Source: an uncultured archaeon (GTDB lineage Archaea > Asgardarchaeota > Thorarchaeia > Thorarchaeales > Thorarchaeaceae). From it: a stretch of DNA of 64,000 nt. This document shows, piece by piece, positions 1 to 64,000 of this stretch (position 1 is its first letter; the number at the start of each line of letters is the position of its first letter). The stretch spans positions 160,001-224,000 of the forward strand of contig CAZLEV010000002.1 in the NCBI GenBank assembly GCA_964558645.1, read 5' to 3'. Both the position numbers and the translations under genes were made by a program. The notes below the pieces were generated by a model, which worked only from the letters and a program-made list of their open reading frames with translations, made no database searches and had not been told where the DNA came from.

Positions 1-266
1 TGAGAGCCCTTCTGGCAGGCCTTGTCCAGCATCCCTCGTGAGAGGTCGATTCCCACCACTCGAGTGTTCGAGGCCTTCATGAAGAGCAACGTGTTGTTGC
101 ACGTTCCGCAACCGATATCGAGAATGAGGTTGCCCTCGTTGACAGATGCACCCTTCAGCATTTCGTGGACCATCTGCGGATTACCGCTCCGAACCTGGTC
201 GTATACCTTCGAAACACTGTCGTAGTCAATGGACTTCGAACGGTCACCAGTCCCAGCATCAGTCAT
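1..266 (-). CDS. Class I SAM-dependent methyltransferase (N-terminal part; runs off window start)
   Basis: Not in the ORF track. Manual translation from the ATG at 266 gives MTDAGTGDRSKSIDYDSVSKVYDQVR...LILDIGCGT...VVGIDLSRGMLDKA, containing SAM-binding motifs I and II. Confidence 0.85.
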   Translation of the reverse strand, partial: MTDAGTGDRSKSIDYDSVSKVYDQVRSGNPQMVHEMLKGASVNEGNLILDIGCGTCNNTLLFMKASNTRVVGIDLSRGMLDKACQKGS

Positions 267-474
267 CTTGCAGTGACTCCTTCAGGCGACCAACCGATAG
301 ATGCCTTATATCTAGTCTTCTCTCCAAGTACCACCAGACTGAAGATGTGACAATAGTTGGCTGTGGCGACGGGCATCAATGATAACAAGAAAACTATAAG
401 CAGATTACTCTCACCACTCGTCTGTAGGTAAGACACCTGACATTCAAGATGAACGATCTGGTTCCAATGCAGCG

Positions 475-1452
475 ATGTCAGGTTTGGAGAAAGAATTCGC
501 AGTCACACGGAGGATTACGAGAGTGAGTAATGAGATAAGAGAGGAGGAGAAGGCACCTTCGCATGATTCATCAGCAACTGGTAGAATCTTGGCCGTCGCT
601 GAAGTCATCATTGTGAGATTTGTAGTCTTTGCCCTGCTAGCCCGTGGCCTGCTTCAGCTTGTATACGGGACAGTCAGTCCAGATCCGACACTCCTTGAGG
701 TACCATACCTCATAGGGAGTCTGTGGTTCCTGATACCAGTGCTGATGATTCTTGGACTCAGACGAAATCCTGGTGTGTACGGCCTCACTACTGAGCGAGG
801 ACCGGAGAGTATTGAGCTTGTGCTCGAAGCCTTTCCATTCTTTGTGCTGACAAACGTTGGATTCATCATCCTGGTGTTCATGGGCTGGTCGTACTTGGAA
901 CCTCTGGGGGCTCTTGTCCTAACAGCGTTCTTCGTGCTTGCACTCATGTTGATCACTAATCTTATTCAGAAGAAGTATTCCAACTTCGAACAGCTGGAAG
1001 TCTCTAGGAGGATACACATCAAGAACATGCTTGTGCTTCTCATAGTACTACTATTGCCGATCATCCTGGCCCTGCCTCTGGGGAAGCTTTCAATCACCCT
1101 CGTATCGGTTGTAGTCTGGCAGTTCATCTTCTCGGGCTTCGGGGAGGAGATCTTCTTCCGAGGCTATATCCAGTCGAGGTTGAATGACGCCTTCGGAAGA
1201 CCCTATGAGTGGAGAGGAATCCAGTTCGGTGCAGGCCTCTTCATCGCAGCAGGTATCTTCTCCGTCACGCATATGCTGAACACTGCAGACATATGGGCCG
1301 GTGACTTCAATCTTGCGTGGTGGTGGGGCTCCTTCACGTTTGTGGGAGGGCTCCTCTTCGGCCTGCTACGCGAAAAGACAGGGTCTGTCTTGGCCCCCGG
1401 CCTCCTGCATGGGCTTGAGGCAGTAGGCGAAGGTCTCGGGCTGCTCTTGTAG
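475..1452 (+). CDS. CPBP (Abi/Rce1-like, CAAX-type) intramembrane glutamic protease
   Basis: Multi-TM protein with GEEIFFRG (EExxxR), FSVTH and GLLH motifs. Confidence 0.88.
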   Translation: MSGLEKEFAVTRRITRVSNEIREEEKAPSHDSSATGRILAVAEVIIVRFVVFALLARGLLQLVYGTVSPDPTLLEVPYLIGSLWFLIPVLMILGLRRNPGVYGLTTERGPESIELVLEAFPFFVLTNVGFIILVFMGWSYLEPLGALVLTAFFVLALMLITNLIQKKYSNFEQLEVSRRIHIKNMLVLLIVLLLPIILALPLGKLSITLVSVVVWQFIFSGFGEEIFFRGYIQSRLNDAFGRPYEWRGIQFGAGLFIAAGIFSVTHMLNTADIWAGDFNLAWWWGSFTFVGGLLFGLLREKTGSVLAPGLLHGLEAVGEGLGLLL

Positions 1453-2186
1453 CACCTAGCAGTGGTGTTGCCGTCAGAGGCAAACCGTGCCCCTGCAGCG
1501 GAAACCCTAACCAGGTGATCGGTGCCAGTATCTAAGGTCATCAGCAGATACCGCTCATCTGAAGACGCATAAATCGGTAGGTTGTGGAGTTGGCTGCAAC
1601 CCTTGGCGGCATCCTGTTTTGGTCTGTTTCACTTCTTGATAAACCATTTCTGACACATTGAGGCACCTCAACCTGTCGGAACCTTCTGTGTTCAGCCTGT
1701 CCCCTGCCAGCGTCACCGCCCCCAGCAGTCCCAGAGGACCTGAGGCAGCAGAGGCTTTGTCCGTGCTCATCGGGATGGGATTCCTCCCACGGTCCTGGCT
1801 TCCTCCTCCTGTGCGTGTCCTGAGGCATCACGCTCAGCCACAGTGAGGCTTTCCACAGTTCTTACCACGGCGGGTTCATGATCACCCTTGTTGGCTCCGT
1901 CACCGAAGGCAGCAAGGCTCGATTGAGCAAGGTGAACAGCCGCGGACTCTCCGGGAGCTGATGCGATCCCTTTGGGGAGGAGTATGGACTTCCGTCGAGA
2001 AGTCTGGAACTTCCCTCGGACCTTCGGCCGCGAGCTCCGTGCTACAGCACTGGCCCAATTGCCTAGTCCAGTATGCTAGTCGTGACGCTGGTCGATAATC
2101 TCCTCCCGGTATGGTCTCTTCAGGGGAAAACAAGCAAGAATCTGACACTTTACCTAGAAAAAGGGCATGTTTGCATTTCTCTTGAT

Positions 2187-3509
2187 TCATCGTCGTTTCT
2201 TGCGTGCTTCTCGTCGTGCCTTGCGTTCCGTCCGGTTCTGAAGGATCAGATGGATTGCGGGCAGACTCAAGACGAGGCCGATGATTATCACAGGGCCTGC
2301 CGCTACCAGCCCTCCAATGATGTCAATATTGGGAAACGCCCATCCGCCCGGACTCGTTCCGAATTCCTCTTCTATGAGGTCAAGGTACCACTGAGGAATG
2401 GTGTATTCTGGTTCTTCTATCACATAGATCTCTTCCTCCAGCGCATCGAGATGGCCACACATATCCAGAATATCCAATGCACACTCCAACCACACGAATC
2501 GCTCGCTGCTCAGAGGGGCGTCTGGAAACGGAAGAAACGCGCCGTTCCGCGTCGTCTGACAGGCAAAGACCCAATCTACAATCTTTTCGGAGTCAACATA
2601 GGACAACGCAGTGAGGTTCTCCATGCACATCAAGAAGCGCCGTGTCTTTCGCAATGACTCGGTTATCGTGTGTCCTGAGGAATTATCCCAGTGCTGGAGG
2701 AGATAGTCCAGTGTGTCATCATGCCGGATGTGATCGTCCGCACCCAAGATTCGCAGAGACCAGAGACCGAGGGGTACGAAATCCAAGAGAGAATCTTGAC
2801 TCGGGCGACCCGAGAATCCTCCGTCGTCAGTGTAGCAAGAGAGAACGAAGTCAGTGGCCGCGTCTATGTCGATGGCGTCGAGGCCATCCATGAGATAGAG
2901 TGCCTCAAGAGCGAAATGGGTGACGATGAGATCTGCATACTCGAACACTTCGCTGTACCATTCGACGAAGCCTCCACTGGGTAGTTGTAGGCCTGCAATG
3001 TACTCAATCATAGTATCGTACTTGAGAAGATGTTCAAGACCAAATTCCGGAAAGATATGAAGGGCATCGTTGCAGGTGAAGACCCCGGGCCCGGAACCGG
3101 CTGAGCTGTTGATCAGCTGGTAGAAGTAGCTCCCGGGGTCATCATTATACAGGGACTCTAAGGTGGCTTTGCATGCGGACCAGTCGATTGTGTCAAGCGC
3201 GTCCAACGTCTGCAATGCATAATAGAAATTATCAATGTCACTCATAGATGGGTAGAGTCCCAAACGAGGATCCATGGGTGTGCCCCTTAAGAATGCATAG
3301 AAGTATCCGTCCTCGTGGTACAATGCAAGAATATAATCGATCATTGCCTGACGACGCGTCTTCATTTCTGCAAGAGAGAGCCCCCCGTCCACTGACAAGA
3401 CAGTCTGGTCAACGGACAGCCAAGGACTCGGAGGCGCCACTCTCATCATAGTACAGAGGAGGATGAGCACCATCAATCCTGCAGTCTTTGAGCGCGTTTC
3501 AGGAATCAA
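2187..3509 (-). CDS. Exported, C-terminally anchored prenyltransferase/squalene-cyclase-repeat (alpha/alpha barrel) protein
   Basis: Repeats YIAGLQLPSGGF, FVLSCYTDDGGFSG and WVFACQTTRNGAF resemble GGTase/FTase beta repeats. N-terminal signal-like segment; C-terminal TM plus basic tail. Confidence 0.8.
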   Translation of the reverse strand: MIPETRSKTAGLMVLILLCTMMRVAPPSPWLSVDQTVLSVDGGLSLAEMKTRRQAMIDYILALYHEDGYFYAFLRGTPMDPRLGLYPSMSDIDNFYYALQTLDALDTIDWSACKATLESLYNDDPGSYFYQLINSSAGSGPGVFTCNDALHIFPEFGLEHLLKYDTMIEYIAGLQLPSGGFVEWYSEVFEYADLIVTHFALEALYLMDGLDAIDIDAATDFVLSCYTDDGGFSGRPSQDSLLDFVPLGLWSLRILGADDHIRHDDTLDYLLQHWDNSSGHTITESLRKTRRFLMCMENLTALSYVDSEKIVDWVFACQTTRNGAFLPFPDAPLSSERFVWLECALDILDMCGHLDALEEEIYVIEEPEYTIPQWYLDLIEEEFGTSPGGWAFPNIDIIGGLVAAGPVIIIGLVLSLPAIHLILQNRTERKARREARKKRR

Positions 3510-3545
3510 TCATTGTCACCTCATTCCAACTGGCAACTGCTCTGC

Positions 3546-4535
3546 CTAGTGAGTCCCGATTATCGGGCGAGAGGAAGATCCTCCAGCAGCCTCCCAGACG
3601 AACCCGGGTACACTCACATCCCCGACATGATGCCAATTATCGATAGCTGTCTCTAATGCGGAGAGGAATGCCCAGCACAAGACCAATGTGGCTAGCTCAG
3701 AAACTAGTTCCTCCAGAAAAATTGCTCCGATTCCCGACTTTGCACAAGCAGCAATTGCACCAACAATCGTTCCCACCGTGACTCCTGCTACCAGCGGAAG
3801 AATCAAGAGATTGGTTTCTATCTTGTTCTTCGTTCCCTCATACGCCACTGCTGAGCTGAGCGTTTCAGACCTGGAATACGCGCCATGCACCTTCCAGAAT
3901 GACTGGCTGATTATAGTTGCGGCTCCAATCGTAACAGGACCATAATATGCCATTACAACTTCTATCGAAGTACGATGTCGTAGCGCGGCTACCAAGTCAT
4001 AGTCCATATACGGGTGCTTTCCCAATGCATAACAAGAACTAAGATACAGTAGCTTGCAGCTGCCTTCTTCAAGAGACCACGCGTTGACAATGTTCTTGGT
4101 GAGTTTGCTATTGTATAATGTCACAACGGAATCTCTTATGTTCATGTCGTAATATCCGTGCGCCGATATATGGATTCTATCTGTAGTTTCTATGTATTGC
4201 ATTAGTTTGTTGACCGTGGCGCCTCTGTCCACTGCCGAGTAGATGCTGTATTTGTCGCCATATTTCTCATTGAATTCGACGAAGATATCTCTGACAGACG
4301 CCATCTCATAATACACATCTCCAGATTTCTCTGGGGACATGAAGGCAACAGGATAAGCATCCAGCACTGCAGAGGCTCTGAGAGATTGGGGGTCTATCCT
4401 CATATTGTTACCGGCAGTTCCGATGGCTACTAACCATGGAGTCATGACAAATGCGACTGTTATGGCCGGTAAAATCACATATAGCGTAAGTAACTTGAGG
4501 GCAATTCTCCTCGGAAACAAGTTTCCTTCCTCCAT
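3546..4535 (-). CDS. Membrane-associated CHAT/caspase-like (clan CD) cysteine protease domain protein
   Basis: RIHISAHG and KLLYLSSCY motifs with His and Cys 42 codons apart; N-terminal TM; Gly/Ala-rich hydrophobic C-terminus. Confidence 0.6.
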   Translation of the reverse strand: MEEGNLFPRRIALKLLTLYVILPAITVAFVMTPWLVAIGTAGNNMRIDPQSLRASAVLDAYPVAFMSPEKSGDVYYEMASVRDIFVEFNEKYGDKYSIYSAVDRGATVNKLMQYIETTDRIHISAHGYYDMNIRDSVVTLYNSKLTKNIVNAWSLEEGSCKLLYLSSCYALGKHPYMDYDLVAALRHRTSIEVVMAYYGPVTIGAATIISQSFWKVHGAYSRSETLSSAVAYEGTKNKIETNLLILPLVAGVTVGTIVGAIAACAKSGIGAIFLEELVSELATLVLCWAFLSALETAIDNWHHVGDVSVPGFVWEAAGGSSSRPIIGTH

Positions 4536-4873
4536 CCTTCCACATTACGTGCAACATTCAAGTATAGGCAGTCTTCCTTTATTTTTTTTTCGGCGGATTT
4601 TGGTTCAACGCAAAATGAACATGACATATTATCAAGATATGACATATGATTGCGTTGCACCAACTTCTCTCACTTCCAAAACCCCCTCAACAAAGTGATG
4701 TGAAGCCTTCGTATGTAGACTTCAACAGGACTTGCCTCATCTGCTAGTTGTTATGACCGGGGTCTCGGCGGTTTCCGTATGGCGACGCATCCATCTGTTG
4801 CTCCTAGCGATATGGGTGCACTCAAGTCTGAGATAGACACTTATTTCCATCCTCTACTGTACTACCCGGTAGG

Positions 4874-5777
4874 AATGAACCGGTCAATTGCCAATCTGCT
4901 TGCCATCTTTGGAAGCGTACTGCTTGTAGTATCGGTGATAAGCTCGGTGTACCACGTGAACCTGCGAGCGGAGCAGCCGATAGATATTGGAACATTCAGT
5001 TTCATCTTGCGATCAGGTGGAAGCCTGTCTAGGCCTAATGAGCCAGAGTGGTATCCGCTCACGCACAGCATGTATGATCCCGGAAACATTACCATCCGCA
5101 AGATTCCAGTATTCGAGTCATTTGATGTTCTCCACCAGATTGCTTTCGGACTGTCTATTCTCGAAAATGGCACTGAGAATACGAATCCAGACCCGCTGCC
5201 TCCTAACATCCAGTATGATATGTGGCTTAATGTCAACTCATCAATCATAGTTGTTTCACCCCACAACAGTAGTGAGCATCCTCTTGACCAGATAGAGGCA
5301 CTCCAGCTGAACGAGTCAACAGCAGAACAATCATTCATTAGGCGACACATCAACATGAGGTTCGAAGTGGCTGAAGGCACGACCACCTTCCTCTATGACA
5401 GTGTACGGACAGGGAATAACACTCCATGTGATCCATCAGGGCTTCTCCTAAATCCCGAGGCCCTTACCGTAACCCTCAACCAGTCTTTAACGGTAGGGAT
5501 TGTGTCGAGATGGAGCGCTCGCTTCAACTCCACAGGTGGGTCAGACATCACCTATTCGGGAGAGGCGGTCACATGGCAATTTCTCCTCAATCGAACGGAC
5601 AATGAGACATGCTCTCTTGAGGGATTCTTCCGATGCTTCTTCGGGGATGACAGAGTGAAGGTGCTTGTCCCGTATACTCCCCTAGTCGAAGGGGTCGTCG
5701 CTGTGGGCGGAGTCATCATGCTGGCCATGGCTCTGTATCCATGGAAGAAGAAAGACGACCCTGTCATGGATACTTGA
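4874..5777 (+). CDS. Hypothetical exported protein with N- and C-terminal membrane anchors
   Basis: ORF 4779..5777; likely start MNRSIANLLAIF at 4874. Hydrophobic termini and many N-x-S/T sequons. Confidence 0.7.
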
Positions 5778-5883
5778 GAGAGAGCCTTCTCACCTGATTG
5801 ACCCCCTTACGAAGGAACTATAAGCAAGCCACCATCCAGAGCCAACCATCCGACCTAGGACTACACCTGAGAGGTAGTTTGTC

Positions 5884-7122
5884 ATGCACTTTGAAGAATC
5901 AGATGAAGAAAAAATGTTCCGCGAGGCCGTGCGCGAGTTCGCTGAGAGATACGTTGCACCAGCCTGGCGAGACTATGATAAGAATCATGAGATTCCAAGA
6001 GATTTGATCAAGAAGATGGCTGAGATGCAACTCTGGGCCCCAACGGTCTCCGAGGAATACGGTGGCGCCGGCATCTCCATGACCATGGCCTGTATCGCCG
6101 CAGAGGAACTTGCGCGTGCAGACCTCTCAATCGCACTCCCGGTCATGTATCTGGTCGAGGCATCATGGGGATTCATCTTCGACCTCTACGGTACCCACGA
6201 GGCGAAGAGCGAGATCCTGCCACGGGTCACCAAGGGCGACCTGTTCTTCGGTATCGCCACCACGGAACCCACCGGCGGGTCAGACCTCGTCAACTCGACC
6301 AAGACCATCATCAAGCCCAAGGGCGACGGCTTCGTTGTCAATGGTGAGAAGGTATACATCTCCGGCGTCAACGAGTCCGAGAAATACGGCGGTGTCTACT
6401 TCACGCTAGCGAAGGAGGACCCCAAAGGCGACCACAAGGCTTTCACGTCCTTCATCCTACCGCTCAATATGGGCGACGGGCTCCATCCCGGCATCACCAC
6501 CACCCTGTTCGAGGACATGGGCCGGATGGGCGTCTCCACCGGCGGTTTCAACATCGAGGACGTCGAAATCCCCGAGCACTACATCATCGGTGAGCGCGGG
6601 CGTGGATTCTACTATTCGATGGCCGGTTTTTCAGCAGCCCGCTGCCTCATTGCGGCAACCTGTCTGGGTTCAGCACGAGGATGCTTCGATATAGGCGTAG
6701 ACTACGTGAAACAGCGCAAGCAGTTCGGCAGACCCCTTGCAGCCTTTGAGGGCATCCAGTTTGAGGGGGTTCACCGCTGGATGGCCATGGAGGCAGACAG
6801 GCTTCTCGCCTACAAGGCAGCCTGGCTCATGGATCAGCATTACCGCGAAAACAACAAGTCGGTCTCGCCGTTAGATATCGCACAATGGACTGCTGCAGCA
6901 AAATACAGAGCTCCACATGATGCTCTGGATTTGATTGAAACCGTCATGACTTGGCATGGAGCCTTCGGTTACACCAAGGAATGTCCCCTCGAAGCAGCAT
7001 ACAGAGGAGTTCGGTCATACACAGTTGGCGCTGAGGGTGGCTCGCACATCCAATTAGTCGTCCAAGCAAGAGAAATCTTCGGAAAGGAGAACCTTCCATA
7101 TCGCCAAGACAAGCAGCTTTAA
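5884..7122 (+). CDS. Acyl-CoA dehydrogenase
   Basis: ATTEPTGGSD, NGEKVYISG, RKQFGRPL, HGAFGY and C-terminal AEGG (catalytic Glu position). Confidence 0.96.
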   Translation: MHFEESDEEKMFREAVREFAERYVAPAWRDYDKNHEIPRDLIKKMAEMQLWAPTVSEEYGGAGISMTMACIAAEELARADLSIALPVMYLVEASWGFIFDLYGTHEAKSEILPRVTKGDLFFGIATTEPTGGSDLVNSTKTIIKPKGDGFVVNGEKVYISGVNESEKYGGVYFTLAKEDPKGDHKAFTSFILPLNMGDGLHPGITTTLFEDMGRMGVSTGGFNIEDVEIPEHYIIGERGRGFYYSMAGFSAARCLIAATCLGSARGCFDIGVDYVKQRKQFGRPLAAFEGIQFEGVHRWMAMEADRLLAYKAAWLMDQHYRENNKSVSPLDIAQWTAAAKYRAPHDALDLIETVMTWHGAFGYTKECPLEAAYRGVRSYTVGAEGGSHIQLVVQAREIFGKENLPYRQDKQL

Positions 7123-7134
7123 TGAATCCAATAT

Positions 7135-7180
7135 ATGAGAGAGGGTCGTCCTCTTTCATTCTCTCTTTTTTCTATCTTTC
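7135..7180 (+). terminator. Hairpin plus pyrimidine-tract terminator
   Basis: ATGAGAGAGG-GTCGT-CCTCTTTCAT stem (one G-U pair) followed by TCTCTCTTTTTTCTATCTTTC just after the stop codon. Confidence 0.6.
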
Positions 7181-7409
7181 GTTATGCGTTTTATCGTATG
7201 ATGATTAACTGCAGAGCCAAATTCGTCATAGAATGATTCGCTAATCTCTCACGGCGTCAGGTCTTGTACCCTCATGATCAAAATGAAGTCAATCTCTGCG
7301 CGAGTAAGACGGTCATCTCGGACCTTTCTTTGTGCACAGAGGCTCTGCTGAGAAACTCGAACACAGAGTTTAAGTCGCATGAGAGCAAGTACTGAATTAG
7401 GGAGGAGAA

Positions 7410-9278
7410 TTGAGAACTAGAGTTTTCCCTCTACTGATACTAGTGTTGATGACACTGTCGAATCCATCTGTCCGACCAAGCGTACCATTGTCCACAGAGA
7501 AGGGGTCTTTTTCGGTTGACGCAAATACGTCTTACGCAGTAACAGAAGATACAATCGTTATCTCTTCAAAGTCAGATTTTGAGACCTGGTCATCAAGTGG
7601 AAACGGGACGGAAGAGAACCCCTACATGGTTAGCGGGTTAAACATAGCCAGAGTGGCTCCTGCCCTAGTATTTGAGAATTCTAGATACCATTTCACCCTC
7701 AGAAACTGTAGTTTCGTTGGAGATGGAATTCACGATGCGTATCTGTTGGACCACTTCTTCTCTCTGTCTCCTCGAGAAGCAATTGTTATTCTAGACAATG
7801 TTAGCAACGGGAGGATAATAAACTGCTCTGCGAGTAATATCTCAGTTGGTGTTGCCCTACATAATTCGGAGAACTGTGAAGTCATCAATAGCTCGGTCAC
7901 ACTCTCAGGATGTGGGATTCTTCTGGAGAATTCTACGTCATGTGCTGTTCGCAACAGCGTCATTACCGATTCGTTCTACGGAATCAGTTTCCAAGAAACG
8001 GCTTCATCTCAAGTGTGGGAAAACACACTATCGGACTGTACCGAGTCCGGTATCTACCTCTCTCAGACAACAGCCTGTAGCATTATCAACAATACGATGA
8101 CAGGAGGGGGAATAGAATTTGCCAGATCTGAAGACTCTGCTCTGCGGCATTTCGAGCACGAGATCGAGACCAATGAGGTTGGAGGACGCCAGATTCTCTA
8201 TCTTCGTGAGAATCATAATCGAATGCTGGATTGCAGCGATTATTCACAGATGATTATCGTTGATTCAGACAACATCACACTGAGATCCGGAGAGTTCAGA
8301 AATGTATCAACAGCTGTTTTGCTCGCATTTTCACCTAGGTGCAGAGTGGAAGACAGTACTATCTCGTTTTCAGGCTCGGGAATCTCGATTCGTGAATCAT
8401 ATGATTGCAGCGTCAAGAACATTTCAGCGGCGTTCTGTGGTACTGCTGTTGAGGCGACTTCGTCCGAATCATTCATGGGCAGTGAAAACCATTTCCTGGC
8501 CTGCAATCAGGGCTTCTCTATTATCAACAGCTCCGATTGTGTCATATCACTGAATGATTTGGATGTGATACCAGGGCATCTGCGTGCAAGTGGAATCTGG
8601 GCATTCTATTCAACTGGGCTCTCTATTCTAAACAACTCAATTTACTTGGATAGGAATCATATGAACACCCTATTGAGTCTGCAAAGCACTGCAATAAACC
8701 CAATTTGGATTGGTGGAGGGATAAATCAGATGGATCCTCTCGTTCCGAAACTTGCGCCCGTTCCCCATTATATGTCCGGTGTAGCCATCCATGACATGAA
8801 TAAGGCTTCCATTCGGTACAATAACATATCCGGATTCTCCTATGGCGTCCATATGGCCAGCTGTAACTCATGCGTCATAGCCCGAAACCAGTTCCAGGAA
8901 ATCGTGCATTCATGTGTTACTCTTTTGCCATCTTGTACGAACAATGCCATCTACGGAAATATCTTTCAAGCTGCTAGGACGCCACTCGCAGCAGACTACG
9001 GGATAGGGAACACTTGGTACAACTCTACAAGCGGCGGCAACTACTGGAGCAACTACGGAGGCTGGGGGCCGTATCTGGTTGGCGGAAATGCGTCAAGTAT
9101 TGACTGGTATCCAAATGGGCAAAAGGGATTTCTTCATGTGTTCATCAGTGCTGCCGTTATAGCGGGGGTTTTTGTTATTGTAGTGATTCAATCAAAGATA
9201 CGTGATGGTGAGGTTGCTGTGGCCAAATGCGCTCGTATTTCATCTTCAAACATGTCAATAGGCCAGCAAATGCAATGA
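7410..9278 (+). CDS. Right-handed beta-helix (NosD/CASH) repeat surface protein
   Basis: Signal peptide, GNGTEENPY motif, repeated GIxLxxSxxCxIxNN units, GNYWSNY, C-terminal TM. Confidence 0.88.
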   Translation: MRTRVFPLLILVLMTLSNPSVRPSVPLSTEKGSFSVDANTSYAVTEDTIVISSKSDFETWSSSGNGTEENPYMVSGLNIARVAPALVFENSRYHFTLRNCSFVGDGIHDAYLLDHFFSLSPREAIVILDNVSNGRIINCSASNISVGVALHNSENCEVINSSVTLSGCGILLENSTSCAVRNSVITDSFYGISFQETASSQVWENTLSDCTESGIYLSQTTACSIINNTMTGGGIEFARSEDSALRHFEHEIETNEVGGRQILYLRENHNRMLDCSDYSQMIIVDSDNITLRSGEFRNVSTAVLLAFSPRCRVEDSTISFSGSGISIRESYDCSVKNISAAFCGTAVEATSSESFMGSENHFLACNQGFSIINSSDCVISLNDLDVIPGHLRASGIWAFYSTGLSILNNSIYLDRNHMNTLLSLQSTAINPIWIGGGINQMDPLVPKLAPVPHYMSGVAIHDMNKASIRYNNISGFSYGVHMASCNSCVIARNQFQEIVHSCVTLLPSCTNNAIYGNIFQAARTPLAADYGIGNTWYNSTSGGNYWSNYGGWGPYLVGGNASSIDWYPNGQKGFLHVFISAAVIAGVFVIVVIQSKIRDGEVAVAKCARISSSNMSIGQQMQ

Positions 9279-9355
9279 CTATGATAGCAGAGTATCCAAT
9301 AGGGAGAGATATACTTTGGAGTAAAGAAACCACTACCAAATCAACGCATTCGCGG

Positions 9356-10756
9356 CTAGATTTCCGTATTTGCATCGAGTTCAATGGCATATAACCCATC
9401 CTCAGAACGGGCAACCCTCATTTTGTTGTCCCTCAACCTGCTCTTGCCCATGATGGCACGAACGACATTCTTGGTTTCCCATAACGACTTGTAATGAGTT
9501 ACCTGGTCCCGGGCGGCTGAAGCAGAAAGAGATGGTGGCTCGGCGGTCGTCCGACGCCGACTAAGTACTGAGCTATTCTTCACTTCTATGAAGAGCGATG
9601 TTCCATTAGCAGTTGCAACAAGATCGACCTTCCCCCCGAGTACGGCTTGTTCCGACAGAAGCTCTGCAACTCCACCCACACCTAGATGAGTAGCGAGTTC
9701 GTCCCAAGTAGTTTCGATGCACTTCTTCGAAAAGGCTTGGAGATACAGCTCTGACCTGTTTATTCTGCGGTCCGGGTTTCTTCGTCCGGTTAGTACATCT
9801 TCGAGGATAGCCACCGGCTCTGCATTCATCCGCTGTTCGCAGGTGATGAACCATGGCAGAGCATCGACCCGCCGCCGACCTGTTTCAAACTGATTATAAC
9901 CAAAGACACGTTCAACATTCTCAAGTGGAACCTGAAAGTGCGACTTGCCGAATTGCATGCGAGATACTAGATTTGCACCCAAACGAGAGTACTCGTTCTT
10001 GAAGATGAACAAGCCACTCTTCTCCGTTTTCTTGATTCTCTTCAATCTCAGGCGGTAGGGAAAATAGTGATTGCCGCGGTTTCTACCCTTCTTTACTGCC
10101 TTCCATTTCGTATCCCCGCAGACTGGAACAGGGTCGTATTCTTCATTGCCCACGGCTATACCCTTCGCATATTCTCTGGGGATATACTTCTTTACGACTC
10201 TATACAAATCATACAGGCGAAAAGAGTGATAGAATGAGTAGTAGTCGCCCTCATCAATGTCGAGGAAGGCCCAGCGTCCGTGCGCCCCTTCCGGAAATCC
10301 CGCAGTTTCATGCTCTATAGAGATCATCAAGTTCTCGAGTGTGGCCATCAGATGGATGTAGAACTTGGGTCTTAGATAGAACTCACGAGGGATGTGTATG
10401 CTGAATTCATCAATAATAGGGAAAACCTCAGTTGGCGATTCTTGACCGACAACCACCGGGGGTATCTTCCTCGTTCTCAGTTTGACTGGACCTCGAGCCG
10501 TTCGCGCAGAGAATGGTTTTTTTCTGTCGTCCCTCAGTTTATAGTATCCATTGCCTTTCATTTCGAACACGGTGGGTTTTCTGGACATCTCGGTACGTAG
10601 AGATGCCCAAGGGGTCTTCCGTGACATCGGATTCGGGGGAGGTATAAGCCCCTTTTCCACAGCAAGGCTGGTGATTGTCTGGTAGTGAAGGGCTTCACCC
10701 GCCTCCTCAAGAATCTGCTTCGCTGCTTTCCACTTAGGAATGTACTTCGCACTCAT
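9356..10756 (-). CDS. HARE-HTH + EVE/PUA-like + PD-(D/E)XK nuclease; putative modification-dependent restriction enzyme
   Basis: N-terminal AAKQILEEAGEALHYQTITSLAVEKGL..KTPWASL (HARE-HTH); middle ENLMISIEH..GF..IDEGDYYSFYH..YFPYRLRLKRI (EVE-like); C-terminal GKVDLVA..LFIEVK..RDQVTHY. Start MSAKY at 10756 preferred over 10789. Confidence 0.75.
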   Translation of the reverse strand: MSAKYIPKWKAAKQILEEAGEALHYQTITSLAVEKGLIPPPNPMSRKTPWASLRTEMSRKPTVFEMKGNGYYKLRDDRKKPFSARTARGPVKLRTRKIPPVVVGQESPTEVFPIIDEFSIHIPREFYLRPKFYIHLMATLENLMISIEHETAGFPEGAHGRWAFLDIDEGDYYSFYHSFRLYDLYRVVKKYIPREYAKGIAVGNEEYDPVPVCGDTKWKAVKKGRNRGNHYFPYRLRLKRIKKTEKSGLFIFKNEYSRLGANLVSRMQFGKSHFQVPLENVERVFGYNQFETGRRRVDALPWFITCEQRMNAEPVAILEDVLTGRRNPDRRINRSELYLQAFSKKCIETTWDELATHLGVGGVAELLSEQAVLGGKVDLVATANGTSLFIEVKNSSVLSRRRTTAEPPSLSASAARDQVTHYKSLWETKNVVRAIMGKSRLRDNKMRVARSEDGLYAIELDANTEI

Positions 10757-10883
10757 TGATATACCCAACTCCAAAGATTGAACATGCACGCTTATGGGAT
10801 GGGCAGCTAATATGTGTACTTGATGCTTGGTTGGTAGCCATAGTTCGCTCGGTTGTTCCGAGTGAAATCATCAAAAGAGAATC

Positions 10884-11990
10884 ATGGGAGTATATCTTGA
10901 GGACAGGGTCATCGTGAATGCAGTGAGGGCAGTTCCAAACACCAAAGGGTTCGTGGAAAGCCTCTCATACTTTTCGATAGAGAACATCCTTGTCGACGTG
11001 TTCCTCAGATCCTATCCCCTTGACACTGACGTGCCAAAGGGCCTTCTGGATAAGATTCGGTGTATAAGAATCATCCAGATATCTGAGGATACTCTGACCG
11101 TGGGCCCCAAAAAACCGTTCGTCACCGCCATCATTCCATTCGATGAGATTGCCGCCATCACGGTTTCATCTGAAACGACTCGTCCGGATGAGGACGAAAT
11201 CGACGAGCGCATTGAGGCAGAGTGTCCCGCCTGGGAGAGAGAGTTCGCCGCGGAGATTGGGTCAAAGAGGAGAAAGATGATGAAGAGAAACAAGTCAGAT
11301 GCCATCCAGAGTCTGCATCCCGCTGAGTTCTGGGACTGTGTCAAGTCAGAAGAGTACGCCGTTGTCGATGTCTATGCTCCGTGGTGTCAACCGTGCAAGG
11401 AGGTGGAGGTTGTCCTGCAAGAGCTCGCCGAGAATCACGGAAACCGGGCGATCTTTGCCAGACTCGACGGTGATGAAGACGACAAGTTGACCGAGGAGCT
11501 GAACATCAGCGCGTATCCCACCGTTCTCCTGTTCCAGAACGGACAAATTGAGAGAACCATCGAAGGCGCGAGAAGCTTCGAGCGATACGAGAGGGAGATC
11601 GAGATACTGCTCGGCCTCCGCAAGAGGGAGGAACTCCGGAACGAGAGAGCCGATGGGAGTGTGAGCATCCTCTCCTCCGAGACCCTGATGGACTATGTTG
11701 ATGATTCGATGGCCTCTGTCATCATGTTCTTCGAGCGAGGGGACTACGAGTGTCAGTTGCAGTCCCGCGTGATGCGAGAGCTTGCTCAGGAGTATAGGGG
11801 GCGCGTCCTGTTTGCCAAGGCAGATGTGGATGCAGAGAAGGAGCTGGCCGAGCTATTCGAAGTTGAGGGAACTCCAGAGCTGTATTTCGTCCTCGATGGC
11901 GAGGTCGTTGCCTATGTTGATGGACGCATGACAAGAGGCGATCTTCGTCAGGAGTTGAACGAATTGCTCAAGGAAGCAGGATTGTCGTAG
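10884..11990 (+). CDS. Tandem thioredoxin-domain protein with uncharacterised N-terminal domain
   Basis: YAPWCQPC active site and cis-Pro AYPT in the first domain; second Trx-like domain has DYECQ (single Cys) and GTPEL. Confidence 0.88.
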   Translation: MGVYLEDRVIVNAVRAVPNTKGFVESLSYFSIENILVDVFLRSYPLDTDVPKGLLDKIRCIRIIQISEDTLTVGPKKPFVTAIIPFDEIAAITVSSETTRPDEDEIDERIEAECPAWEREFAAEIGSKRRKMMKRNKSDAIQSLHPAEFWDCVKSEEYAVVDVYAPWCQPCKEVEVVLQELAENHGNRAIFARLDGDEDDKLTEELNISAYPTVLLFQNGQIERTIEGARSFERYEREIEILLGLRKREELRNERADGSVSILSSETLMDYVDDSMASVIMFFERGDYECQLQSRVMRELAQEYRGRVLFAKADVDAEKELAELFEVEGTPELYFVLDGEVVAYVDGRMTRGDLRQELNELLKEAGLS

Positions 11991-12087
11991 CAGGGAAGGC
12001 AGACTGCTCTCCGGCATTTCTCGGGACAAGACTGATAAGAAGTGAAGAGGTTCATCCTGTGGATACATTCTATCGTGGTGGGTTTCT

Positions 12088-14880
12088 ATGAATCTCGAGA
12101 GACTGAGGGTATACGGTTATGCTGTCCTAATCAACAAGTTCGAGGCGGAGTTCAGAGAGTTTCTCTCAAACGATGTTCTTGCACTGAAGTACGGCCATCT
12201 GTGGCAGCAGGGGGTACCGAAAGGGATTGTGCAGATGGCTCGCGACCTTGCAGAAGTGAACAGATTTGAAGACCCGATGGACTTGCTGGATTACGTAGGA
12301 TTCCCCCATCTCAAAGAGATAGCAGCATACAGAAACAACTACACATCTTGTGACAGCTTTCTGGGAGAACTCTCGAAATCGGAGTTCACACGAGTCATGG
12401 ATGAGCTAGCCAAGCTAAGAAACAAAATAGCGCACGTGCGTCGGGCGTTTTCTCTTCTGGATTTTGACCGCCTCTTGGAACTTGTCGGCGTTCTATGCCA
12501 AGGGTATGCTGCCGCGGAAGTACGGGACTACGTCAGACTTGAGAGATACTGCGAGTTCGAAGATATACCACCCGGATTTGTCGTTGAGGAACAAGACTTC
12601 TCAATAACGTCGAATCTGCCCCCTGAGGAATACCATCTTGAGGGAGGATTCGTCGGAAGAAAAGAAGACAAGAAAAGGCTTGAAGAAGTACTCTTCTCCG
12701 ATTTGGATCGGGTCATTACTCTGACAGGAAGCGGTGGAGTAGGAAAGACTGCTCTCGCCCTCAACGTTGCATACAGTATCTGTGATGCCAAGGACTGTCC
12801 ATTCACGGCGATTGTCTGGTTTAGCGCCAAGACATCTAGGCTTACTCCAAAAGGAATAAGCGAACAAGCACCTGAAATACAGAACTTCGAGGAGTTTGTT
12901 AGAAGGGTTGTCAGCATACTGATTCCAAGTGCATCGGACATAATCGCTTCCGACGTTCCTCTTGAGAAGCTTGTACAACACCTAACAGACTATCTCTCAG
13001 AGAATCCTACATTATTGATTATCGATAATCTCGAAACAATTATGGAGGATCATGACCTTGTCAAGTTCCTCAAGGATGTGCCACGACCATCGAAGGCTCT
13101 AATCACAAGCAGAAGAGGATTAGGAGAAGTAGAGAGACGTATTTTTCTGGATGCTCTGTCAGAAGCGGACGCGATTCGGCTGTTCCGCTTGATTTGCAGA
13201 GACAAGGGTTTGAAGGCCTACCGTGAACTGCCAAACAAGCAGATTGCGGACCTCGTGGAAAGGGTCCAGAGATATCCACTCGCAATAAAGTGGTCTCTAG
13301 GAAAGGCTGCATTGGGCAAAGACGTCAATGAGGCATTTGAACTGCCTCTGAAGGGTACAAGCGATATTGCGAAATTCTGCTTTGAAGACATCTTTGGGAT
13401 GCTATCGACTGAAGCCAGGCATTGTCTCTACGGCATATCGATGTTTGATGAGCCGCCTTCAGGTACTCTTCTTAGGTATTTGATGGATCTCGATGATGAT
13501 GTTTTCGAGGATGCAATTCAAGAGCTAACCTTAGCTTCTTTTGTCTTCTATGACTCTCTCGAATCAGGTGACGGAGGAGTCACCACGGGATACGGGATCC
13601 TCTCTCTCACACAGGATTACGTTCAAGAGAAACTGAATCAAGAGGAAGAAGTACGAGTCAAATTAACAGACCGATTCTATAGGCTTAGGCAAATGGTGGA
13701 ACAAGAAGAGAAAGTGAGGTCACTCAGGTCATACTCGGTGTATAGTTTGGGTGCCAAGACTCCGGAGGATAGAGTCGCGGTCAACATGGTGAAAACGGCG
13801 AAAAGTCTGGCAAGTGACAGGAAATACTCTGAAGCGTCAGAACTATTCGAGAAGGCATTGGAGGTGGCCCCGACTCTAACATACGTCATTACAGAATATG
13901 CTAAGTATGAAGCGAGTAGAAGAAGATTCCGAGAGGCAGAAAGGCTTCTTGAGAGAGCTCTTGATGTGGAACCAACCAATTTCCACATATGGTATCAAGG
14001 GGGCATCCTGAAGAAACGGCAACATAAGCTTCAGGAAGCCAAAGGTATGCTGGAGAGAGGGCTTGAACTAAACCCAGACCACCCCAATCTTAGCATAGAA
14101 CTGGGCCGAGTCCTCACATTTCTGGAGGGTTTTGAGAATGCTGACACACTCTTTCGTCAGACTCTACAGAAAACGTCTCTAATCACAGGCAGACAAAAAG
14201 CAATACTGCTATCGCATCTGGCTGACAACTACCGACGATGGGGACAGGCTGAGAAACGACGGGGAAATCAAGATGAGGCAATTCGACTACTGAAAATGGG
14301 GTTGGAGCAGATTGACAAAGCCTTGAAGCTGTTGCCCGACAGAAGAACCGGTGATTCATGGAGGCGAGTTCATCAGGACTACGGCATTCTTCTCTGCCAG
14401 TGCGGCAAGATAGACGAGGGAGTCGCCCAGCTCGAAGCCGCCCTTCAGTCCATCAAGATTGGGGATAGAGAAATGCCTCTTGATCGTGAGTTCGAGGCCG
14501 GCACCTACTTCTATATTGCCGCCTACGAGATGAAAAGCAATAAGCCGAGACTCGACAGAGTACGAGCATTTGTTCAAAAGGGCCTATCTATTGTGCCGCA
14601 AAAGAGTAAATACAAGAAGAAACTTCAGAACCTGTCTGCAACTGCAAGGGAGGAGAAGGATCGCACAATAGGACGTATTCGCTTCTTCAATTCAAGAAGG
14701 GGCTACGGAATCATTGATACCTCAGATGAAACCTGTATATTCTATCCGTCTAGCTTTCGAGATTCTATCCAGAGTATTGCTCCTTCGTCCTTGAAGGGAA
14801 CACATGTTAGTTTTGTGGGAGAACCAACTAGAGAGTTCAGAGGAAAATGCCTAGCTTCAGATATTGTGATGGTGAGTTGA
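12088..14880 (+). CDS. NLR-like STAND protein: Swt1-like HEPN + NB-ARC + TPR + C-terminal cold-shock domain
   Basis: RNKIAH (RxxxxH) at 12418-12435; FVGR; Walker A GSGGVGKT at 12727-12750; Walker B LLIIDNLE; LITSR; YPLAI; TPR helices; GRIRFFNSRRGYGII (cold-shock RNP1). Confidence 0.88.
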   Translation: MNLERLRVYGYAVLINKFEAEFREFLSNDVLALKYGHLWQQGVPKGIVQMARDLAEVNRFEDPMDLLDYVGFPHLKEIAAYRNNYTSCDSFLGELSKSEFTRVMDELAKLRNKIAHVRRAFSLLDFDRLLELVGVLCQGYAAAEVRDYVRLERYCEFEDIPPGFVVEEQDFSITSNLPPEEYHLEGGFVGRKEDKKRLEEVLFSDLDRVITLTGSGGVGKTALALNVAYSICDAKDCPFTAIVWFSAKTSRLTPKGISEQAPEIQNFEEFVRRVVSILIPSASDIIASDVPLEKLVQHLTDYLSENPTLLIIDNLETIMEDHDLVKFLKDVPRPSKALITSRRGLGEVERRIFLDALSEADAIRLFRLICRDKGLKAYRELPNKQIADLVERVQRYPLAIKWSLGKAALGKDVNEAFELPLKGTSDIAKFCFEDIFGMLSTEARHCLYGISMFDEPPSGTLLRYLMDLDDDVFEDAIQELTLASFVFYDSLESGDGGVTTGYGILSLTQDYVQEKLNQEEEVRVKLTDRFYRLRQMVEQEEKVRSLRSYSVYSLGAKTPEDRVAVNMVKTAKSLASDRKYSEASELFEKALEVAPTLTYVITEYAKYEASRRRFREAERLLERALDVEPTNFHIWYQGGILKKRQHKLQEAKGMLERGLELNPDHPNLSIELGRVLTFLEGFENADTLFRQTLQKTSLITGRQKAILLSHLADNYRRWGQAEKRRGNQDEAIRLLKMGLEQIDKALKLLPDRRTGDSWRRVHQDYGILLCQCGKIDEGVAQLEAALQSIKIGDREMPLDREFEAGTYFYIAAYEMKSNKPRLDRVRAFVQKGLSIVPQKSKYKKKLQNLSATAREEKDRTIGRIRFFNSRRGYGIIDTSDETCIFYPSSFRDSIQSIAPSSLKGTHVSFVGEPTREFRGKCLASDIVMVS

Positions 14881-14942
14881 AGACCGGGGTCATCTATGCT
14901 GGATTCGGGCTACTGCCCGTAAACCGCTGACGGAACAACGTA

Positions 14943-16670
14943 CTACTCCTCGTCTTCTTCCGGCCATAGTATGCGGTAGTTGTAGTCGGACTCGCTCAGG
15001 TTCAGCTCTTTTCTGATACGCTTCAAGATGAGATTTGTGCGTTCTCGCAAGAAGCGCCGGTACTTTCGTAGGTCAAGTAGATCCCTTTCTATCAGCGCTC
15101 TTTTCATCTCGGATTCTACCACATCTGCGAAGTAGTCTTTCGGATGTGAGTCGCTTTTTTGCCGGTTCTTTGACCTCGCAAGAATCCAAAAATTCGCAAC
15201 ATGATTTATCTCGGACCACTCATATCTATCAGATAGAAGGGCTTTGGGAAATATGTGATCGATTTCAGGTGCGTTGCCCTGATATTTGAGACCAGTCAGG
15301 TTCCTACCTTGAATGAGATGATGAGTCAGGTAAGTGTTCTCTCCTAGCATATCAGCATCGAGCTCAGAGAACCTGTGGTAGTCGTATACCCACTTGACTC
15401 CTTCTCTCAGAGGGAATGTATAGTCATTCTGTTCGACTCGCGGTTGAATATGGTTTCTGATGAACTTCCAAGGTCGAGAGTCCGCGTATCGTGAGAAAGG
15501 AGAAACCCAACTGAAAAGATAGACAGACTTCTTCGCAGCCTCAACTTGACCTTGCGGTACCTGGTGATTCGGCGCGTGATAGAGATAGTAGATCAGAGGA
15601 ATCAGGTTGTTATTGCTCGATATGAGCTTCTCACTTCTCAGGTGGCATTCTTCTGTCACAAAATCCACTGCAGCCGATATGGCTGCTACACCCTCATCGA
15701 AGTTTCGCATAATCAGGTCGACATTTGATTTCTTCCGCAGACGGTCCAAATCGAATCTGGTCCCAAGACCAGAAACAGCGTAAAGACATCGAATCACAAA
15801 ATCGTTTGTGATATCCAGATAGTTGCCTTCATTTATGTCGCGTACAAAGTCAGGAAGACGCACAGCTGAGTCCCGCCACTGCAGCTTCAAGAGACTGAAT
15901 ATCAGATCGGACCGTGCCAGTGGAGTACCTTCTCGGTTCACCCTGAAGAAAGCCTCCAAGACATCTGACTCCGATTTCCTGCTCCGATCATCCTCCATTT
16001 TTCCTTCGTCAATGACTGACCATTTCAGGATGTATCCGTCCATTGCAATTGCATCAACGAGTCGCCCCATGTTGACACGGATTCTTAGACGCTCGTCCGG
16101 AGGTAATGAATAGTCCTCCGCAATCTTGTCTTCCAATGCCATTCGTCCTTGATGCCCCATTTTGATGATGTCTTTAACTCTGATGGAGTATTCCACCGAT
16201 TCCCAGTCAACATCATCTCCTTCCCCCTTGACATAGTCAAGGTTCTCGTTATTCCCTTCCTCCGCTTCATCTCGTTTCAAGAAGAAGAATTCATACTTCT
16301 CTTCTTTGAAGTCATCTCCATCGTAACCACTGAGAATGTTCAAGTAGAGCTGCCTTCCCTCATAGCTCCCGTTGAGTGCCAGATAGAGTGCCTGCAGCCG
16401 CTGTTGACCGTCCAACACTAGTTTCAGGTGTTTCTTGCGGGGATTATCCTCGAATATATGAGGGATATCAGGTTGATAGTCCTTCAGAAACTTCCTGTGG
16501 TCGATGTCTTTGAAAGTGTCCCACAGCAGGACGATACCTATAGGGTACCCACGCATCAGGGAATCAAACAACTTGGTAATCTTGTCTTCATCCCAAACGA
16601 AGTCTCTTTGAATTGCAGGTAGTACAATACTTCCGCGTTCAATCTCACCCAGCAACTGCATTATGGTCAT
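14943..16670 (-). CDS. gmrSD: GmrSD-family (DUF262 + DUF1524/HNH) type IV restriction endonuclease
   Basis: LPAIQRDFVW, LDGQQRL, FFRVNREG, EIDHIFPK..N..N. Likely start MTIMQLL at 16670 (ORF track extends to 16790). Confidence 0.9.
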   Translation of the reverse strand: MTIMQLLGEIERGSIVLPAIQRDFVWDEDKITKLFDSLMRGYPIGIVLLWDTFKDIDHRKFLKDYQPDIPHIFEDNPRKKHLKLVLDGQQRLQALYLALNGSYEGRQLYLNILSGYDGDDFKEEKYEFFFLKRDEAEEGNNENLDYVKGEGDDVDWESVEYSIRVKDIIKMGHQGRMALEDKIAEDYSLPPDERLRIRVNMGRLVDAIAMDGYILKWSVIDEGKMEDDRSRKSESDVLEAFFRVNREGTPLARSDLIFSLLKLQWRDSAVRLPDFVRDINEGNYLDITNDFVIRCLYAVSGLGTRFDLDRLRKKSNVDLIMRNFDEGVAAISAAVDFVTEECHLRSEKLISSNNNLIPLIYYLYHAPNHQVPQGQVEAAKKSVYLFSWVSPFSRYADSRPWKFIRNHIQPRVEQNDYTFPLREGVKWVYDYHRFSELDADMLGENTYLTHHLIQGRNLTGLKYQGNAPEIDHIFPKALLSDRYEWSEINHVANFWILARSKNRQKSDSHPKDYFADVVESEMKRALIERDLLDLRKYRRFLRERTNLILKRIRKELNLSESDYNYRILWPEEDEE

Positions 16671-16995
16671 TCGCGACCCTCCTATATCACAATCCGGAAC
16701 TGTACACAGGGTATACTGCTGTCCCATATAAATGGAGATGGTTCTCGACAGTTCTAATCGCAGATAGTGCCGCCCCGGGACATCTTCCATACCAACAAGC
16801 AGAACAGATGTCGGTTTCTGTCAGAGGGGACCTTATGGCTTTCCTCTCTCCTCTTTCTACAGATCTCTTGTCACAAAAGTGATTCGAATGATTTTCAGCG
16901 AATCTTCTATACAGTGGAACGAGGCATAGTTTCTCGTTTAACCGGAGATGGTCCACGGAAGCGCATGCCCGAAATCACATAGGTGGTGGGAGTGG

Positions 16996-17163
16996 ATGGG
17001 TAGGAAGGGACGCAGTCCCGATGGCCATAGGTCGGACTCAAAGAACTCAAACAACCCGGCGTATCAGGAAGCAGTGGACAACAGGGCAAACCAGCTGAAC
17101 CCGGAGCAGAAAGCATGTCGTTCGTCACGGAAATCGGAAGCGGACGACTCGGATGACGAGTGA
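16996..17163 (+). CDS. Small hydrophilic peptide with a degenerate NPxx repeat
   Basis: MGRKGRSPDGHRSDSKNSNNPAYQEAVDNRANQLNPEQKACRSSRK..., preceded by the SD-like AGGTGGTGGGAG. Confidence 0.55.
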   Translation: MGRKGRSPDGHRSDSKNSNNPAYQEAVDNRANQLNPEQKACRSSRKSEADDSDDE

Positions 17164-17376
17164 TTGGTTTGTGTCACAGGATGAATCGACTACACGTCAG
17201 ATCCTGGAGGGGGCATCATGGCCCCCTTTTTCCCCTTCTTAATGACCTATATCGAGCAATCCGACCTTCAGGGATATCAACGACTAAGAAGGGGAACTGG
17301 GTCACACGCCTCCCACCTCTTCCATACCAGAGTTCCCGCAAGGGCAAGAACTCATTAGCAAAGGCGAGCAATGTGT

Positions 17377-17393
17377 TGTGACGCATAGTCACG
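17377..17393. promoter_or_regulatory. Palindromic operator candidate (T)GTGAC-N5-GTCAC
   Basis: TGTGACGCATAGTCACG about 30 nt upstream of the ATG at 17424; conserved in copy 2. Confidence 0.55.
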
Positions 17394-17423
17394 TCGAGAA
17401 TGTAACGACGGAGGTTCAACAGC

Positions 17424-17738
17424 ATGGCGATAATCGTGGGTTATTTCCCACTCCTCACCTACATCATCTTGATTTTGACGGTCATATATCTCGTCTACAG
17501 GAAAAACTGGATAGAGGATGAAGGCAGTTTTCGAATGAAAGCACTCACCGTTCTTGGCATCATCATCGCGTGTTCACTCCTGAACACGATACTATTGACA
17601 GCCCCAATTCTCGATGGAACGGGGTTTGCCAGCAGCCTACCTGAACTCGTGATGTGGATATGGCCTGATCTCCTAGTACTTGTGGTCTTGGGTGCGGACA
17701 TCATCAGGACCGGCGGTTTCCGTATTTTAAGAGAGTAA
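17424..17738 (+). CDS. Small 3-TM membrane protein (paralog A)
   Basis: Hydrophobic 104 aa; about 78% identical to 22177..22488 by manual alignment. Confidence 0.8.
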   Translation: MAIIVGYFPLLTYIILILTVIYLVYRKNWIEDEGSFRMKALTVLGIIIACSLLNTILLTAPILDGTGFASSLPELVMWIWPDLLVLVVLGADIIRTGGFRILRE

Positions 17739-18123
17739 TGGCTCTACAACCGGGACGAGCTTGGTTATCAATGAGTGTCAGTTCCAAAGAATGGCACGCA
17801 AAAGAGATCGGATTTGAGTGCCTGCCTTTACCACCCTGAGGTGCCGGTTTCTTTCCCTCGATGAATCCTACAAGCATGAGCCAGTGAACAACCCTGCATC
17901 CCTCAACTCCGGGGTGTACCCATCATCTCTACCTAACTACCACTTCGAAAACTGTAGACTGATTAGTGATCTTCATCTCTCAGTCTGAATCTGTGGTTAT
18001 GAGATGGCATCTGAACCGAGATATTGGGAATCACGGAAAGGCCGAGTAGTTCAGACCTCTCCGTATGACTCCCACACTCGGGAATTCGGCCTCTGAAGCG
18101 TCACGTACTGCACACTGACAAGA

Positions 18124-19578
18124 TCAACTGCCAGTCACGCCTTTGGCGATGCGGTCGCCGATTCCTTTGTCTATGTTGCGCCAGTACTCCAATGCTCGTT
18201 CAAGCACCGGCTCTGTTACGCCATTCTTGAGATGTCCAACGACGTTGGATACCAGACGGTCACGCTGTGCATCGTTCATGACCTTGCGTATCAACGTTCC
18301 GGCCTGCCCCCAGTCATCATCATCTTTTCGCAAGGTATATGCAGCACGGACGAACTCTCCGCTGGCCTTCCATATCTCAACCTGGGGATAGCGCTCTCCG
18401 TCAGCCTTCGGACCTCCCTTCGAGTTTGGTGCGTACACGGGGTCGGAAACGTTGTCGATTCGCATCGCCCCGTCCTTACTGTAGCTATGCACAGGAGACT
18501 TTGGTCGGTTGACCGGAATCTGGTGGTAGTTGACACCCAAGCGGGCGCGGTGGGCGTCAGCATATGAGAAGAGGCGAGCGAGTAACATCTTGTCTGGGCT
18601 GGGGCCGATACCCGGCACGAGGTTGTTTGGTTGGAACGCCGCTTGCTCAATCTCGGTGTGGAAATCGGTCGGGTTGCGATTCAGTGTGAGTCGGCCAACC
18701 TCATGCAACGGGTAGTCACCGTGCGGCCAGACCTTGGTCAGGTCGAAGGGGTTGAACCGGTAGGTCTCGGCTTCTTTGAAGGGCATAATCTGTACCTTCA
18801 GCGTCCAGCTGGGGTAATCACCTCGCTTGATTGCATCAAACAGGTCTCGCCGGTGGTAGTCTGCATCCTCGCCAGCGATTCTGTCAGCCTCTTCCTGGGT
18901 GAGGATCTCGATGCCCTGGTCTGTCTTGAAGTGATATTTCACCCAGAACCGATCACCTTCTGCGTTGACCCACATGTAGGTGTGACTTGAATAGCCGTTC
19001 ATGTGCCGCCAAGTCTTGGGAACCCCGCGATCACTGAACAGTATCGTGACTTGGTGCGCTGACTCGGGCGACAGGGTCCAGAAGTCCCATTGCATGTCAT
19101 TGTCACGCAACCCGCTGTCCGCCCGGCGCTTCTGGGAGCGGATGAAGTGCTGGAACTTCATAGGATCTCGGAGGAAGAATACAGGTGTGTTGTTGCCCAC
19201 CATGTCATAATTGCCTTCGGTGGTATAGAACCTCAATGCGAAACCGCGCACATCTCGCCAAGTATCGGGGCTGCCGCGCTCACCGGCCACAGTGGAGAAG
19301 CGAATGAGGGTATCGGTCTTTGTGTCCGGTTGAAACACCGCTGCCTTGGTATAAGCGCTGACGTCTTTAGTCACCTCGAATTGACCAAAGGCGCCTGAAC
19401 CCTTTGCGTGGGGCTGACGCTCAGGGATTCGCTCCCGATTGAAGTTTGCCATCTGCTCGATGAGGTAAGCGTCCTGCAACAGGATTGGGCCATCAGGTCC
19501 AACAGTGAGGGAAAACTCGTCGCTGGCAACAGGAATCCCAGCATCAGTCGTTGTGGGTTTGCGTTCTTCTTTCTTCAT
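18124..19578 (-). CDS. katA: Monofunctional haem catalase (small subunit)
   Basis: [15 protein letters not shown] (distal His), [15 protein letters not shown] (proximal Tyr). Confidence 0.97.
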
Positions 19579-19611
19579 GACTATATCACCATTATAGTTT
19601 AGTTCGTAGAC

Positions 19612-19642
19612 AAGCCCATCATTCTATATGCTTGATGGGCTT
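19612..19642. promoter_or_regulatory. Perfect 10-bp inverted repeat upstream of catalase
   Basis: AAGCCCATCA-N11-TGATGGGCTT, 34-64 nt upstream of the catalase ATG. Confidence 0.55.
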
Positions 19643-19769
19643 AAGGTATGAGTGAACCACAAACATGAGGGTCATTGACCTTAAAAAGTCCTCCACCACA
19701 ATGTTCGTTTCGTCTGATTCTGCCTTCAACATTCTGATCGTAAATTGAGAGGGGTCGTTCCTCTCTCCG

Positions 19770-20315
19770 TCACTTCTTTTGCACAATTAGCATCCTATAG
19801 AGTGAGTTGTTCTTTGGAAATCGCACATACGCATCCTGAAGGTGATTCCAATCTCCCTGTGCCTCGTCGAATATGGACGCGAGGACAGACTCAGCGGTCT
19901 TTGACTTGTTTATCAAGATGCAGAGAACTGCGCCAACTCTCATTTCCCTCATAATACGCTGGACCAATGCAACCTCTTTCTCCCTATCCCGCTTGTAGAA
20001 ATGAAGCATTGAATCAAGCAGGATGAGGTCGAAGCTTGGGTCAATAGGAAAATCGTAGATATCAGCAATGATGCCCTTCACTTCGAGATCATGCTTCGTG
20101 GCTTCTCGCATCATCTGGTCAATACCGACCTTTGAAATATCAACTCCCGTGACCTCATATCCAAGATGAGCCAGAGCAAGGGCATCTCGTCCCTGTCCAC
20201 ATCCTAGGTCCAGTACACTCCCTCTATCAGGATGCTCAGAGAAGTACTCTACTAGTTCAGAAACAGGTTCACCGAAGTGGTGTTCCTCCTCGTAGTACTT
20301 GTCATATCTCACCAA
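19770..20315 (-). CDS. Class I SAM-dependent methyltransferase (TehB-like)
   Basis: VLDLGCGQGRD, VTGVDIS. Confidence 0.9.
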   Translation of the reverse strand: MVRYDKYYEEEHHFGEPVSELVEYFSEHPDRGSVLDLGCGQGRDALALAHLGYEVTGVDISKVGIDQMMREATKHDLEVKGIIADIYDFPIDPSFDLILLDSMLHFYKRDREKEVALVQRIMREMRVGAVLCILINKSKTAESVLASIFDEAQGDWNHLQDAYVRFPKNNSLYRMLIVQKK

Positions 20316-20625
20316 TGTGATTCATTTTGAAGAAGCAACCCCGATTCATAAGCGTCATGGAACGGGAGGCCTTCGGACCTGAGTACATGCCGCATCGCGA
20401 AGACAAGAAGATGTAGGAGTTGCTCTCCAACCTGGGAGTATAGCCCTTCCTTCGTCATTTCACCCATTTGCCGTCCCCATAGATCATCTTACCGCACCGG
20501 GGTTATGTCTTCAAGGCACAAGTCGAGTGACTTGGCTATCGGCTGGATGATTCCGGTCAGGATGCTCTTTTATGCGCACACATCCTAGCCAGACTAGGAT
20601 ATCATTACGTACCAGGTGAAGGACC

Positions 20626-21165
20626 ATGATTGAAGACCTAGAACTACTACTTGTGATTGCTGAGATCACCGGGGTCTTTGTGGGCTTTGGTGCCCTCATT
20701 GGCCTGAGCCGCCCTAGAGACGTGGATGCTTCGCAAGTAGTCCACGTTCGTGGCGTGGTCTCCATCGGGCTCACGGTCTTTGTTGTCGCACTCCTTCCCG
20801 TTCTCCTGAACCGGTATGGGGTTGAGGGACATGCCCTCTGGTTCGTCTGTAGCCTCATCTATCTGGTGCTGAATTGGGGCAGTCTGATCCAGGGGTTCCG
20901 AGAGCCTGAGAGCCGAGCCGTGGCAACAACCCAGGCCCGAGCCCGCCCATTTCGTACCCTGTTCTTCTGGCTCTTGCTTGAGGTGCTTGTGCAGGGTCCG
21001 CTGTACCTCATTCTGTTGGGCCTGTCTCCAGACTTGGGGTCTGCGCTCTACACCACCGCGCTGCTCTTCAACCTGTTTGAGGGCGTGTTTATGCTGGCGC
21101 AGCTCGTCTATGGCCATGTCACGCCCTCAGACACCGACCATACGCCCCACGTCATCCATAGCTAG
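20626..21165 (+). CDS. Hypothetical multi-pass membrane protein
   Basis: About 5 hydrophobic helices; AEITGVFVGF N-terminus; AGGTGAAGGA SD-like site. Confidence 0.75.
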   Translation: MIEDLELLLVIAEITGVFVGFGALIGLSRPRDVDASQVVHVRGVVSIGLTVFVVALLPVLLNRYGVEGHALWFVCSLIYLVLNWGSLIQGFREPESRAVATTQARARPFRTLFFWLLLEVLVQGPLYLILLGLSPDLGSALYTTALLFNLFEGVFMLAQLVYGHVTPSDTDHTPHVIHS

Positions 21166-21426
21166 GCCATGATGAGGAGAATAAGAGGCACGTTAGTCGG
21201 AAGACTACCAACTCGCCAATTGCCCCCATCTCCCCGGTTCTGGTCATACAACAATAGGGTGACGAGTCTACCTAGAGTGCTCTGCCCTAGGTCTCATTCA
21301 GCCATGCTCCAAGTTTCCTATTTCCTTGTCACTCTTCATGCTCACAGATGATGCCTCCACAGCCTGGACGCTCCTGAGCAGTAATCCATAAGAGGTGCCT
21401 ACGGAGTACTCTACAGCGAGAGTAGT

Positions 21427-21747
21427 ATGATGATGCAAGAAGGACAGACCATGTTTGCCTTCAATATTCCGTCCATCCTGGCACTGGGATTCATCCTTGC
21501 TGTGGTCCTCATGGTGTTAGGCTATCGCGAGAGTCAGACTCCAAGTCGTGCCAATCTGCTCTTCAGAGCCGGCCTCACGTTTCTTGGTGTGATGATTGCA
21601 CTCACACCGATGGTATGGTATGTGTACCTGGAGCTCTATCTGACTGGTTTCGTCATGTCATTGTCTGATATGGCCATCTTTGGATTGGGTATGTTTTCTG
21701 GAGGCACAGTCACAGGCGTCGGTGCCACATTCAGGTTGCGGAAGTGA
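21427..21747 (+). CDS. Small 3-TM membrane protein
   Basis: Hydrophobic 106-aa ORF. Confidence 0.65.
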   Translation: MMMQEGQTMFAFNIPSILALGFILAVVLMVLGYRESQTPSRANLLFRAGLTFLGVMIALTPMVWYVYLELYLTGFVMSLSDMAIFGLGMFSGGTVTGVGATFRLRK

Positions 21748-22130
21748 GGCTTGGCCTAGACTGATTCAAGACTTCCTCCGGACTGGAGCAGGCTCCGATA
21801 CGAGGGTAGTTACAGGCCACCATAGAACAGTGTCTATGGTAGGCGCTGTTAGTGGGTGAACTTCAGGGGGTTTCAGCGCGCAAACAGAGAAGAGAGCTAC
21901 AGTCCTGAATACGTCACATTGGGCCGAGAGAAACGGACGTAGCTTCTGTCCAGAAAGCCGGGTCCTCTGACCCCCTCGTCGTCTTATTCCACTTTACCGC
22001 CGGCATCAAGCAATCCAGCCTTCAGGAAGACCAACGCCCAAGAAAGCGACCGGGTTCACAGGCCTTCTACCTCTTTCGCACCAGAGTTACTACGAGGGCA
22101 AGAACTCATTAGCAGAAGTGGGCAATGCAT

Positions 22131-22147
22131 TGTGACGCATAGTCACA
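22131..22147. promoter_or_regulatory. Palindromic operator candidate TGTGAC-N5-GTCACA
   Basis: TGTGACGCATAGTCACA directly upstream of a TATA-like GATATAA and the ATG at 22177. Confidence 0.6.
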
Positions 22148-22176
22148 TGAGGATATAACGGCAGGGGTTCATCAGC

Positions 22177-22488
22177 ATGGCAATAATCGTGAGTTACTTC
22201 CCGCTCCTCACTTACATCATCCTTATTCTGGGTGTCATATATCTCCTCTACAGGAAACACTGGATAGAACAAGGTAGTTTTCGGAGGAAAGCACTCACCG
22301 TTCTTGGCATCAGCATCTCGTGTTCACTCCTGAACCTCATATTACTGACAGCCCCAATTCTCGATGGAGATGCGTTTGTCAACAGCCTATCAGAGCTCGT
22401 GATGTGGATATGGCCTGACCTCCTCATGCTTGCGGTCTTGAGTACTGATATCATCAGGACACCTGGTGTCCGTGTTCCACGAGAGTGA
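22177..22488 (+). CDS. Small 3-TM membrane protein (paralog B)
   Basis: Paralog of 17424..17738. Confidence 0.8.
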   Translation: MAIIVSYFPLLTYIILILGVIYLLYRKHWIEQGSFRRKALTVLGISISCSLLNLILLTAPILDGDAFVNSLSELVMWIWPDLLMLAVLSTDIIRTPGVRVPRE

Positions 22489-22601
22489 TAGCTCTTCCAC
22501 CAGGGCGAGTTTGGTCTTCAATCATCATCGGTTCTTAAGAATGCCACACGAGGTGTCTGACCCGTGTCGCCTATCCAGATGGGTCTTCTTAGGTCGTCCA
22601 G

Positions 22602-23750
22602 CTACAGTGCTCTCTCGATGTCTTCGATTAGATCGTCGATATCCTCGATGCCTACCGAGACCCGTACAAGATTGTCCTTGATACCAACCTGTTCCCTTGT
22701 TTCTCTGGGAATGCTTGCATGGGTCATAGTAGCAGGATGTTCTATCAGTGATTCAACTCCGCCCAGGCTCTCTGCAAGCAGAAAGACTCGGAGTTTCTTC
22801 ATGAACTCTCTCACTGCCTGGATATCGCCTTTCAACTCGAAGGAAAGCATTCCCCCAAAGCCTCTCATCTGTTTCTGAGCAAGTTCATGCTGGGGATGAC
22901 TTGGAAGACCCGGATAATAGACTTGATCCACTCTATCGTTGTCTTGGAGGTATGTGGCAATCCTGAGGGCATTGTCTGCGTGTTTCTCCATCCTCAGAGG
23001 TAGTGTCTTTATTCCTCGAAGGACCAAGAAGCAGTCGAATGGAGAGGGCACGGCTCCCACAGCGTTCTGGTTGAACCTGACCTTCTCATGTAGATCATCA
23101 TCGGACAGCACGACTGCTCCTCCAACTACGTCGCTGTGTCCACCGAGGTACTTCGTGGTACTATAGACAACAACATCAGCTCCAAGAGACAGGGGGGACT
23201 GGAAATACGGGCTCATGAAGGTGTTGTCCACTGCGGTGATGACTCCCTCTTCTCGTGAGATATCTGCAATCTCTCGTATGTCACACATACGCATCAGTGG
23301 ATTAGTAGGTGTTTCCAACCAGACTAGTTTGGTCTTGTCGGTTATTGCTTGGTGCACATTCTCAGAGTCTCGTGCATCGACATAGGTAAACTCCACTCCA
23401 AACTTGGCCAGAACACTGTCAAACAACCGGCGTGTTCCGCCGTATAGGTCATCAAATGCGACAACATGGTCCCCCGCGCTGCAGACTGAGAGGAGCAGGG
23501 TGGTCTCCGCTGCCATCCCAGAGGCAAAGGTCACGCTATGCCGAGCATCGTCAAGAGATGCAAGCCGCGTTTCCAGAGCGTCTCGGGTAGCATTCCCGGT
23601 TCGAGAGTACTCATAACCCCCGGTGGGTCTATCCAGTTCCCTTCTGGCAAACGTAGATGCCAGATGAATTGGCGTCACAACATCTCCATATCCCCTCTGA
23701 TTCAGCCTCGGCTCTTCTCCGATGTGAATCGCTTTGGTCGCTATCTTCAT
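22602..23750 (-). CDS. Cystathionine gamma-lyase/synthase family PLP enzyme
   Basis: YSRTGN, ETPTNP, VDNTF, STTKYLGGHSD (PLP Lys), ESLGGVESL. Start MKIATKAIH at 23750 overlaps the upstream stop. Confidence 0.95.
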   Translation of the reverse strand: MKIATKAIHIGEEPRLNQRGYGDVVTPIHLASTFARRELDRPTGGYEYSRTGNATRDALETRLASLDDARHSVTFASGMAAETTLLLSVCSAGDHVVAFDDLYGGTRRLFDSVLAKFGVEFTYVDARDSENVHQAITDKTKLVWLETPTNPLMRMCDIREIADISREEGVITAVDNTFMSPYFQSPLSLGADVVVYSTTKYLGGHSDVVGGAVVLSDDDLHEKVRFNQNAVGAVPSPFDCFLVLRGIKTLPLRMEKHADNALRIATYLQDNDRVDQVYYPGLPSHPQHELAQKQMRGFGGMLSFELKGDIQAVREFMKKLRVFLLAESLGGVESLIEHPATMTHASIPRETREQVGIKDNLVRVSVGIEDIDDLIEDIERAL

Positions 23751-24742
23751 ACCGCACATTCCTCCTCTGTTCCCTCTAGGAGTCCCTGTTCTCTCATCCA
23801 CTCATCCGAGAAGATCTTGCTGAGATAGTTCCTGCTGGTATCAGGTAGTAAGACCACAAGGAATTGGTTCTCTTCCATTCCTTTGGCGACCTGTAGGGCT
23901 GCATGCATAGCTGCTCCTGACGACCCTCCTGCCAGGATGCCCTCTTCTCGCACAAGCCTTCTGGCTGTCAGCAACGCATCCTTGTCACTGACTGTCACAA
24001 TCTCATCAATGGTCTCCATGTCGAGGGTGTCCGGCATGAAGTCCTCTCCAATCCCCTCTGTCAGATATGTGTGTGTATCTCCCTTGGTATTGTAGAACTC
24101 GTGGTGGTACATTGAACCTTCGGGATCCACTCCTATCACTCTGATCTCAGGATTGTTCTCCTTCAGGTATCTTCCAGTCCCAGTGATGGTACCCCCCGTA
24201 CCGATTCCTGCCACGAAGACATCGACCTTTCCATCAGTCTGTCTCCAGATCTCGGGCCCTGTTGTCTTGTAATGGACAGCCGGATTTGCCATATTGTAGT
24301 ACTGGTTCATCATGAATGTACGTGGATTCTCCTCAGCTATTCGTTCGGCGACCCTCACATAGCTCTCGGGATCATCTGGTTCAACATCAGTTGGAGTAAC
24401 GATCACCTTTGCGCATAGCGATCGTAGGAGCGCGATCTTCTCTTGACTCATCTTATCCGGAATGGTTACTATCATCTTGTAGCCCTTCACAACGGCCGCT
24501 AATGCCAAGCCAATGCCTGTGTTCCCAGAAGTGGGTTCTACCAGTGTGTCTCCTGGCTTGATCTTTCCCCTCTTCTCAGCCTCATCGATCATCGCAATGC
24601 CGATCCGGTCTTTCACACTACCTCCCGGATTGAAGAACTCGGCCTTCGCGAGAATTGTGGGTCTTAGGCCCTTGCTCATCCTCTGAATCTTGACCAGAGG
24701 AGTGTTTCCAATCGTATCCAAGACGGTTTCATGCACATCCAT
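23747..24742 (-). CDS. Cystathionine beta-synthase / cysteine synthase family (no regulatory CBS domain)
   Basis: IGNTPLV, NPGGSVKDR, EPTSGNTG, GIGTGGT, EGIG. Likely start MDVHETV at 24742. Confidence 0.95.
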   Translation of the reverse strand: MDVHETVLDTIGNTPLVKIQRMSKGLRPTILAKAEFFNPGGSVKDRIGIAMIDEAEKRGKIKPGDTLVEPTSGNTGIGLALAAVVKGYKMIVTIPDKMSQEKIALLRSLCAKVIVTPTDVEPDDPESYVRVAERIAEENPRTFMMNQYYNMANPAVHYKTTGPEIWRQTDGKVDVFVAGIGTGGTITGTGRYLKENNPEIRVIGVDPEGSMYHHEFYNTKGDTHTYLTEGIGEDFMPDTLDMETIDEIVTVSDKDALLTARRLVREEGILAGGSSGAAMHAALQVAKGMEENQFLVVLLPDTSRNYLSKIFSDEWMREQGLLEGTEEECAV

Positions 24743-25066
24743 GTTCTTCTCACCTTCATGATGACTAAACACTACGCCCCGCAGGGATGACGCACAGAGA
24801 GTCACCACGCCAACATAACCATAGTTAATACCATGATATGTATTTCGATTTCTACATCTCCAATTGAATACGACCAGTGATGGCAACAGATTATTATGGC
24901 ATTTAGAAACCTACACCAAAGGTTCAACACCCATCTAAGGGATGTCCAACTCTGTCCTGATTTTAAGAAACTGCTGAATACCCTGAGAACTTCCAGTACC
25001 GCTGGGAGAGTCAGGTTCAGGTTCGGTAGCGACCAGAAGGAGTCTCACCTCTCTATCCATATCATT

Positions 25067-26071
25067 CTACTCCAGAGCATCAGCAAGCTCCTGAAGCGAC
25101 ACGCCAGTCACATCCTGAGTTGTCCTGACGACTCTGATAGCATAGTCGCGATACTCGTTCTGAAACAGGGAGGCTGTTTCCTCGGTCTCGCTCATGATCC
25201 GATGATTGAACACAGAAGAGTAGATTCTGAGCAGATTCCAGAGCGATGAGAGCACCATGAAGTACTCAAGTTCCTGAACCTTCTTCCCGGAGAGAGACTG
25301 GTACTGTGCCACGACTTCCTCCCGCACATCAAATCCCATTGAGCTGAGAAACATGACCGCGAAGCTCAAGTCGTACCTGCAGTCCCCCAGTCTGGTATTC
25401 GCCCAGTCGATGGTTGCAATACCATCAGAGGGTCTCACGAGATTGTTCAGCCCGTGGTAATCTGCATGCAAGAGGACAGGAGGTCCGACACCCACCTGGT
25501 TGGTCTCCATCCAGTCGATAACGGGCAAGAGGGCACCTATCCGATGTTCCTTGATAGTCCTCCTCGGAGCTGTCAACTCATTGGTGATGAAGAGCTGTGG
25601 ATCTTCGGCTATGCCCATCCTGTCAAGAAAGCCGAGTCCTTCTGTCCAGTCCACCGAATGTATCGCGACAAGATTCCTCACGAACATCTCCACCAGTTCG
25701 TTGAATCGGTGTGTGGATTGTGAGGCAAGAAGCTCCTCGGAGAGGAGGGGTCCATCGATGCGTTCCATGATGATATACGCCCTCCCGGTCACGCTGGACT
25801 CTCCATTATAGATATACGGCCGAGGAACACCCACACCCCTCGCGTAGAGATTCTGTAAGACACGGAACTCCTTTCTTCCGGTACCAGAGGCCTGAGGGCG
25901 GTAGATTCGTAGGATGAAAGGGAGGGAATGGGAATCCGACACGAGATCAAAGCTAAAGATGGTTGTGTCAGCACCTCCAAGAATCTGCTTGAACGCGCTC
26001 AGCCCACAGTCTCGATACTCTGGATACTTCTCAGATACGAGTTCGAGAATCTCATCCCTGTATTCACTCAT
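25067..26071 (-). CDS. APH/choline-kinase-like phosphotransferase
   Basis: VPRPY, IMERIDG, LLHADYHGLNNLV, IDW motifs. Confidence 0.9.
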   Translation of the reverse strand: MSEYRDEILELVSEKYPEYRDCGLSAFKQILGGADTTIFSFDLVSDSHSLPFILRIYRPQASGTGRKEFRVLQNLYARGVGVPRPYIYNGESSVTGRAYIIMERIDGPLLSEELLASQSTHRFNELVEMFVRNLVAIHSVDWTEGLGFLDRMGIAEDPQLFITNELTAPRRTIKEHRIGALLPVIDWMETNQVGVGPPVLLHADYHGLNNLVRPSDGIATIDWANTRLGDCRYDLSFAVMFLSSMGFDVREEVVAQYQSLSGKKVQELEYFMVLSSLWNLLRIYSSVFNHRIMSETEETASLFQNEYRDYAIRVVRTTQDVTGVSLQELADALE

Positions 26072-26278
26072 GTTGAGTCCTCCAAATAACTGTCATGCAG
26101 TACTGATTCAGGTGTCTGATAGTCATTGTGGCTCATGAAAACTTCGGAGTCGAGTGCCTTTCGTATCGCCAGGAGCAGATCTAGATGACCAGCTTGGGAT
26201 TGCGCAGTATCCCTCTCGCTTTCCTTCTGCGACAACAGTTAATATCAGGGGGCACTGCCCTATGATTGACACCGATAG

Positions 26279-27580
26279 GTGAGAGAGATGAAGGCCAAAC
26301 GGATTCTGCGATATATCTTGCTTCTGCTCTGCTATGCCATCATAGGCCTCTTTGGATTCATCACAGTCCTCTACCTCTTCCTTGACTCATCCACGCTCGG
26401 CTGGCTCATCACTCTGATCTATCCCAGTGTTGCACCACTCCTCTTCATCCTAGTTCTGACAAGTGGAGTGATAATCATCAGGTTCTCCTTCATGAGGAAA
26501 CGAAGAGAGATGGCAGTCGTTGGGGCCATCTGTACCTTCATCTTCATCGGAGCCATCATCCCCTACCCAGCGATTCCCTTTGGTCTTGCTGAGACCGAGC
26601 AGCAGATGTTGTCAGTCTATGGGACACAGTACACCGACCTAGATACTTCAGGAATGAGACCTGTTCCCTACTCAGTCTTCGACAGCCTGTTCGGGATGCC
26701 TATCGATCAGACAGGATTCAATGTCCAACACGACATACCCTATCTCGACAATGGCCAAGACACCTTCCGCTTCGACTGGTACTGTCCTGCGGGAGAGGGT
26801 CCATTCCCCGTGATCATAGCAATCCATGGTGGTGCATGGGTTCTTGGCAACAAAGGGAGCATGAACATCCCCCTCTTCAACAAGTACTTCGCGTCGAGGG
26901 GATTTGCTGTGTTCGATATTCAATACGGGCTCTTTGACGTCTCAACCCTGCCCGAGAGTTCGTTCGGTGTGTTCTCCAATCTTGCCTCACTTACTTCCTT
27001 CACCTACAATGGGAGCTACAACATTGAGGATCAGGTCGAGAACGTAGGGTATTTCACGAAGATGCTCGAACTCAACAGCTCAAGATACAGGGTGGACATG
27101 GGCAATGTCTTCGTTGTGGGAAGGTCGGCAGGAGGAAATCTTGCATCTCTCGTGACTCTGGGCCACAAGAACCCGTTGTTTGCAGGTAACTTCTCCACCA
27201 CCATGACTGTCAGAGGGGGCATCTGGGTCTATCCGGTGACCAACATCACGAGGGATGAGTCAGGCTCCTTTGACCCCTTTGTTGAAGGAAACCTCCCTAT
27301 CGAGGAGCAGTACAAGAAGCTCTTTGCAGCCTCGCTCATCTCGAACAGCACGGTTGTTCCTCCCATCATGATTGTCCATGGGAGTAAGGATGGACTGGCC
27401 GACTATGAGAGTCAGGGAGTGAGATTCTATCGGCTAGCGAATAGCCTTGGGCGCAGATGCATTCTCATCACCATCCCGTGGGCAGGACATGGCTTTGACT
27501 ACAACTTCTATGGCTACGGAGGACAGATCTCGACGTACTACATTGAACGTTTTATGGCCGTAGAACTGGGAGGTGAATAG
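26279..27580 (+). CDS. Membrane-anchored HSL-like alpha/beta hydrolase (esterase/lipase)
   Basis: Three N-terminal TMs; HGGAW oxyanion motif, GRSAGG nucleophile, HGSKD, AGHGFD. Confidence 0.9.
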   Translation: MREMKAKRILRYILLLLCYAIIGLFGFITVLYLFLDSSTLGWLITLIYPSVAPLLFILVLTSGVIIIRFSFMRKRREMAVVGAICTFIFIGAIIPYPAIPFGLAETEQQMLSVYGTQYTDLDTSGMRPVPYSVFDSLFGMPIDQTGFNVQHDIPYLDNGQDTFRFDWYCPAGEGPFPVIIAIHGGAWVLGNKGSMNIPLFNKYFASRGFAVFDIQYGLFDVSTLPESSFGVFSNLASLTSFTYNGSYNIEDQVENVGYFTKMLELNSSRYRVDMGNVFVVGRSAGGNLASLVTLGHKNPLFAGNFSTTMTVRGGIWVYPVTNITRDESGSFDPFVEGNLPIEEQYKKLFAASLISNSTVVPPIMIVHGSKDGLADYESQGVRFYRLANSLGRRCILITIPWAGHGFDYNFYGYGGQISTYYIERFMAVELGGE

Positions 27581-27582
27581 GT

Positions 27583-28011
27583 GTGCAGGCGATAGAACAT
27601 CTCACAAGCCGCACAGTGCTGAGGATATACTCGTTCCTGACGTCGTTGATATTGACCCTCAGTATTCTTTTGTCTCAATTCGGTACCATGGGCAGTTTCC
27701 TGATCCAATCGACCGCGTCGGCAACAATCGTTGTTGGGACCCTTCTCATGCTATTCCAAATCCTGCTGGCCATTCAGCTAGCAGACAGAAATGACAATGT
27801 CGGATGGGTCCTCCATCTGTTCGCATATGTGACATTGTTAGTCATGATATTCTCATTTCTCTCAGTGGTCGGAGCCACGTTTCTCTCGTCCTTTTCCGTC
27901 GTCGGAGGGAATCTCATGGTCATTGCTGTGATTGGGTATACCATGCAGGCCAGCTTTGGAATATGCCTTTCAGCAGTCTGCTATCACTTCCTACAGATTG
28001 AAGAGGCCTGA
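27583..28011 (+). CDS. Hypothetical 4-TM membrane protein
   Basis: Hydrophobic ORF starting 2 nt after the hydrolase stop; GGAGGTG SD. Confidence 0.7.
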   Translation: MQAIEHLTSRTVLRIYSFLTSLILTLSILLSQFGTMGSFLIQSTASATIVVGTLLMLFQILLAIQLADRNDNVGWVLHLFAYVTLLVMIFSFLSVVGATFLSSFSVVGGNLMVIAVIGYTMQASFGICLSAVCYHFLQIEEA

Positions 28012-28166
28012 CAGAAGTAGTCGATAGAAGGCGTCGGATATACTGCAACGAGATTTCTCTCTCCAAATGTGCTTAGCGGTACAGGAGTATGTTCAGGAAC
28101 CTCGCGATCGGCCATTCATCCTCTTTGAGGCTTTTCCACCGTGGTTAATCTGCCACATCTGGACCC

Positions 28167-28781
28167 TTACGCAGGATAACCAACTGTCTGAGCAAACAGA
28201 ACCCGCTGAGTGGGACGGAGGTCGAACTCGGCTCTGACACGATCTCTATCGCAGTTATGGAACCATGTTGCCAGTCCCTCCAACGCAGCAAAGAGGTGGA
28301 CGTTCTGCACGATGAATCCAGTATCTGTATAGTAGTACGATTTCTGGACTTCTAGGTCACCAATGAGGGGGTCAGGCGGCGCAGGCCCAAGGTCATACCG
28401 TGAGAAACCTGCGACATAGAAGATGTTCACAGGGGCGTCCTTGGTGAGCTTTGATGTTCCACGGTTGATGGACAGCGTGCGAAAGTCCGCGTCAGCAATG
28501 GGGATCAGCTGATGAGGAGCTGTCTCATACTGGAGACCGTCCTTCAGAGCGACATAGAGACCGACCCCCTGTGAGTTGCTTGCCGATGCAGCCGTGCGGC
28601 CGGGTCTGCCAAAAGATGCCTTCTCACGATTCACTCGGAAAACCGCCCAGAGGATGTTTGAGAGGACCTGTAGTGGAAGTTCTCTTGGACCGATTTTCCG
28701 GGTGGTCTGCCTGAGTTGCAGGGTTTCCAGTAGGGGCTTACCACCTCCTCTCTCAGGATCTACTAAGATGATTGGATCCAT
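28167..28781 (-). CDS. Nitroreductase-fold (SagB/McbC-like) flavoprotein, possibly decaying
   Basis: RQTTR, LSNILWA..VNR, RTAASASN, DTGFIVQNVHLFA, FAQTVGYP. Confidence 0.8.
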   Translation of the reverse strand: MDPIILVDPERGGGKPLLETLQLRQTTRKIGPRELPLQVLSNILWAVFRVNREKASFGRPGRTAASASNSQGVGLYVALKDGLQYETAPHQLIPIADADFRTLSINRGTSKLTKDAPVNIFYVAGFSRYDLGPAPPDPLIGDLEVQKSYYYTDTGFIVQNVHLFAALEGLATWFHNCDRDRVRAEFDLRPTQRVLFAQTVGYPA

Positions 28782-28789
28782 CGTGCATC

Positions 28790-29620
28790 CTACTCCGCCT
28801 CTAGGTCACATTTCTGATAGACAGCGTCGATGCCACCGCCCACAATCTCGATGTCATCTATCTCTCCCATGCCGGCCTCATGGAGCCAGCGTATATGGCC
28901 TGTGGTATAGGAATCGATGCCGTTGCATCTGTGCACCTGTTGCATCTACGGCCACCGGGTCGACACAGGCTATGATTGTGTCCATCTTCACCGGTATGCC
29001 ACTCCATGGCCCCCTGCCGGACTTACCGAAGAAGCCATCGATGAAACTGAGAGTGGGTGGTAGAGTCTTGCAGATGTTGTAGACGAAGTTGTTGGTTCCG
29101 AACTTTTGCATGGCGTATTTGTTACGGGTCGTGGCATACCGAACATGTTCTTCAGACCCATCGTGATTGTTGTATGACCCAGTGTCTTCATGCTTGGTAC
29201 AGTGATGATAGCTGACTATACAGCGAGCCGGGCTACGTCGAACCTCTCAATGGCACGATGACCCTCTACCTCCATTTCGACCGCGTCACCGAGCCTTCCT
29301 GTGTTGATGTACTCAGAACCCAGTCGCTCGATAACTTCCATCATACCTGTTTCAACGATTGCCCCGTCTGGTGATGAGATCCCACCCTCCGTTTCAACCA
29401 CTATGGCCTTCTTGTCGAGTTCCATGACCTTCATGATCACAGCTTCCACCACTACAGGGTCGGTTGTTATGCCCCTCTCGAAGGTGTGGTTTGTGATCAG
29501 ATTCGGTTTCACTAAGACAGTGTCATAGGGGGAAGGAACCTCCCCGAAAGGTATCAGCCCCATTGCCCTGAATACGGGTTCAACTCCACGTTCTCCCTTC
29601 ACAACAGCTACCAGAGACAT
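28790..29620 (-). pseudogene. DUF362-family protein pseudogene
   Basis: VLVKPNL..ITTDP, then in-frame TAG at 29216-29218, then VPSMKT..TMGLKNMFG, frameshift, IDG..GRGP..DPVAVDA, second frameshift, GID..GHI..GMGEIDDIEIVG. Confidence 0.85.
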
Positions 29621-29843
29621 GGCACCATTTATAGCGAATCAGGCATTTAAGTCTTGGAAGGGATAGAGGATGTTCCTTGTGACAATCCTATGATTCTGGC
29701 AGTCTTCTTACATAGATGTGTTCTCTACTGCTGAGAGCTGCAGATGTGATTTCTGGCCGCCAGACAGAAATGACAAACTACAAGTTTAACAGCAAAGAAG
29801 GTGATAGAAGAATGTCAGAAAGAATCAGGATGGTGGTTTTTCA

Positions 29844-30068
29844 ATGCAAGTAGAATACGACCAGGTTGCAGATGCCGTCTACTTCAGACTGAGAGGAGAA
29901 AAGGTGGTGGAGAGTGTTGAGATTTCTGACGGAGTAGTTGTCGACTACGATGCTAAGGGGGAGATCTGTGGTATTGAGATTCTTGCCTTTTCAAAGAAGG
30001 AGCTAGATCTCAACAGGCTGGTGAAGCTTCGGGACGAAGAGCTGGTCGCTGAGGTTGCTACGGCGTGA
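29844..30068 (+). CDS. DUF2283-family protein (putative antitoxin)
   Basis: YDQVADAVYFRL..ESVEISDGVVVDYD..GEICGIEIL signature. Confidence 0.88.
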   Translation: MQVEYDQVADAVYFRLRGEKVVESVEISDGVVVDYDAKGEICGIEILAFSKKELDLNRLVKLRDEELVAEVATA

Positions 30069-30307
30069 TTGTCTTCACGAAGCATGCCCTCGAGAGAATG
30101 AGGCAACGTAGCATCACCAGGGATGAGGTTGTTCTAGTGTTAGCCAAATCAGATGAGAGTTTGACTGATAGATCTGGACACTCGATTGCTCAGATGGAGC
30201 GCAATGGAAAGATTCTGAGAGTCTTCTTCACTGAGAGAGATGACAACATCATTGTAATCACGGTCTACAAGACAAGCAAAGAGAAGTACAGAATAGAGCA
30301 GACCTAG
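30065..30307 (+). CDS. DUF4258-family protein (putative RelE-like toxin)
   Basis: FTKHALERMRQRSIT..LRVFF..IIVITVY; 4-nt overlap with the upstream gene. Confidence 0.88.
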   Translation: MIVFTKHALERMRQRSITRDEVVLVLAKSDESLTDRSGHSIAQMERNGKILRVFFTERDDNIIVITVYKTSKEKYRIEQT

Positions 30308-30551
30308 ATTATAGTGGCGTAAGAGGTTTCTGGCTTGGGGTATAGCAACAGCTACAGAAAACTTGGGCAAAGTTGGACATCTCAGACTAGGATTTCAGAG
30401 CGATGTTTTCAGTCAACACTGGAGTACAGACCTGTACTCAGCATCCGGTCGCACTTTTGAAACCATCAATGTACTATCAGACGCCAAGACTGCTCGCGCT
30501 TCTTGCCTCCTCTCAGGGCTTAAAGACCTTCTATGTCAGCTTCAGCATTCA

Positions 30552-31040
30552 TCAAGACGTTGGAATGAGGCCGAACCTTGTCACCAGCAGTACCATAGCA
30601 CCAGCAGCCATGAGTCCAAGCCCAAAGACAATGACATTATTGTTGACACCGAGAGTCGTGAGTATCACGTCCATGAATAGCGATTCGTCGGAGTCCGTCA
30701 CAAACACAAGAGCATAATAACCCGGGGAGGGTATTCCCACTATGTCAACAAACGAGGTTATGTTCTCAGCAGCAAATAGGGGGGACAGAAGACTTAGTGA
30801 CTTGTTCTGTACAATGGTCTCGTTGGCGTCCTGCCATGTCACGAGGTACATCGAGAATTCGACAGGTCTGAAGGGCTGGGTTGCGTTGACATGGATGTCT
30901 TGATTAGTTCCAAACACGAGGCCCTCAGGGGAGCCCCTCTGGACAGAAACATATGTGGGATAGACATGTGTACCGTTACCGACTCCTGTCGCTAGGCAGA
31001 CTAGTCCGACTAGGAACAAGGCGTAAGCTAATCGCTTCAC
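30552..31040 (-). CDS. 2-TM accessory protein of ABC exporter operon 1
   Basis: Shares FSMYxxTWQDANET and PxPGxYxxVFxT with 34681..35184. Confidence 0.8.
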   Translation of the reverse strand: MKRLAYALFLVGLVCLATGVGNGTHVYPTYVSVQRGSPEGLVFGTNQDIHVNATQPFRPVEFSMYLVTWQDANETIVQNKSLSLLSPLFAAENITSFVDIVGIPSPGYYALVFVTDSDESLFMDVILTTLGVNNNVIVFGLGLMAAGAMVLLVTRFGLIPTS

Positions 31041-31049
31041 ATCAACACC

Positions 31050-31829
31050 TCAGAACTCTGTCCTTTTGAAGACCCAGATGCTGACGAAGAGGACTACAAG
31101 GCCTAATCCAACAGATACAGCAAGGCCGGTAAGTATGTCAGGAACCGAGATCATGCCATAACGGCCGGTCAGGAAGCCGAGTGTAGTACTCAGAGGAAGA
31201 AGTAACGCCAAAAACATAGGGGCAATTTCCAAGCTCCCCAGTAGGGTGAAGGACACTATCCAGTAAGCACTCCCTACTACTAGAGTCGATGACACCTTCT
31301 TAGTGACGACCGCGATAGGTGTAGACACAGCACAGAGAACGAACACTTGTGCCCATACGCCGCTGATTACAAGGCCTAGACTCTCCAGAGACGGAAAACC
31401 CGGGATGACAAGCCATACTACACACAGAAGAGCTGTTGTGATTGTCGAAGCCAGTAACAAGACCATTAGCACCACTTTCGTCAGAACCAGCTCTAGCCTC
31501 TTGATGGGATAGGTGAGGAGTGTCCGCACATAGCCGTCCTCTATGGGACCCGCTATTGAAAGGGCCACTAAGACAGGTACTATGATTCCTAGCCAGATGG
31601 CCCATAGACTCATACTCGTTTCCATCACGATTTCTGGTGAAGCGAATATGACCTGGGAGAAGCGGTCATAGTGTCCGACACCAAAAGGCATCACAGGCCA
31701 GACAGTAAATGAGTTCCAAAATGTCCCAAGAAAAATGACGCCTATGACCCCCTCTGCTATTGGATATCTGTAAGCGGAACCAGTCTCAATTCTTAGTACA
31801 GCTAGGATCCGTTCAGTCCATTCCTTCAT
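31050..31829 (-). CDS. ABC-2 type permease (operon 1)
   Basis: EDGYVRTLLTYPIKR motif; 6 TM. Confidence 0.9.
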   Translation of the reverse strand: MKEWTERILAVLRIETGSAYRYPIAEGVIGVIFLGTFWNSFTVWPVMPFGVGHYDRFSQVIFASPEIVMETSMSLWAIWLGIIVPVLVALSIAGPIEDGYVRTLLTYPIKRLELVLTKVVLMVLLLASTITTALLCVVWLVIPGFPSLESLGLVISGVWAQVFVLCAVSTPIAVVTKKVSSTLVVGSAYWIVSFTLLGSLEIAPMFLALLLPLSTTLGFLTGRYGMISVPDILTGLAVSVGLGLVVLFVSIWVFKRTEF

Positions 31830-32733
31830 AGATTACCTCCTTAAATGCATCTTCTAGGGCAGATGACTCCTCAATACTGAAGACCTTCACCCCAGTCCTT
31901 GCTGCTTCTTGCTCAATGGTTCCGAGTACGTCCCTGATATCACCTTCAATCTTGATACTGACAGTATTTGGCCCCATGGTTCGGACGTCGAGTAGCCCCT
32001 CTGCACCAGTCAGCTCCTCAGCTAGTGTGTGTGCTTCAGAGCACCTTATGATATACCTGTCCTTGGTGTATTTCTGGATGAGGTCATAAGTATCACCGTG
32101 CTCGACGATAAGCCCTTCTTTGATGAAGGCAATCCTGTTACATACTCGTTGCACTTCTGAGAGTATATGAGAGGTGATAACAAAGGAAACCCCGGTCTCA
32201 TTGTGCAGGTCATAGATCAGGTCCAAGACCTTTTCACGTCCCAGGACATCGAGGTTGGAGGTGGGCTCATCTAGGAACACCAGTTCGGGGTCTCCAGCAA
32301 ATGCCAGGGCGATGCCCAGCCGCTGCCTCATACCAGCAGACAGGTCTCTTATCCTACGGCCCCCTATGTCCACAAGCCCGATCATCTCCAGGAGCTGTTT
32401 GGGGTTAACTTCACTTCTATAGAAACGCTTTACTTGGTACAGATAATCAATAGGAAGCATATGAGCAGGAACGACTGTCCGTTCATGAAGCACACCAATC
32501 TTCTGCCTAATCTTTAGACTTTCAGTCCTCACGTCCATCCCAAGTACCTCTGCACTCCCTGCATCAAAGGGCACGAGGCCAAGTAGAATACGGAGTAGCG
32601 TTGTCTTTCCGGCGCCATTTGGACCAATAAGACCAAAAATCCCGGGGGCGATTGTCAAATCAATACCATTGAGTGCTTTGACGTCTCCAAACGTCTTCTT
32701 GGCATCTGAAACGGAAACGACCAAAGGACTCAT
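31813..32733 (-). CDS. ABC exporter ATPase (operon 1)
   Basis: GPNGAGKT, LSAGMRQR, FLDEPT, SHIL. Confidence 0.95.
   Translation of the reverse strand: MSPLVVSVSDAKKTFGDVKALNGIDLTIAPGIFGLIGPNGAGKTTLLRILLGLVPFDAGSAEVLGMDVRTESLKIRQKIGVLHERTVVPAHMLPIDYLYQVKRFYRSEVNPKQLLEMIGLVDIGGRRIRDLSAGMRQRLGIALAFAGDPELVFLDEPTSNLDVLGREKVLDLIYDLHNETGVSFVITSHILSEVQRVCNRIAFIKEGLIVEHGDTYDLIQKYTKDRYIIRCSEAHTLAEELTGAEGLLDVRTMGPNTVSIKIEGDIRDVLGTIEQEAARTGVKVFSIEESSALEDAFKEVIYEGMD
32234..32331 (-). repeat. Perfect 98-bp inverted repeat, left arm
   Basis: Reverse complement is identical to 33399-33496. Confidence 0.95.
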
Positions 32734-32993
32734 AGTTACATCCCTCTGTATCCAGAATTATGTGATACAACCACATCAGACTACAACGAAATCCCAGTCA
32801 ACCTGATGACCGTTGCCCGTGACCACTGACCATCATTACAATAGGGCCAGATACTTATGTCTTCTGTCGCTCTTGGCCTTGTGTAGAAAATCAATAACGG
32901 TGGTCTGGCTGGGACAAGTCACATCATGTCCATGTACGGATCCTAGACCCTATCTCTTCCTTTGGTAGAAAAGAAGGATAAATGTGATGAAGA

Positions 32994-33905
32994 ATGACAC
33001 CAAACAAACCGATAGTTATAGATTCCTTGACGAAGACCTTTGATGAGATCATTGCCCTTGATGACCTGAGCCTCAGTACAGAGGCAGGTGTACTCGGACT
33101 CATTGGCCCAAATGGAGCAGGGAAGACCACACTGCTCCGAACACTGCTAGGGTTGATAGCGCCAGATTCTGGAAGAGCTATGGTCCTTGGCTTGGACGTG
33201 GAAGAGTCTTCATTAGAAATAAGAGGACGTATTGGTGTATTGCATGAGAGGATGGTGTTCCCTGCACAAATGGAGGCGCGTGAGTATCTGAGTGATGTCG
33301 TCGGACTCTATGATGGGGTGCAAGAACCTGACGACCTCCTTGGAATGGTCGGCCTAGGAGCTGCTGCGGGCAGACAGATAGGCAACTTTTCCGCAGGGAT
33401 GAGGCAGCGGCTGGGCATCGCCCTGGCATTTGCTGGAGACCCCGAACTGGTGTTCCTAGATGAGCCCACCTCCAACCTCGATGTCCTGGGACGTGACCAG
33501 ATACTAGGACTGATTGTTGACCTCTATCAGGAGTCTGGTGTGTCCTTCATCATAGCATCTCATGTGCTCTCTGAACTTGAAAGGGTCTGTAGTCATGTGG
33601 CCTTCATCGACAGGGGGAGGATACTCGAGCATGGCACTACCAATGGTGTGATCCAACGCCATGGAGGAAACAAGTTCAGGATACTCTGTTCTGACTCTGA
33701 CAAGCTACTCTCTTATGTGAAACAAATGGATTCTGTGCGGTTCATCCAGCGGCTCGGGACTACGGGGATCCAGGTAGAGATTGAAGACGACCCACAAAGG
33801 GTCCTGGAACAGCTGGGTGAGTTCGCTGAGTCTGTAGGGGTGAAGTTCTATGGCCTTGAGAAGTCAGCAACACTTGAAGACGCATTCAAGGGGGCGATAT
33901 CATGA
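32994..33905 (+). CDS. ABC exporter ATPase (operon 2)
   Basis: GPNGAGKT, FSAGMRQR, FLDEPT, SHVL. Confidence 0.95.
   Translation: MTPNKPIVIDSLTKTFDEIIALDDLSLSTEAGVLGLIGPNGAGKTTLLRTLLGLIAPDSGRAMVLGLDVEESSLEIRGRIGVLHERMVFPAQMEAREYLSDVVGLYDGVQEPDDLLGMVGLGAAAGRQIGNFSAGMRQRLGIALAFAGDPELVFLDEPTSNLDVLGRDQILGLIVDLYQESGVSFIIASHVLSELERVCSHVAFIDRGRILEHGTTNGVIQRHGGNKFRILCSDSDKLLSYVKQMDSVRFIQRLGTTGIQVEIEDDPQRVLEQLGEFAESVGVKFYGLEKSATLEDAFKGAIS
33399..33496 (+). repeat. Perfect 98-bp inverted repeat, right arm
   Basis: ATGAGGCAGCGG...CTGGGACGTGA; identical to the reverse complement of 32234-32331. Confidence 0.95.
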
Positions 33906-34684
33906 AGTCACGACTGAAACACATGTTTCATCTGGCTAGAGTCGAACTTGCGCTCTATTACCGTTTTCCTATCGTAGAAGGGCTGGCAGCAACGGTGTTC
34001 TTCATTATCCTCTATAACACCTATGCTATAGGTGGACAGAGTGGGAGCATCACAATTGGCGATTACGATAGGGTATCGGAATTCATGGGCCAAATAACAT
34101 CCCGCACACTCAACTCGGGACTGATAGGGTTCTACAACTTGCTGGTCCTCTTTATCCCGTTCGTTGTCTCGTTTGCCATCGCAAGACCATACGAAGACGG
34201 ATACTTCCGTACATTGCTGACATACCCTACTAGGAGAAGTCAAGTCTTTATCATGAAAGTCGTAGTCGCAATCATCATTCCAGCCACACTGGTCACCACA
34301 GCCCTCCTCAGCTCAGTGTCTTTCGTGTTTCAGGTAGCTCCAACACTAAACCAGACAGCAGCAATCATAGCTGGTATATGGTTGTTTGTGCTAGTCCAGG
34401 TGTCTCTGGTCACCTTCGTGGCCACACTGACAGAACGACTCTCTATAACATTGATAGCAAATGCCGGGTATTGGATTGCGGTCACAGCCCTGGTGGCGAA
34501 CCCGGGCCTGCATCCGGTACTAATCGGACTCCTCCATCCAATCAGAGCTGCGGCCGGGTATGTGGGTCTACTCCCGACTCCCTTCACTCTCACAGACCTA
34601 GTTGTCGGTGGATTCCTGAACCTAGTCCTCTGTGTGTTCTTACTCGCCTTCAGTCTGTATACTTTCAGGAGAGCCGAGCTATGA
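33902..34684 (+). CDS. ABC-2 type permease (operon 2)
   Basis: EDGYFRTLLTYPTRR; 6 TM; ATGA overlap with the ATPase. Confidence 0.9.
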   Translation: MKSRLKHMFHLARVELALYYRFPIVEGLAATVFFIILYNTYAIGGQSGSITIGDYDRVSEFMGQITSRTLNSGLIGFYNLLVLFIPFVVSFAIARPYEDGYFRTLLTYPTRRSQVFIMKVVVAIIIPATLVTTALLSSVSFVFQVAPTLNQTAAIIAGIWLFVLVQVSLVTFVATLTERLSITLIANAGYWIAVTALVANPGLHPVLIGLLHPIRAAAGYVGLLPTPFTLTDLVVGGFLNLVLCVFLLAFSLYTFRRAEL

Positions 34685-35184
34685 AGAGAACGCTGTCGAA
34701 GACAGGGAAACTACTCATGACTCTGGGACTGGTGATAATCTTGATTCCCTATACGGGACAGTACTTCCGACATGAACATGGCGAGTTCTTGGGCGTTTCT
34801 GACGACAGGCCCGGGGCATTCCTTGTCAGTACCAATAGGCCCCTCCTGCATGTTAACATCACACTTGACAGAGGGGACCAGCCATTCTCAATGTATGTCC
34901 TGACTTGGCAAGACGCGAATGAAACTTTTGTCCAGGACAGGTCGATAAATGAGGCGGACCCCATCGCCAGTTTTGAGAATCTGACACACTTCTACGACAC
35001 AATTGCAGTTCCTGAGCCAGGCCTGTATTGCTTTGTCTTTACGACCTCATCCGAGGAAGTCATGTACCTAGACGCAGGCATCAGAGAGATAGGTATGAGT
35101 GTGGGGCTCCTGACAGTCGGAAGTGGGGTCTTTGCTGCTGGTGCGCTCTGCTTCATTCTCGCACTCATCTATAGAAGAAGATAG
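34681..35184 (+). CDS. 2-TM accessory protein of ABC exporter operon 2
   Basis: True start likely MKRTLSK at 34681 (ATGA overlap); paralog of 30552..31040. Confidence 0.8.
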   Translation: MKRTLSKTGKLLMTLGLVIILIPYTGQYFRHEHGEFLGVSDDRPGAFLVSTNRPLLHVNITLDRGDQPFSMYVLTWQDANETFVQDRSINEADPIASFENLTHFYDTIAVPEPGLYCFVFTTSSEEVMYLDAGIREIGMSVGLLTVGSGVFAAGALCFILALIYRRR

Positions 35185-36039
35185 GACACCTCTGACAAAG
35201 AGCCACGGAACCCAATGATTGGAAATCAGCCGTGAATGTCGTATCCATTTCTTCCAGTTGCCAGTCTTTACTGCCCAGCCCTCTGTCGATCTCTATGGAA
35301 ACGTGGAGAGAACCAATGATAGGGACATCTTCGGTAGATATCACATAGAACACTATTGTATAAGTCCCCCATTACTCTCCGAGGTTGTCATAGCCAAATA
35401 CGCCTCCCCAGTCACCACGTGTCACGTTCCGGAAGTCCCTGCACAGGTCTACCGTTCATTGTATGTGGGACAAAAGATATGAGTCTTCTTCCATACGAAT
35501 GTGATTCAGGACTAGATGGGTCGCGTCCAGGTTCATCACCATGATGATGGTAGACAAACTCGGACACCAGAGAGTTGTCCCCCCAGGTAAGCGCACTGGG
35601 TGGTCTCTGTCGTGGTCAGCGATACTGTGTGAGTGACCAGCTCTCAGTTGTGGGCTGGAGGATATAGACTCCTATACTGGAGTGTCCCACCCTGTCGACG
35701 TTTTCGGTAGCTGTTGGTCTACCCTTGCTGTATAGCCCAGCTGTTCGAACTCCTCTGACGGCATGTTCAGTAGCTGGTGAGTATAGCTCAGTCTGTTCGG
35801 ACAGTTCCCCCAATCGAGGACAAAGACATCATAGTACAGGACGTTAGAGAACCCAGGGTGCGGCGGAGGTACATAAGACTCCATGATGACCCACTCTCCG
35901 AGGTGGACGTACTCGCCATCTTCAGAGATCTGGTAGTGGGACTAAGGGTCTCGCTCACTATGCTCTGGGAGTAGACTGCAGTGCCCAACCCGAAGGTCAT
36001 CAGGACTAGGCCGACGACTGCCAGGGCAGATGCAGCCAT
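35165..36039 (-). pseudogene. Degraded exported/membrane-anchored protein gene
   Basis: Signal-like MAASALAVVGLVLMTFGLG, an apparent frameshift, then a protein-like frame broken by TAG, TGA and TAA. Track fragments 35788..36039, 35672..35884 and 35165..35353. Confidence 0.5.
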
Positions 36040-36277
36040 TTCCCGAGGACAGCCGGTTTCTTGGGATTGATCTGTCCGCCCTCTTGATTTGAGAGCACGG
36101 CTGATGGGTGTGCACTAGGCACAATAGAACTTGAAGAACAACCATGTATCAAGCTACATCTGGTCAGAGCTGCTCATCTGTGCCGTGATTGAACGGATAT
36201 TTAGACGATAATCATCATTCGAGCCGTCGCATCTGTGCACACACAGCTCTTCATCTAAGACCTGGCGACGTAATATC

Positions 36278-36883
36278 TCAACCTACCATTTGCTTTGTTA
36301 TCTCGGCTATCCGCTTTCCATAGTCTCTAGCAATCTCAAGTTCAGCATCGGAGGGCTGTCGAGAACCATCTGAACCTGCTGTTGTCGATGGCCCATACGG
36401 AGTGCCTCCACCCATGTTTGTGTTGATTCCAGGAGAGGTATATCCCTGAGGAACTATAATCATGCCCTGGTGCATCAAGGGAATCATCATCGTCACCAGA
36501 GTGGTCTCCTGCCCACCATGGGGTGTGGCCGTACTCGTAAAGACTCCTGCAACCTTGTTCACAAGCTTTCCTTCGGCCCACAGGCCTCCTGTCTGATCGA
36601 TGAAGTTCTTCATCTGAGCAGTCATATTTCCGTATCGTGTTGGACTACCAAAGATGATGGCGTCGTATTCAGGCAGTTCGTCCACGCTGGCCACAGGGAC
36701 ATCCTTCTGCATTTCCACCCCCCGCTTCAACCCCTCATTCTTATCGATGATCTCCTGCGGGACGAGTTCAGCAACACGTTTCAGATCCACCTCAGCACCA
36801 CCGTCAACGGCTCCTTCCTTCACGGCACGCGCCATCTTCAGTGTGTGTCCATAGCTACTATAATACAATACCAATATCTTCAT
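36278..36883 (-). CDS. wrbA: NAD(P)H:quinone oxidoreductase type IV
   Basis: [29 protein letters not shown]. Confidence 0.96.
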
Positions 36884-37011
36884 GCTTCATCATTGTTAAC
36901 TCGAAGAATATAAACGCAGGGAAACATGCATCAGGATCCAGCCTCTGGCATGATTTTCAGTTCGGAGCAAACACAAGGGTTATAGGCGGAAGTAAACAAT
37001 AGTTAAACATC

Positions 37012-37278
37012 ATGTTGCCAGTCTATCTCGTAGTCGGTGCTGTCGTCCTCACCGCCATCTTCTACGTCTATAGTCGGTATATCGAAACGAGCACCCATAG
37101 AGGCAGCCCCGACCGAACCCCCTATCGCGGGCGGGACATGTGGAGAGCCTCCTTGCTAGATTGCGACTATGAACCAGCGAAGTACGTCTTCGGGCCTGGC
37201 AAGGCGATTCCCGCGGAAACTGGCCTGACTCGGCTGTCCTCTGATACTCCATTCCACGTCCACAAAGAGCACAGCTAG
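37012..37278 (+). CDS. Small single-pass membrane protein
   Basis: N-terminal TM; TTATA-like box upstream. Confidence 0.55.
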   Translation: MLPVYLVVGAVVLTAIFYVYSRYIETSTHRGSPDRTPYRGRDMWRASLLDCDYEPAKYVFGPGKAIPAETGLTRLSSDTPFHVHKEHS

Positions 37279-37314
37279 GGCTCGCAGCCTTAGAGGATCT
37301 CTCTGTAGACATCT

Positions 37315-37610
37315 CATATCAACGATGACACGTTCTTAGCGGTTTTCTACATAGAAGGAGATAGAATAGAGACCCTCTTCATCACGTCGAAGCCAGATTC
37401 CTTCAAGAGGAGAGGTGTGATATGGCCCAAATAGTAGTCGACTTGGAGAATATGGACATCAGATACGATTCGAAGAACGATGCGGTCTAAGTCAGTTCTG
37501 GACCTGTCCAGGAAGCCGATGATTCCGAGATGCTTCCAAATGGCATTGTTGTACGATACAAGGATGGGCAGCCTATCGGCCTTACTGTTGTCGGGACAAA
37601 GGAACCTTAG
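37315..37610 (+). pseudogene. Decayed toxin-antitoxin pair: toxin C-terminal remnant + DUF2283 pseudogene
   Basis: 37422-37610 reads MAQIVVDLENMDIRYDSKNDAV*VSSG..DDSEMLPNGIVVRYKDGQPIGLTV, with TAA at 37488-37490 at the conserved Tyr. The overlapping upstream remnant reads ..FLAVFY..TLFITSKPDSFKRRGVIWPK*. Confidence 0.75.
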
Positions 37611-37841
37611 GCGTCAGCCTCTTTCATCATACCAATGGTTTTCTCGTTCAGCGTATTCTTCAAGCGAGAGGAAACGATCTGTCTGGCAGTCGAACTCACC
37701 AGTTTATTGTAAGTTAGATAAACTTGGAGGCCAGAGAGTCGTTTCACTGCGGCCTTTGGAAGGCGCCCTCTGCTGTCCGACATACAACGAACTGTATCGC
37801 CCAGGACGTTCGAGATAGTAGGTCAGTCCCTGCAATGAACA

Positions 37842-40331
37842 CTACGGCCAAGTGTATGGCTTCACCTCTTCCCAGAGAAGTCCCTCTGCAGGGCCAGACA
37901 CCAGCACGAAGTAATAGAGGCCCGTGTGATATCCCTGTAACTCAAGGACTGGACTACTGGGCGTGACGACGAACTCATGCACGACTGTGAGATTGGAGGC
38001 AAGAACAAAACCGAAGAAGTCACCCTCCAGCTCTCCTGCAATGAAATCGTAAGCCATTCCGAACTCTATGTAGATGTATCCTTTAAGCAACCCACCATAC
38101 CAATCCCACGAGTCGACAAGCCAGTGATAACTCTCACCACCCTGAACTGGACTGTCAGCGTTGGACGGCAGCTCGGTGGTTGGTGTCACCACCATGGTGA
38201 TGTTGGCCGGACTGTCTAGAACGTTCTCTTTGATGAAGATCAGTCGAGTGATGGTGGTGGGGCCTGCTATCGGATCGATGACATATCCCGGCCAAGTCCC
38301 ATTCACTATCTCTTTCACGAACGTGTCATTCGTCCCGTCTGACCAGAATCTCAAAATGGTTATCTTCCAGTGTGACGGGTCACCACTCCAGTTGAGGAAT
38401 ACAGAGAAGGCCTGAGTGCTGTTGATATCAATCACCTCGTACACGGACTCTCCGGGTTGGACAGTGGTGGTATCGCCCATAGTCTCGTTATTGTAGGTTA
38501 TCTCTATGCTTGGAACAACCCGCATGGATACTCTCCCACTGGCAGCACCCTCTGTGACCGACTTGATGACCCAGATGCGAGCTATCTTCTTCTCTCCATC
38601 CGGCTCGATGAAGACCTCACCCTCCTGTGTAGTCTTGTTCAGGGGGACTAGGAGGGTCTCATTCGTGCCGTCCTCATAGAATACCAGAACGACGGCCGTC
38701 CAGTTCTGTGCGGGACCACTGTAATTGAGCTGTACTCGGAAGGAAGTGCTGTTGGATATCTCGACCTCCTCGATCACAGCACCGCCGCCGCCTCGAACTC
38801 CCACGGTATCGCCGATTGCTCCTCCGGTGTAGTTAAGTCTGATGTGGGGTGTATAGACTGGAACACCATTAGCGTGGTGAGAATCAAGAAAGAGCCAGCT
38901 GAGAAAGCGGGCATATATCTCGGACCAGGTCATGTTCAGCGCGGTCGCAAGAGCATCCTTTGGATCAACGTTGCGGGCATCTCCGGGTCCGTAGTATCTG
39001 GTCGCATTGAAGACCTCAAGAAGCTTTTCGGCCCCGTAGGTCTCATTGATGAACTTGATGAACAGAAATGATGCCATGTAGGAGTTCCAGCTGTGGTCCC
39101 AACCATGGAAGGGGCTGGTCCCGTTCGTGTCACGGAAATGGTCGAACCAGTTGAGCGAGCCGATGGCACGAGCCATGTCATTCCAGGCCGACATGGTCAT
39201 GTTTGGATAGTTCTTGAGCATGGAATATACTCCCCAGAACTCGGCCATTCCCTCATCCCACCAGTAGTCAGGTTCATGTAGAGGATAATACGAACCACCT
39301 AGTGAGTCCGTGCGGGTCTTGAACTGGAAGAGGTGGAACAGCTCATGCTCCCCGACCACTTTGAGTTCTTCTTTAGTTGCCCTAGTTCCCACTCTGATGA
39401 CGATCTCTCCACTGCTTCTGGATACACCTGTAGACTCAGCAGAACCGCTTCTCACCAGACGGATCTTGATCTCATTTCCGGCTGCCGTGGCAGGATCGGT
39501 GAAGTTATGCTCTCTGAAGAAGTTCAGCGAGAAGTTGATGTGCTCTTTGACTAGAGCAATGACTGATGCGTTCACGCCGGGCCCCGCCGTAACCGTCACA
39601 TTCTCTCCGCGTTGCACATCAGGACGGACTATCCCATCGAAGTCATCAACAAGCCTGATGCTGTTAGTGAACAAGATCTGTTCTCCGCCGAAATCACCAG
39701 TTGTTGTGAAGAGCTCGGTATTCGGCTCTCCGGGAGTCTGAATGGTTGATATCCATGAGCTGGAGTATCCTTCGGAGTTTCCCATGAGTGAGATCGAGTG
39801 GTTGTCGCCAGGAGAGATACTCACGCCCATCTCCTCATTGGGCCAATCACCCATGACGGGATCACCATTGCCTCCTCCGTATCGCATGAAACTGACGAGA
39901 GCACCGGTAGCGTCGTGGAGACCCACTTCGTCGCCGGGAAGATCCAAGTGCTTTGTTGTTGAACCTGTATAGATAGTCGCCTGTCCGTCACCCACATCGA
40001 GGTCATTGGTCCCCGAGCCAGACACAACCAGAATGAATGCGAACTCGGAGTCACCGGTCAAAGTAGGTAACACGATACGGTCGTCATCATATGTTGTGAG
40101 GATCCAGCCGGTGATGTCCTCAAGACCCCCGTCCGTATAGAGCTCTACATACTCAGGAGAGTCGTCATGACTGGGCATGACTTCATTGATTATGATAGCC
40201 TGAGATGAAGCGGAGGGAATGTCTCTCAGTTCGACAGGCTGTTCGGTTTTCGACAACTGAAGATAGACATAGGATCCAGCTGCAACTCCAATAATGAGAA
40301 TAACGACGAATGCAACTATGCGGCGGTTCAT
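37842..40331 (-). CDS. Membrane-anchored lamin-tail-domain + gluzincin-type metallopeptidase surface protein
   Basis: N-terminal TM; IIINEVMP..EYVELY..DITGWIL..TPGEPN (LTD); HELFH..WWDEGMAE (HExxH plus downstream Glu); beta-rich C-terminal repeats. Confidence 0.85.
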   Translation of the reverse strand: MNRRIVAFVVILIIGVAAGSYVYLQLSKTEQPVELRDIPSASSQAIIINEVMPSHDDSPEYVELYTDGGLEDITGWILTTYDDDRIVLPTLTGDSEFAFILVVSGSGTNDLDVGDGQATIYTGSTTKHLDLPGDEVGLHDATGALVSFMRYGGGNGDPVMGDWPNEEMGVSISPGDNHSISLMGNSEGYSSSWISTIQTPGEPNTELFTTTGDFGGEQILFTNSIRLVDDFDGIVRPDVQRGENVTVTAGPGVNASVIALVKEHINFSLNFFREHNFTDPATAAGNEIKIRLVRSGSAESTGVSRSSGEIVIRVGTRATKEELKVVGEHELFHLFQFKTRTDSLGGSYYPLHEPDYWWDEGMAEFWGVYSMLKNYPNMTMSAWNDMARAIGSLNWFDHFRDTNGTSPFHGWDHSWNSYMASFLFIKFINETYGAEKLLEVFNATRYYGPGDARNVDPKDALATALNMTWSEIYARFLSWLFLDSHHANGVPVYTPHIRLNYTGGAIGDTVGVRGGGGAVIEEVEISNSTSFRVQLNYSGPAQNWTAVVLVFYEDGTNETLLVPLNKTTQEGEVFIEPDGEKKIARIWVIKSVTEGAASGRVSMRVVPSIEITYNNETMGDTTTVQPGESVYEVIDINSTQAFSVFLNWSGDPSHWKITILRFWSDGTNDTFVKEIVNGTWPGYVIDPIAGPTTITRLIFIKENVLDSPANITMVVTPTTELPSNADSPVQGGESYHWLVDSWDWYGGLLKGYIYIEFGMAYDFIAGELEGDFFGFVLASNLTVVHEFVVTPSSPVLELQGYHTGLYYFVLVSGPAEGLLWEEVKPYTWP

Positions 40332-40464
40332 AGGCTCACCTTCTCGTGGCCTTCACTATGGTTAACTAACTATTTAACGGTTTCTTTTGTATCCTGATAA
40401 TCTGTTTCTTGAAGTTAGGTGAGTGAACGTCACCTGTAAGAAACTTCTGCGTTCCACCCCTCCC

Positions 40465-41562
40465 CTAACTGGGGTATTTCCTCTTCAGTGCTTCAAGCGG
40501 GATGGTGACCATCCAGTCTCTACCGACCTTCCAACTGCCGTTGTCAAGATCGTAATTCTCGGGATAGAACCAATAGAGCGAGCTGTGATTCCCAACTGTG
40601 TCCATGGTGAAGACCTTCAGCTTGGGGAGATACCTCCAGAGTGAATAGAAGAGACGGTGTTCGTGAGTGGGAGGCATTCGTCCCCATATCAGGACTGCAT
40701 CCTGACTCAAGAGATCGATTGACAGGGGGAAGGGAGGCGCATCGTCTCTCTGAAGAGCGTTGAATATCTTCTGCCGGACTCCTTTTGCAGCCTGCGAGCA
40801 GTAGAAGAGCTTCGTTGACGTGACATCAAATCGAGACCTGTCAATCCTGGCACGTATAGACTCGATGTACTGCTCCTTCACGGCCGTCATCTTTCTGCTC
40901 GCTGTGCTCTGGGAGATGGAATATTTCTCCTGTAACTCGCGTTGAGAGATGTCTGCATTCGATGTCAGGTCTCTCAGGATATTCAGTTCGACTGAACTGA
41001 GCTGTGGTGGTTGAAGGTTTTGCTCTGCATCACCAGTCTCTGAGTCAGAGCCGTCAATCACACTCAACCACTTACTCCAATCGTAGTCCCAAGACTGACT
41101 CTCAGAATCAAACCTCTCCAGATTTACGGGCGTGGAATACCGATGCCCGATGCTCGGTATATCTTCTGCATCGTCACAGAAACCAAGCCCTCTGAGACCG
41201 GATAGGAACTCGGAGAGGAGTTGAGCACCTGAAGGAGGGATATCAAACTGCGTGAAGAGACCAGCCGACGGGCCGTAGATTCTAGATCTGTAGTGTGTAT
41301 AGGGATGAAGGTCACATGCCATCTCTAGCCGCTCCACCTGCGTTTCAGATGAAGCATCGAAGAACACAACATGGCGAACAAGACCGAGGCTGCCAGGGTT
41401 GAAGACAGCATAGGAGTTGGATAGAATGCCGGATTCTCTCAGTTGTTCAATGTGTCTGTTTGCAGTGATCCAGCTCGTCCCTACGTTCTCAGCGAGTCTC
41501 TTCACTGCTATCGTAGGTCTGAGTTCGAGTATCTGTAGTATTCTCAGATCAATCTCACTCAA
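40465..41562 (-). CDS. Tandem wHTH Lrp/AsnC-like transcriptional regulator
   Basis: IDLRILQILE..LAENVG.SWITANRHIEQL and a second HTH LSSVELNILRDL..SQRELQEKYSISQSTASRK. Confidence 0.85.
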   Translation of the reverse strand: MSEIDLRILQILELRPTIAVKRLAENVGTSWITANRHIEQLRESGILSNSYAVFNPGSLGLVRHVVFFDASSETQVERLEMACDLHPYTHYRSRIYGPSAGLFTQFDIPPSGAQLLSEFLSGLRGLGFCDDAEDIPSIGHRYSTPVNLERFDSESQSWDYDWSKWLSVIDGSDSETGDAEQNLQPPQLSSVELNILRDLTSNADISQRELQEKYSISQSTASRKMTAVKEQYIESIRARIDRSRFDVTSTKLFYCSQAAKGVRQKIFNALQRDDAPPFPLSIDLLSQDAVLIWGRMPPTHEHRLFYSLWRYLPKLKVFTMDTVGNHSSLYWFYPENYDLDNGSWKVGRDWMVTIPLEALKRKYPS

Positions 41563-41650
41563 TGTCAGAGCTCTTCACCTCCCGAGGACGGCTTGTCATG
41601 CGCTCACATCAGCTTTTCATTACGGTCACGGTATTCGTCAATCTTCTCCG

Positions 41651-42146
41651 TTATGCCGTCACAACCAAGGATCCACAGGGATCGGCATCACCCGAGCCGC
41701 CAGGCGGGTCAAAGGTGTATTCAGCTGCGCAGTATGCAACTCCCCCAGTGTAAGAAACGATCTCGACCGAGAAGGTGTAGTCCCCACTCTCCGTAGCATG
41801 ATTGTAGAAGTACATCACGCAGTGCAGCAACTCCAGGCGGGTATTGACCACATAGGCATACGAGTATACTGTGCCAGACGGAAGGGTTAGAGATGTATAC
41901 ACGTCAAATGTATATCGTGACTGGCCCGATAGCGTGATGTCGAAGAATCCGACAACATCGTCTTCTAGCCCATCATCATCGGCATCACAGTAGTATGCGT
42001 CAGTGATCTCAAGCGTGATGGAGACCTGTTCGTTGGTGCTCTGCGTTGTCGCTGTAGAGGCAGAAACTACAGGTAAGATTGAAACTAGACCCACACACAG
42101 CATGAGGATCAGAACAGAACGGATTAGCACTGTAGTTTTTCTCATA
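41651..42146 (-). CDS. Small secreted acidic beta-sandwich protein
   Basis: Signal peptide MRKTTVLIRSVLILML..; DADDDGLEDD (Ca-binding-like). ORF track extends to 42202. Confidence 0.7.
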
Positions 42147-42290
42147 AGAATCAGGCAGAGTTGCGCAGAATGTGATATAAATTCTTTGAGAGCCAGCTTC
42201 ATAATGTACCCAATGCTGAAGGTCGAGTCCCCCCTCCTTACTGAAACTGAATGACTACCTCACGGAGGCAGCAGTAATCTCGTGCCGTTC

Positions 42291-42854
42291 TCAGCCGCTC
42301 TGTGGTACGGTGAAGGTCCTGCTGACCGGTTCAAGAGTGAGATCCACGACGGGGTTGTCGAAGCCGGGAGGAGTGACCTTGACAGCGATGGTGATGGTCA
42401 GGTGAAACTCGCCACCTGTCGTGAGTCCATCCTCTGGACCAAGAAGAGTCATGACTTCTTTAGCACCCGTCCCTCTTAGACTACCCGGAGTCAGGACAAA
42501 GACCAGACTAGTGTTTGCCGGGGTTGTAAGATTGAAGGTTATGGTTATCTCAACAATGGCTCCCTCTTGGTCGTCGTCTCCGCTCACTTGAGTCCTTCCG
42601 GTGTTCCTCGCCAGCATGTACTCGTACGGGTTCATTGTGGTGACATCTACGTCAACATCTGTCAACCCTACGTTGAATACAGGAGCCTGCTTCGAATCAA
42701 TATCCGATAGCGATGCGGTAGCCAAGGGTGAGGAGACTGATAGCCCAAGAGAAACCTGTGCAACATCCACGTTCGTTCCGTAAATGGCAATCGGCAGAAT
42801 CACCAACGCGGCAAGAACAATCACCAGAACTATACCAGCTTTCTTCTTCAACAT
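42291..42854 (-). CDS. Membrane-anchored beta-rich hypothetical protein
   Basis: MLKKKAG followed by a hydrophobic helix; beta-strand-rich body. Confidence 0.72.
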   Translation of the reverse strand: MLKKKAGIVLVIVLAALVILPIAIYGTNVDVAQVSLGLSVSSPLATASLSDIDSKQAPVFNVGLTDVDVDVTTMNPYEYMLARNTGRTQVSGDDDQEGAIVEITITFNLTTPANTSLVFVLTPGSLRGTGAKEVMTLLGPEDGLTTGGEFHLTITIAVKVTPPGFDNPVVDLTLEPVSRTFTVPQSG

Positions 42855-42980
42855 GCATTCATTCCTTGACGTTCGAAATCTACAGGATACAGTTGGTAGA
42901 ATGAGTTATAAAACTTGAGGCCAGTAGATTAATATTCCACCCACCTTTTAGCCAGAACAACATTTTTGGAGAGACACGGT

Positions 42981-44291
42981 ATGGCGCATAAGGTGAGAAG
43001 AAATGTGCTGTTTGTCATCGCGCTGTTTCTCTGTGCTATGGTTGTTGGTATTGACAGCTGTACTGCATGGAGTAATGGCGGGAAAAGCACCAGTGAGAGT
43101 AACCCTGACTACGGAACACATGATCAGTTCGCCAAATATGGGATGATCTATGTGAAAGAAGACTTCCCCCATCTGGTCACATGGCTGGAGGAAGACTTGG
43201 CTGAGTACTACTACTGGACGGAAGTACCCGATATGGTCTACCAAGACTGGACCAATCACAACTACGACTTTGGTGACTACGGATATTGCGGTGGTCCACC
43301 GGACCGGGGCGGCCCGCAGGCAGTGCAGAACTGCTATGACTGGACAGTCGGCAATCTGACTCTATGGGTCGGACAGGGACAGCCGGCGGATTCGCAATAT
43401 GCATCTGATGCACGAAAATCCATGGGCCTTCTGACACACTATCTGTCGGATTTGTCCAATCCAATGCATACTGACGATGATGCAACCGACTCAGGCAAAG
43501 AGCACGAGGATTACTCAGGGCGAATTGGGAACTACATGTATCGAATGAGCTATCACAGCTGCCACGAGAAAGCCACCGACAGAGCTCTTGAAGCCTACGA
43601 GTACGAGTTCAATGCAATCCGACCAGATGTCACCCAGCCACTTCAAAACGACAATGCACACGACGAGGCCTTGTGGTGTGCCGAATTCGCCAATATGGGC
43701 GCAGACAGAACTGGTAGGACCACTGGATACGAGGGACAGGATGTAGGGGACCATTATCAGGAGTTTCTAGAAGAGATTGTCTATAGCTTCACGAACAAGA
43801 TCTGCACAACCCACCACGGGATTACCGTGGAGGGAACAACTGATCAGCTCTATGCCTGGAATGTTGAGGTCATGCAGCTCGGTGCGAGCTCCATTGGAAG
43901 AATCATCTACCACGCCTCTACCGAGGCAGGAGTCACCGGCGATGGAGGCGGAGAGCCTTCAGAACCTGGTACTATGTATGTGTCTGACATCTCCTGGAAT
44001 AAGAAGACCGTGAGAGGGAGATATCCTCGAACGGACTTAGAGTGCTTCGTCACTATCCTCGATACCTCAGGAAATCCTGTCGAAGGTGCAGATGTCACGA
44101 TTGATTGGACACACCCCGATGGAACGGTGATTACCCTGACAGCCACAACCGATGCCAGTGGCGTTGCCTCATTTGTGCAGCAAGATGTGCAAGCGGGAAC
44201 GCATACAGTGACGGTTGTTGATGTTGTCAAGACAGACTGGATCTACGACTCATCCCTGAACGTAGAAACCACCGACTCCTACGAAGTATAA
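42981..44291 (+). CDS. Secreted zinc-dependent phospholipase C / S1-P1 nuclease family protein with C-terminal Ig-like domain
   Basis: Signal peptide then W-SNGG..GTHD, PD, NHNYD, HYLSDLSNPMH, HSCHE (tri-zinc ligand pattern); C-terminal GNPVEGADV..TDASGVASF. Confidence 0.85.
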   Translation: MAHKVRRNVLFVIALFLCAMVVGIDSCTAWSNGGKSTSESNPDYGTHDQFAKYGMIYVKEDFPHLVTWLEEDLAEYYYWTEVPDMVYQDWTNHNYDFGDYGYCGGPPDRGGPQAVQNCYDWTVGNLTLWVGQGQPADSQYASDARKSMGLLTHYLSDLSNPMHTDDDATDSGKEHEDYSGRIGNYMYRMSYHSCHEKATDRALEAYEYEFNAIRPDVTQPLQNDNAHDEALWCAEFANMGADRTGRTTGYEGQDVGDHYQEFLEEIVYSFTNKICTTHHGITVEGTTDQLYAWNVEVMQLGASSIGRIIYHASTEAGVTGDGGGEPSEPGTMYVSDISWNKKTVRGRYPRTDLECFVTILDTSGNPVEGADVTIDWTHPDGTVITLTATTDASGVASFVQQDVQAGTHTVTVVDVVKTDWIYDSSLNVETTDSYEV

Positions 44292-44299
44292 CTAGAATT

Positions 44300-44360
44300 G
44301 CACGAGAGAAGTCTTTGTCTCTCGTGCCTATACTCTTTCTTCCTGTTTTCACTTCTTTGT
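44300..44360 (+). terminator. Hairpin plus pyrimidine-tract terminator
   Basis: GCACGAGAGA-N8-TCTCTCGTGC perfect stem followed by a T/C-rich tract. Confidence 0.65.
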
Positions 44361-44525
44361 TCAGTGTCTACGGAGTCCCATTGTATCTACAAATCGGGTT
44401 GAATATTATATATAGAAAATTAGTACTTTCTTAATTTTTTACCCAACATTTATATCGTAGAGTTCGTTCCGAGTTGTGTCTTGAAAAATGAATTCTTGAA
44501 ATTCGCCAAGACAGGAGACTGAAAA

Positions 44526-45566
44526 GTGAAAGCAAAGGTTTTTGCCGCAGTGATTCTATTCTTTCTGGTCGTCCCGCTCGTACCGCTTGTATACAATACA
44601 ACGGAAGCGCTGGACGAGGGGTTCACGTTGTATCCAGGACCCCCATCTTGGATAGGTGGTGGCGACGATACAACGTACGAATGGCAGGACGATGACCCTG
44701 AGACCCCCTGGGGCATTGAACGTGTGTTCAATGGGAACTATGATGGTGATCAGTATACAACACCAGTCCAAGTAGCGATACTGGACTCAGGCATCGATCT
44801 GGACCATCCCGACCTTGAGCCGAACATCGCGTGGGCTGTTGATGCGACAGGAAAGGGTGATCCTGACGATAAGAACGGACATGGCACCCATGTTGCAGGC
44901 ACCATCGGGGCAATACGCGACAATGCAGGTGTTGTCGGAATGTATGCCTATGTCGAGATTTACGCCATCAAGGTTCTTGGTGCCGGGGGAAGAGGAGATT
45001 GGAACGACCTCATTACAGCAATATATCTGGCCTGTGCCGGGCCTGATGGTGTAGAAGGTAATGAGGATGACGCCGATGTCATCAGCATGAGCCTAGGAGC
45101 ATCGTCAGCACCAGCAGAGGTGCATGACGCCATCAAACATGCATACAATCTTGGAATTGTACTCGTGGCGGCCGCTGGCAACGAGGGAGACGGGGACCCG
45201 AGTACAGAAGAGATCTCCTATCCGGCCTACTATGCAGAGGTGATCGCGGTCGGCGCGACAAGCAAAGATGACGCAATAGCCTCGTGGTCAAACACTGGTT
45301 CATACCTTGAGCTGGCAGCACCGGGGGTGTCTATCTACAGCACCTACAAGGGCGGAGGGTACGATACTCTCTCAGGTACCTCAATGGCGTGCCCACACGT
45401 ATCCGGGCTTGTTGCACTTGTAATCGCAATCAACGGAAAGATGCCCGTCGGCACGTTCGATGACACCAGCAAGACTACCATTCGGGGCTACCTACATAGC
45501 ACCGCATTAGACTTGGGTCCATCAGGATGGGACCCAGCCTATGGATGGGGCTTGATTCAGAGATAG
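44526..45566 (+). CDS. S8 subtilisin-like serine protease (Tk-subtilisin-like, no evident propeptide)
   Basis: LDSGID, HGTHVAG and GTSMACPH triad; AAGN oxyanion; PVGTFDD..DLGPSGWD tail. Confidence 0.95.
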   Translation: MKAKVFAAVILFFLVVPLVPLVYNTTEALDEGFTLYPGPPSWIGGGDDTTYEWQDDDPETPWGIERVFNGNYDGDQYTTPVQVAILDSGIDLDHPDLEPNIAWAVDATGKGDPDDKNGHGTHVAGTIGAIRDNAGVVGMYAYVEIYAIKVLGAGGRGDWNDLITAIYLACAGPDGVEGNEDDADVISMSLGASSAPAEVHDAIKHAYNLGIVLVAAAGNEGDGDPSTEEISYPAYYAEVIAVGATSKDDAIASWSNTGSYLELAAPGVSIYSTYKGGGYDTLSGTSMACPHVSGLVALVIAINGKMPVGTFDDTSKTTIRGYLHSTALDLGPSGWDPAYGWGLIQR

Positions 45567-45722
45567 AACTGACACAAAACAGGCAGGCGGTGGCCATCAC
45601 ATCGGTCTTGGCCATCCCTGCACTCATTTTCTTGTGAACAGCATGACATCCTCTGGGAATCTGAAACGTGGTTGCCTACTCAGTTGGAACAGATCTCTTA
45701 GATGTATATTCGCCAGAGGTCT

Positions 45723-47285
45723 TCAGCTACCGCCGTCGCGAGTTTGTCTTGACCTAGACCATGCTTCTCCCAATGGGGGGAGCGCATCAATTGCTTTTTT
45801 TACGGAACGCAACAGCTCCAGCTCGAATCGCGGTTGGAGGTATTCACCAACCATTCGTAGGACAGCCCTCAGGGAACTCTGAGTTCTTGAAATTCTCCGA
45901 TCTAGATACCATGTGCGTGCTGTAGACTTCGTGCGTTCTAGATATCGCTCCAAGTCTTCTCGGAGCTTGTCGATCCTCTTGGCAAAGAACCTTTGAACAA
46001 ATACATCTTGTCCTACACCCGGAATCCTGAGTATTTTGACTACCACACTCTGCGAGGATTTGTCGTTGCCTATGCGCTTGAGTATCACCGAGAGGTTTTC
46101 CTTAATGGCCTTGACTCCTGCACAGCCCAAATCCGTCATTACTGACACGGCCGCTCTCACAACCGGGCGACTACTATGTTTTAGAAACGGAGCGATGCGT
46201 TCCAGCAATACGTTTCGAGTCTGTGAGCCGAGAGCGTGGATTGCTGCTGCTTTAACGGTGTTCCCTCCTTTCTCAATGATGTCAATGAGGACAGCCTCAG
46301 CCTTCTCCGAGCAGATGCCTCCAATGGCACCGATTACGGCCCGGTCATATTTGGTGATGTTTCTCCGCGAGATCTTAACATTATCCCTCAGGATAGGCAA
46401 TGAGTCACCATGACCCACCTTGCCCAGAGCCTTAACGATACGCATTCGGACTCTCCTATTCTTCTCGACATCGAGAGCGTGATGTAGAAACGGCAACGCC
46501 CTCGAGTCCTCAGTAGCACCCAAGGCAGCAGCAGCCGACCCACGGTTGCCCGGGGCTTTATAGAGAGCGATGCGAACGGCGTTGGCCAGAATGCGGGCTG
46601 TTATGGGCGTGCACCTGCTCTTGAAGACCCGGCTGCTTCCAAGAGTGCGATACGACTTGTCCATTTCTACCTCTTCTGCAAACTCTCGTGTGATTCCCCT
46701 CACGGCATCTGCTGCCGAGTCAGTGATCTTCTCGTCAAGCCAGGTTCTTCGCCCCCAGTAGCGATATCTATACCTCCCCTGCTGCCCTGTTGGATCGCCA
46801 AGAGTTCGTGAGCCATCAGTCATGAGTATCATGAAACCGTAGAAGGTGCCCAGAACGTCAATCCGTGATGGGCGATTACCTAGCTCAGCCAGCTCCCTCT
46901 GTCTTGCGTCAAGGATCTCCTTTGCCAGTATGATGTAGGGAGTTTCCACCATTGCCTCTAGATCGAGAAAGTACGTGTGTCTGTTCTCTATCTGCTCTCT
47001 GAGAATATCGATAACGCGCTCGACCGCATTTGCTTGCGCTTGCTGGAGAGATGCCCCCTCAAGGTCCGAGAGCTTCTTGAATAGAAGCGTGTCTGTCCCT
47101 CCAACCGCTTCGAGCTCCAAGAGAGAAACGACTGCGTCTCTGCCCCTCCCACGAGAATCAGTCTGTTCGATATCATTCAAGAGGCTAGGCCAGTCACTAG
47201 TCTTCAAGTATTCCTGAGAATATTCTCTCAGCTTGTCGTATTCTCGATGCACAACAAGCTCTGCGACTCTCACGTCGGCCACCAT
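45723..47285 (-). CDS. HEAT-repeat protein
   Basis: Repeats RGSAAAALG, VRMRIVKALGKVG, VKAAAIHALG, VVRAAVSVM. Confidence 0.82.
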   Translation of the reverse strand: MVADVRVAELVVHREYDKLREYSQEYLKTSDWPSLLNDIEQTDSRGRGRDAVVSLLELEAVGGTDTLLFKKLSDLEGASLQQAQANAVERVIDILREQIENRHTYFLDLEAMVETPYIILAKEILDARQRELAELGNRPSRIDVLGTFYGFMILMTDGSRTLGDPTGQQGRYRYRYWGRRTWLDEKITDSAADAVRGITREFAEEVEMDKSYRTLGSSRVFKSRCTPITARILANAVRIALYKAPGNRGSAAAALGATEDSRALPFLHHALDVEKNRRVRMRIVKALGKVGHGDSLPILRDNVKISRRNITKYDRAVIGAIGGICSEKAEAVLIDIIEKGGNTVKAAAIHALGSQTRNVLLERIAPFLKHSSRPVVRAAVSVMTDLGCAGVKAIKENLSVILKRIGNDKSSQSVVVKILRIPGVGQDVFVQRFFAKRIDKLREDLERYLERTKSTARTWYLDRRISRTQSSLRAVLRMVGEYLQPRFELELLRSVKKAIDALPPLGEAWSRSRQTRDGGS

Positions 47286-47954
47286 ATCTCCCTATCATCG
47301 TTCCCCATGTTGGTATATTAACTCCCTCAGAATAGTGGTTTCCGAGATGATTCCTTCCGGTACATCTCTTGAGAGACAGCTTCATACTTCGACACCAACT
47401 GACAGTAAGAACTGTCCCGGGACAATCCGCGAACATGATAGTTCTGCAAACCATAGGCAGCCATCTGGTCCATTCTTCTTCTAAATGCAGGACCCATGAA
47501 TAGACCAGAATATGGATGAGTGAGACAGCTCCGAGCTCTCTCACTCATTGATCTCAATCGAACCACTTCTTGTTCAGGCTCTGTGGCATCCCTTTCAGAG
47601 TGCTGACTTCCTCGTCTTCGTATCGTAGCAATGACGACGAGGATTACAACCACACCAACAGGGCTGCTGCTGCTTTCCTCTTCTTTATGGTGGGGGTTTG
47701 CCTTTTTGGAACTAATGTCCTAATCATATTTGTTCCTATTCTCAATATTGTTACGATACGAGTTATTCGAATAGACGGCCAGCAGTTGGATTGATGGCAG
47801 CTCATCTCCGTCGGTGCGACCTCACAACAGGACTAGAAGAGAAACATCCCCACTCAGTCGAAGTAGAACGGCAAGATCCTGTGCATTGCCGTACCGCGTA
47901 GTTTTATTAGAAAAGTATGTGAATAGTAAAACGAACTATTGACGAGGTGATGCA

Positions 47955-48332
47955 TTGGCTACTGGTCTTGATGCCCCCCGCCCGGATCCGATAGAGCTGG
48001 ACATCATCAAGTCTTTCGGATGGGCAATTCTGGTCACTGAGGAACTCCTGTATGAGAGGTTCCTGCATATGTCAGCCAAGCGATCAGTGATGACCATAGA
48101 TGAATTCAGAAAGCATCTCCGACAAATGGAGGCCAAAGGTCTTGTTTCGGAAGAGAATCTTCATGGAAAGCGCGCATACCGCCTTCAGGTGATACCTGAG
48201 AGAATCGACCGAGGTGCCAGGCCACAGACACCTCTTGATGAGATGCGATTAGTAGCCGGGTCTCTGGCGGCGGCTATGAAGGATAAGAAGAGGAAGGACA
48301 CTACTCGAGAGAAGGAAACCTCAGCGAAATAG
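47955..48332 (+). CDS. Hypothetical winged-helix-like protein
   Basis: EFRKHLRQMEAKGLVS..RAYRL pattern; GAGGTGA SD. Confidence 0.6.
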   Translation: MATGLDAPRPDPIELDIIKSFGWAILVTEELLYERFLHMSAKRSVMTIDEFRKHLRQMEAKGLVSEENLHGKRAYRLQVIPERIDRGARPQTPLDEMRLVAGSLAAAMKDKKRKDTTREKETSAK

Positions 48333-48507
48333 GACCGCTCGGAGTAGCTATTGGATATGGTATCTTATTCGAAGCCATCAAGCGTCCTTCTACACAGTCT
48401 AAGGTGATTCAACGTATCAAACGAAACCAGCCGGAGTACATCGGGAAAACGAACTCTATCTCGATCATGAGATGCTTGTACGATTTAGAGCTAATCTTCG
48501 ATTCAAG

Positions 48508-48552
48508 CAAAAAAAAGAGAGAAGGAGGTTCAAGCTACACCTGCTTGAACCT
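48508..48552 (-). terminator. Hairpin plus U-tract terminator of the Liv-type operon
   Basis: AGGTTCAAGC-N7-GCTTGAACCT (48526-48552), followed on the minus strand by CCTTCTCTC and a T run. Confidence 0.7.
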
Positions 48553-48565
48553 TTCAGATGTTAGT

Positions 48566-49999
48566 CTAAGTTCCTCGAGATTTACCTATCCAGACTATGA
48601 CAACTATCGCCACAACAGCAACAACCACAACCAGCCCAATGGTCAAGGGATCAATGGGTAGTGAGGGTGGTTCGGTTGGCGTGTACCCGGATTCGATTGG
48701 AGGTGCCACGACGTCCCGATGGAGGGTCTCAACATGCTTTGCAATGATGAAGCCTTCTGTTTCAGAGCCGGTACGATCGTCTTTCCAAGCCTCTGCGATA
48801 TACATCTCTGCCAGACCCTGGTGGTCTTCTGGTCGAAGGTACGTTGGCCCCTTCGGGCAGTCAATCGTGAGACCGCTCTCGAGATGCGTTATCATGTTCG
48901 CAGTGTTGAGATCAGGAACGGCATTGGTCACATTCACCAAGAACTGAGCGGTGGCAAACGCGCTGGCAGTGAATAGCTCCGGTACACGATAGGGGAGTCC
49001 AAAAGCTCCGTTCGGTTTGATATTCCTGAGTACGTGTTGTTCCACCATCCAGTCATTGACATCATTGTCAGGCAATTCATAACCGTAAACAGAGAGGCCA
49101 GTCGCTCCCTCGTAGGTAGCGGGGGGTGTCAGTGATGCTTCAATTGCGTTCATAGAGAGTATGTCGATACATGCTCCAGAGACCTCCATGTAGGAAGCAA
49201 TGTCGTAGGTCAGCAGATCCGAGTACAATGCCGAAAAGCTCCCTGCCCAGATGATGAAGAGGTAGTCTATTCCAAATGACGCATCAGCCGCCAGAAGGTT
49301 GGTCAAATACGGACCAAAATCGGTAGTCGTGAGGGGTGCGTACTGAATGCTGCTAACAGACCCACCTTTCTCTTCGATCACCGACTTCATCGACTCGACG
49401 CCACTGTATCCAAAGGAGTAGTCAGCAGCTAGGAATCCGAACTTGCTGTGATTGAGTATATCCATAGCATATGTGACGCCTGCATAGGCATCATGCCAGT
49501 TATTACGAGCAAGACGGAAGATATAGGGATTGAAGTTCTCTCCGGTCAGGGAAATATCAGCGGCTGGTGTGATGAAGTACAGCTTCTGATATTCTTCTGC
49601 GAGCGGCGAGATTGCCGCAGCAACGCTGCTATAGGTTCCTCCAACGAGGATATCGATGCCGTCTGTTTCAATGGCAGTCGTCACAAGTGATGCTGCTTCA
49701 GTCACTGAACCCTTCGTATCATAGTACGTGACCTCATAGGGTCGCCCTGCCGCAGTCTTGTTCTCGTTGTCATAACCCATCTCCGTGGTAGCATATATCA
49801 TTCCCAACTCGAAGCCCTGTTTTGTCCATGGTGCATAGAAGGAAAGACCGGCTGTAGTGAAGGGTGCAAAGACCCCAATCTTGATTGGATCTGTGTCTTG
49901 TGCAACAGTTGGTCTTACCATAAATGCGGGTAGAAACACGGACGCTAACAGTAGTATCGAGAGAGAAATGGTAAGCACTCTAATCTTTTTCATGTTCAA
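48566..49999 (-). CDS. LivK-like (PBP type 1) substrate-binding protein with C-terminal membrane anchor
   Basis: IKIGV, ILVGGTYSSVA, NPYIFR, ADYSFG, LRPEDHQ; signal peptide and C-terminal TM. Confidence 0.92.
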   Translation of the reverse strand: MNMKKIRVLTISLSILLLASVFLPAFMVRPTVAQDTDPIKIGVFAPFTTAGLSFYAPWTKQGFELGMIYATTEMGYDNENKTAAGRPYEVTYYDTKGSVTEAASLVTTAIETDGIDILVGGTYSSVAAAISPLAEEYQKLYFITPAADISLTGENFNPYIFRLARNNWHDAYAGVTYAMDILNHSKFGFLAADYSFGYSGVESMKSVIEEKGGSVSSIQYAPLTTTDFGPYLTNLLAADASFGIDYLFIIWAGSFSALYSDLLTYDIASYMEVSGACIDILSMNAIEASLTPPATYEGATGLSVYGYELPDNDVNDWMVEQHVLRNIKPNGAFGLPYRVPELFTASAFATAQFLVNVTNAVPDLNTANMITHLESGLTIDCPKGPTYLRPEDHQGLAEMYIAEAWKDDRTGSETEGFIIAKHVETLHRDVVAPPIESGYTPTEPPSLPIDPLTIGLVVVVAVVAIVVIVWIGKSRGT

Positions 50000-50126
50000 T
50001 TCTCCCAGAGTCCCGGCATGGATAGTTCCATGCCTTTCTGTACATACAAGTCAACCAAGTATATATCTCTTGAGTAGAATGGGGAGGAACAACAGTTTGA
50101 GAGAATTTCTTCTGGATTAGACGAGT

Positions 50127-50921
50127 TCATTCTCGGAGCTTGCGCAAGAAGCCAAGAGTGATGCTATTGAACTCTTCGGGCTGTTCAAATGTAATAGCGT
50201 GGCCCGAGTTTGGCACAATAGTTATCTCTGAGTTGGGTATTCTGTCGTGAATCGTCTTAGAATACGGGTAGGCGGGTTTCAGGATGTCTTGCTCACCAGC
50301 AATGACACAAGTAGGTATATTGATCTCGGGCAGCTGCTCCGTGATATCAAGCTCCAGAAAGGCATCTAGCAATCGTATAAGAGCAGGATAGTTCAAGCCA
50401 GCATAGCGTTCCTTTGCCTTCTCTAGAATGGCCGTCTGTTCGCGGATGAAGGATTCTCCGAAATTCAAGGGCACCGTAGCGTGATAGAAGAGGTCAGGGT
50501 CCTCCAGCACACAGGCATAACGCCACAGCTGACACATCTCACGGAGAAGGGGTCCAATATAGGAAACAGCACTACAGGCAACTAGGCTCTTCACTGTACG
50601 AGGATATTTCAACGCGAAGATCAGACCCAGTTCTGCTCCGTAGCTGATTCCAACATGATGTACCATAGAGATGCCAAGCTCTTCGAGTAGAGCCTTCTGG
50701 TCCTCTGCATGGATATCGAATGAATAGGGCTCTTCTGGCTTGTCGCTCTGTCCTTGTCCACGCATGTCATACAGGATGACCTGGTACTCTTTGGAAAACA
50801 CTGGAAGCTGATTCACCCACCCGAGTGTATTTGAAAAGATACCATTCCCGAAGATGACAGGTTCGCCTTCACCGTGGACTTCATAGTAGATGTGTATTCC
50901 ATTCACCTTGCTTAACGGCAT
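50127..50921 (-). CDS. Alpha/beta hydrolase (enol-lactonase-like)
   Basis: YDMRGQGQS, GISYG, GEQD, SGH. Confidence 0.92.
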   Translation of the reverse strand: MPLSKVNGIHIYYEVHGEGEPVIFGNGIFSNTLGWVNQLPVFSKEYQVILYDMRGQGQSDKPEEPYSFDIHAEDQKALLEELGISMVHHVGISYGAELGLIFALKYPRTVKSLVACSAVSYIGPLLREMCQLWRYACVLEDPDLFYHATVPLNFGESFIREQTAILEKAKERYAGLNYPALIRLLDAFLELDITEQLPEINIPTCVIAGEQDILKPAYPYSKTIHDRIPNSEITIVPNSGHAITFEQPEEFNSITLGFLRKLRE

Positions 50922-50923
50922 AG

Positions 50924-52477
50924 CTACTCCTCCTGGCCGAAATCCTTCCTCAGTTCTCGCTTCAGAATCTTACCCGCACCTGAGATATAGGGGGCGAAAC
51001 TATCCACAAAGACTACTGACTTGGGTATCTTGAATTTTGCGAGTCTTCCTTTGCAGAAGTCGATTATCTCCTCCTCTGTGGCATCCTGTCCGGATTCGAG
51101 GACAACAAGAGCGCGTCCTACTTCACCCCATTTAGCATGGGGAACGCCAATGACCTGCACCTCGGCAATCTTCGGATGCTCTTCCAGAAGTTTCTCAATC
51201 TCTCGAGGATAGACGTTTTCCCCCCCGGAGATGAACATATCCTTCACCCGGTCTACCACGTAGTAGAATCCTTCGTCATCGAAGTAGACCATATCGCCTG
51301 TCCTAAACCATCCGCCTTCATCTAAGAGAGTCTTGTTGAGTTCTGGGCGGTTCCAGTATCCTATAGTGACCGTGGGACCTTTGAATAGAAGTTCACCAAC
51401 CTCGTTTGCGCCACACTCCTTAGCTGTTTCAGGGTCAACTACTTTCGCATCAATGAAGAAGTTGGGGGTTCCAATACTCCCAATCTTCTCCTCAGCATGC
51501 CACGGATCTAGAGCGAAGCAGCCAGGTCCAACCTCAGTCATCCCGAAGCCCTGTTTGAATCTGACTCCGTGTACCTTCTGGTACGTTCTGATGAGGTCAA
51601 GTGGAAGAGGCTCGCCGCCCGATGTCAGAAACCTGACACTGCTGAAGTCAACTGATTCAAAGTCCGGATGGTTCATCAACATTCGATATTGTGTCGGAAC
51701 GGCGAAGAAGAAATTGGGGCGCTCGTTGTTGATGATGTCTATCAGGGCATCTACGTCCCATCGTTCCATCTGTATTACCTTCCCCCCCAGAATAAAGAGC
51801 GGGATTGCGTAGACATACAGTCCTCCGACATGAAAGAGTGGAAGGTGGTTGATGTAGACATCGCCGGGGAGGATGTCGCGGATGGTGTTGAGCGTGTTGA
51901 AGGCAACATGCCTATAGGTGATCATAGCACCTTTCGGCAGGCCTGTGGTCCCGCCTGTATAGACTATTCCCATGGCATCTTCATAAGAGAGGTCCACTGT
52001 TTCAGGAGGACTGGTTGGTGAATCCGTCACGCTTTCTTCATAGCTCAGAGATTCGTTCAGCTCAGATCCAGTTCTGTCTAATGCCACCCAGTGCTCTACG
52101 CTTACCCTGTCTTGTAGAGCGGATACCACTTCGGCCACATTCGAGTCGTGGAACAAGACGGTGGGCGCAAGGTCATCAATTAGGCCTGCTAATTCTCGTG
52201 CCACCAGACGCCAGTTGAGAGGACTGAAGATGCCCCCGCACTTCTGACATCCAAAGAACGCCTCCCAATACTCCAAGCTATTATGTGCGAGGATGCAGAG
52301 CCGATTCCCCTTTTGCAATCCGGTATCTTTTTGCAGGAAATTGGCGACCTGATTCGCTCGCCTGTTGAACTCTCTGTAGGTGTATCTCTTTCCACTGCCA
52401 ATATCAACAATAGCTTCAGCCTCAGGCGAGAAGACTTCTCTTTTGGATAGATAGTCGAACTGATTGGCCATTGACAT
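50924..52477 (-). CDS. Acyl-CoA synthetase (AMP-binding, long-chain/aryl type)
   Basis: YTGGTTGLPKG, GFGMTE, RTGD, SGGENVYP, GKILK. Confidence 0.95.
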   Translation of the reverse strand: MSMANQFDYLSKREVFSPEAEAIVDIGSGKRYTYREFNRRANQVANFLQKDTGLQKGNRLCILAHNSLEYWEAFFGCQKCGGIFSPLNWRLVARELAGLIDDLAPTVLFHDSNVAEVVSALQDRVSVEHWVALDRTGSELNESLSYEESVTDSPTSPPETVDLSYEDAMGIVYTGGTTGLPKGAMITYRHVAFNTLNTIRDILPGDVYINHLPLFHVGGLYVYAIPLFILGGKVIQMERWDVDALIDIINNERPNFFFAVPTQYRMLMNHPDFESVDFSSVRFLTSGGEPLPLDLIRTYQKVHGVRFKQGFGMTEVGPGCFALDPWHAEEKIGSIGTPNFFIDAKVVDPETAKECGANEVGELLFKGPTVTIGYWNRPELNKTLLDEGGWFRTGDMVYFDDEGFYYVVDRVKDMFISGGENVYPREIEKLLEEHPKIAEVQVIGVPHAKWGEVGRALVVLESGQDATEEEIIDFCKGRLAKFKIPKSVVFVDSFAPYISGAGKILKRELRKDFGQEE

Positions 52478-52556
52478 CCCTTCGAGAGAGATTTAGTTTT
52501 CGACGTAATGATACAATCTCTCCATGTACTCAATGACCAAAGGGGCTGAAAACTCT

Positions 52557-53576
52557 TTACCACCATCTCAGAACAGCAGCCGCCATGTTGAATCCGCCAC
52601 CGGATGAACAGAGCGCAATATACTCACCGTTACCCTGACCAGGAGTGGGAAGTTTTCCTTGGTCAACAGCATCGTACATGGCCAAAGCTACACACGCCGA
52701 ACCAGTATAACCCCATTTGTCCATGACCGTGTGAGTCTTTTCAATGGGAGCACCCAGTTCCTCCATGACAGCCTCTATGGTTCGAAGATTTATCTGGGTG
52801 AAGAAGAACCAGTCAATATCATCAATGGACAGGTTCGCCTTTGAAACGCAATCCCTCGTCAGCTGCGGCCAGTGTTCAAGGTTCGTGTCTGCTGGAAAAC
52901 GTTTACGGAACGCAAGATGGTGTCGATGGTTTTGGATGGCTTCAATCGTGGGCGGTTCTGCAGTGCCCCCCACAAAGACACCGACATGGTCATAGTAGGA
53001 ACCGTCTGCAATCAGTTTGGAGGTAATGATTCCTTCCAGATCGGCACTAGATTGGAGTACTACTGCTCCAGCACCGTCGGCAAACATTGTGCAGGTGTAA
53101 TGGTCGGTCCAGTCAACGAACTTGGTCATACCATATGCTCCAACAACGAGAACTGAGTCGATGGTTGAATCAGTCTGTATGTATCGGGAGCCGATATCCA
53201 AAGAAGTGACAAACCCTGCACAGGCACAGTTGACATCAAAGGTTCCAGCGTTCTTGGCCCCAAGCTTGTACTGTAGAACTACGGAAGTTGCGGGAGAGAT
53301 ATAGTCCGGGGTGTCGGTGCCAAGGACAATAAGATCGAGATCCGCTGGGTCAAGTCCCGCATTCTTCACTGCTTGCTGACTTGCATGAAGCGCAAGATCA
53401 GAAGTGGTCTCATCCTCCGCCATGACTCGACGTTCTTCGATTCCGACATTCTCTACGAGCCAATCGGCTGTCCCGGGGCGTTTAAGCATCTGCTCTATCT
53501 CTTCGTTGGTCACAACTTTTTCAGGAACATACATTCCCAGCCCCTTGATCAATGCTGAACGAACCATCAATAACAT
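52557..53576 (-). CDS. FabH/KAS III-fold enzyme with non-canonical active site
   Basis: GIEERR and NCACAGF (catalytic Cys), but FTQIN and WGYTGSA replace PHQAN and GNTSAA. Confidence 0.9.
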   Translation of the reverse strand: MLLMVRSALIKGLGMYVPEKVVTNEEIEQMLKRPGTADWLVENVGIEERRVMAEDETTSDLALHASQQAVKNAGLDPADLDLIVLGTDTPDYISPATSVVLQYKLGAKNAGTFDVNCACAGFVTSLDIGSRYIQTDSTIDSVLVVGAYGMTKFVDWTDHYTCTMFADGAGAVVLQSSADLEGIITSKLIADGSYYDHVGVFVGGTAEPPTIEAIQNHRHHLAFRKRFPADTNLEHWPQLTRDCVSKANLSIDDIDWFFFTQINLRTIEAVMEELGAPIEKTHTVMDKWGYTGSACVALAMYDAVDQGKLPTPGQGNGEYIALCSSGGGFNMAAAVLRWW

Positions 53577-53646
53577 CCTCAGTGTTCTTTTGCGTCACGT
53601 CCTATCTACAGATTGTATGCTTCATCTTAGTGAACACCTCTCATGG

Positions 53647-54528
53647 CTAGACCGTCTTCCTCTTGGGCTTCGGGGAAAAAGACCCGTCTTCCACTTCATC
53701 TAGGAAAGTTAGCACCTCTTCATTGAACTTTCCATGGTACTCGATGAAGCTCAAGTGCGGTCCGCCCTCTATGAGCACCAATCGTGAGTTTGGAATGCTA
53801 TCGGCCAGCAGCTCGGCGTTCTCTGGAGGTACTATAAGGTCACGCTCTCCGTGCAAGATAAGCGTGGGACAGGACAAGCCCTTCACTTCCGATTCGACAT
53901 CAAAGTCTATTGTTGCAGAGGCTTGATGTCCTCGGGCGAAGAGAGGTTGAGGGTACTGCTCTCGCCATTCCATAACCTGGTCTATGAGCGATGTGTTTTC
54001 TTTGAAGAATCCGGGACTGAAGGAAACACTGTAGCGCATCTCGGTGGCCTGCTGTTCTGAGATGGTTTCAGTGGGACTCGCAAACATCATGGCCTTCGTC
54101 TTGTCATCAGCAACAACAGAGTTAGGCCCGCCGAAAGTGGTGGATGCAAGAATCAGACTGCGAACTCTCTCGGGATAGGATATGGCAATCTGTTGTGCAA
54201 TGAATCCACCCATAGATATGCCCAAGATATGGGCCCGTGAGATGTCTAATGCATCCATCAGACCAACGGTATCATCGGCAAACATATCCATTGTATAGGG
54301 ATAGTTAGGTATGGAACTTCTTCCAACCCCTCGATTGTCGAAGATGATACACCGGAATCTCTCTTTGAAGACAGGGATTTGTCGAAACCACATCCATAGG
54401 GAAAACCCCCATCCCTCGATACAGACGAGTGGTGGGGCATCAGACGGACCATGAATCTCATAGTAGATATCTATGTCACCTACAGTTTCATACGGCAAAA
54501 CAATCACCCACTTTTGGTTCAACTCCAT
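53647..54528 (-). CDS. Alpha/beta hydrolase
   Basis: FDNRGVGRS, GISMGG, HGERD, GPH; start may be the TTG at 54498. Confidence 0.92.
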   Translation of the reverse strand: MELNQKWVIVLPYETVGDIDIYYEIHGPSDAPPLVCIEGWGFSLWMWFRQIPVFKERFRCIIFDNRGVGRSSIPNYPYTMDMFADDTVGLMDALDISRAHILGISMGGFIAQQIAISYPERVRSLILASTTFGGPNSVVADDKTKAMMFASPTETISEQQATEMRYSVSFSPGFFKENTSLIDQVMEWREQYPQPLFARGHQASATIDFDVESEVKGLSCPTLILHGERDLIVPPENAELLADSIPNSRLVLIEGGPHLSFIEYHGKFNEEVLTFLDEVEDGSFSPKPKRKTV

Positions 54529-54543
54529 TTCTTTGCTTCTGCT

Positions 54544-56151
54544 TCAAAGACTGAGTATCAGCATTGACAAGATCAGACCTATCACTCCTAGAAACGCGAA
54601 TACCCAGTAGTCAACCTCCTTTATTCCAAACCTGAATCGGCCCACCTCCAGTCGTGCTAGTTTCTCCTTGAGAGAGCGGGCCTTGCTCCGGATAGTCCCT
54701 ATGATGCCCAGAGGCATGAACAACACGATGAAGACATATATAACACCCAGAGCAACGAGCCACAGCTCGCCAGGTAGGTTCAAGACTTCGGTCACGAACT
54801 CGACAAGGTTCATCTCCGAATACACAACAACTCCGGCACCAAGCAGCGGACCCAGCAACGTGCCAAGTCCACCGATGATGGCATACAACATGGCGTTTAT
54901 TGATACCTCAACCCCGAGAGCAGTCACTGGATCAATGGTTCTGATAAAGGGGGCATAGAGTCCCCCTGCAAGGCCTGCGATTGCACCGCTGATGACCACC
55001 ACGACAATCTTGCAGTGGTAGCTGTTGTAGCCCAGCGCCTCAGCACGTTCCTCATTCTGAGCCACAGCGACCACCATCCGGCCAAATGGTGAGGCAACAA
55101 GACGTCTCACAAAGAGGTAGGTGACTACGAGACAGGTCAGTACGAGGTAATACTGTATTGGAATGGTGAAATAGAAAGTATCCGTCTGCTCAAGCCATAT
55201 CGATATCATCTGAAGAATGTTGGTGCCGAAGGCAACAGACAGCCCTATGAGGGCAACTATCACGATACTGAGAGGCAGGATAAGATCAGCGAGTCTGTTT
55301 GTGGCTCCTGTTTCTCCAGATTGTGACTGCATCTTCTCAACGTACTGAAGCGGGTCAGATATAGCTCTTTTACGTTCCATCAAGTACAGGAACACCATGC
55401 CAAGAAACGCCACCATCATCAATATCGGTCCAAAGATATTGGCTCCAAGAGCGAGCAGGAGTCCTACAAAGGCTATCATGGCAGGCGTGAAGAGAATCAG
55501 ACTGATAGAGCCTCTTCGTTCCTTGATGTACAAGATGATTGTCCCAATGAAAGCAGCAAGAACAGTGAATGCAAGAATGACAAAAAGCATGTAGAACGGC
55601 GCGTTTCTTAATAGGGCTGGCGAGGGCACCCTTAGTCCTGTTTCTCCCCCAGAGATATCAGGGGACACTGCAAAGAAGTTGTAGAGAAACATTGCAATCG
55701 CCAAGGCAATGAAAGCAAATGCTGTACCTTTCATACGACTTGTTGTCAACCCCATTATGAATCCCACACCGGCGCCGGCCAACATCGCAAGCAAGATAGT
55801 CAGGGGGTAGGGAACAACCGCTATGAGATTGAACGGAAACGGGAGAACAGCGGGGGTAAGTGTGAATGCCATGACATAGGCAGCCGTGCCGAAAAGGGCA
55901 ACTTGACCGAAATTGAGAAGGGCAGCTCGTCCCAGTTGCAGGTCGAAGGACATCGCAAGAAGGCCGAATATCATTATCTTCGTCAAGAGGAAGAGCAGGG
56001 CTCTCATGGGAGATGTCCCTGCAGTTGTAGTCAGAGGGAGTAGATAGAAGAATGCAATGACGGCCAACAGCATTCTATTCCGCGATAGTATTGAGGGGAT
56101 ACTTCGGATCGTGTCCTTCACTTTTTTCTCTAGAATGCCTCCACTGCTCAT
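54544..56151 (-). CDS. livM: Branched-chain amino-acid-type ABC permease LivM (with extra TM insert)
   Basis: LLNFGQVALFG, GGETG, SPFGR..AVAQNEERAEALG, IIGGLGTLLGPLLGA, MPLGIIG. Confidence 0.9.
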   Translation of the reverse strand: MSSGGILEKKVKDTIRSIPSILSRNRMLLAVIAFFYLLPLTTTAGTSPMRALLFLLTKIMIFGLLAMSFDLQLGRAALLNFGQVALFGTAAYVMAFTLTPAVLPFPFNLIAVVPYPLTILLAMLAGAGVGFIMGLTTSRMKGTAFAFIALAIAMFLYNFFAVSPDISGGETGLRVPSPALLRNAPFYMLFVILAFTVLAAFIGTIILYIKERRGSISLILFTPAMIAFVGLLLALGANIFGPILMMVAFLGMVFLYLMERKRAISDPLQYVEKMQSQSGETGATNRLADLILPLSIVIVALIGLSVAFGTNILQMISIWLEQTDTFYFTIPIQYYLVLTCLVVTYLFVRRLVASPFGRMVVAVAQNEERAEALGYNSYHCKIVVVVISGAIAGLAGGLYAPFIRTIDPVTALGVEVSINAMLYAIIGGLGTLLGPLLGAGVVVYSEMNLVEFVTEVLNLPGELWLVALGVIYVFIVLFMPLGIIGTIRSKARSLKEKLARLEVGRFRFGIKEVDYWVFAFLGVIGLILSMLILSL

Positions 56152-57263
56152 GTCCCAGTCAGTCCTCCTGGTTTTACAATAAGAACAACTGCCATAATGA
56201 TGAAAACGATGATGTTCTGAAGCACTGGCACGAAATAGGCGGTGAACTGCATCGAAAGACCCACTATGAGTGCTCCAAAGAAAGTGCCTTCAAAGCGACC
56301 GTAATGAGCTCCTCCAACGACCACTATGACAAAAGCGAATATGAGATATGTGAGGCCGTGGCCGGTATTTGCCCCAATCCAAGGCACCAAAACTGCACCG
56401 GAGAACCCTGCAAGACCTGCACCGAGTATGAACACAAGAGTTAGCAGTCTCTTGATGTCAGTCCCAAGCAACTCGACCATCTCTGAGTCCTCTATTCCTG
56501 CCTGAATCTGAAGACCAATCCTCGTCTTTCGGAAGGCAACAAACATTGCACCTGCGACTGCCAGTCCGAGAAATATCAAGAAGACCCGGTAGATTTCAAA
56601 CTTGAGGGCACCGCCGAAATCGATAATGCCACTGATGAAGAAATAATTGATCTGCGAACTGGGAGCAATGAAGTATGTTAGCACCGAGCTACCCCAGATG
56701 ATCTCGCCAACCTGCATGATTATGAACATGAAACCAACTGTAAGTAGTATCTGGGCAATGGGATTGCCGTAGAGCCTTCGGATTGTGAAATACTCAATCC
56801 CTCCACCTATGAGGGCCAGAACTGCGGTTGCTCCAAGAGCACCCACTATGAAGCATATGACTGAGAGAACAAACGGATTAGATGCAAAGGTTCCGTAGAA
56901 TGGTAGAGTCGGGTCAAGCAGAAGAGCCTCGGTCCCCAGATAGATTTCATACCCCATGAAGCCACCCAGCATGAAGAATGCACCGTGAGCGAAGTTGATC
57001 ACATCACACAGACCGAATATCAAGAAGAAGCCGGACACAATCAAGAAGAGGAGCATACTGAGCGCAAGGCCATCGACCAATGACTTGCTGGCTCTCACGA
57101 CGAACTCGTCCCATGAGTAATAGCTAATCCCGGCAATAACCAGTAGAACCCCTATCGCAAACGTCGTTAACACCATGGTAATCCTCAAGATAGTACGCGC
57201 CTGTGGGTTCCTTTCCAGATAGTCCTTCATTGAGAAAATCATCGACTGTATTTGTGACATCAC
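56148..57263 (-). CDS. livH: Branched-chain amino-acid-type ABC permease LivH
   Basis: VINFAHGAFFMLG, TRIG, FVIVVVGG, KPGGL. Confidence 0.92.
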   Translation of the reverse strand: MMSQIQSMIFSMKDYLERNPQARTILRITMVLTTFAIGVLLVIAGISYYSWDEFVVRASKSLVDGLALSMLLFLIVSGFFLIFGLCDVINFAHGAFFMLGGFMGYEIYLGTEALLLDPTLPFYGTFASNPFVLSVICFIVGALGATAVLALIGGGIEYFTIRRLYGNPIAQILLTVGFMFIIMQVGEIIWGSSVLTYFIAPSSQINYFFISGIIDFGGALKFEIYRVFLIFLGLAVAGAMFVAFRKTRIGLQIQAGIEDSEMVELLGTDIKRLLTLVFILGAGLAGFSGAVLVPWIGANTGHGLTYLIFAFVIVVVGGAHYGRFEGTFFGALIVGLSMQFTAYFVPVLQNIIVFIIMAVVLIVKPGGLTGT

Positions 57264-57982
57264 TATATGCTAACCCCCAGATATTGTGAAACAAGTCGCT
57301 TATCGGTTACCAGCTCTCTCATGTTGTTTCCTTCATGAACTATCTTCCCGTTGTCGAAGATGTAGTAGTTGTCACCAAGCTTTGACACAGTTCTGAAATT
57401 CTGCTCCACCAAGAGGATAGTTGCAAACTCCTTCAGACGCTCAAGAGCTTCAATGAGGTTCTTTGCCAAGATGGGACTCAGACCCTCAGTTGGTTCGTCT
57501 ATGAGTAACAAGTCATTGTCATTCATCAACGCGCGTGCCACGGCAAGCATCTGCTGTTGCCCCCCTGAGAGAGTCCCAGCTCTCTGCTTGAAGGCTCGTT
57601 TCATGTCAGGAAATAGGTCGAAGATGAACTCTAGTCGCTCCTCCATCTTTCCTCCGAGGCCACCTTTCCGGACTGATACAATCAGGTTCTGTTCAACTGT
57701 CAAAGATCCGAATATCCTTCTGGTATCAGGAACATAGCCGATGCCTCTGCGGACTATTTCGTGGGGAGATAGTTTTGATATCTCTTCATCTTTGAAGAAG
57801 ATCTTACCTTCTCGAGGGGGGTAGAGGCCAAGTATCGCTTTCATGGTTGTCGTCTTGCCGGACCCATTACGCCCCAGTAATAGAGTGACTTCTCCCTTGG
57901 GTACAACGAGCGAAATACCTTGTAGAATATAGAACGACCCGATGTATACGTGAGCATCTTGTATCTCAAGCAAGTTCTTCAT
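57263..57982 (-). CDS. livF: ABC ATPase LivF
   Basis: GRNGSGKT, LSGGQQQML, IDEPTEGL, VEQN; likely start MKNLLEI. Confidence 0.93.
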   Translation of the reverse strand: MKNLLEIQDAHVYIGSFYILQGISLVVPKGEVTLLLGRNGSGKTTTMKAILGLYPPREGKIFFKDEEISKLSPHEIVRRGIGYVPDTRRIFGSLTVEQNLIVSVRKGGLGGKMEERLEFIFDLFPDMKRAFKQRAGTLSGGQQQMLAVARALMNDNDLLLIDEPTEGLSPILAKNLIEALERLKEFATILLVEQNFRTVSKLGDNYYIFDNGKIVHEGNNMRELVTDKRLVSQYLGVSI

Positions 57983-58760
57983 CTGTACCACCTAGATAAG
58001 CAGTCAATACGCGTTCATCTTTCCGAATCTCTGCAGGAGGACCCTTCGCAATTATTCGTCCCTCTGAGAGAACAAAGATCTCCTCACTGAGTCTCATCAC
58101 GATGTCCATCTTGTGCTCCACCACCAATAGTGTTAGTTTATCTCCATAGGACTCCTTCACTCGCAAGATGGCATCAATCACATCTGGTATCTCTTCAATG
58201 GCCATTCCAGCTGCTGGTTCGTCAAGCAGCAGGAGTTTTGGCTCTGTGGCAAGAGCCATTGCAATCTCCAGCTTCCTCTGTTCGGCATGTGGAATCAGAG
58301 CTGCCGGGACATAGAGCCTCGAAGGATCTAATCCGACAATGGTTGCTATGTCAATCACCTTATCGTGGAATTCGTTAAACGAGCCCGCCTTCTTCAGCAT
58401 CCCCAGAAAATTCACTTTTGCTCCACTGCAGCCCTGAGCTGCCAACCTGATGTTTTCGAAGGTCGTCTGATAGGGAAAGATGTTGGTAATCTGATATGAT
58501 CTTGATATGCCCTTCCGTGTACGTTGATTCATCGACAGACGAGTGATATCTTCGCCTTCGAAGTAGATTCTCCCAGATGAGGGCGGAAGTGCTCCTGTGA
58601 CGAGATTGAAGATTGTGGTCTTTCCAGAACCGTTGGGACCAATGATTGCCTTTATTGAACCTCGTTCGATGTCAAGGCTGACATCTTTGACTGCAACCAG
58701 TCCGCCGAAGCTCTTGGTCAGCTCGCTCGTGCTAAGGATGAACTCGTTAGTTGAGGACAA
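57966..58760 (-). CDS. livG: ABC ATPase LivG
   Basis: FGGLVAV, GPNGSGKT, LDEPAAG, VEHKM, AYLG; likely TTG start at 58760 (ORF extends to 58850). Confidence 0.93.
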   Translation of the reverse strand: MSSTNEFILSTSELTKSFGGLVAVKDVSLDIERGSIKAIIGPNGSGKTTIFNLVTGALPPSSGRIYFEGEDITRLSMNQRTRKGISRSYQITNIFPYQTTFENIRLAAQGCSGAKVNFLGMLKKAGSFNEFHDKVIDIATIVGLDPSRLYVPAALIPHAEQRKLEIAMALATEPKLLLLDEPAAGMAIEEIPDVIDAILRVKESYGDKLTLLVVEHKMDIVMRLSEEIFVLSEGRIIAKGPPAEIRKDERVLTAYLGGTDEELA

Positions 58761-59080
58761 TACGGTCTTCTCCTGAACCGATGTGACATAGCTGAAGACG
58801 GTTATTGTCGGCCTAGTTCCTTTCGGAGGATAATATACCTTTTGGAACAAATCGACATATGGTTGGATTGTTTTGCTTTGTATTCTGGATGCTACTTGCC
58901 CAAAACTTGTTTCATATCATATCCCTCGCGGGTATCTAGACTCTGCGCCAACGCAAGATAAGAACTCAGAGTTTATAATCTTGAGAAGCAGGCCGCAATA
59001 ACTACGCAGCTAGAAGATTCCAAGTCCATCACCAATATACGGAAACTGCAGAATACCTTGACGGTTATTGAAGATGTATT

Positions 59081-59776
59081 TCAAGAAATGATTGCTCCAA
59101 TTTCCGGAAGATGTCCTCCAAAGACAAGATATAGAAATCCGATTGCAGACAGAGCTAGCACCAGGTATGCCAGTTTGTTCCACTTGACAATCTTCTTACC
59201 GTCAAAGGGTCCAGCCGGGATCAGGTTAAAGAGCCCGATCCATGCGTTCAATAACACACCATAAGCCGCCACTGACGAGACCAGTGTGTAAGGCATGAAC
59301 AGAGCTAGGACTAGAAACACGCCCGCTATCGACAGGCTCCCTGCGACACCGGCCGCTGCTATCTTGCCGTGACTTTCCTCATCCACTTCTCTTGATATTA
59401 CAACAGCACCGGGAGCGGCAAACACGAAACCGATGAACGCCATTAAGAGGGCCAGTATCAACATCTGATTGGATGCAACGAATGCAGCTCTGTGTCCAAG
59501 TTTTTGAGCAGTGTACTTGTGGCAGAGCTCGTGAGCAACAAAACCCAGACCCACCGTGACCAGTGCAATGAGAAACCCGCTAAGAATCACATTGAGGGAT
59601 TGTCCACCTGTAGCAATGGCAAAGGCAAGCGAGATAGCGACCAATGCCTTCAGAATATCTATCAACTCGGTCATGGGGTCCAGTTGCCGTGGTTGTCCAT
59701 CAGATTCCACGCTCTTGTTGCCTTCACTTTCTTCTTCAGCTAGCAGGTTTCCGTCTTCATTGTCTGCAAGACTCAT
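59081..59776 (-). CDS. M50 site-2 intramembrane metalloprotease
   Basis: HELCH and NLIPAGPFDG motifs; multiple TMs. Confidence 0.92.
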   Translation of the reverse strand: MSLADNEDGNLLAEEESEGNKSVESDGQPRQLDPMTELIDILKALVAISLAFAIATGGQSLNVILSGFLIALVTVGLGFVAHELCHKYTAQKLGHRAAFVASNQMLILALLMAFIGFVFAAPGAVVISREVDEESHGKIAAAGVAGSLSIAGVFLVLALFMPYTLVSSVAAYGVLLNAWIGLFNLIPAGPFDGKKIVKWNKLAYLVLALSAIGFLYLVFGGHLPEIGAIIS

Positions 59777-59957
59777 GTTCCATCATCCAATCAACGCGCC
59801 GTACGAACAGGACTTCAAGCGAAGCCAGACAGGTCACAGTGGTCAATGCCACCATCTCACCTATGGATCTGGGCGTATGCGCTTTACACAACACCGGATG
59901 GGGGCTCTATTAAGATTGTCGATAGTTAATTCCAGGACCTCCCAGCATTGGTGAACG

Positions 59958-60722
59958 ATGGGTTTATTCGGAGTTTGTCTCCTGCGTGAAACAACAGTTT
60001 CGGAGGAATATAGGCTGGCAAGACGCAAGACAGTTCTACTCACGATTGCCATTATCACAGTCATCACTGTGTTTTCTTATGTTGCGGTCGTTGGTTTGCA
60101 GTTGGGAATAGATGAACCGGTTCTTGGAATGCCAATCGTGGAGACCGATAGAATAGAGAGACTATCACCATATCATGCCCCGGACTGGGGAGAGCCTGGA
60201 GTCTTCCATAACGGAATCGATCTGATCATCTCCGATGACGTCACAATCGTTTCCCCCGTGAAGGGAGTGATTTCCTCCATAACTGAGAGAGTCAATCCCT
60301 ATGCAGGTAATGTTCTCTTTGCCATCACGATTGCAGTGAATCTGGCATGGGAGGTCAAACTTGTATTAGAGCCCGGTTTTCTTGATAGCACGAACAATTC
60401 TCTGCAGAGCGAGGCGATTGGTGCTGAAGAGGGGCAGAACGTGAATACCGGAGAGGTGCTTGCAACGCTGCTTCATAGTGAGAGGTATCCACACTTGCAC
60501 TACATGCTGCTGAACTTTGGATCCGATGTCTGTGCCTACAATTACTCTTCAAGTGCAGCAAAGTCAACCTTCGAGAACATCGCGGATATCTCCAACAGCA
60601 CGATTCTGCTTCCACATGAACAATCTAATCCAATGTCAGGCTCAGCTATTGCCGTTCCAATTACGATAGTAGGTGCAGAAGTTCTCATCGGTGCCCTGGT
60701 AGTTCGTCGGATGAAAGAGTAG
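59958..60722 (+). CDS. Membrane-anchored M23-family metallopeptidase-like protein
   Basis: HNGIDL (HxxxD), SPVKGVI, GQNVNTGEVLA, PHLHY (HxH); TMs at both ends. Confidence 0.8.
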   Translation: MGLFGVCLLRETTVSEEYRLARRKTVLLTIAIITVITVFSYVAVVGLQLGIDEPVLGMPIVETDRIERLSPYHAPDWGEPGVFHNGIDLIISDDVTIVSPVKGVISSITERVNPYAGNVLFAITIAVNLAWEVKLVLEPGFLDSTNNSLQSEAIGAEEGQNVNTGEVLATLLHSERYPHLHYMLLNFGSDVCAYNYSSSAAKSTFENIADISNSTILLPHEQSNPMSGSAIAVPITIVGAEVLIGALVVRRMKE

Positions 60723-60860
60723 AGCAAAGCAGACGTAAGGCGGTTCTACACTACCGGTTGCAGACCAATCTCAACGCGTCTACGCGCCTTATTGGAAAAT
60801 CTCCTCCGGGAAGAATGCATATTATCTCTCGCGACATAACAATGGTGAGGTCAAATCGCG

Positions 60861-61085
60861 ATGGTTATTGCAATTGTTCTCATACATGTCACGGGCGGAA
60901 AAGCCAAAGAGGTCTACGAAGCACTCGGTAAGCTGAGCGGCGTCAAACAAGTTCATCTTGTGACCGGGCCATACGACGTTATTGCATATGTCGATCTTCC
61001 GGATCGGGCCGAGTATAGAGGCGTAATTTTTGAGATCCATGAGATTCCGGGAGTCGCACAGACAGAGACCTGTATTGCCCTCTAG
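60861..61085 (+). CDS. Stand-alone Lrp/AsnC ligand-binding (RAM) domain protein
   Basis: VHLVTGPYDVIA..IPGVAQTET. Confidence 0.9.
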   Translation: MVIAIVLIHVTGGKAKEVYEALGKLSGVKQVHLVTGPYDVIAYVDLPDRAEYRGVIFEIHEIPGVAQTETCIAL

Positions 61086-61388
61086 GGCGCTGTATCATTC
61101 GAAGGCGGAGAGCCCAAGGTAGACCACTGCCTGTATGGTGTCACAGCATAATCTCTGGCCTACAGCACCTGTAGAATGTGGCAGTGAATGCTAGGGCCAT
61201 GTACAATGCGTATTTTTTCAGACTACTCTCGAAAAAGAAAAAGAGAGAGAAGACTAATATGATGTTTCTGCGCTCAATACAAGAGTTGCATCTGGGAGAA
61301 GAACGAATACAGCAATCCCCTGGCGGCCATGTTGGGACCGACATTGACTCACATCAAAGGCACTCCCATTCAAGGAGAGAGAGTATCA

Positions 61389-64000
61389 ATGGGTTCGAAG
61401 AGAAACGCATTCCTGTTCCTAGCATTCGTTGGCGTCCTGACAGTACTACTGAGTGCTACGCCGATTCTATCTTCCACCTTAGATATCCGCGAGAATGACC
61501 ACTGGGAATACCCTGTAGAAAGCAACCCGGAGTCAGGATACTCTGTTTCTGATAGGGAGCAGCATTCGCCCATCACGATCACGGGGAACAGTCAATTTGC
61601 TTCAATGGCCCAAGAGAATGGATGGCCGGGTTCAGGAGCTGCTGGCGACCCCTATGTGATTACAGGCCTAGAGATTGATGTCGGAGGAGAGTGGGGCAGC
61701 TGTATCACTATCGAGGCTACCGATGTCCATTTCCAGATATCTGACTGCCTGCTGAAGGGAGCAAGCATCGGTGATGGATACGGCGAGGGGTGCGGCATCC
61801 GACTCGTTGACGTACAGAATGGCGAACTGAGAAATAACATCTTGCCTGGCAACCAAATCGGAATAGCCCTGGGCACACCTGACCAGTTCAGTGCGAGTAC
61901 TGCATCAAGTTTCATTGTCATAGAGGGAAATGATCTTAGTGGCTCTACCGAAGGGATTGTAGTCCGTGGATCTTCTGACAATACAATAGAGGATAACACA
62001 TGTAATGGTTGTGCATTCGGGATTCAAGTCGATCACACATATGACGCCATCACTGAGGAGTTAGTTCGTTCCCAGCGGAACATCATCCGTCGGAATACAA
62101 TAGGGTTCTCCAGTGATGTCGGTATCATGGTCAGGATATCCGATCAGATATCGATTACTGAGAACGTGATACGCCGTGGCCTCGGAAAAGGAGTAAGCAT
62201 TCAGGATGTGACAAACACAGCTCTCTCAGAAAACATCCTACTGAACAACAAAGTGAACGCAGAATTTGGTATCGCCCTGAGCGCGAGCACTGTCGACTCA
62301 AACCTCTGGTCAGACTATGATGGTGTTGATGCAGACTATGATGGTATTGGTGACACTCCCTACACAGGACCAGGCTTCGAAGACCACCATCCCAGGATAT
62401 GGCTCAGCGGCTACCGGCTCCCACTGGTGATTGATGGCGACTCCGATCTTGAAGAACGAGCACTGGGAGAGGGTTGGGGCGGGGATGGTAGTTCAAGCAA
62501 CCCGTACGTCTTTGAGAATTACCGCATTGAGGGCAGCAGTGATGCCTGTGTCAGCATCAATCGCCTGATATCAAAACATGTTGCCATTCGGAGTTGTCAT
62601 CTATCGTATGGAACATCCGGGATTCATATTGAAAACGTGAACACATTCGTGACTGTTGAACAGAACACAATCTCTGAGACCGACCACGGGGTCTTGCTCC
62701 AGGCGGACTTGTCAGAACCGTACGCTGAACCATTCGCGAACATCGTTGACAATCAGTTCACGAATAATGGTGTTGGAGTCTTTCTCTCACAGGCCGGTTG
62801 CTTGATGAGTTTCAATATTATCACGGGCAGCCGAGGTTTCGGAGTCTATGCCGAGAACTCACGAAATGTGGACATCTCAGACAATAGAATAGCCGAGTCG
62901 GAATCAGATGGCATCCACCTGTATAATGTACACGAGTTCTCTCTCAGTTTGAACAACTGCTCTGCCAATGGGGGGCATGGACTCGTTCTTGAGGACTGTA
63001 CAGGGTCCGTGGACCCAGATGGAATTGGATGGCTAGAACAGAACATCCTCTCATACAACGAATATGGATTGTATCTTGGTGCAGGTACAGCAGATTGTGG
63101 TTTCCGGGGCAATGTTGTCAGGGGGCGTACTGCTGATGCGGTAGACCATGGAACTGGAAACATCTTCCAGCAGAATACATGGTGGGGTTACACTGGAGTT
63201 GATTTGAACAATGACGGAATTGGTGATACCCCGTATGCATTCACAGGTAACCACGACCCGACTCCAGTATTCCCGTTGTACTGGGTGACTGCCCCCACTG
63301 ATCAGCAGATGGAGACTGTCGAGCCGTTCATCTATGACCTCGACGCCGAGTCATCCTGGCCTGATCTTACCTGGAGCATCAATGATACTCGGTTCACAGT
63401 GAGCAACGACGGAGTCATTGAAAACGCGACTCCGTTGGTTGAGCAGTTCTATCCATTAGAGGTTACGGTGGAGGGGGGAGGAGTTCTATCCGACACCTTC
63501 ACTCTTGCGGTCGTACAAGATATTGAACCACCGGAAACCACTGCTGACGTATTGGGGGAGATGGGGTTGAATGGATGGTATACCTCCGAGGTCACAGTGA
63601 CTCTCACAGCAGAGGACTATCCAGAAAACACCGGTCTGGGAGTGGACTACATTGAGTATCATGTTGAGGTGTCTGCTGATACTTCGGGAAGTGGGTCGAG
63701 CAGTTCGACAACGATCAAACCTGCAACTATTGCGCCGTTCTGGCAGCTCTACGATGGACCCATTCTTGTCGGGGATGAGGGGGCTATTACAGTCTACTTC
63801 AGAGCAGTTGACCTTGCCGGGAATGTCGAGGATACCAAGTCTGTCACATTCTACATTGACAAGAGTGCTCCTGAAACCTCTGCAGCCCTGGCTGGCGACT
63901 TTACATCGACAATGTGGTACTATACAGATGTGGAAGTCACCCTCACAGCAACGGATGCATATTCTGGGGTCTCCAGTATTTTATACAGCTTTGACGGAGA
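61389..64000 (+). CDS. Large secreted beta-helix (NosD/CASH) plus Ig-like repeat surface protein (runs off window end)
   Basis: Absent from the ORF track because it has no stop in the window. ATG 61389 MGSKRNAFLFLAFVG..; GWPGSGAAGDPYVI and a second GWGGDGSSSNPYV module; DGIGDTPY twice; then PPETT..NGWYTSEVTVTLTAED..DLAGNVE Ig-like repeats. Confidence 0.88.
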   Translation, partial: MGSKRNAFLFLAFVGVLTVLLSATPILSSTLDIRENDHWEYPVESNPESGYSVSDREQHSPITITGNSQFASMAQENGWPGSGAAGDPYVITGLEIDVGGEWGSCITIEATDVHFQISDCLLKGASIGDGYGEGCGIRLVDVQNGELRNNILPGNQIGIALGTPDQFSASTASSFIVIEGNDLSGSTEGIVVRGSSDNTIEDNTCNGCAFGIQVDHTYDAITEELVRSQRNIIRRNTIGFSSDVGIMVRISDQISITENVIRRGLGKGVSIQDVTNTALSENILLNNKVNAEFGIALSASTVDSNLWSDYDGVDADYDGIGDTPYTGPGFEDHHPRIWLSGYRLPLVIDGDSDLEERALGEGWGGDGSSSNPYVFENYRIEGSSDACVSINRLISKHVAIRSCHLSYGTSGIHIENVNTFVTVEQNTISETDHGVLLQADLSEPYAEPFANIVDNQFTNNGVGVFLSQAGCLMSFNIITGSRGFGVYAENSRNVDISDNRIAESESDGIHLYNVHEFSLSLNNCSANGGHGLVLEDCTGSVDPDGIGWLEQNILSYNEYGLYLGAGTADCGFRGNVVRGRTADAVDHGTGNIFQQNTWWGYTGVDLNNDGIGDTPYAFTGNHDPTPVFPLYWVTAPTDQQMETVEPFIYDLDAESSWPDLTWSINDTRFTVSNDGVIENATPLVEQFYPLEVTVEGGGVLSDTFTLAVVQDIEPPETTADVLGEMGLNGWYTSEVTVTLTAEDYPENTGLGVDYIEYHVEVSADTSGSGSSSSTTIKPATIAPFWQLYDGPILVGDEGAITVYFRAVDLAGNVEDTKSVTFYIDKSAPETSAALAGDFTSTMWYYTDVEVTLTATDAYSGVSSILYSFDG

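What the first reader, a model, noticed from the sequence alone, without database searches (positions are those of the whole stretch)
12088..14880. NLR-like protein with an N-terminal HEPN RNase and a C-terminal cold-shock nucleic-acid-binding domain
Seen: RNKIAH (HEPN RxxxxH), a complete NB-ARC motif set, a TPR array and a terminal cold-shock domain in one 930-aa protein. Known: prokaryotic STAND/Avs proteins use TPRs to sense phage proteins and oligomerise to activate an N-terminal effector, and HEPN RNases form active sites by dimerising. Inference: an archaeal, likely Asgard, NLR-like abortive-infection receptor in which oligomerisation turns on an RNase. The cold-shock domain could sense or deliver single-stranded RNA/DNA. 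I do not recognise this architecture as a characterised system.
Basis: partly seen in the sequence, partly recalled or inferred. Interest (0 to 1): 0.85.

Follow-up and report, generated by a model that had tools for sequence, protein, structure and literature searches.

The report
HEPN-STAND-TPR-cold-shock defence-type gene
A Thorarchaeota (Asgard) genome carries an intact, horizontally acquired gene for a one-protein, NLR-like switch with an RNA-cutting head and a cold-shock RNA/ssDNA-binding tail. It is probably an untested antiviral suicide sensor, but this domain layout was already catalogued by comparative genomics in 2013.

Summary
ORF 12088-14880 (+) encodes 930 aa with four domains:
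- a HEPN domain (R111-x4-H116 invariant in 43 homologues; fold match to AbiF, Z 9.8);
- an NB-ARC STAND ATPase (all motifs invariant; Z about 25 to NRC4 and CED-4);
- a roughly 300-aa TPR array;
- a C-terminal cold-shock domain (family profile against CspB, E 1e-9).

The genome is Thorarchaeota, so the Asgard guess is right. The gene is single-copy and was not found in 40 related genomes. It sits beside a full-length HEC-05 (GmrSD-type) candidate defence gene, in a stretch with no DNA match in same-genus genomes.

It belongs to a widespread, patchily distributed family of about 930 aa in archaea and bacteria, with no conserved partner gene.

The architecture is not new. Anantharaman et al. 2013 list "Swt1-like HEPN + STAND-ATPase + TPR + S1" and mention cold-shock-like tails. 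SAMD9/Avs9 has an analogous RNase-STAND-TPR-OB layout. I found no experiment on this family.

This scan has already followed up the same family in other genomes (16 notes in at least 11 genomes), with the same verdict.

Most likely it is an Avs-like abortive-infection RNase. This is a new member of a known kind, of moderate to low interest.

The parts
12077..12082 (+). GGTGGG Shine-Dalgarno-like box, 5 nt upstream of the ATG
   Evidence: Read directly from the sequence. It supports the annotated start.
12088..14880 (+). Whole gene, 930 aa plus stop: HEPN, NB-ARC STAND ATPase, TPR array, cold-shock domain
   Evidence: ORF list and translation. Full-length homologues at 30-58% identity. Full-length AF2 model with pLDDT 85.6.
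12088..12567 (+). HEPN domain, Swt1/Abi2-like subtype (residues 1-160)
   Evidence: Pfam HEPN_Swt1 E 2.9e-5. PADLOC PDC-M34B E 1.8e-6. AF2 pLDDT 90.8. VIA-align AbiF Z 9.8 plus many HEPN structures.
12418..12435 (+). R-N-K-I-A-H, the Rx4H catalytic motif (residues 111-116)
   Evidence: R111 and H116 are invariant; K113, I114 and A115 are at least 90% conserved in 43 homologues.
12568..12657 (+). Conserved linker (residues 161-190) with invariant N176, P178, G187, G190, R191
   Evidence: Alignment A1. This is the most conserved segment, at 59% mean pairwise identity. pLDDT is low around residues 169-187.
12658..13155 (+). Nucleotide-binding domain of the NB-ARC module (residues 191-356). Walker A 214-221 = nt 12727-12750. 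Walker B DNxE 309-316 = nt 13012-13035. Sensor-1 TSR 340-342.
   Evidence: Pfam NB-ARC E 1.1e-7, above the cut-off. Motifs invariant. Z 25.3 to NRC4, 24.7 to CED-4 and 22.1 to Apaf-1.
13156..13755 (+). Helical domain (357-425, with invariant Y396-P-L398), winged-helix domain (426-505) and a long helical spine (506-556)
   Evidence: Secondary structure of the full-length model. The structural alignment of residues 172-590 to NLR and apoptosome NB-ARC modules covers these parts. Motif conservation.
13756..14658 (+). TPR-type helical repeat array (residues 557-857), the presumed sensor. Its C-terminal half is the most variable part of the protein.
   Evidence: Pfam TPR_14, TPR_2, TPR_19 and others. 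Z about 21 to the LGN TPR and consensus TPR proteins over 558-861. Pairwise identity is 37% for 557-700 and 25% for 701-857.
14659..14877 (+). Cold-shock domain (residues 858-930): a five-stranded OB barrel with an RNP1-like R-G-Y-G-I-I motif
   Evidence: Family profile against CspB 2i5l, E 1e-9. Strands at 859-868, 873-877, 882-885, 906-913 and 921-928. G862 is invariant. The aromatic at 873 is kept in 42/43, at 866 in 36/43 and F885 in 37/43.

Best explanation
This is a stand-alone, horizontally acquired, NLR-like (Avs-type) immune switch.

Proposed resting state: an ADP-bound, autoinhibited monomer.

Proposed sequence of events:
1. A virus-derived ligand is recognised by the variable C-terminal TPR array, probably together with the cold-shock domain.
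2. This allows nucleotide exchange in the NB-ARC module and oligomerisation.
3. Oligomerisation brings the N-terminal HEPN domains together in pairs, so that two Rx4H motifs form composite RNase sites.
4. RNA cleavage arrests or kills the infected cell (abortive infection).

The cold-shock domain most likely holds single-stranded RNA, either to feed substrate to the HEPN sites or as part of the sensing surface.

Shown here: the four domains, the intact catalytic and ATPase motifs, family-wide conservation, accessory and patchy distribution, and a defence-gene neighbour.

Inferred, not shown: RNase activity, the trigger, oligomerisation, and the antiviral role.
For: Domain evidence:
- HEPN fold with invariant R111 and H116.
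- NB-ARC with every nucleotide-binding motif invariant, and Z about 25 to resistosome and apoptosome subunits.
- Cold-shock domain at profile level, with most nucleic-acid-face aromatics kept.
- The C-terminal TPR half and the cold-shock domain are the fastest-evolving parts (25% and 29% pairwise identity, against 50% for the NBD), as expected of a sensor.

Distribution:
- The gene is single-copy.
- It was not found in 40 relatives, including 2 of the same genus and 22 of the same family.
- Window ~7.2-18 kb has no DNA match in 2 same-genus genomes, although the flanks do.
- The family is scattered over Bathy-, Woese-, Prometh-, Odin- and Heimdall-archaeota, methanogens, Bacteroidota, Cyanobacteria, Chloroflexota, Clostridia and Arcobacter.

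Gene context:
- The convergent neighbour at 14943-16790 is a full-length PADLOC HEC-05 (GmrSD_N) candidate defence gene, E 2.4e-75.
- Restriction-modification genes, toxin-antitoxin genes or integrases lie next to 4 of 6 homologues inspected.
- RM methylase, AbiLi, AriA and AAA_21 hits occur among 100 neighbours of 14 further loci.
- No partner gene is conserved, which fits a one-protein system.
- The HEPN subtype matches a component of the PADLOC defence candidate PDC-M34.

Precedent from the literature:
- Avs proteins oligomerise on ligand binding to activate N-terminal effectors (PMC13581612).
- SAMD9/Avs9 combine an RNase, a STAND NTPase, TPRs and a cold-shock-like OB fold, and kill cells through the nuclease site (PMC12680541 and PMC5445408).
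Against: - No experiment on any family member was found in the held literature.
- No PADLOC AVAST/Avs model matches.
- Two of six homologue contexts inspected had no recognisable defence or mobile-element gene nearby: Methanoregula, between TBP and a hydrogenase operon, and P0038.
- The defence signal among 100 pooled neighbours is modest, and no background rate was computed.
- The TPR sensor (about 300 aa) is shorter than the sensors of at least 400 aa that Lee et al. analysed.
- Walker B reads D-N rather than D-D/E, so hydrolysis may rely on E316 or be slow. That is my inference.
- No conserved MHD-type histidine was seen in the winged-helix region.
Confidence: 0.6

Rival explanations
1. Same switch, but the trigger is a nucleic acid rather than a viral protein. 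The cold-shock domain, with the adjacent TPRs, would bind viral single-stranded RNA or DNA, such as replication intermediates or abundant transcripts. That binding would license oligomerisation and HEPN activation.
For: A nucleic-acid-binding barrel is retained at the extreme C-terminus across the family, and most RNP1/RNP2-face aromatics and a basic residue are conserved. In one relative (P0111) the C-terminal cold-shock domain is replaced by a TRAM domain, another RNA-binding barrel, while the N-terminal effector is also swapped. This suggests selection for a C-terminal RNA binder. The TPR array is short for a protein-fold sensor. The cold-shock domain evolves fast, like the sensor half.
Against: All prokaryotic STAND sensors characterised in the papers I read detect proteins (PMC13581612). 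The second RNP1 aromatic (F17 of CspB) is aliphatic in 34 of 43 members. Substrate delivery to the RNase explains the same data equally well. There is no binding or structural evidence.
Confidence: 0.17
2. A housekeeping or stress-response RNA regulator rather than an immune gene. Here the STAND switch would sense a cellular metabolite or stress signal, as the MalT, GutR and AfsR regulators do. It would use HEPN plus the cold-shock domain to process or degrade specific host RNAs.
For: Non-defence STAND clades are interspersed with defence clades (PMC13581612). JGI names several homologues 'LuxR family glucitol operon activator', reflecting similarity to GutR-type STANDs. Some homologues sit among ordinary metabolic genes. 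Cold-shock domains are classically stress-linked.
Against: There is no DNA-binding HTH. The gene was not found in any of the 40 related genomes searched and is scattered across distant phyla, which is unlike a housekeeping regulator. It lies in a variable stretch next to a defence candidate. The RNase motif is invariant, and this HEPN subtype occurs in Abi-type and defence-candidate proteins.
Confidence: 0.12
3. A selfish addiction or conflict module of a mobile element. The HEPN toxin would be kept in check by the ATPase, TPR and cold-shock parts. It would stabilise the island or act in inter-element competition rather than protect the host from viruses.
For: HEPN domains are common toxins of toxin-antitoxin systems (PMC3710099). 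Integrases, transposase fragments and TA genes lie near some homologues. The island is variable.
Against: No antitoxin-like partner is conserved. No integrase or transposase was seen beside this copy among the ORFs scanned. Large STAND proteins with sensor repeats are typical of ligand-triggered immunity, not addiction.
Confidence: 0.06

Closest known systems
Swt1-like HEPN + STAND-ATPase + TPR + S1/cold-shock OB proteins catalogued by Anantharaman, Makarova, Burroughs, Koonin and Aravind 2013 (Biol Direct 8:15; examples Npun_F6454, MED222_16016, Desac_1927)
   Same: The same four-part layout in the same order. The same HEPN subtype (Swt1/Abi2-like, predicted active). The paper's text also notes N-terminal HEPN + STAND + C-terminal cold-shock-like OB fold. 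A Nostoc relative appears among my loci (L015).
   Different: That entry is a one-line computational listing of bacterial examples, with no mechanism and no experiment. The copy here is in a Thorarchaeota genome. I did not align it directly to the three named proteins.
Avs / AVAST antiviral STAND NTPases (Avs1-5; Avs7-21 of Lee et al., Nature 2026)
   Same: A single large protein with an N-terminal effector, a central STAND NTPase and a C-terminal TPR-like sensor. Patchy, horizontally transferred and found in defence islands. The expected logic is ligand-induced oligomerisation that activates the effector.
   Different: No PADLOC AVAST model matches. The effector is a HEPN RNase. The sensor is short and ends in a cold-shock domain. 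No trigger or phage protection has been shown. I could not place it in Lee et al.'s 589 clades because their supplementary tables are not held.
SAMD9/SAMD9L and bacterial Avs9 (AlbA_2 RNase, SIR2, STAND, TPR, cold-shock-like OB fold)
   Same: An RNase effector at the N-terminus, a STAND NTPase, TPRs and a C-terminal OB fold 'most similar to cold-shock proteins'. SAMD9 structures rank second in the Foldseek search with the full-length model (E 7e-12).
   Different: There is no AlbA_2 and no SIR2. On re-alignment the NTPase module matches plant NLR, CED-4 and Apaf-1 NB-ARC best, and SAMD9 is not among the top 50 rows. I therefore read this as an analogous layout, possibly convergent, not membership.
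PH0952 of Pyrococcus horikoshii (PDB 6mfv), an archaeal STAND with a TPR sensor
   Same: It is the best Foldseek match of the full-length model (E 9.7e-17, 722 columns): an archaeal NB-ARC-type ATPase followed by TPRs.
   Different: The entry title names only a STAND with a TPR sensor. No HEPN or cold-shock correspondence was shown here, and sequence identity is 16%.
AbiF (PbAbiF, PDB 8vz6) and other Abi2/AbiD/AbiF HEPN abortive-infection proteins
   Same: It is the best structural match of the N-terminal domain (Z 9.8, 143 aa). It belongs to the same Abi2/Swt1 HEPN group as defined by Anantharaman 2013.
   Different: AbiF is a small stand-alone HEPN dimer bound to a non-coding RNA (entry title). 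Here the HEPN domain is the head of a 930-aa ATPase switch. Identity is 14%.

Membership tests
STAND NTPase, NB-ARC / AP-ATPase type | P-loop NTPase with Walker A (GxxxxGK[ST]) and Walker B | tested here: met
   G214-S-G-G-V-G-K220-T221 and L309-L-I-I-D313-N314-L-E316 are invariant in 43 homologues. Walker B reads DN rather than DD/DE.
STAND NTPase, NB-ARC / AP-ATPase type | Pfam NB-ARC profile above its gathering score, and an NBD-HD-WHD fold | tested here: met
   PF00931 scores 31.8 bits against a cut-off of 23.5, and all 43 of 43 relatives hit it. Model residues 180-540 align to NRC4 (Z 25.3, 319 aa, rmsd 3.5), CED-4 (Z 24.7) and Apaf-1 (Z 22.1).
STAND NTPase, NB-ARC / AP-ATPase type | Sensor-1 arginine (RNBS-B, TT/SR) and GxP motif in the helical domain | tested here: met
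   T340-S-R342 and Y396-P-L398 are invariant.
STAND NTPase, NB-ARC / AP-ATPase type | MHD-type histidine in the winged-helix domain | tested here: inconclusive
   No invariant His between residues 426 and 520; the only His-rich column (464) is H in 24 of 43 and Y in this protein. I did not establish positional equivalence to MHD.
HEPN superfamily | All-alpha HEPN bundle fold | tested here: met
   AF2 pLDDT 90.8, all-helical. The matches are dominated by HEPN proteins: AbiF Z 9.8; 1wwp, Swt1 4pqz and 2hsb at Z 6.7-6.8; Csm6, a HEPN toxin, sacsin, AbiA and Cas13b at Z 5-6.2. Apart from AbiF, the Z values lie in the range where helical bundles can match by chance. What counts is the consistency of the hit list together with the motif.
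HEPN superfamily | Rx4-6H motif | tested here: met
   R111-N-K-I-A-H116; R and H are invariant in 43 of 43.
Swt1-like HEPN (Pfam PF18731) | Profile match above the gathering score | tested here: inconclusive
   This protein scores 24.7 bits (E 2.9e-5) against a cut-off of 27.5. 22 of 43 relatives match at E<0.01, the best at 5e-7. Relative P0094 scores 31.6 bits, above the cut-off.
Cold-shock domain (Pfam PF00313) | Profile similarity to Csp / Y-box cold-shock domains | tested here: met
   The single sequence gives only E 0.23. The family profile gives CspB 2i5l E 1e-9, CspA 3e-8 and YB-1 4e-8 over the whole domain. Some relatives carry a precomputed PF00313 hit.
Cold-shock domain (Pfam PF00313) | Five-stranded OB barrel with RNP1/RNP2 aromatic face | tested here: met
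   Five strands lie between residues 859 and 928. Positions equivalent to CspB W8, F15 and K13 are aromatic or basic in 36, 42 and 38 of 43 members; the F17 equivalent is aromatic in only 9 of 43. Actual binding is not testable here.
Avs1-5 (AVAST) as modelled in PADLOC-DB 2.0 | Match to an AVAST profile | tested here: not met
   No AVAST model appears at E<=1 for the whole protein, or at E<=0.01 for residues 186-930.
Avs (functional definition: antiviral STAND) | Protection against phage or virus, and activation by a viral ligand | not testable with these tools
   No experiment on this family turned up in the literature searches.
SAMD9 / Avs9 | AlbA_2 nuclease and SIR2-like domain N-terminal to the NTPase | tested here: not met
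   Pfam finds only HEPN_Swt1 (and a weak RiboL-PSP HEPN hit) in residues 1-185. The N-terminal fold matches HEPN proteins.
SAMD9 / Avs9 | STAND + TPR + C-terminal cold-shock-like OB chassis | tested here: inconclusive
   The layout is the same, and SAMD9 ranks second in Foldseek (E 7e-12). The NTPase module aligns better to NB-ARC proteins. No phylogeny was made.

The most novel reading that the evidence does not exclude
The cold-shock domain is the sensing element. The protein would then be a prokaryotic NLR-like receptor triggered by viral single-stranded RNA or DNA rather than by a viral protein. That would couple nucleic-acid recognition directly to a HEPN RNase in one polypeptide, and the TRAM-ended relatives would be a parallel solution.
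Probability: 0.15. Interest if true: 0.7.

Novelty: new member of a known kind. Interest (0 to 1): 0.3.

Why it matters
If the family does what its parts suggest, it is a compact, one-gene antiviral switch whose output is RNA cleavage. Its C-terminal RNA/ssDNA binder could add nucleic-acid handling to the NLR scheme. It also parallels human SAMD9 (RNase, STAND, TPR, OB).

The family is widespread in archaea, including Asgard lineages and culturable methanogens, where very few defence systems have been tested. That makes it a reasonable candidate for experiment.

This copy adds an Asgard example and a clear island context, but no new principle. The layout was catalogued in 2013, and the same family has been picked up repeatedly in this scan.

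The gene is horizontally acquired and was not found in relatives. It therefore says nothing about the origin of eukaryotic NLRs.

Tried and rejected
- HEPN homodimer prediction (complex prediction, two copies of residues 1-185 with alignment A2): no verdict, score 0.00. I do not use it either way.
- Foldseek of the HEPN model against the PDB: nothing at E<=0.001, although AbiF was first at E 0.43. The VIA-align wide search was needed to see the fold.
- Sequence-profile search of the HEPN domain against PDB chains: nothing significant.
- Whole-protein profile against the PDB: swamped by TPR proteins.
- Thioredoxin linkage. The tandem thioredoxin gene at 10884-11990 is co-oriented, with its stop 97 nt upstream. 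No thioredoxin appears upstream of any homologue inspected, and none is among the 25 commonest Pfam families of 100 pooled neighbours. I treat it as an accidental neighbour.
- Phage records: no tblastn match at E<=1e-10.
- Plasmid records: only distant NB-ARC relatives covering at most 60% of the query at 25-33% identity.
- RNA evidence: no RNA holder listed; read laying was not run.
- 'TOTE' conflict-system literature, prompted by a PF22707 S1CSD-TOTE-2 neighbour in L091: no paper found. The C-terminus here does not hit that Pfam family.
- Supplementary tables of Lee et al. 2026, which would give the STAND clade and its defence score, are not held.
- SAMD9 homology of the NTPase: not supported by the structural re-alignment.
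- Sigma-70 promoter and terminator scan: at background level, and not appropriate for an archaeon.
Full report
**1. Observation**

The + strand ORF at 12088-14880 is open for 930 codons. A GGTGGG box lies 5 nt before the ATG.

HEPN
- RNKIAH occupies residues 111-116.
- In an alignment of 43 full-length homologues (30-58% identical), R111 and H116 are invariant. K113, I114 and A115 are at least 90% conserved.
- Pfam gives HEPN_Swt1 at E 2.9e-5, which is 24.7 bits against a 27.5-bit cut-off.
- 22 of 43 relatives hit the same model. One relative, P0094, passes the cut-off.
- An AlphaFold2 model of residues 1-185 is confident (pLDDT 90.8).
- In an all-against-all structural search its best match is the abortive-infection protein AbiF (8vz6_B, Z 9.8, 143 residues, rmsd 3.1).
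- A run of HEPN proteins follows at Z 5-6.8: Thermus and Archaeoglobus HEPNs, yeast Swt1 C-terminal domain, Csm6, a HEPN/MNT toxin, sacsin, AbiA and Cas13b.
- Apart from AbiF these Z values are individually unremarkable for helical bundles. The consistent hit list plus the invariant motif make the call secure.

NB-ARC
- Pfam NB-ARC passes its threshold.
- Walker A (G214...K220-T), Walker B (D313-N-x-E316), sensor-1 (T340-S-R342) and the Y396-P-L398 motif are invariant.
- In the full-length model (pLDDT 85.6, pTM 0.54), residues 180-540 align to the NRC4 resistosome (Z 25.3), CED-4 (24.7), plant TIR-NLRs and Apaf-1 (22.1).
- No conserved MHD-type histidine was evident.

TPR
- There are many Pfam TPR hits.
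- Helical repeats span 557-857, with Z about 21 to LGN and consensus TPR proteins.

Cold-shock domain
- The single sequence is weak (E 0.23).
- A profile of the last ~90 residues of the family matches CspB at E 1e-9, and dozens of Csp and Y-box structures over the full domain.
- The model shows a five-stranded barrel.
- Positions equivalent to CspB W8, K13 and F15 are kept in 36, 38 and 42 of 43 members.
- The F17 equivalent is mostly aliphatic.

A second marine-sediment study holds 93% of the gene's sampled words, so the gene is not an assembly artefact.

**2. Organism and setting**

The genome is 3.63 Mb in 37 contigs, and the window is contig 2:160001-224000. It encodes an unsplit RpoB that is 98-99% identical to Candidatus Thorarchaeota entries. 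The Asgard guess is therefore right.

- The gene is single-copy.
- It was not found in 40 related genomes, including 2 of the same genus and 22 of the same family. Most of these are at least 90% complete.
- A 20-kb DNA query around the gene matched same-genus genomes only in the flanks: the acyl-CoA dehydrogenase near 5.8-7.1 kb, the catalase block at 18.1-20.0 kb, and 22.0-22.6 kb.
- Nothing between about 7.2 and 18 kb matched.
- That stretch holds a NosD-like protein, a HARE-HTH protein, a tandem thioredoxin, this gene, and a convergent 615-aa gene at 14943-16790 (-).
- The last of these is a full-length match to the PADLOC candidate HEC-05, which has a GmrSD_N domain (E 2.4e-75).

**3. The family**

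- A word-indexed search found 449 relatives. More than 100 are clusters at 90% identity, typically about 920-950 aa long, with 31-58% identity over 95-100% of the query.
- Named examples come from Methanoregula, Methanosarcina spelaei, Odin- and Heimdall-archaea, Methanomassiliicoccales, Arcobacter suis and a Colwellbacteria genome.
- A scan of one genome per species added Bathy-, Woese- and Prometh-archaeota, Methanocellaceae, Anaerocolumna, Flavobacteriia, Bacteroidales, Cyanobacteria, Gastranaerophilales and Anaerolineae.
- A profile of the HEPN domain alone, run against 1.84 billion representatives, found 933 proteins at E<=1e-3 and 50 at E<=1e-30. About half of the stronger hits listed are 915-960 aa with the domain at the N-terminus. 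The rest are mostly short and are likely fragments.
- This HEPN subtype therefore occurs mainly as the head of this architecture.

Neighbourhoods differ from genome to genome:

| Homologue | Neighbourhood |
|---|---|
| P0007 | RM methylase and specificity subunit directly upstream; a PemK toxin |
| P0063 (Promethearchaeota) | Type I RM about 4 kb away |
| P0018 | A methylase, a transposase fragment and TA genes |
| P0085 (Arcobacter) | An integrase island |
| P0036 (Methanoregula) | No recognisable defence or mobile-element gene |
| P0038 | No recognisable defence or mobile-element gene |

- Pooling 100 neighbours from 14 further loci gave a few RM methylases, AbiLi-, AriA- and AAA_21-type ATPases and integrases. 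No family recurred beyond 4 of 100.
- So there is no conserved partner. The defence association is plausible, but I did not test it against a background.
- Across the family the C-terminal TPR half (25% mean pairwise identity) and the cold-shock domain (29%) vary most. The NBD (50%) and the linker (59%) vary least.
- One relative, P0111, keeps the NB-ARC-TPR core. It has a HerA/DUF87-like ATPase in place of HEPN and a TRAM domain in place of the cold-shock domain.

**4. Mechanism**

The best reading is an Avs-type, ligand-gated switch:
1. The variable TPR and cold-shock end recognises an infection cue.
2. The NB-ARC module exchanges nucleotide and oligomerises.
3. The HEPN heads are brought into pairs, so that two Rx4H motifs form RNase sites.
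4. RNA cleavage arrests the cell.

This is inference. It rests on intact motifs and on established behaviour of STAND proteins and HEPN RNases: Avs proteins (PMC13581612) and HEPN biology (PMC3710099).

The role of the cold-shock domain is open. It could deliver substrate, sense nucleic acid, or autoinhibit. A dimer prediction for the HEPN domain gave no verdict and is not used.

**5. Comparison with what is known**

- The architecture is already in the literature. Table 1 of Anantharaman et al. [quoted passage not shown] The text mentions N-terminal HEPN + STAND + C-terminal cold-shock-like OB folds.
- Kaur et al. 2020 list S1-like and cold-shock OB folds among the RNA-binding domains they discuss with the effector domains of NTP-dependent conflict systems.
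- No PADLOC AVAST model matches.
- The 2026 census of 589 STAND clades, with tests of Avs7-21, does not mention a HEPN-TPR-cold-shock family in its main text. Its tables are not held.
- SAMD9/9L and bacterial Avs9 share the logic RNase, STAND, TPR, cold-shock-like OB. SAMD9 ranks second in Foldseek.
- However, the NTPase here aligns better to NB-ARC proteins, and the AlbA_2 and SIR2 domains are absent. I treat the resemblance as analogy.
- PH0952 (6mfv) is the closest solved archaeal STAND-TPR.

**6. Earlier notes of this scan**

After I had reached the reading above, the scan's index showed the same family in other genomes: 16 notes hold these words, in at least 11 genomes. Eight were shown, each with a follow-up that reached the same verdict: catalogued in 2013, untested. 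One copy was reported in a P4-satellite variable slot. I did not check that claim.

**7. Verdict**

The function is plausible but unproven, and the novelty is overstated.

This is a new, Asgard member of a known, computationally described but experimentally untested kind. Interest: 0.3.

Noticed in passing
window 14943-16790 (-): A 615-aa gene convergent with the STAND gene. It is a full-length match to the PADLOC candidate defence protein HEC-05 (E 2.4e-75) and has a Pfam GmrSD_N/DUF262 domain, so it is a likely type IV restriction-like nuclease.
   Followed up: partly
window 9356-10789 (-): A 477-aa protein with an N-terminal HARE-HTH match just below the Pfam cut-off (E 7.7e-5, 23.5 bits against 25.9) and no PADLOC match. 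The rest of the protein is unassigned by Pfam.
   Followed up: no
window 10884-11990 (+): A 368-aa protein with thioredoxin domains (two matched stretches), co-oriented with the STAND gene and ending 97 nt upstream of it. No thioredoxin lies upstream of any homologue inspected, so the pairing looks accidental.
   Followed up: yes
window ~7200-18000: This stretch has no DNA match in two same-genus genomes or in one same-family genome. The flanks do match: acyl-CoA dehydrogenase at 87% and the catalase block at 94%. It looks like a variable region, but its borders cannot be fixed because the matches lie on different contigs.
   Followed up: partly
P0111 (relative, 1330 aa, JGI metagenome): A variant of the same NB-ARC-TPR core. 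It has a HerA/DUF87-like ATPase at the N-terminus instead of HEPN and a TRAM domain at the C-terminus instead of the cold-shock domain.
   Followed up: partly
L091 4285-5550 (-), Promethearchaeota contig JAEOTA010000022.1: About 2.4 kb upstream of a family member lies a 421-aa protein with TPRs, DUF7017 and a weak S1CSD-TOTE-2 hit. This is another TPR + S1/cold-shock combination. No literature on 'TOTE' systems was found.
   Followed up: partly
L004 6401-9315 and L016 10055-14183: The family members in a Methanocellaceae MAG and an Anaerolineae MAG are each split into two overlapping ORFs. These are possible frameshifts or pseudogenes, or sequencing errors.
   Followed up: no
window 7410-9278 (+) and 61329-63998 (+, runs off the window): Two large NosD / right-handed beta-helix proteins lie in the same window.
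   Followed up: no
P0193, P0215, P0217, P0218, P0223, P0224 (Asgard RpoB relatives, ~1612-1624 aa): Several Asgard RpoB homologues are about 500 aa longer and carry Pfam PF14890 (I recall this as an intein-splicing domain; not checked here), whereas this genome's RpoB has no such insert.
   Followed up: no
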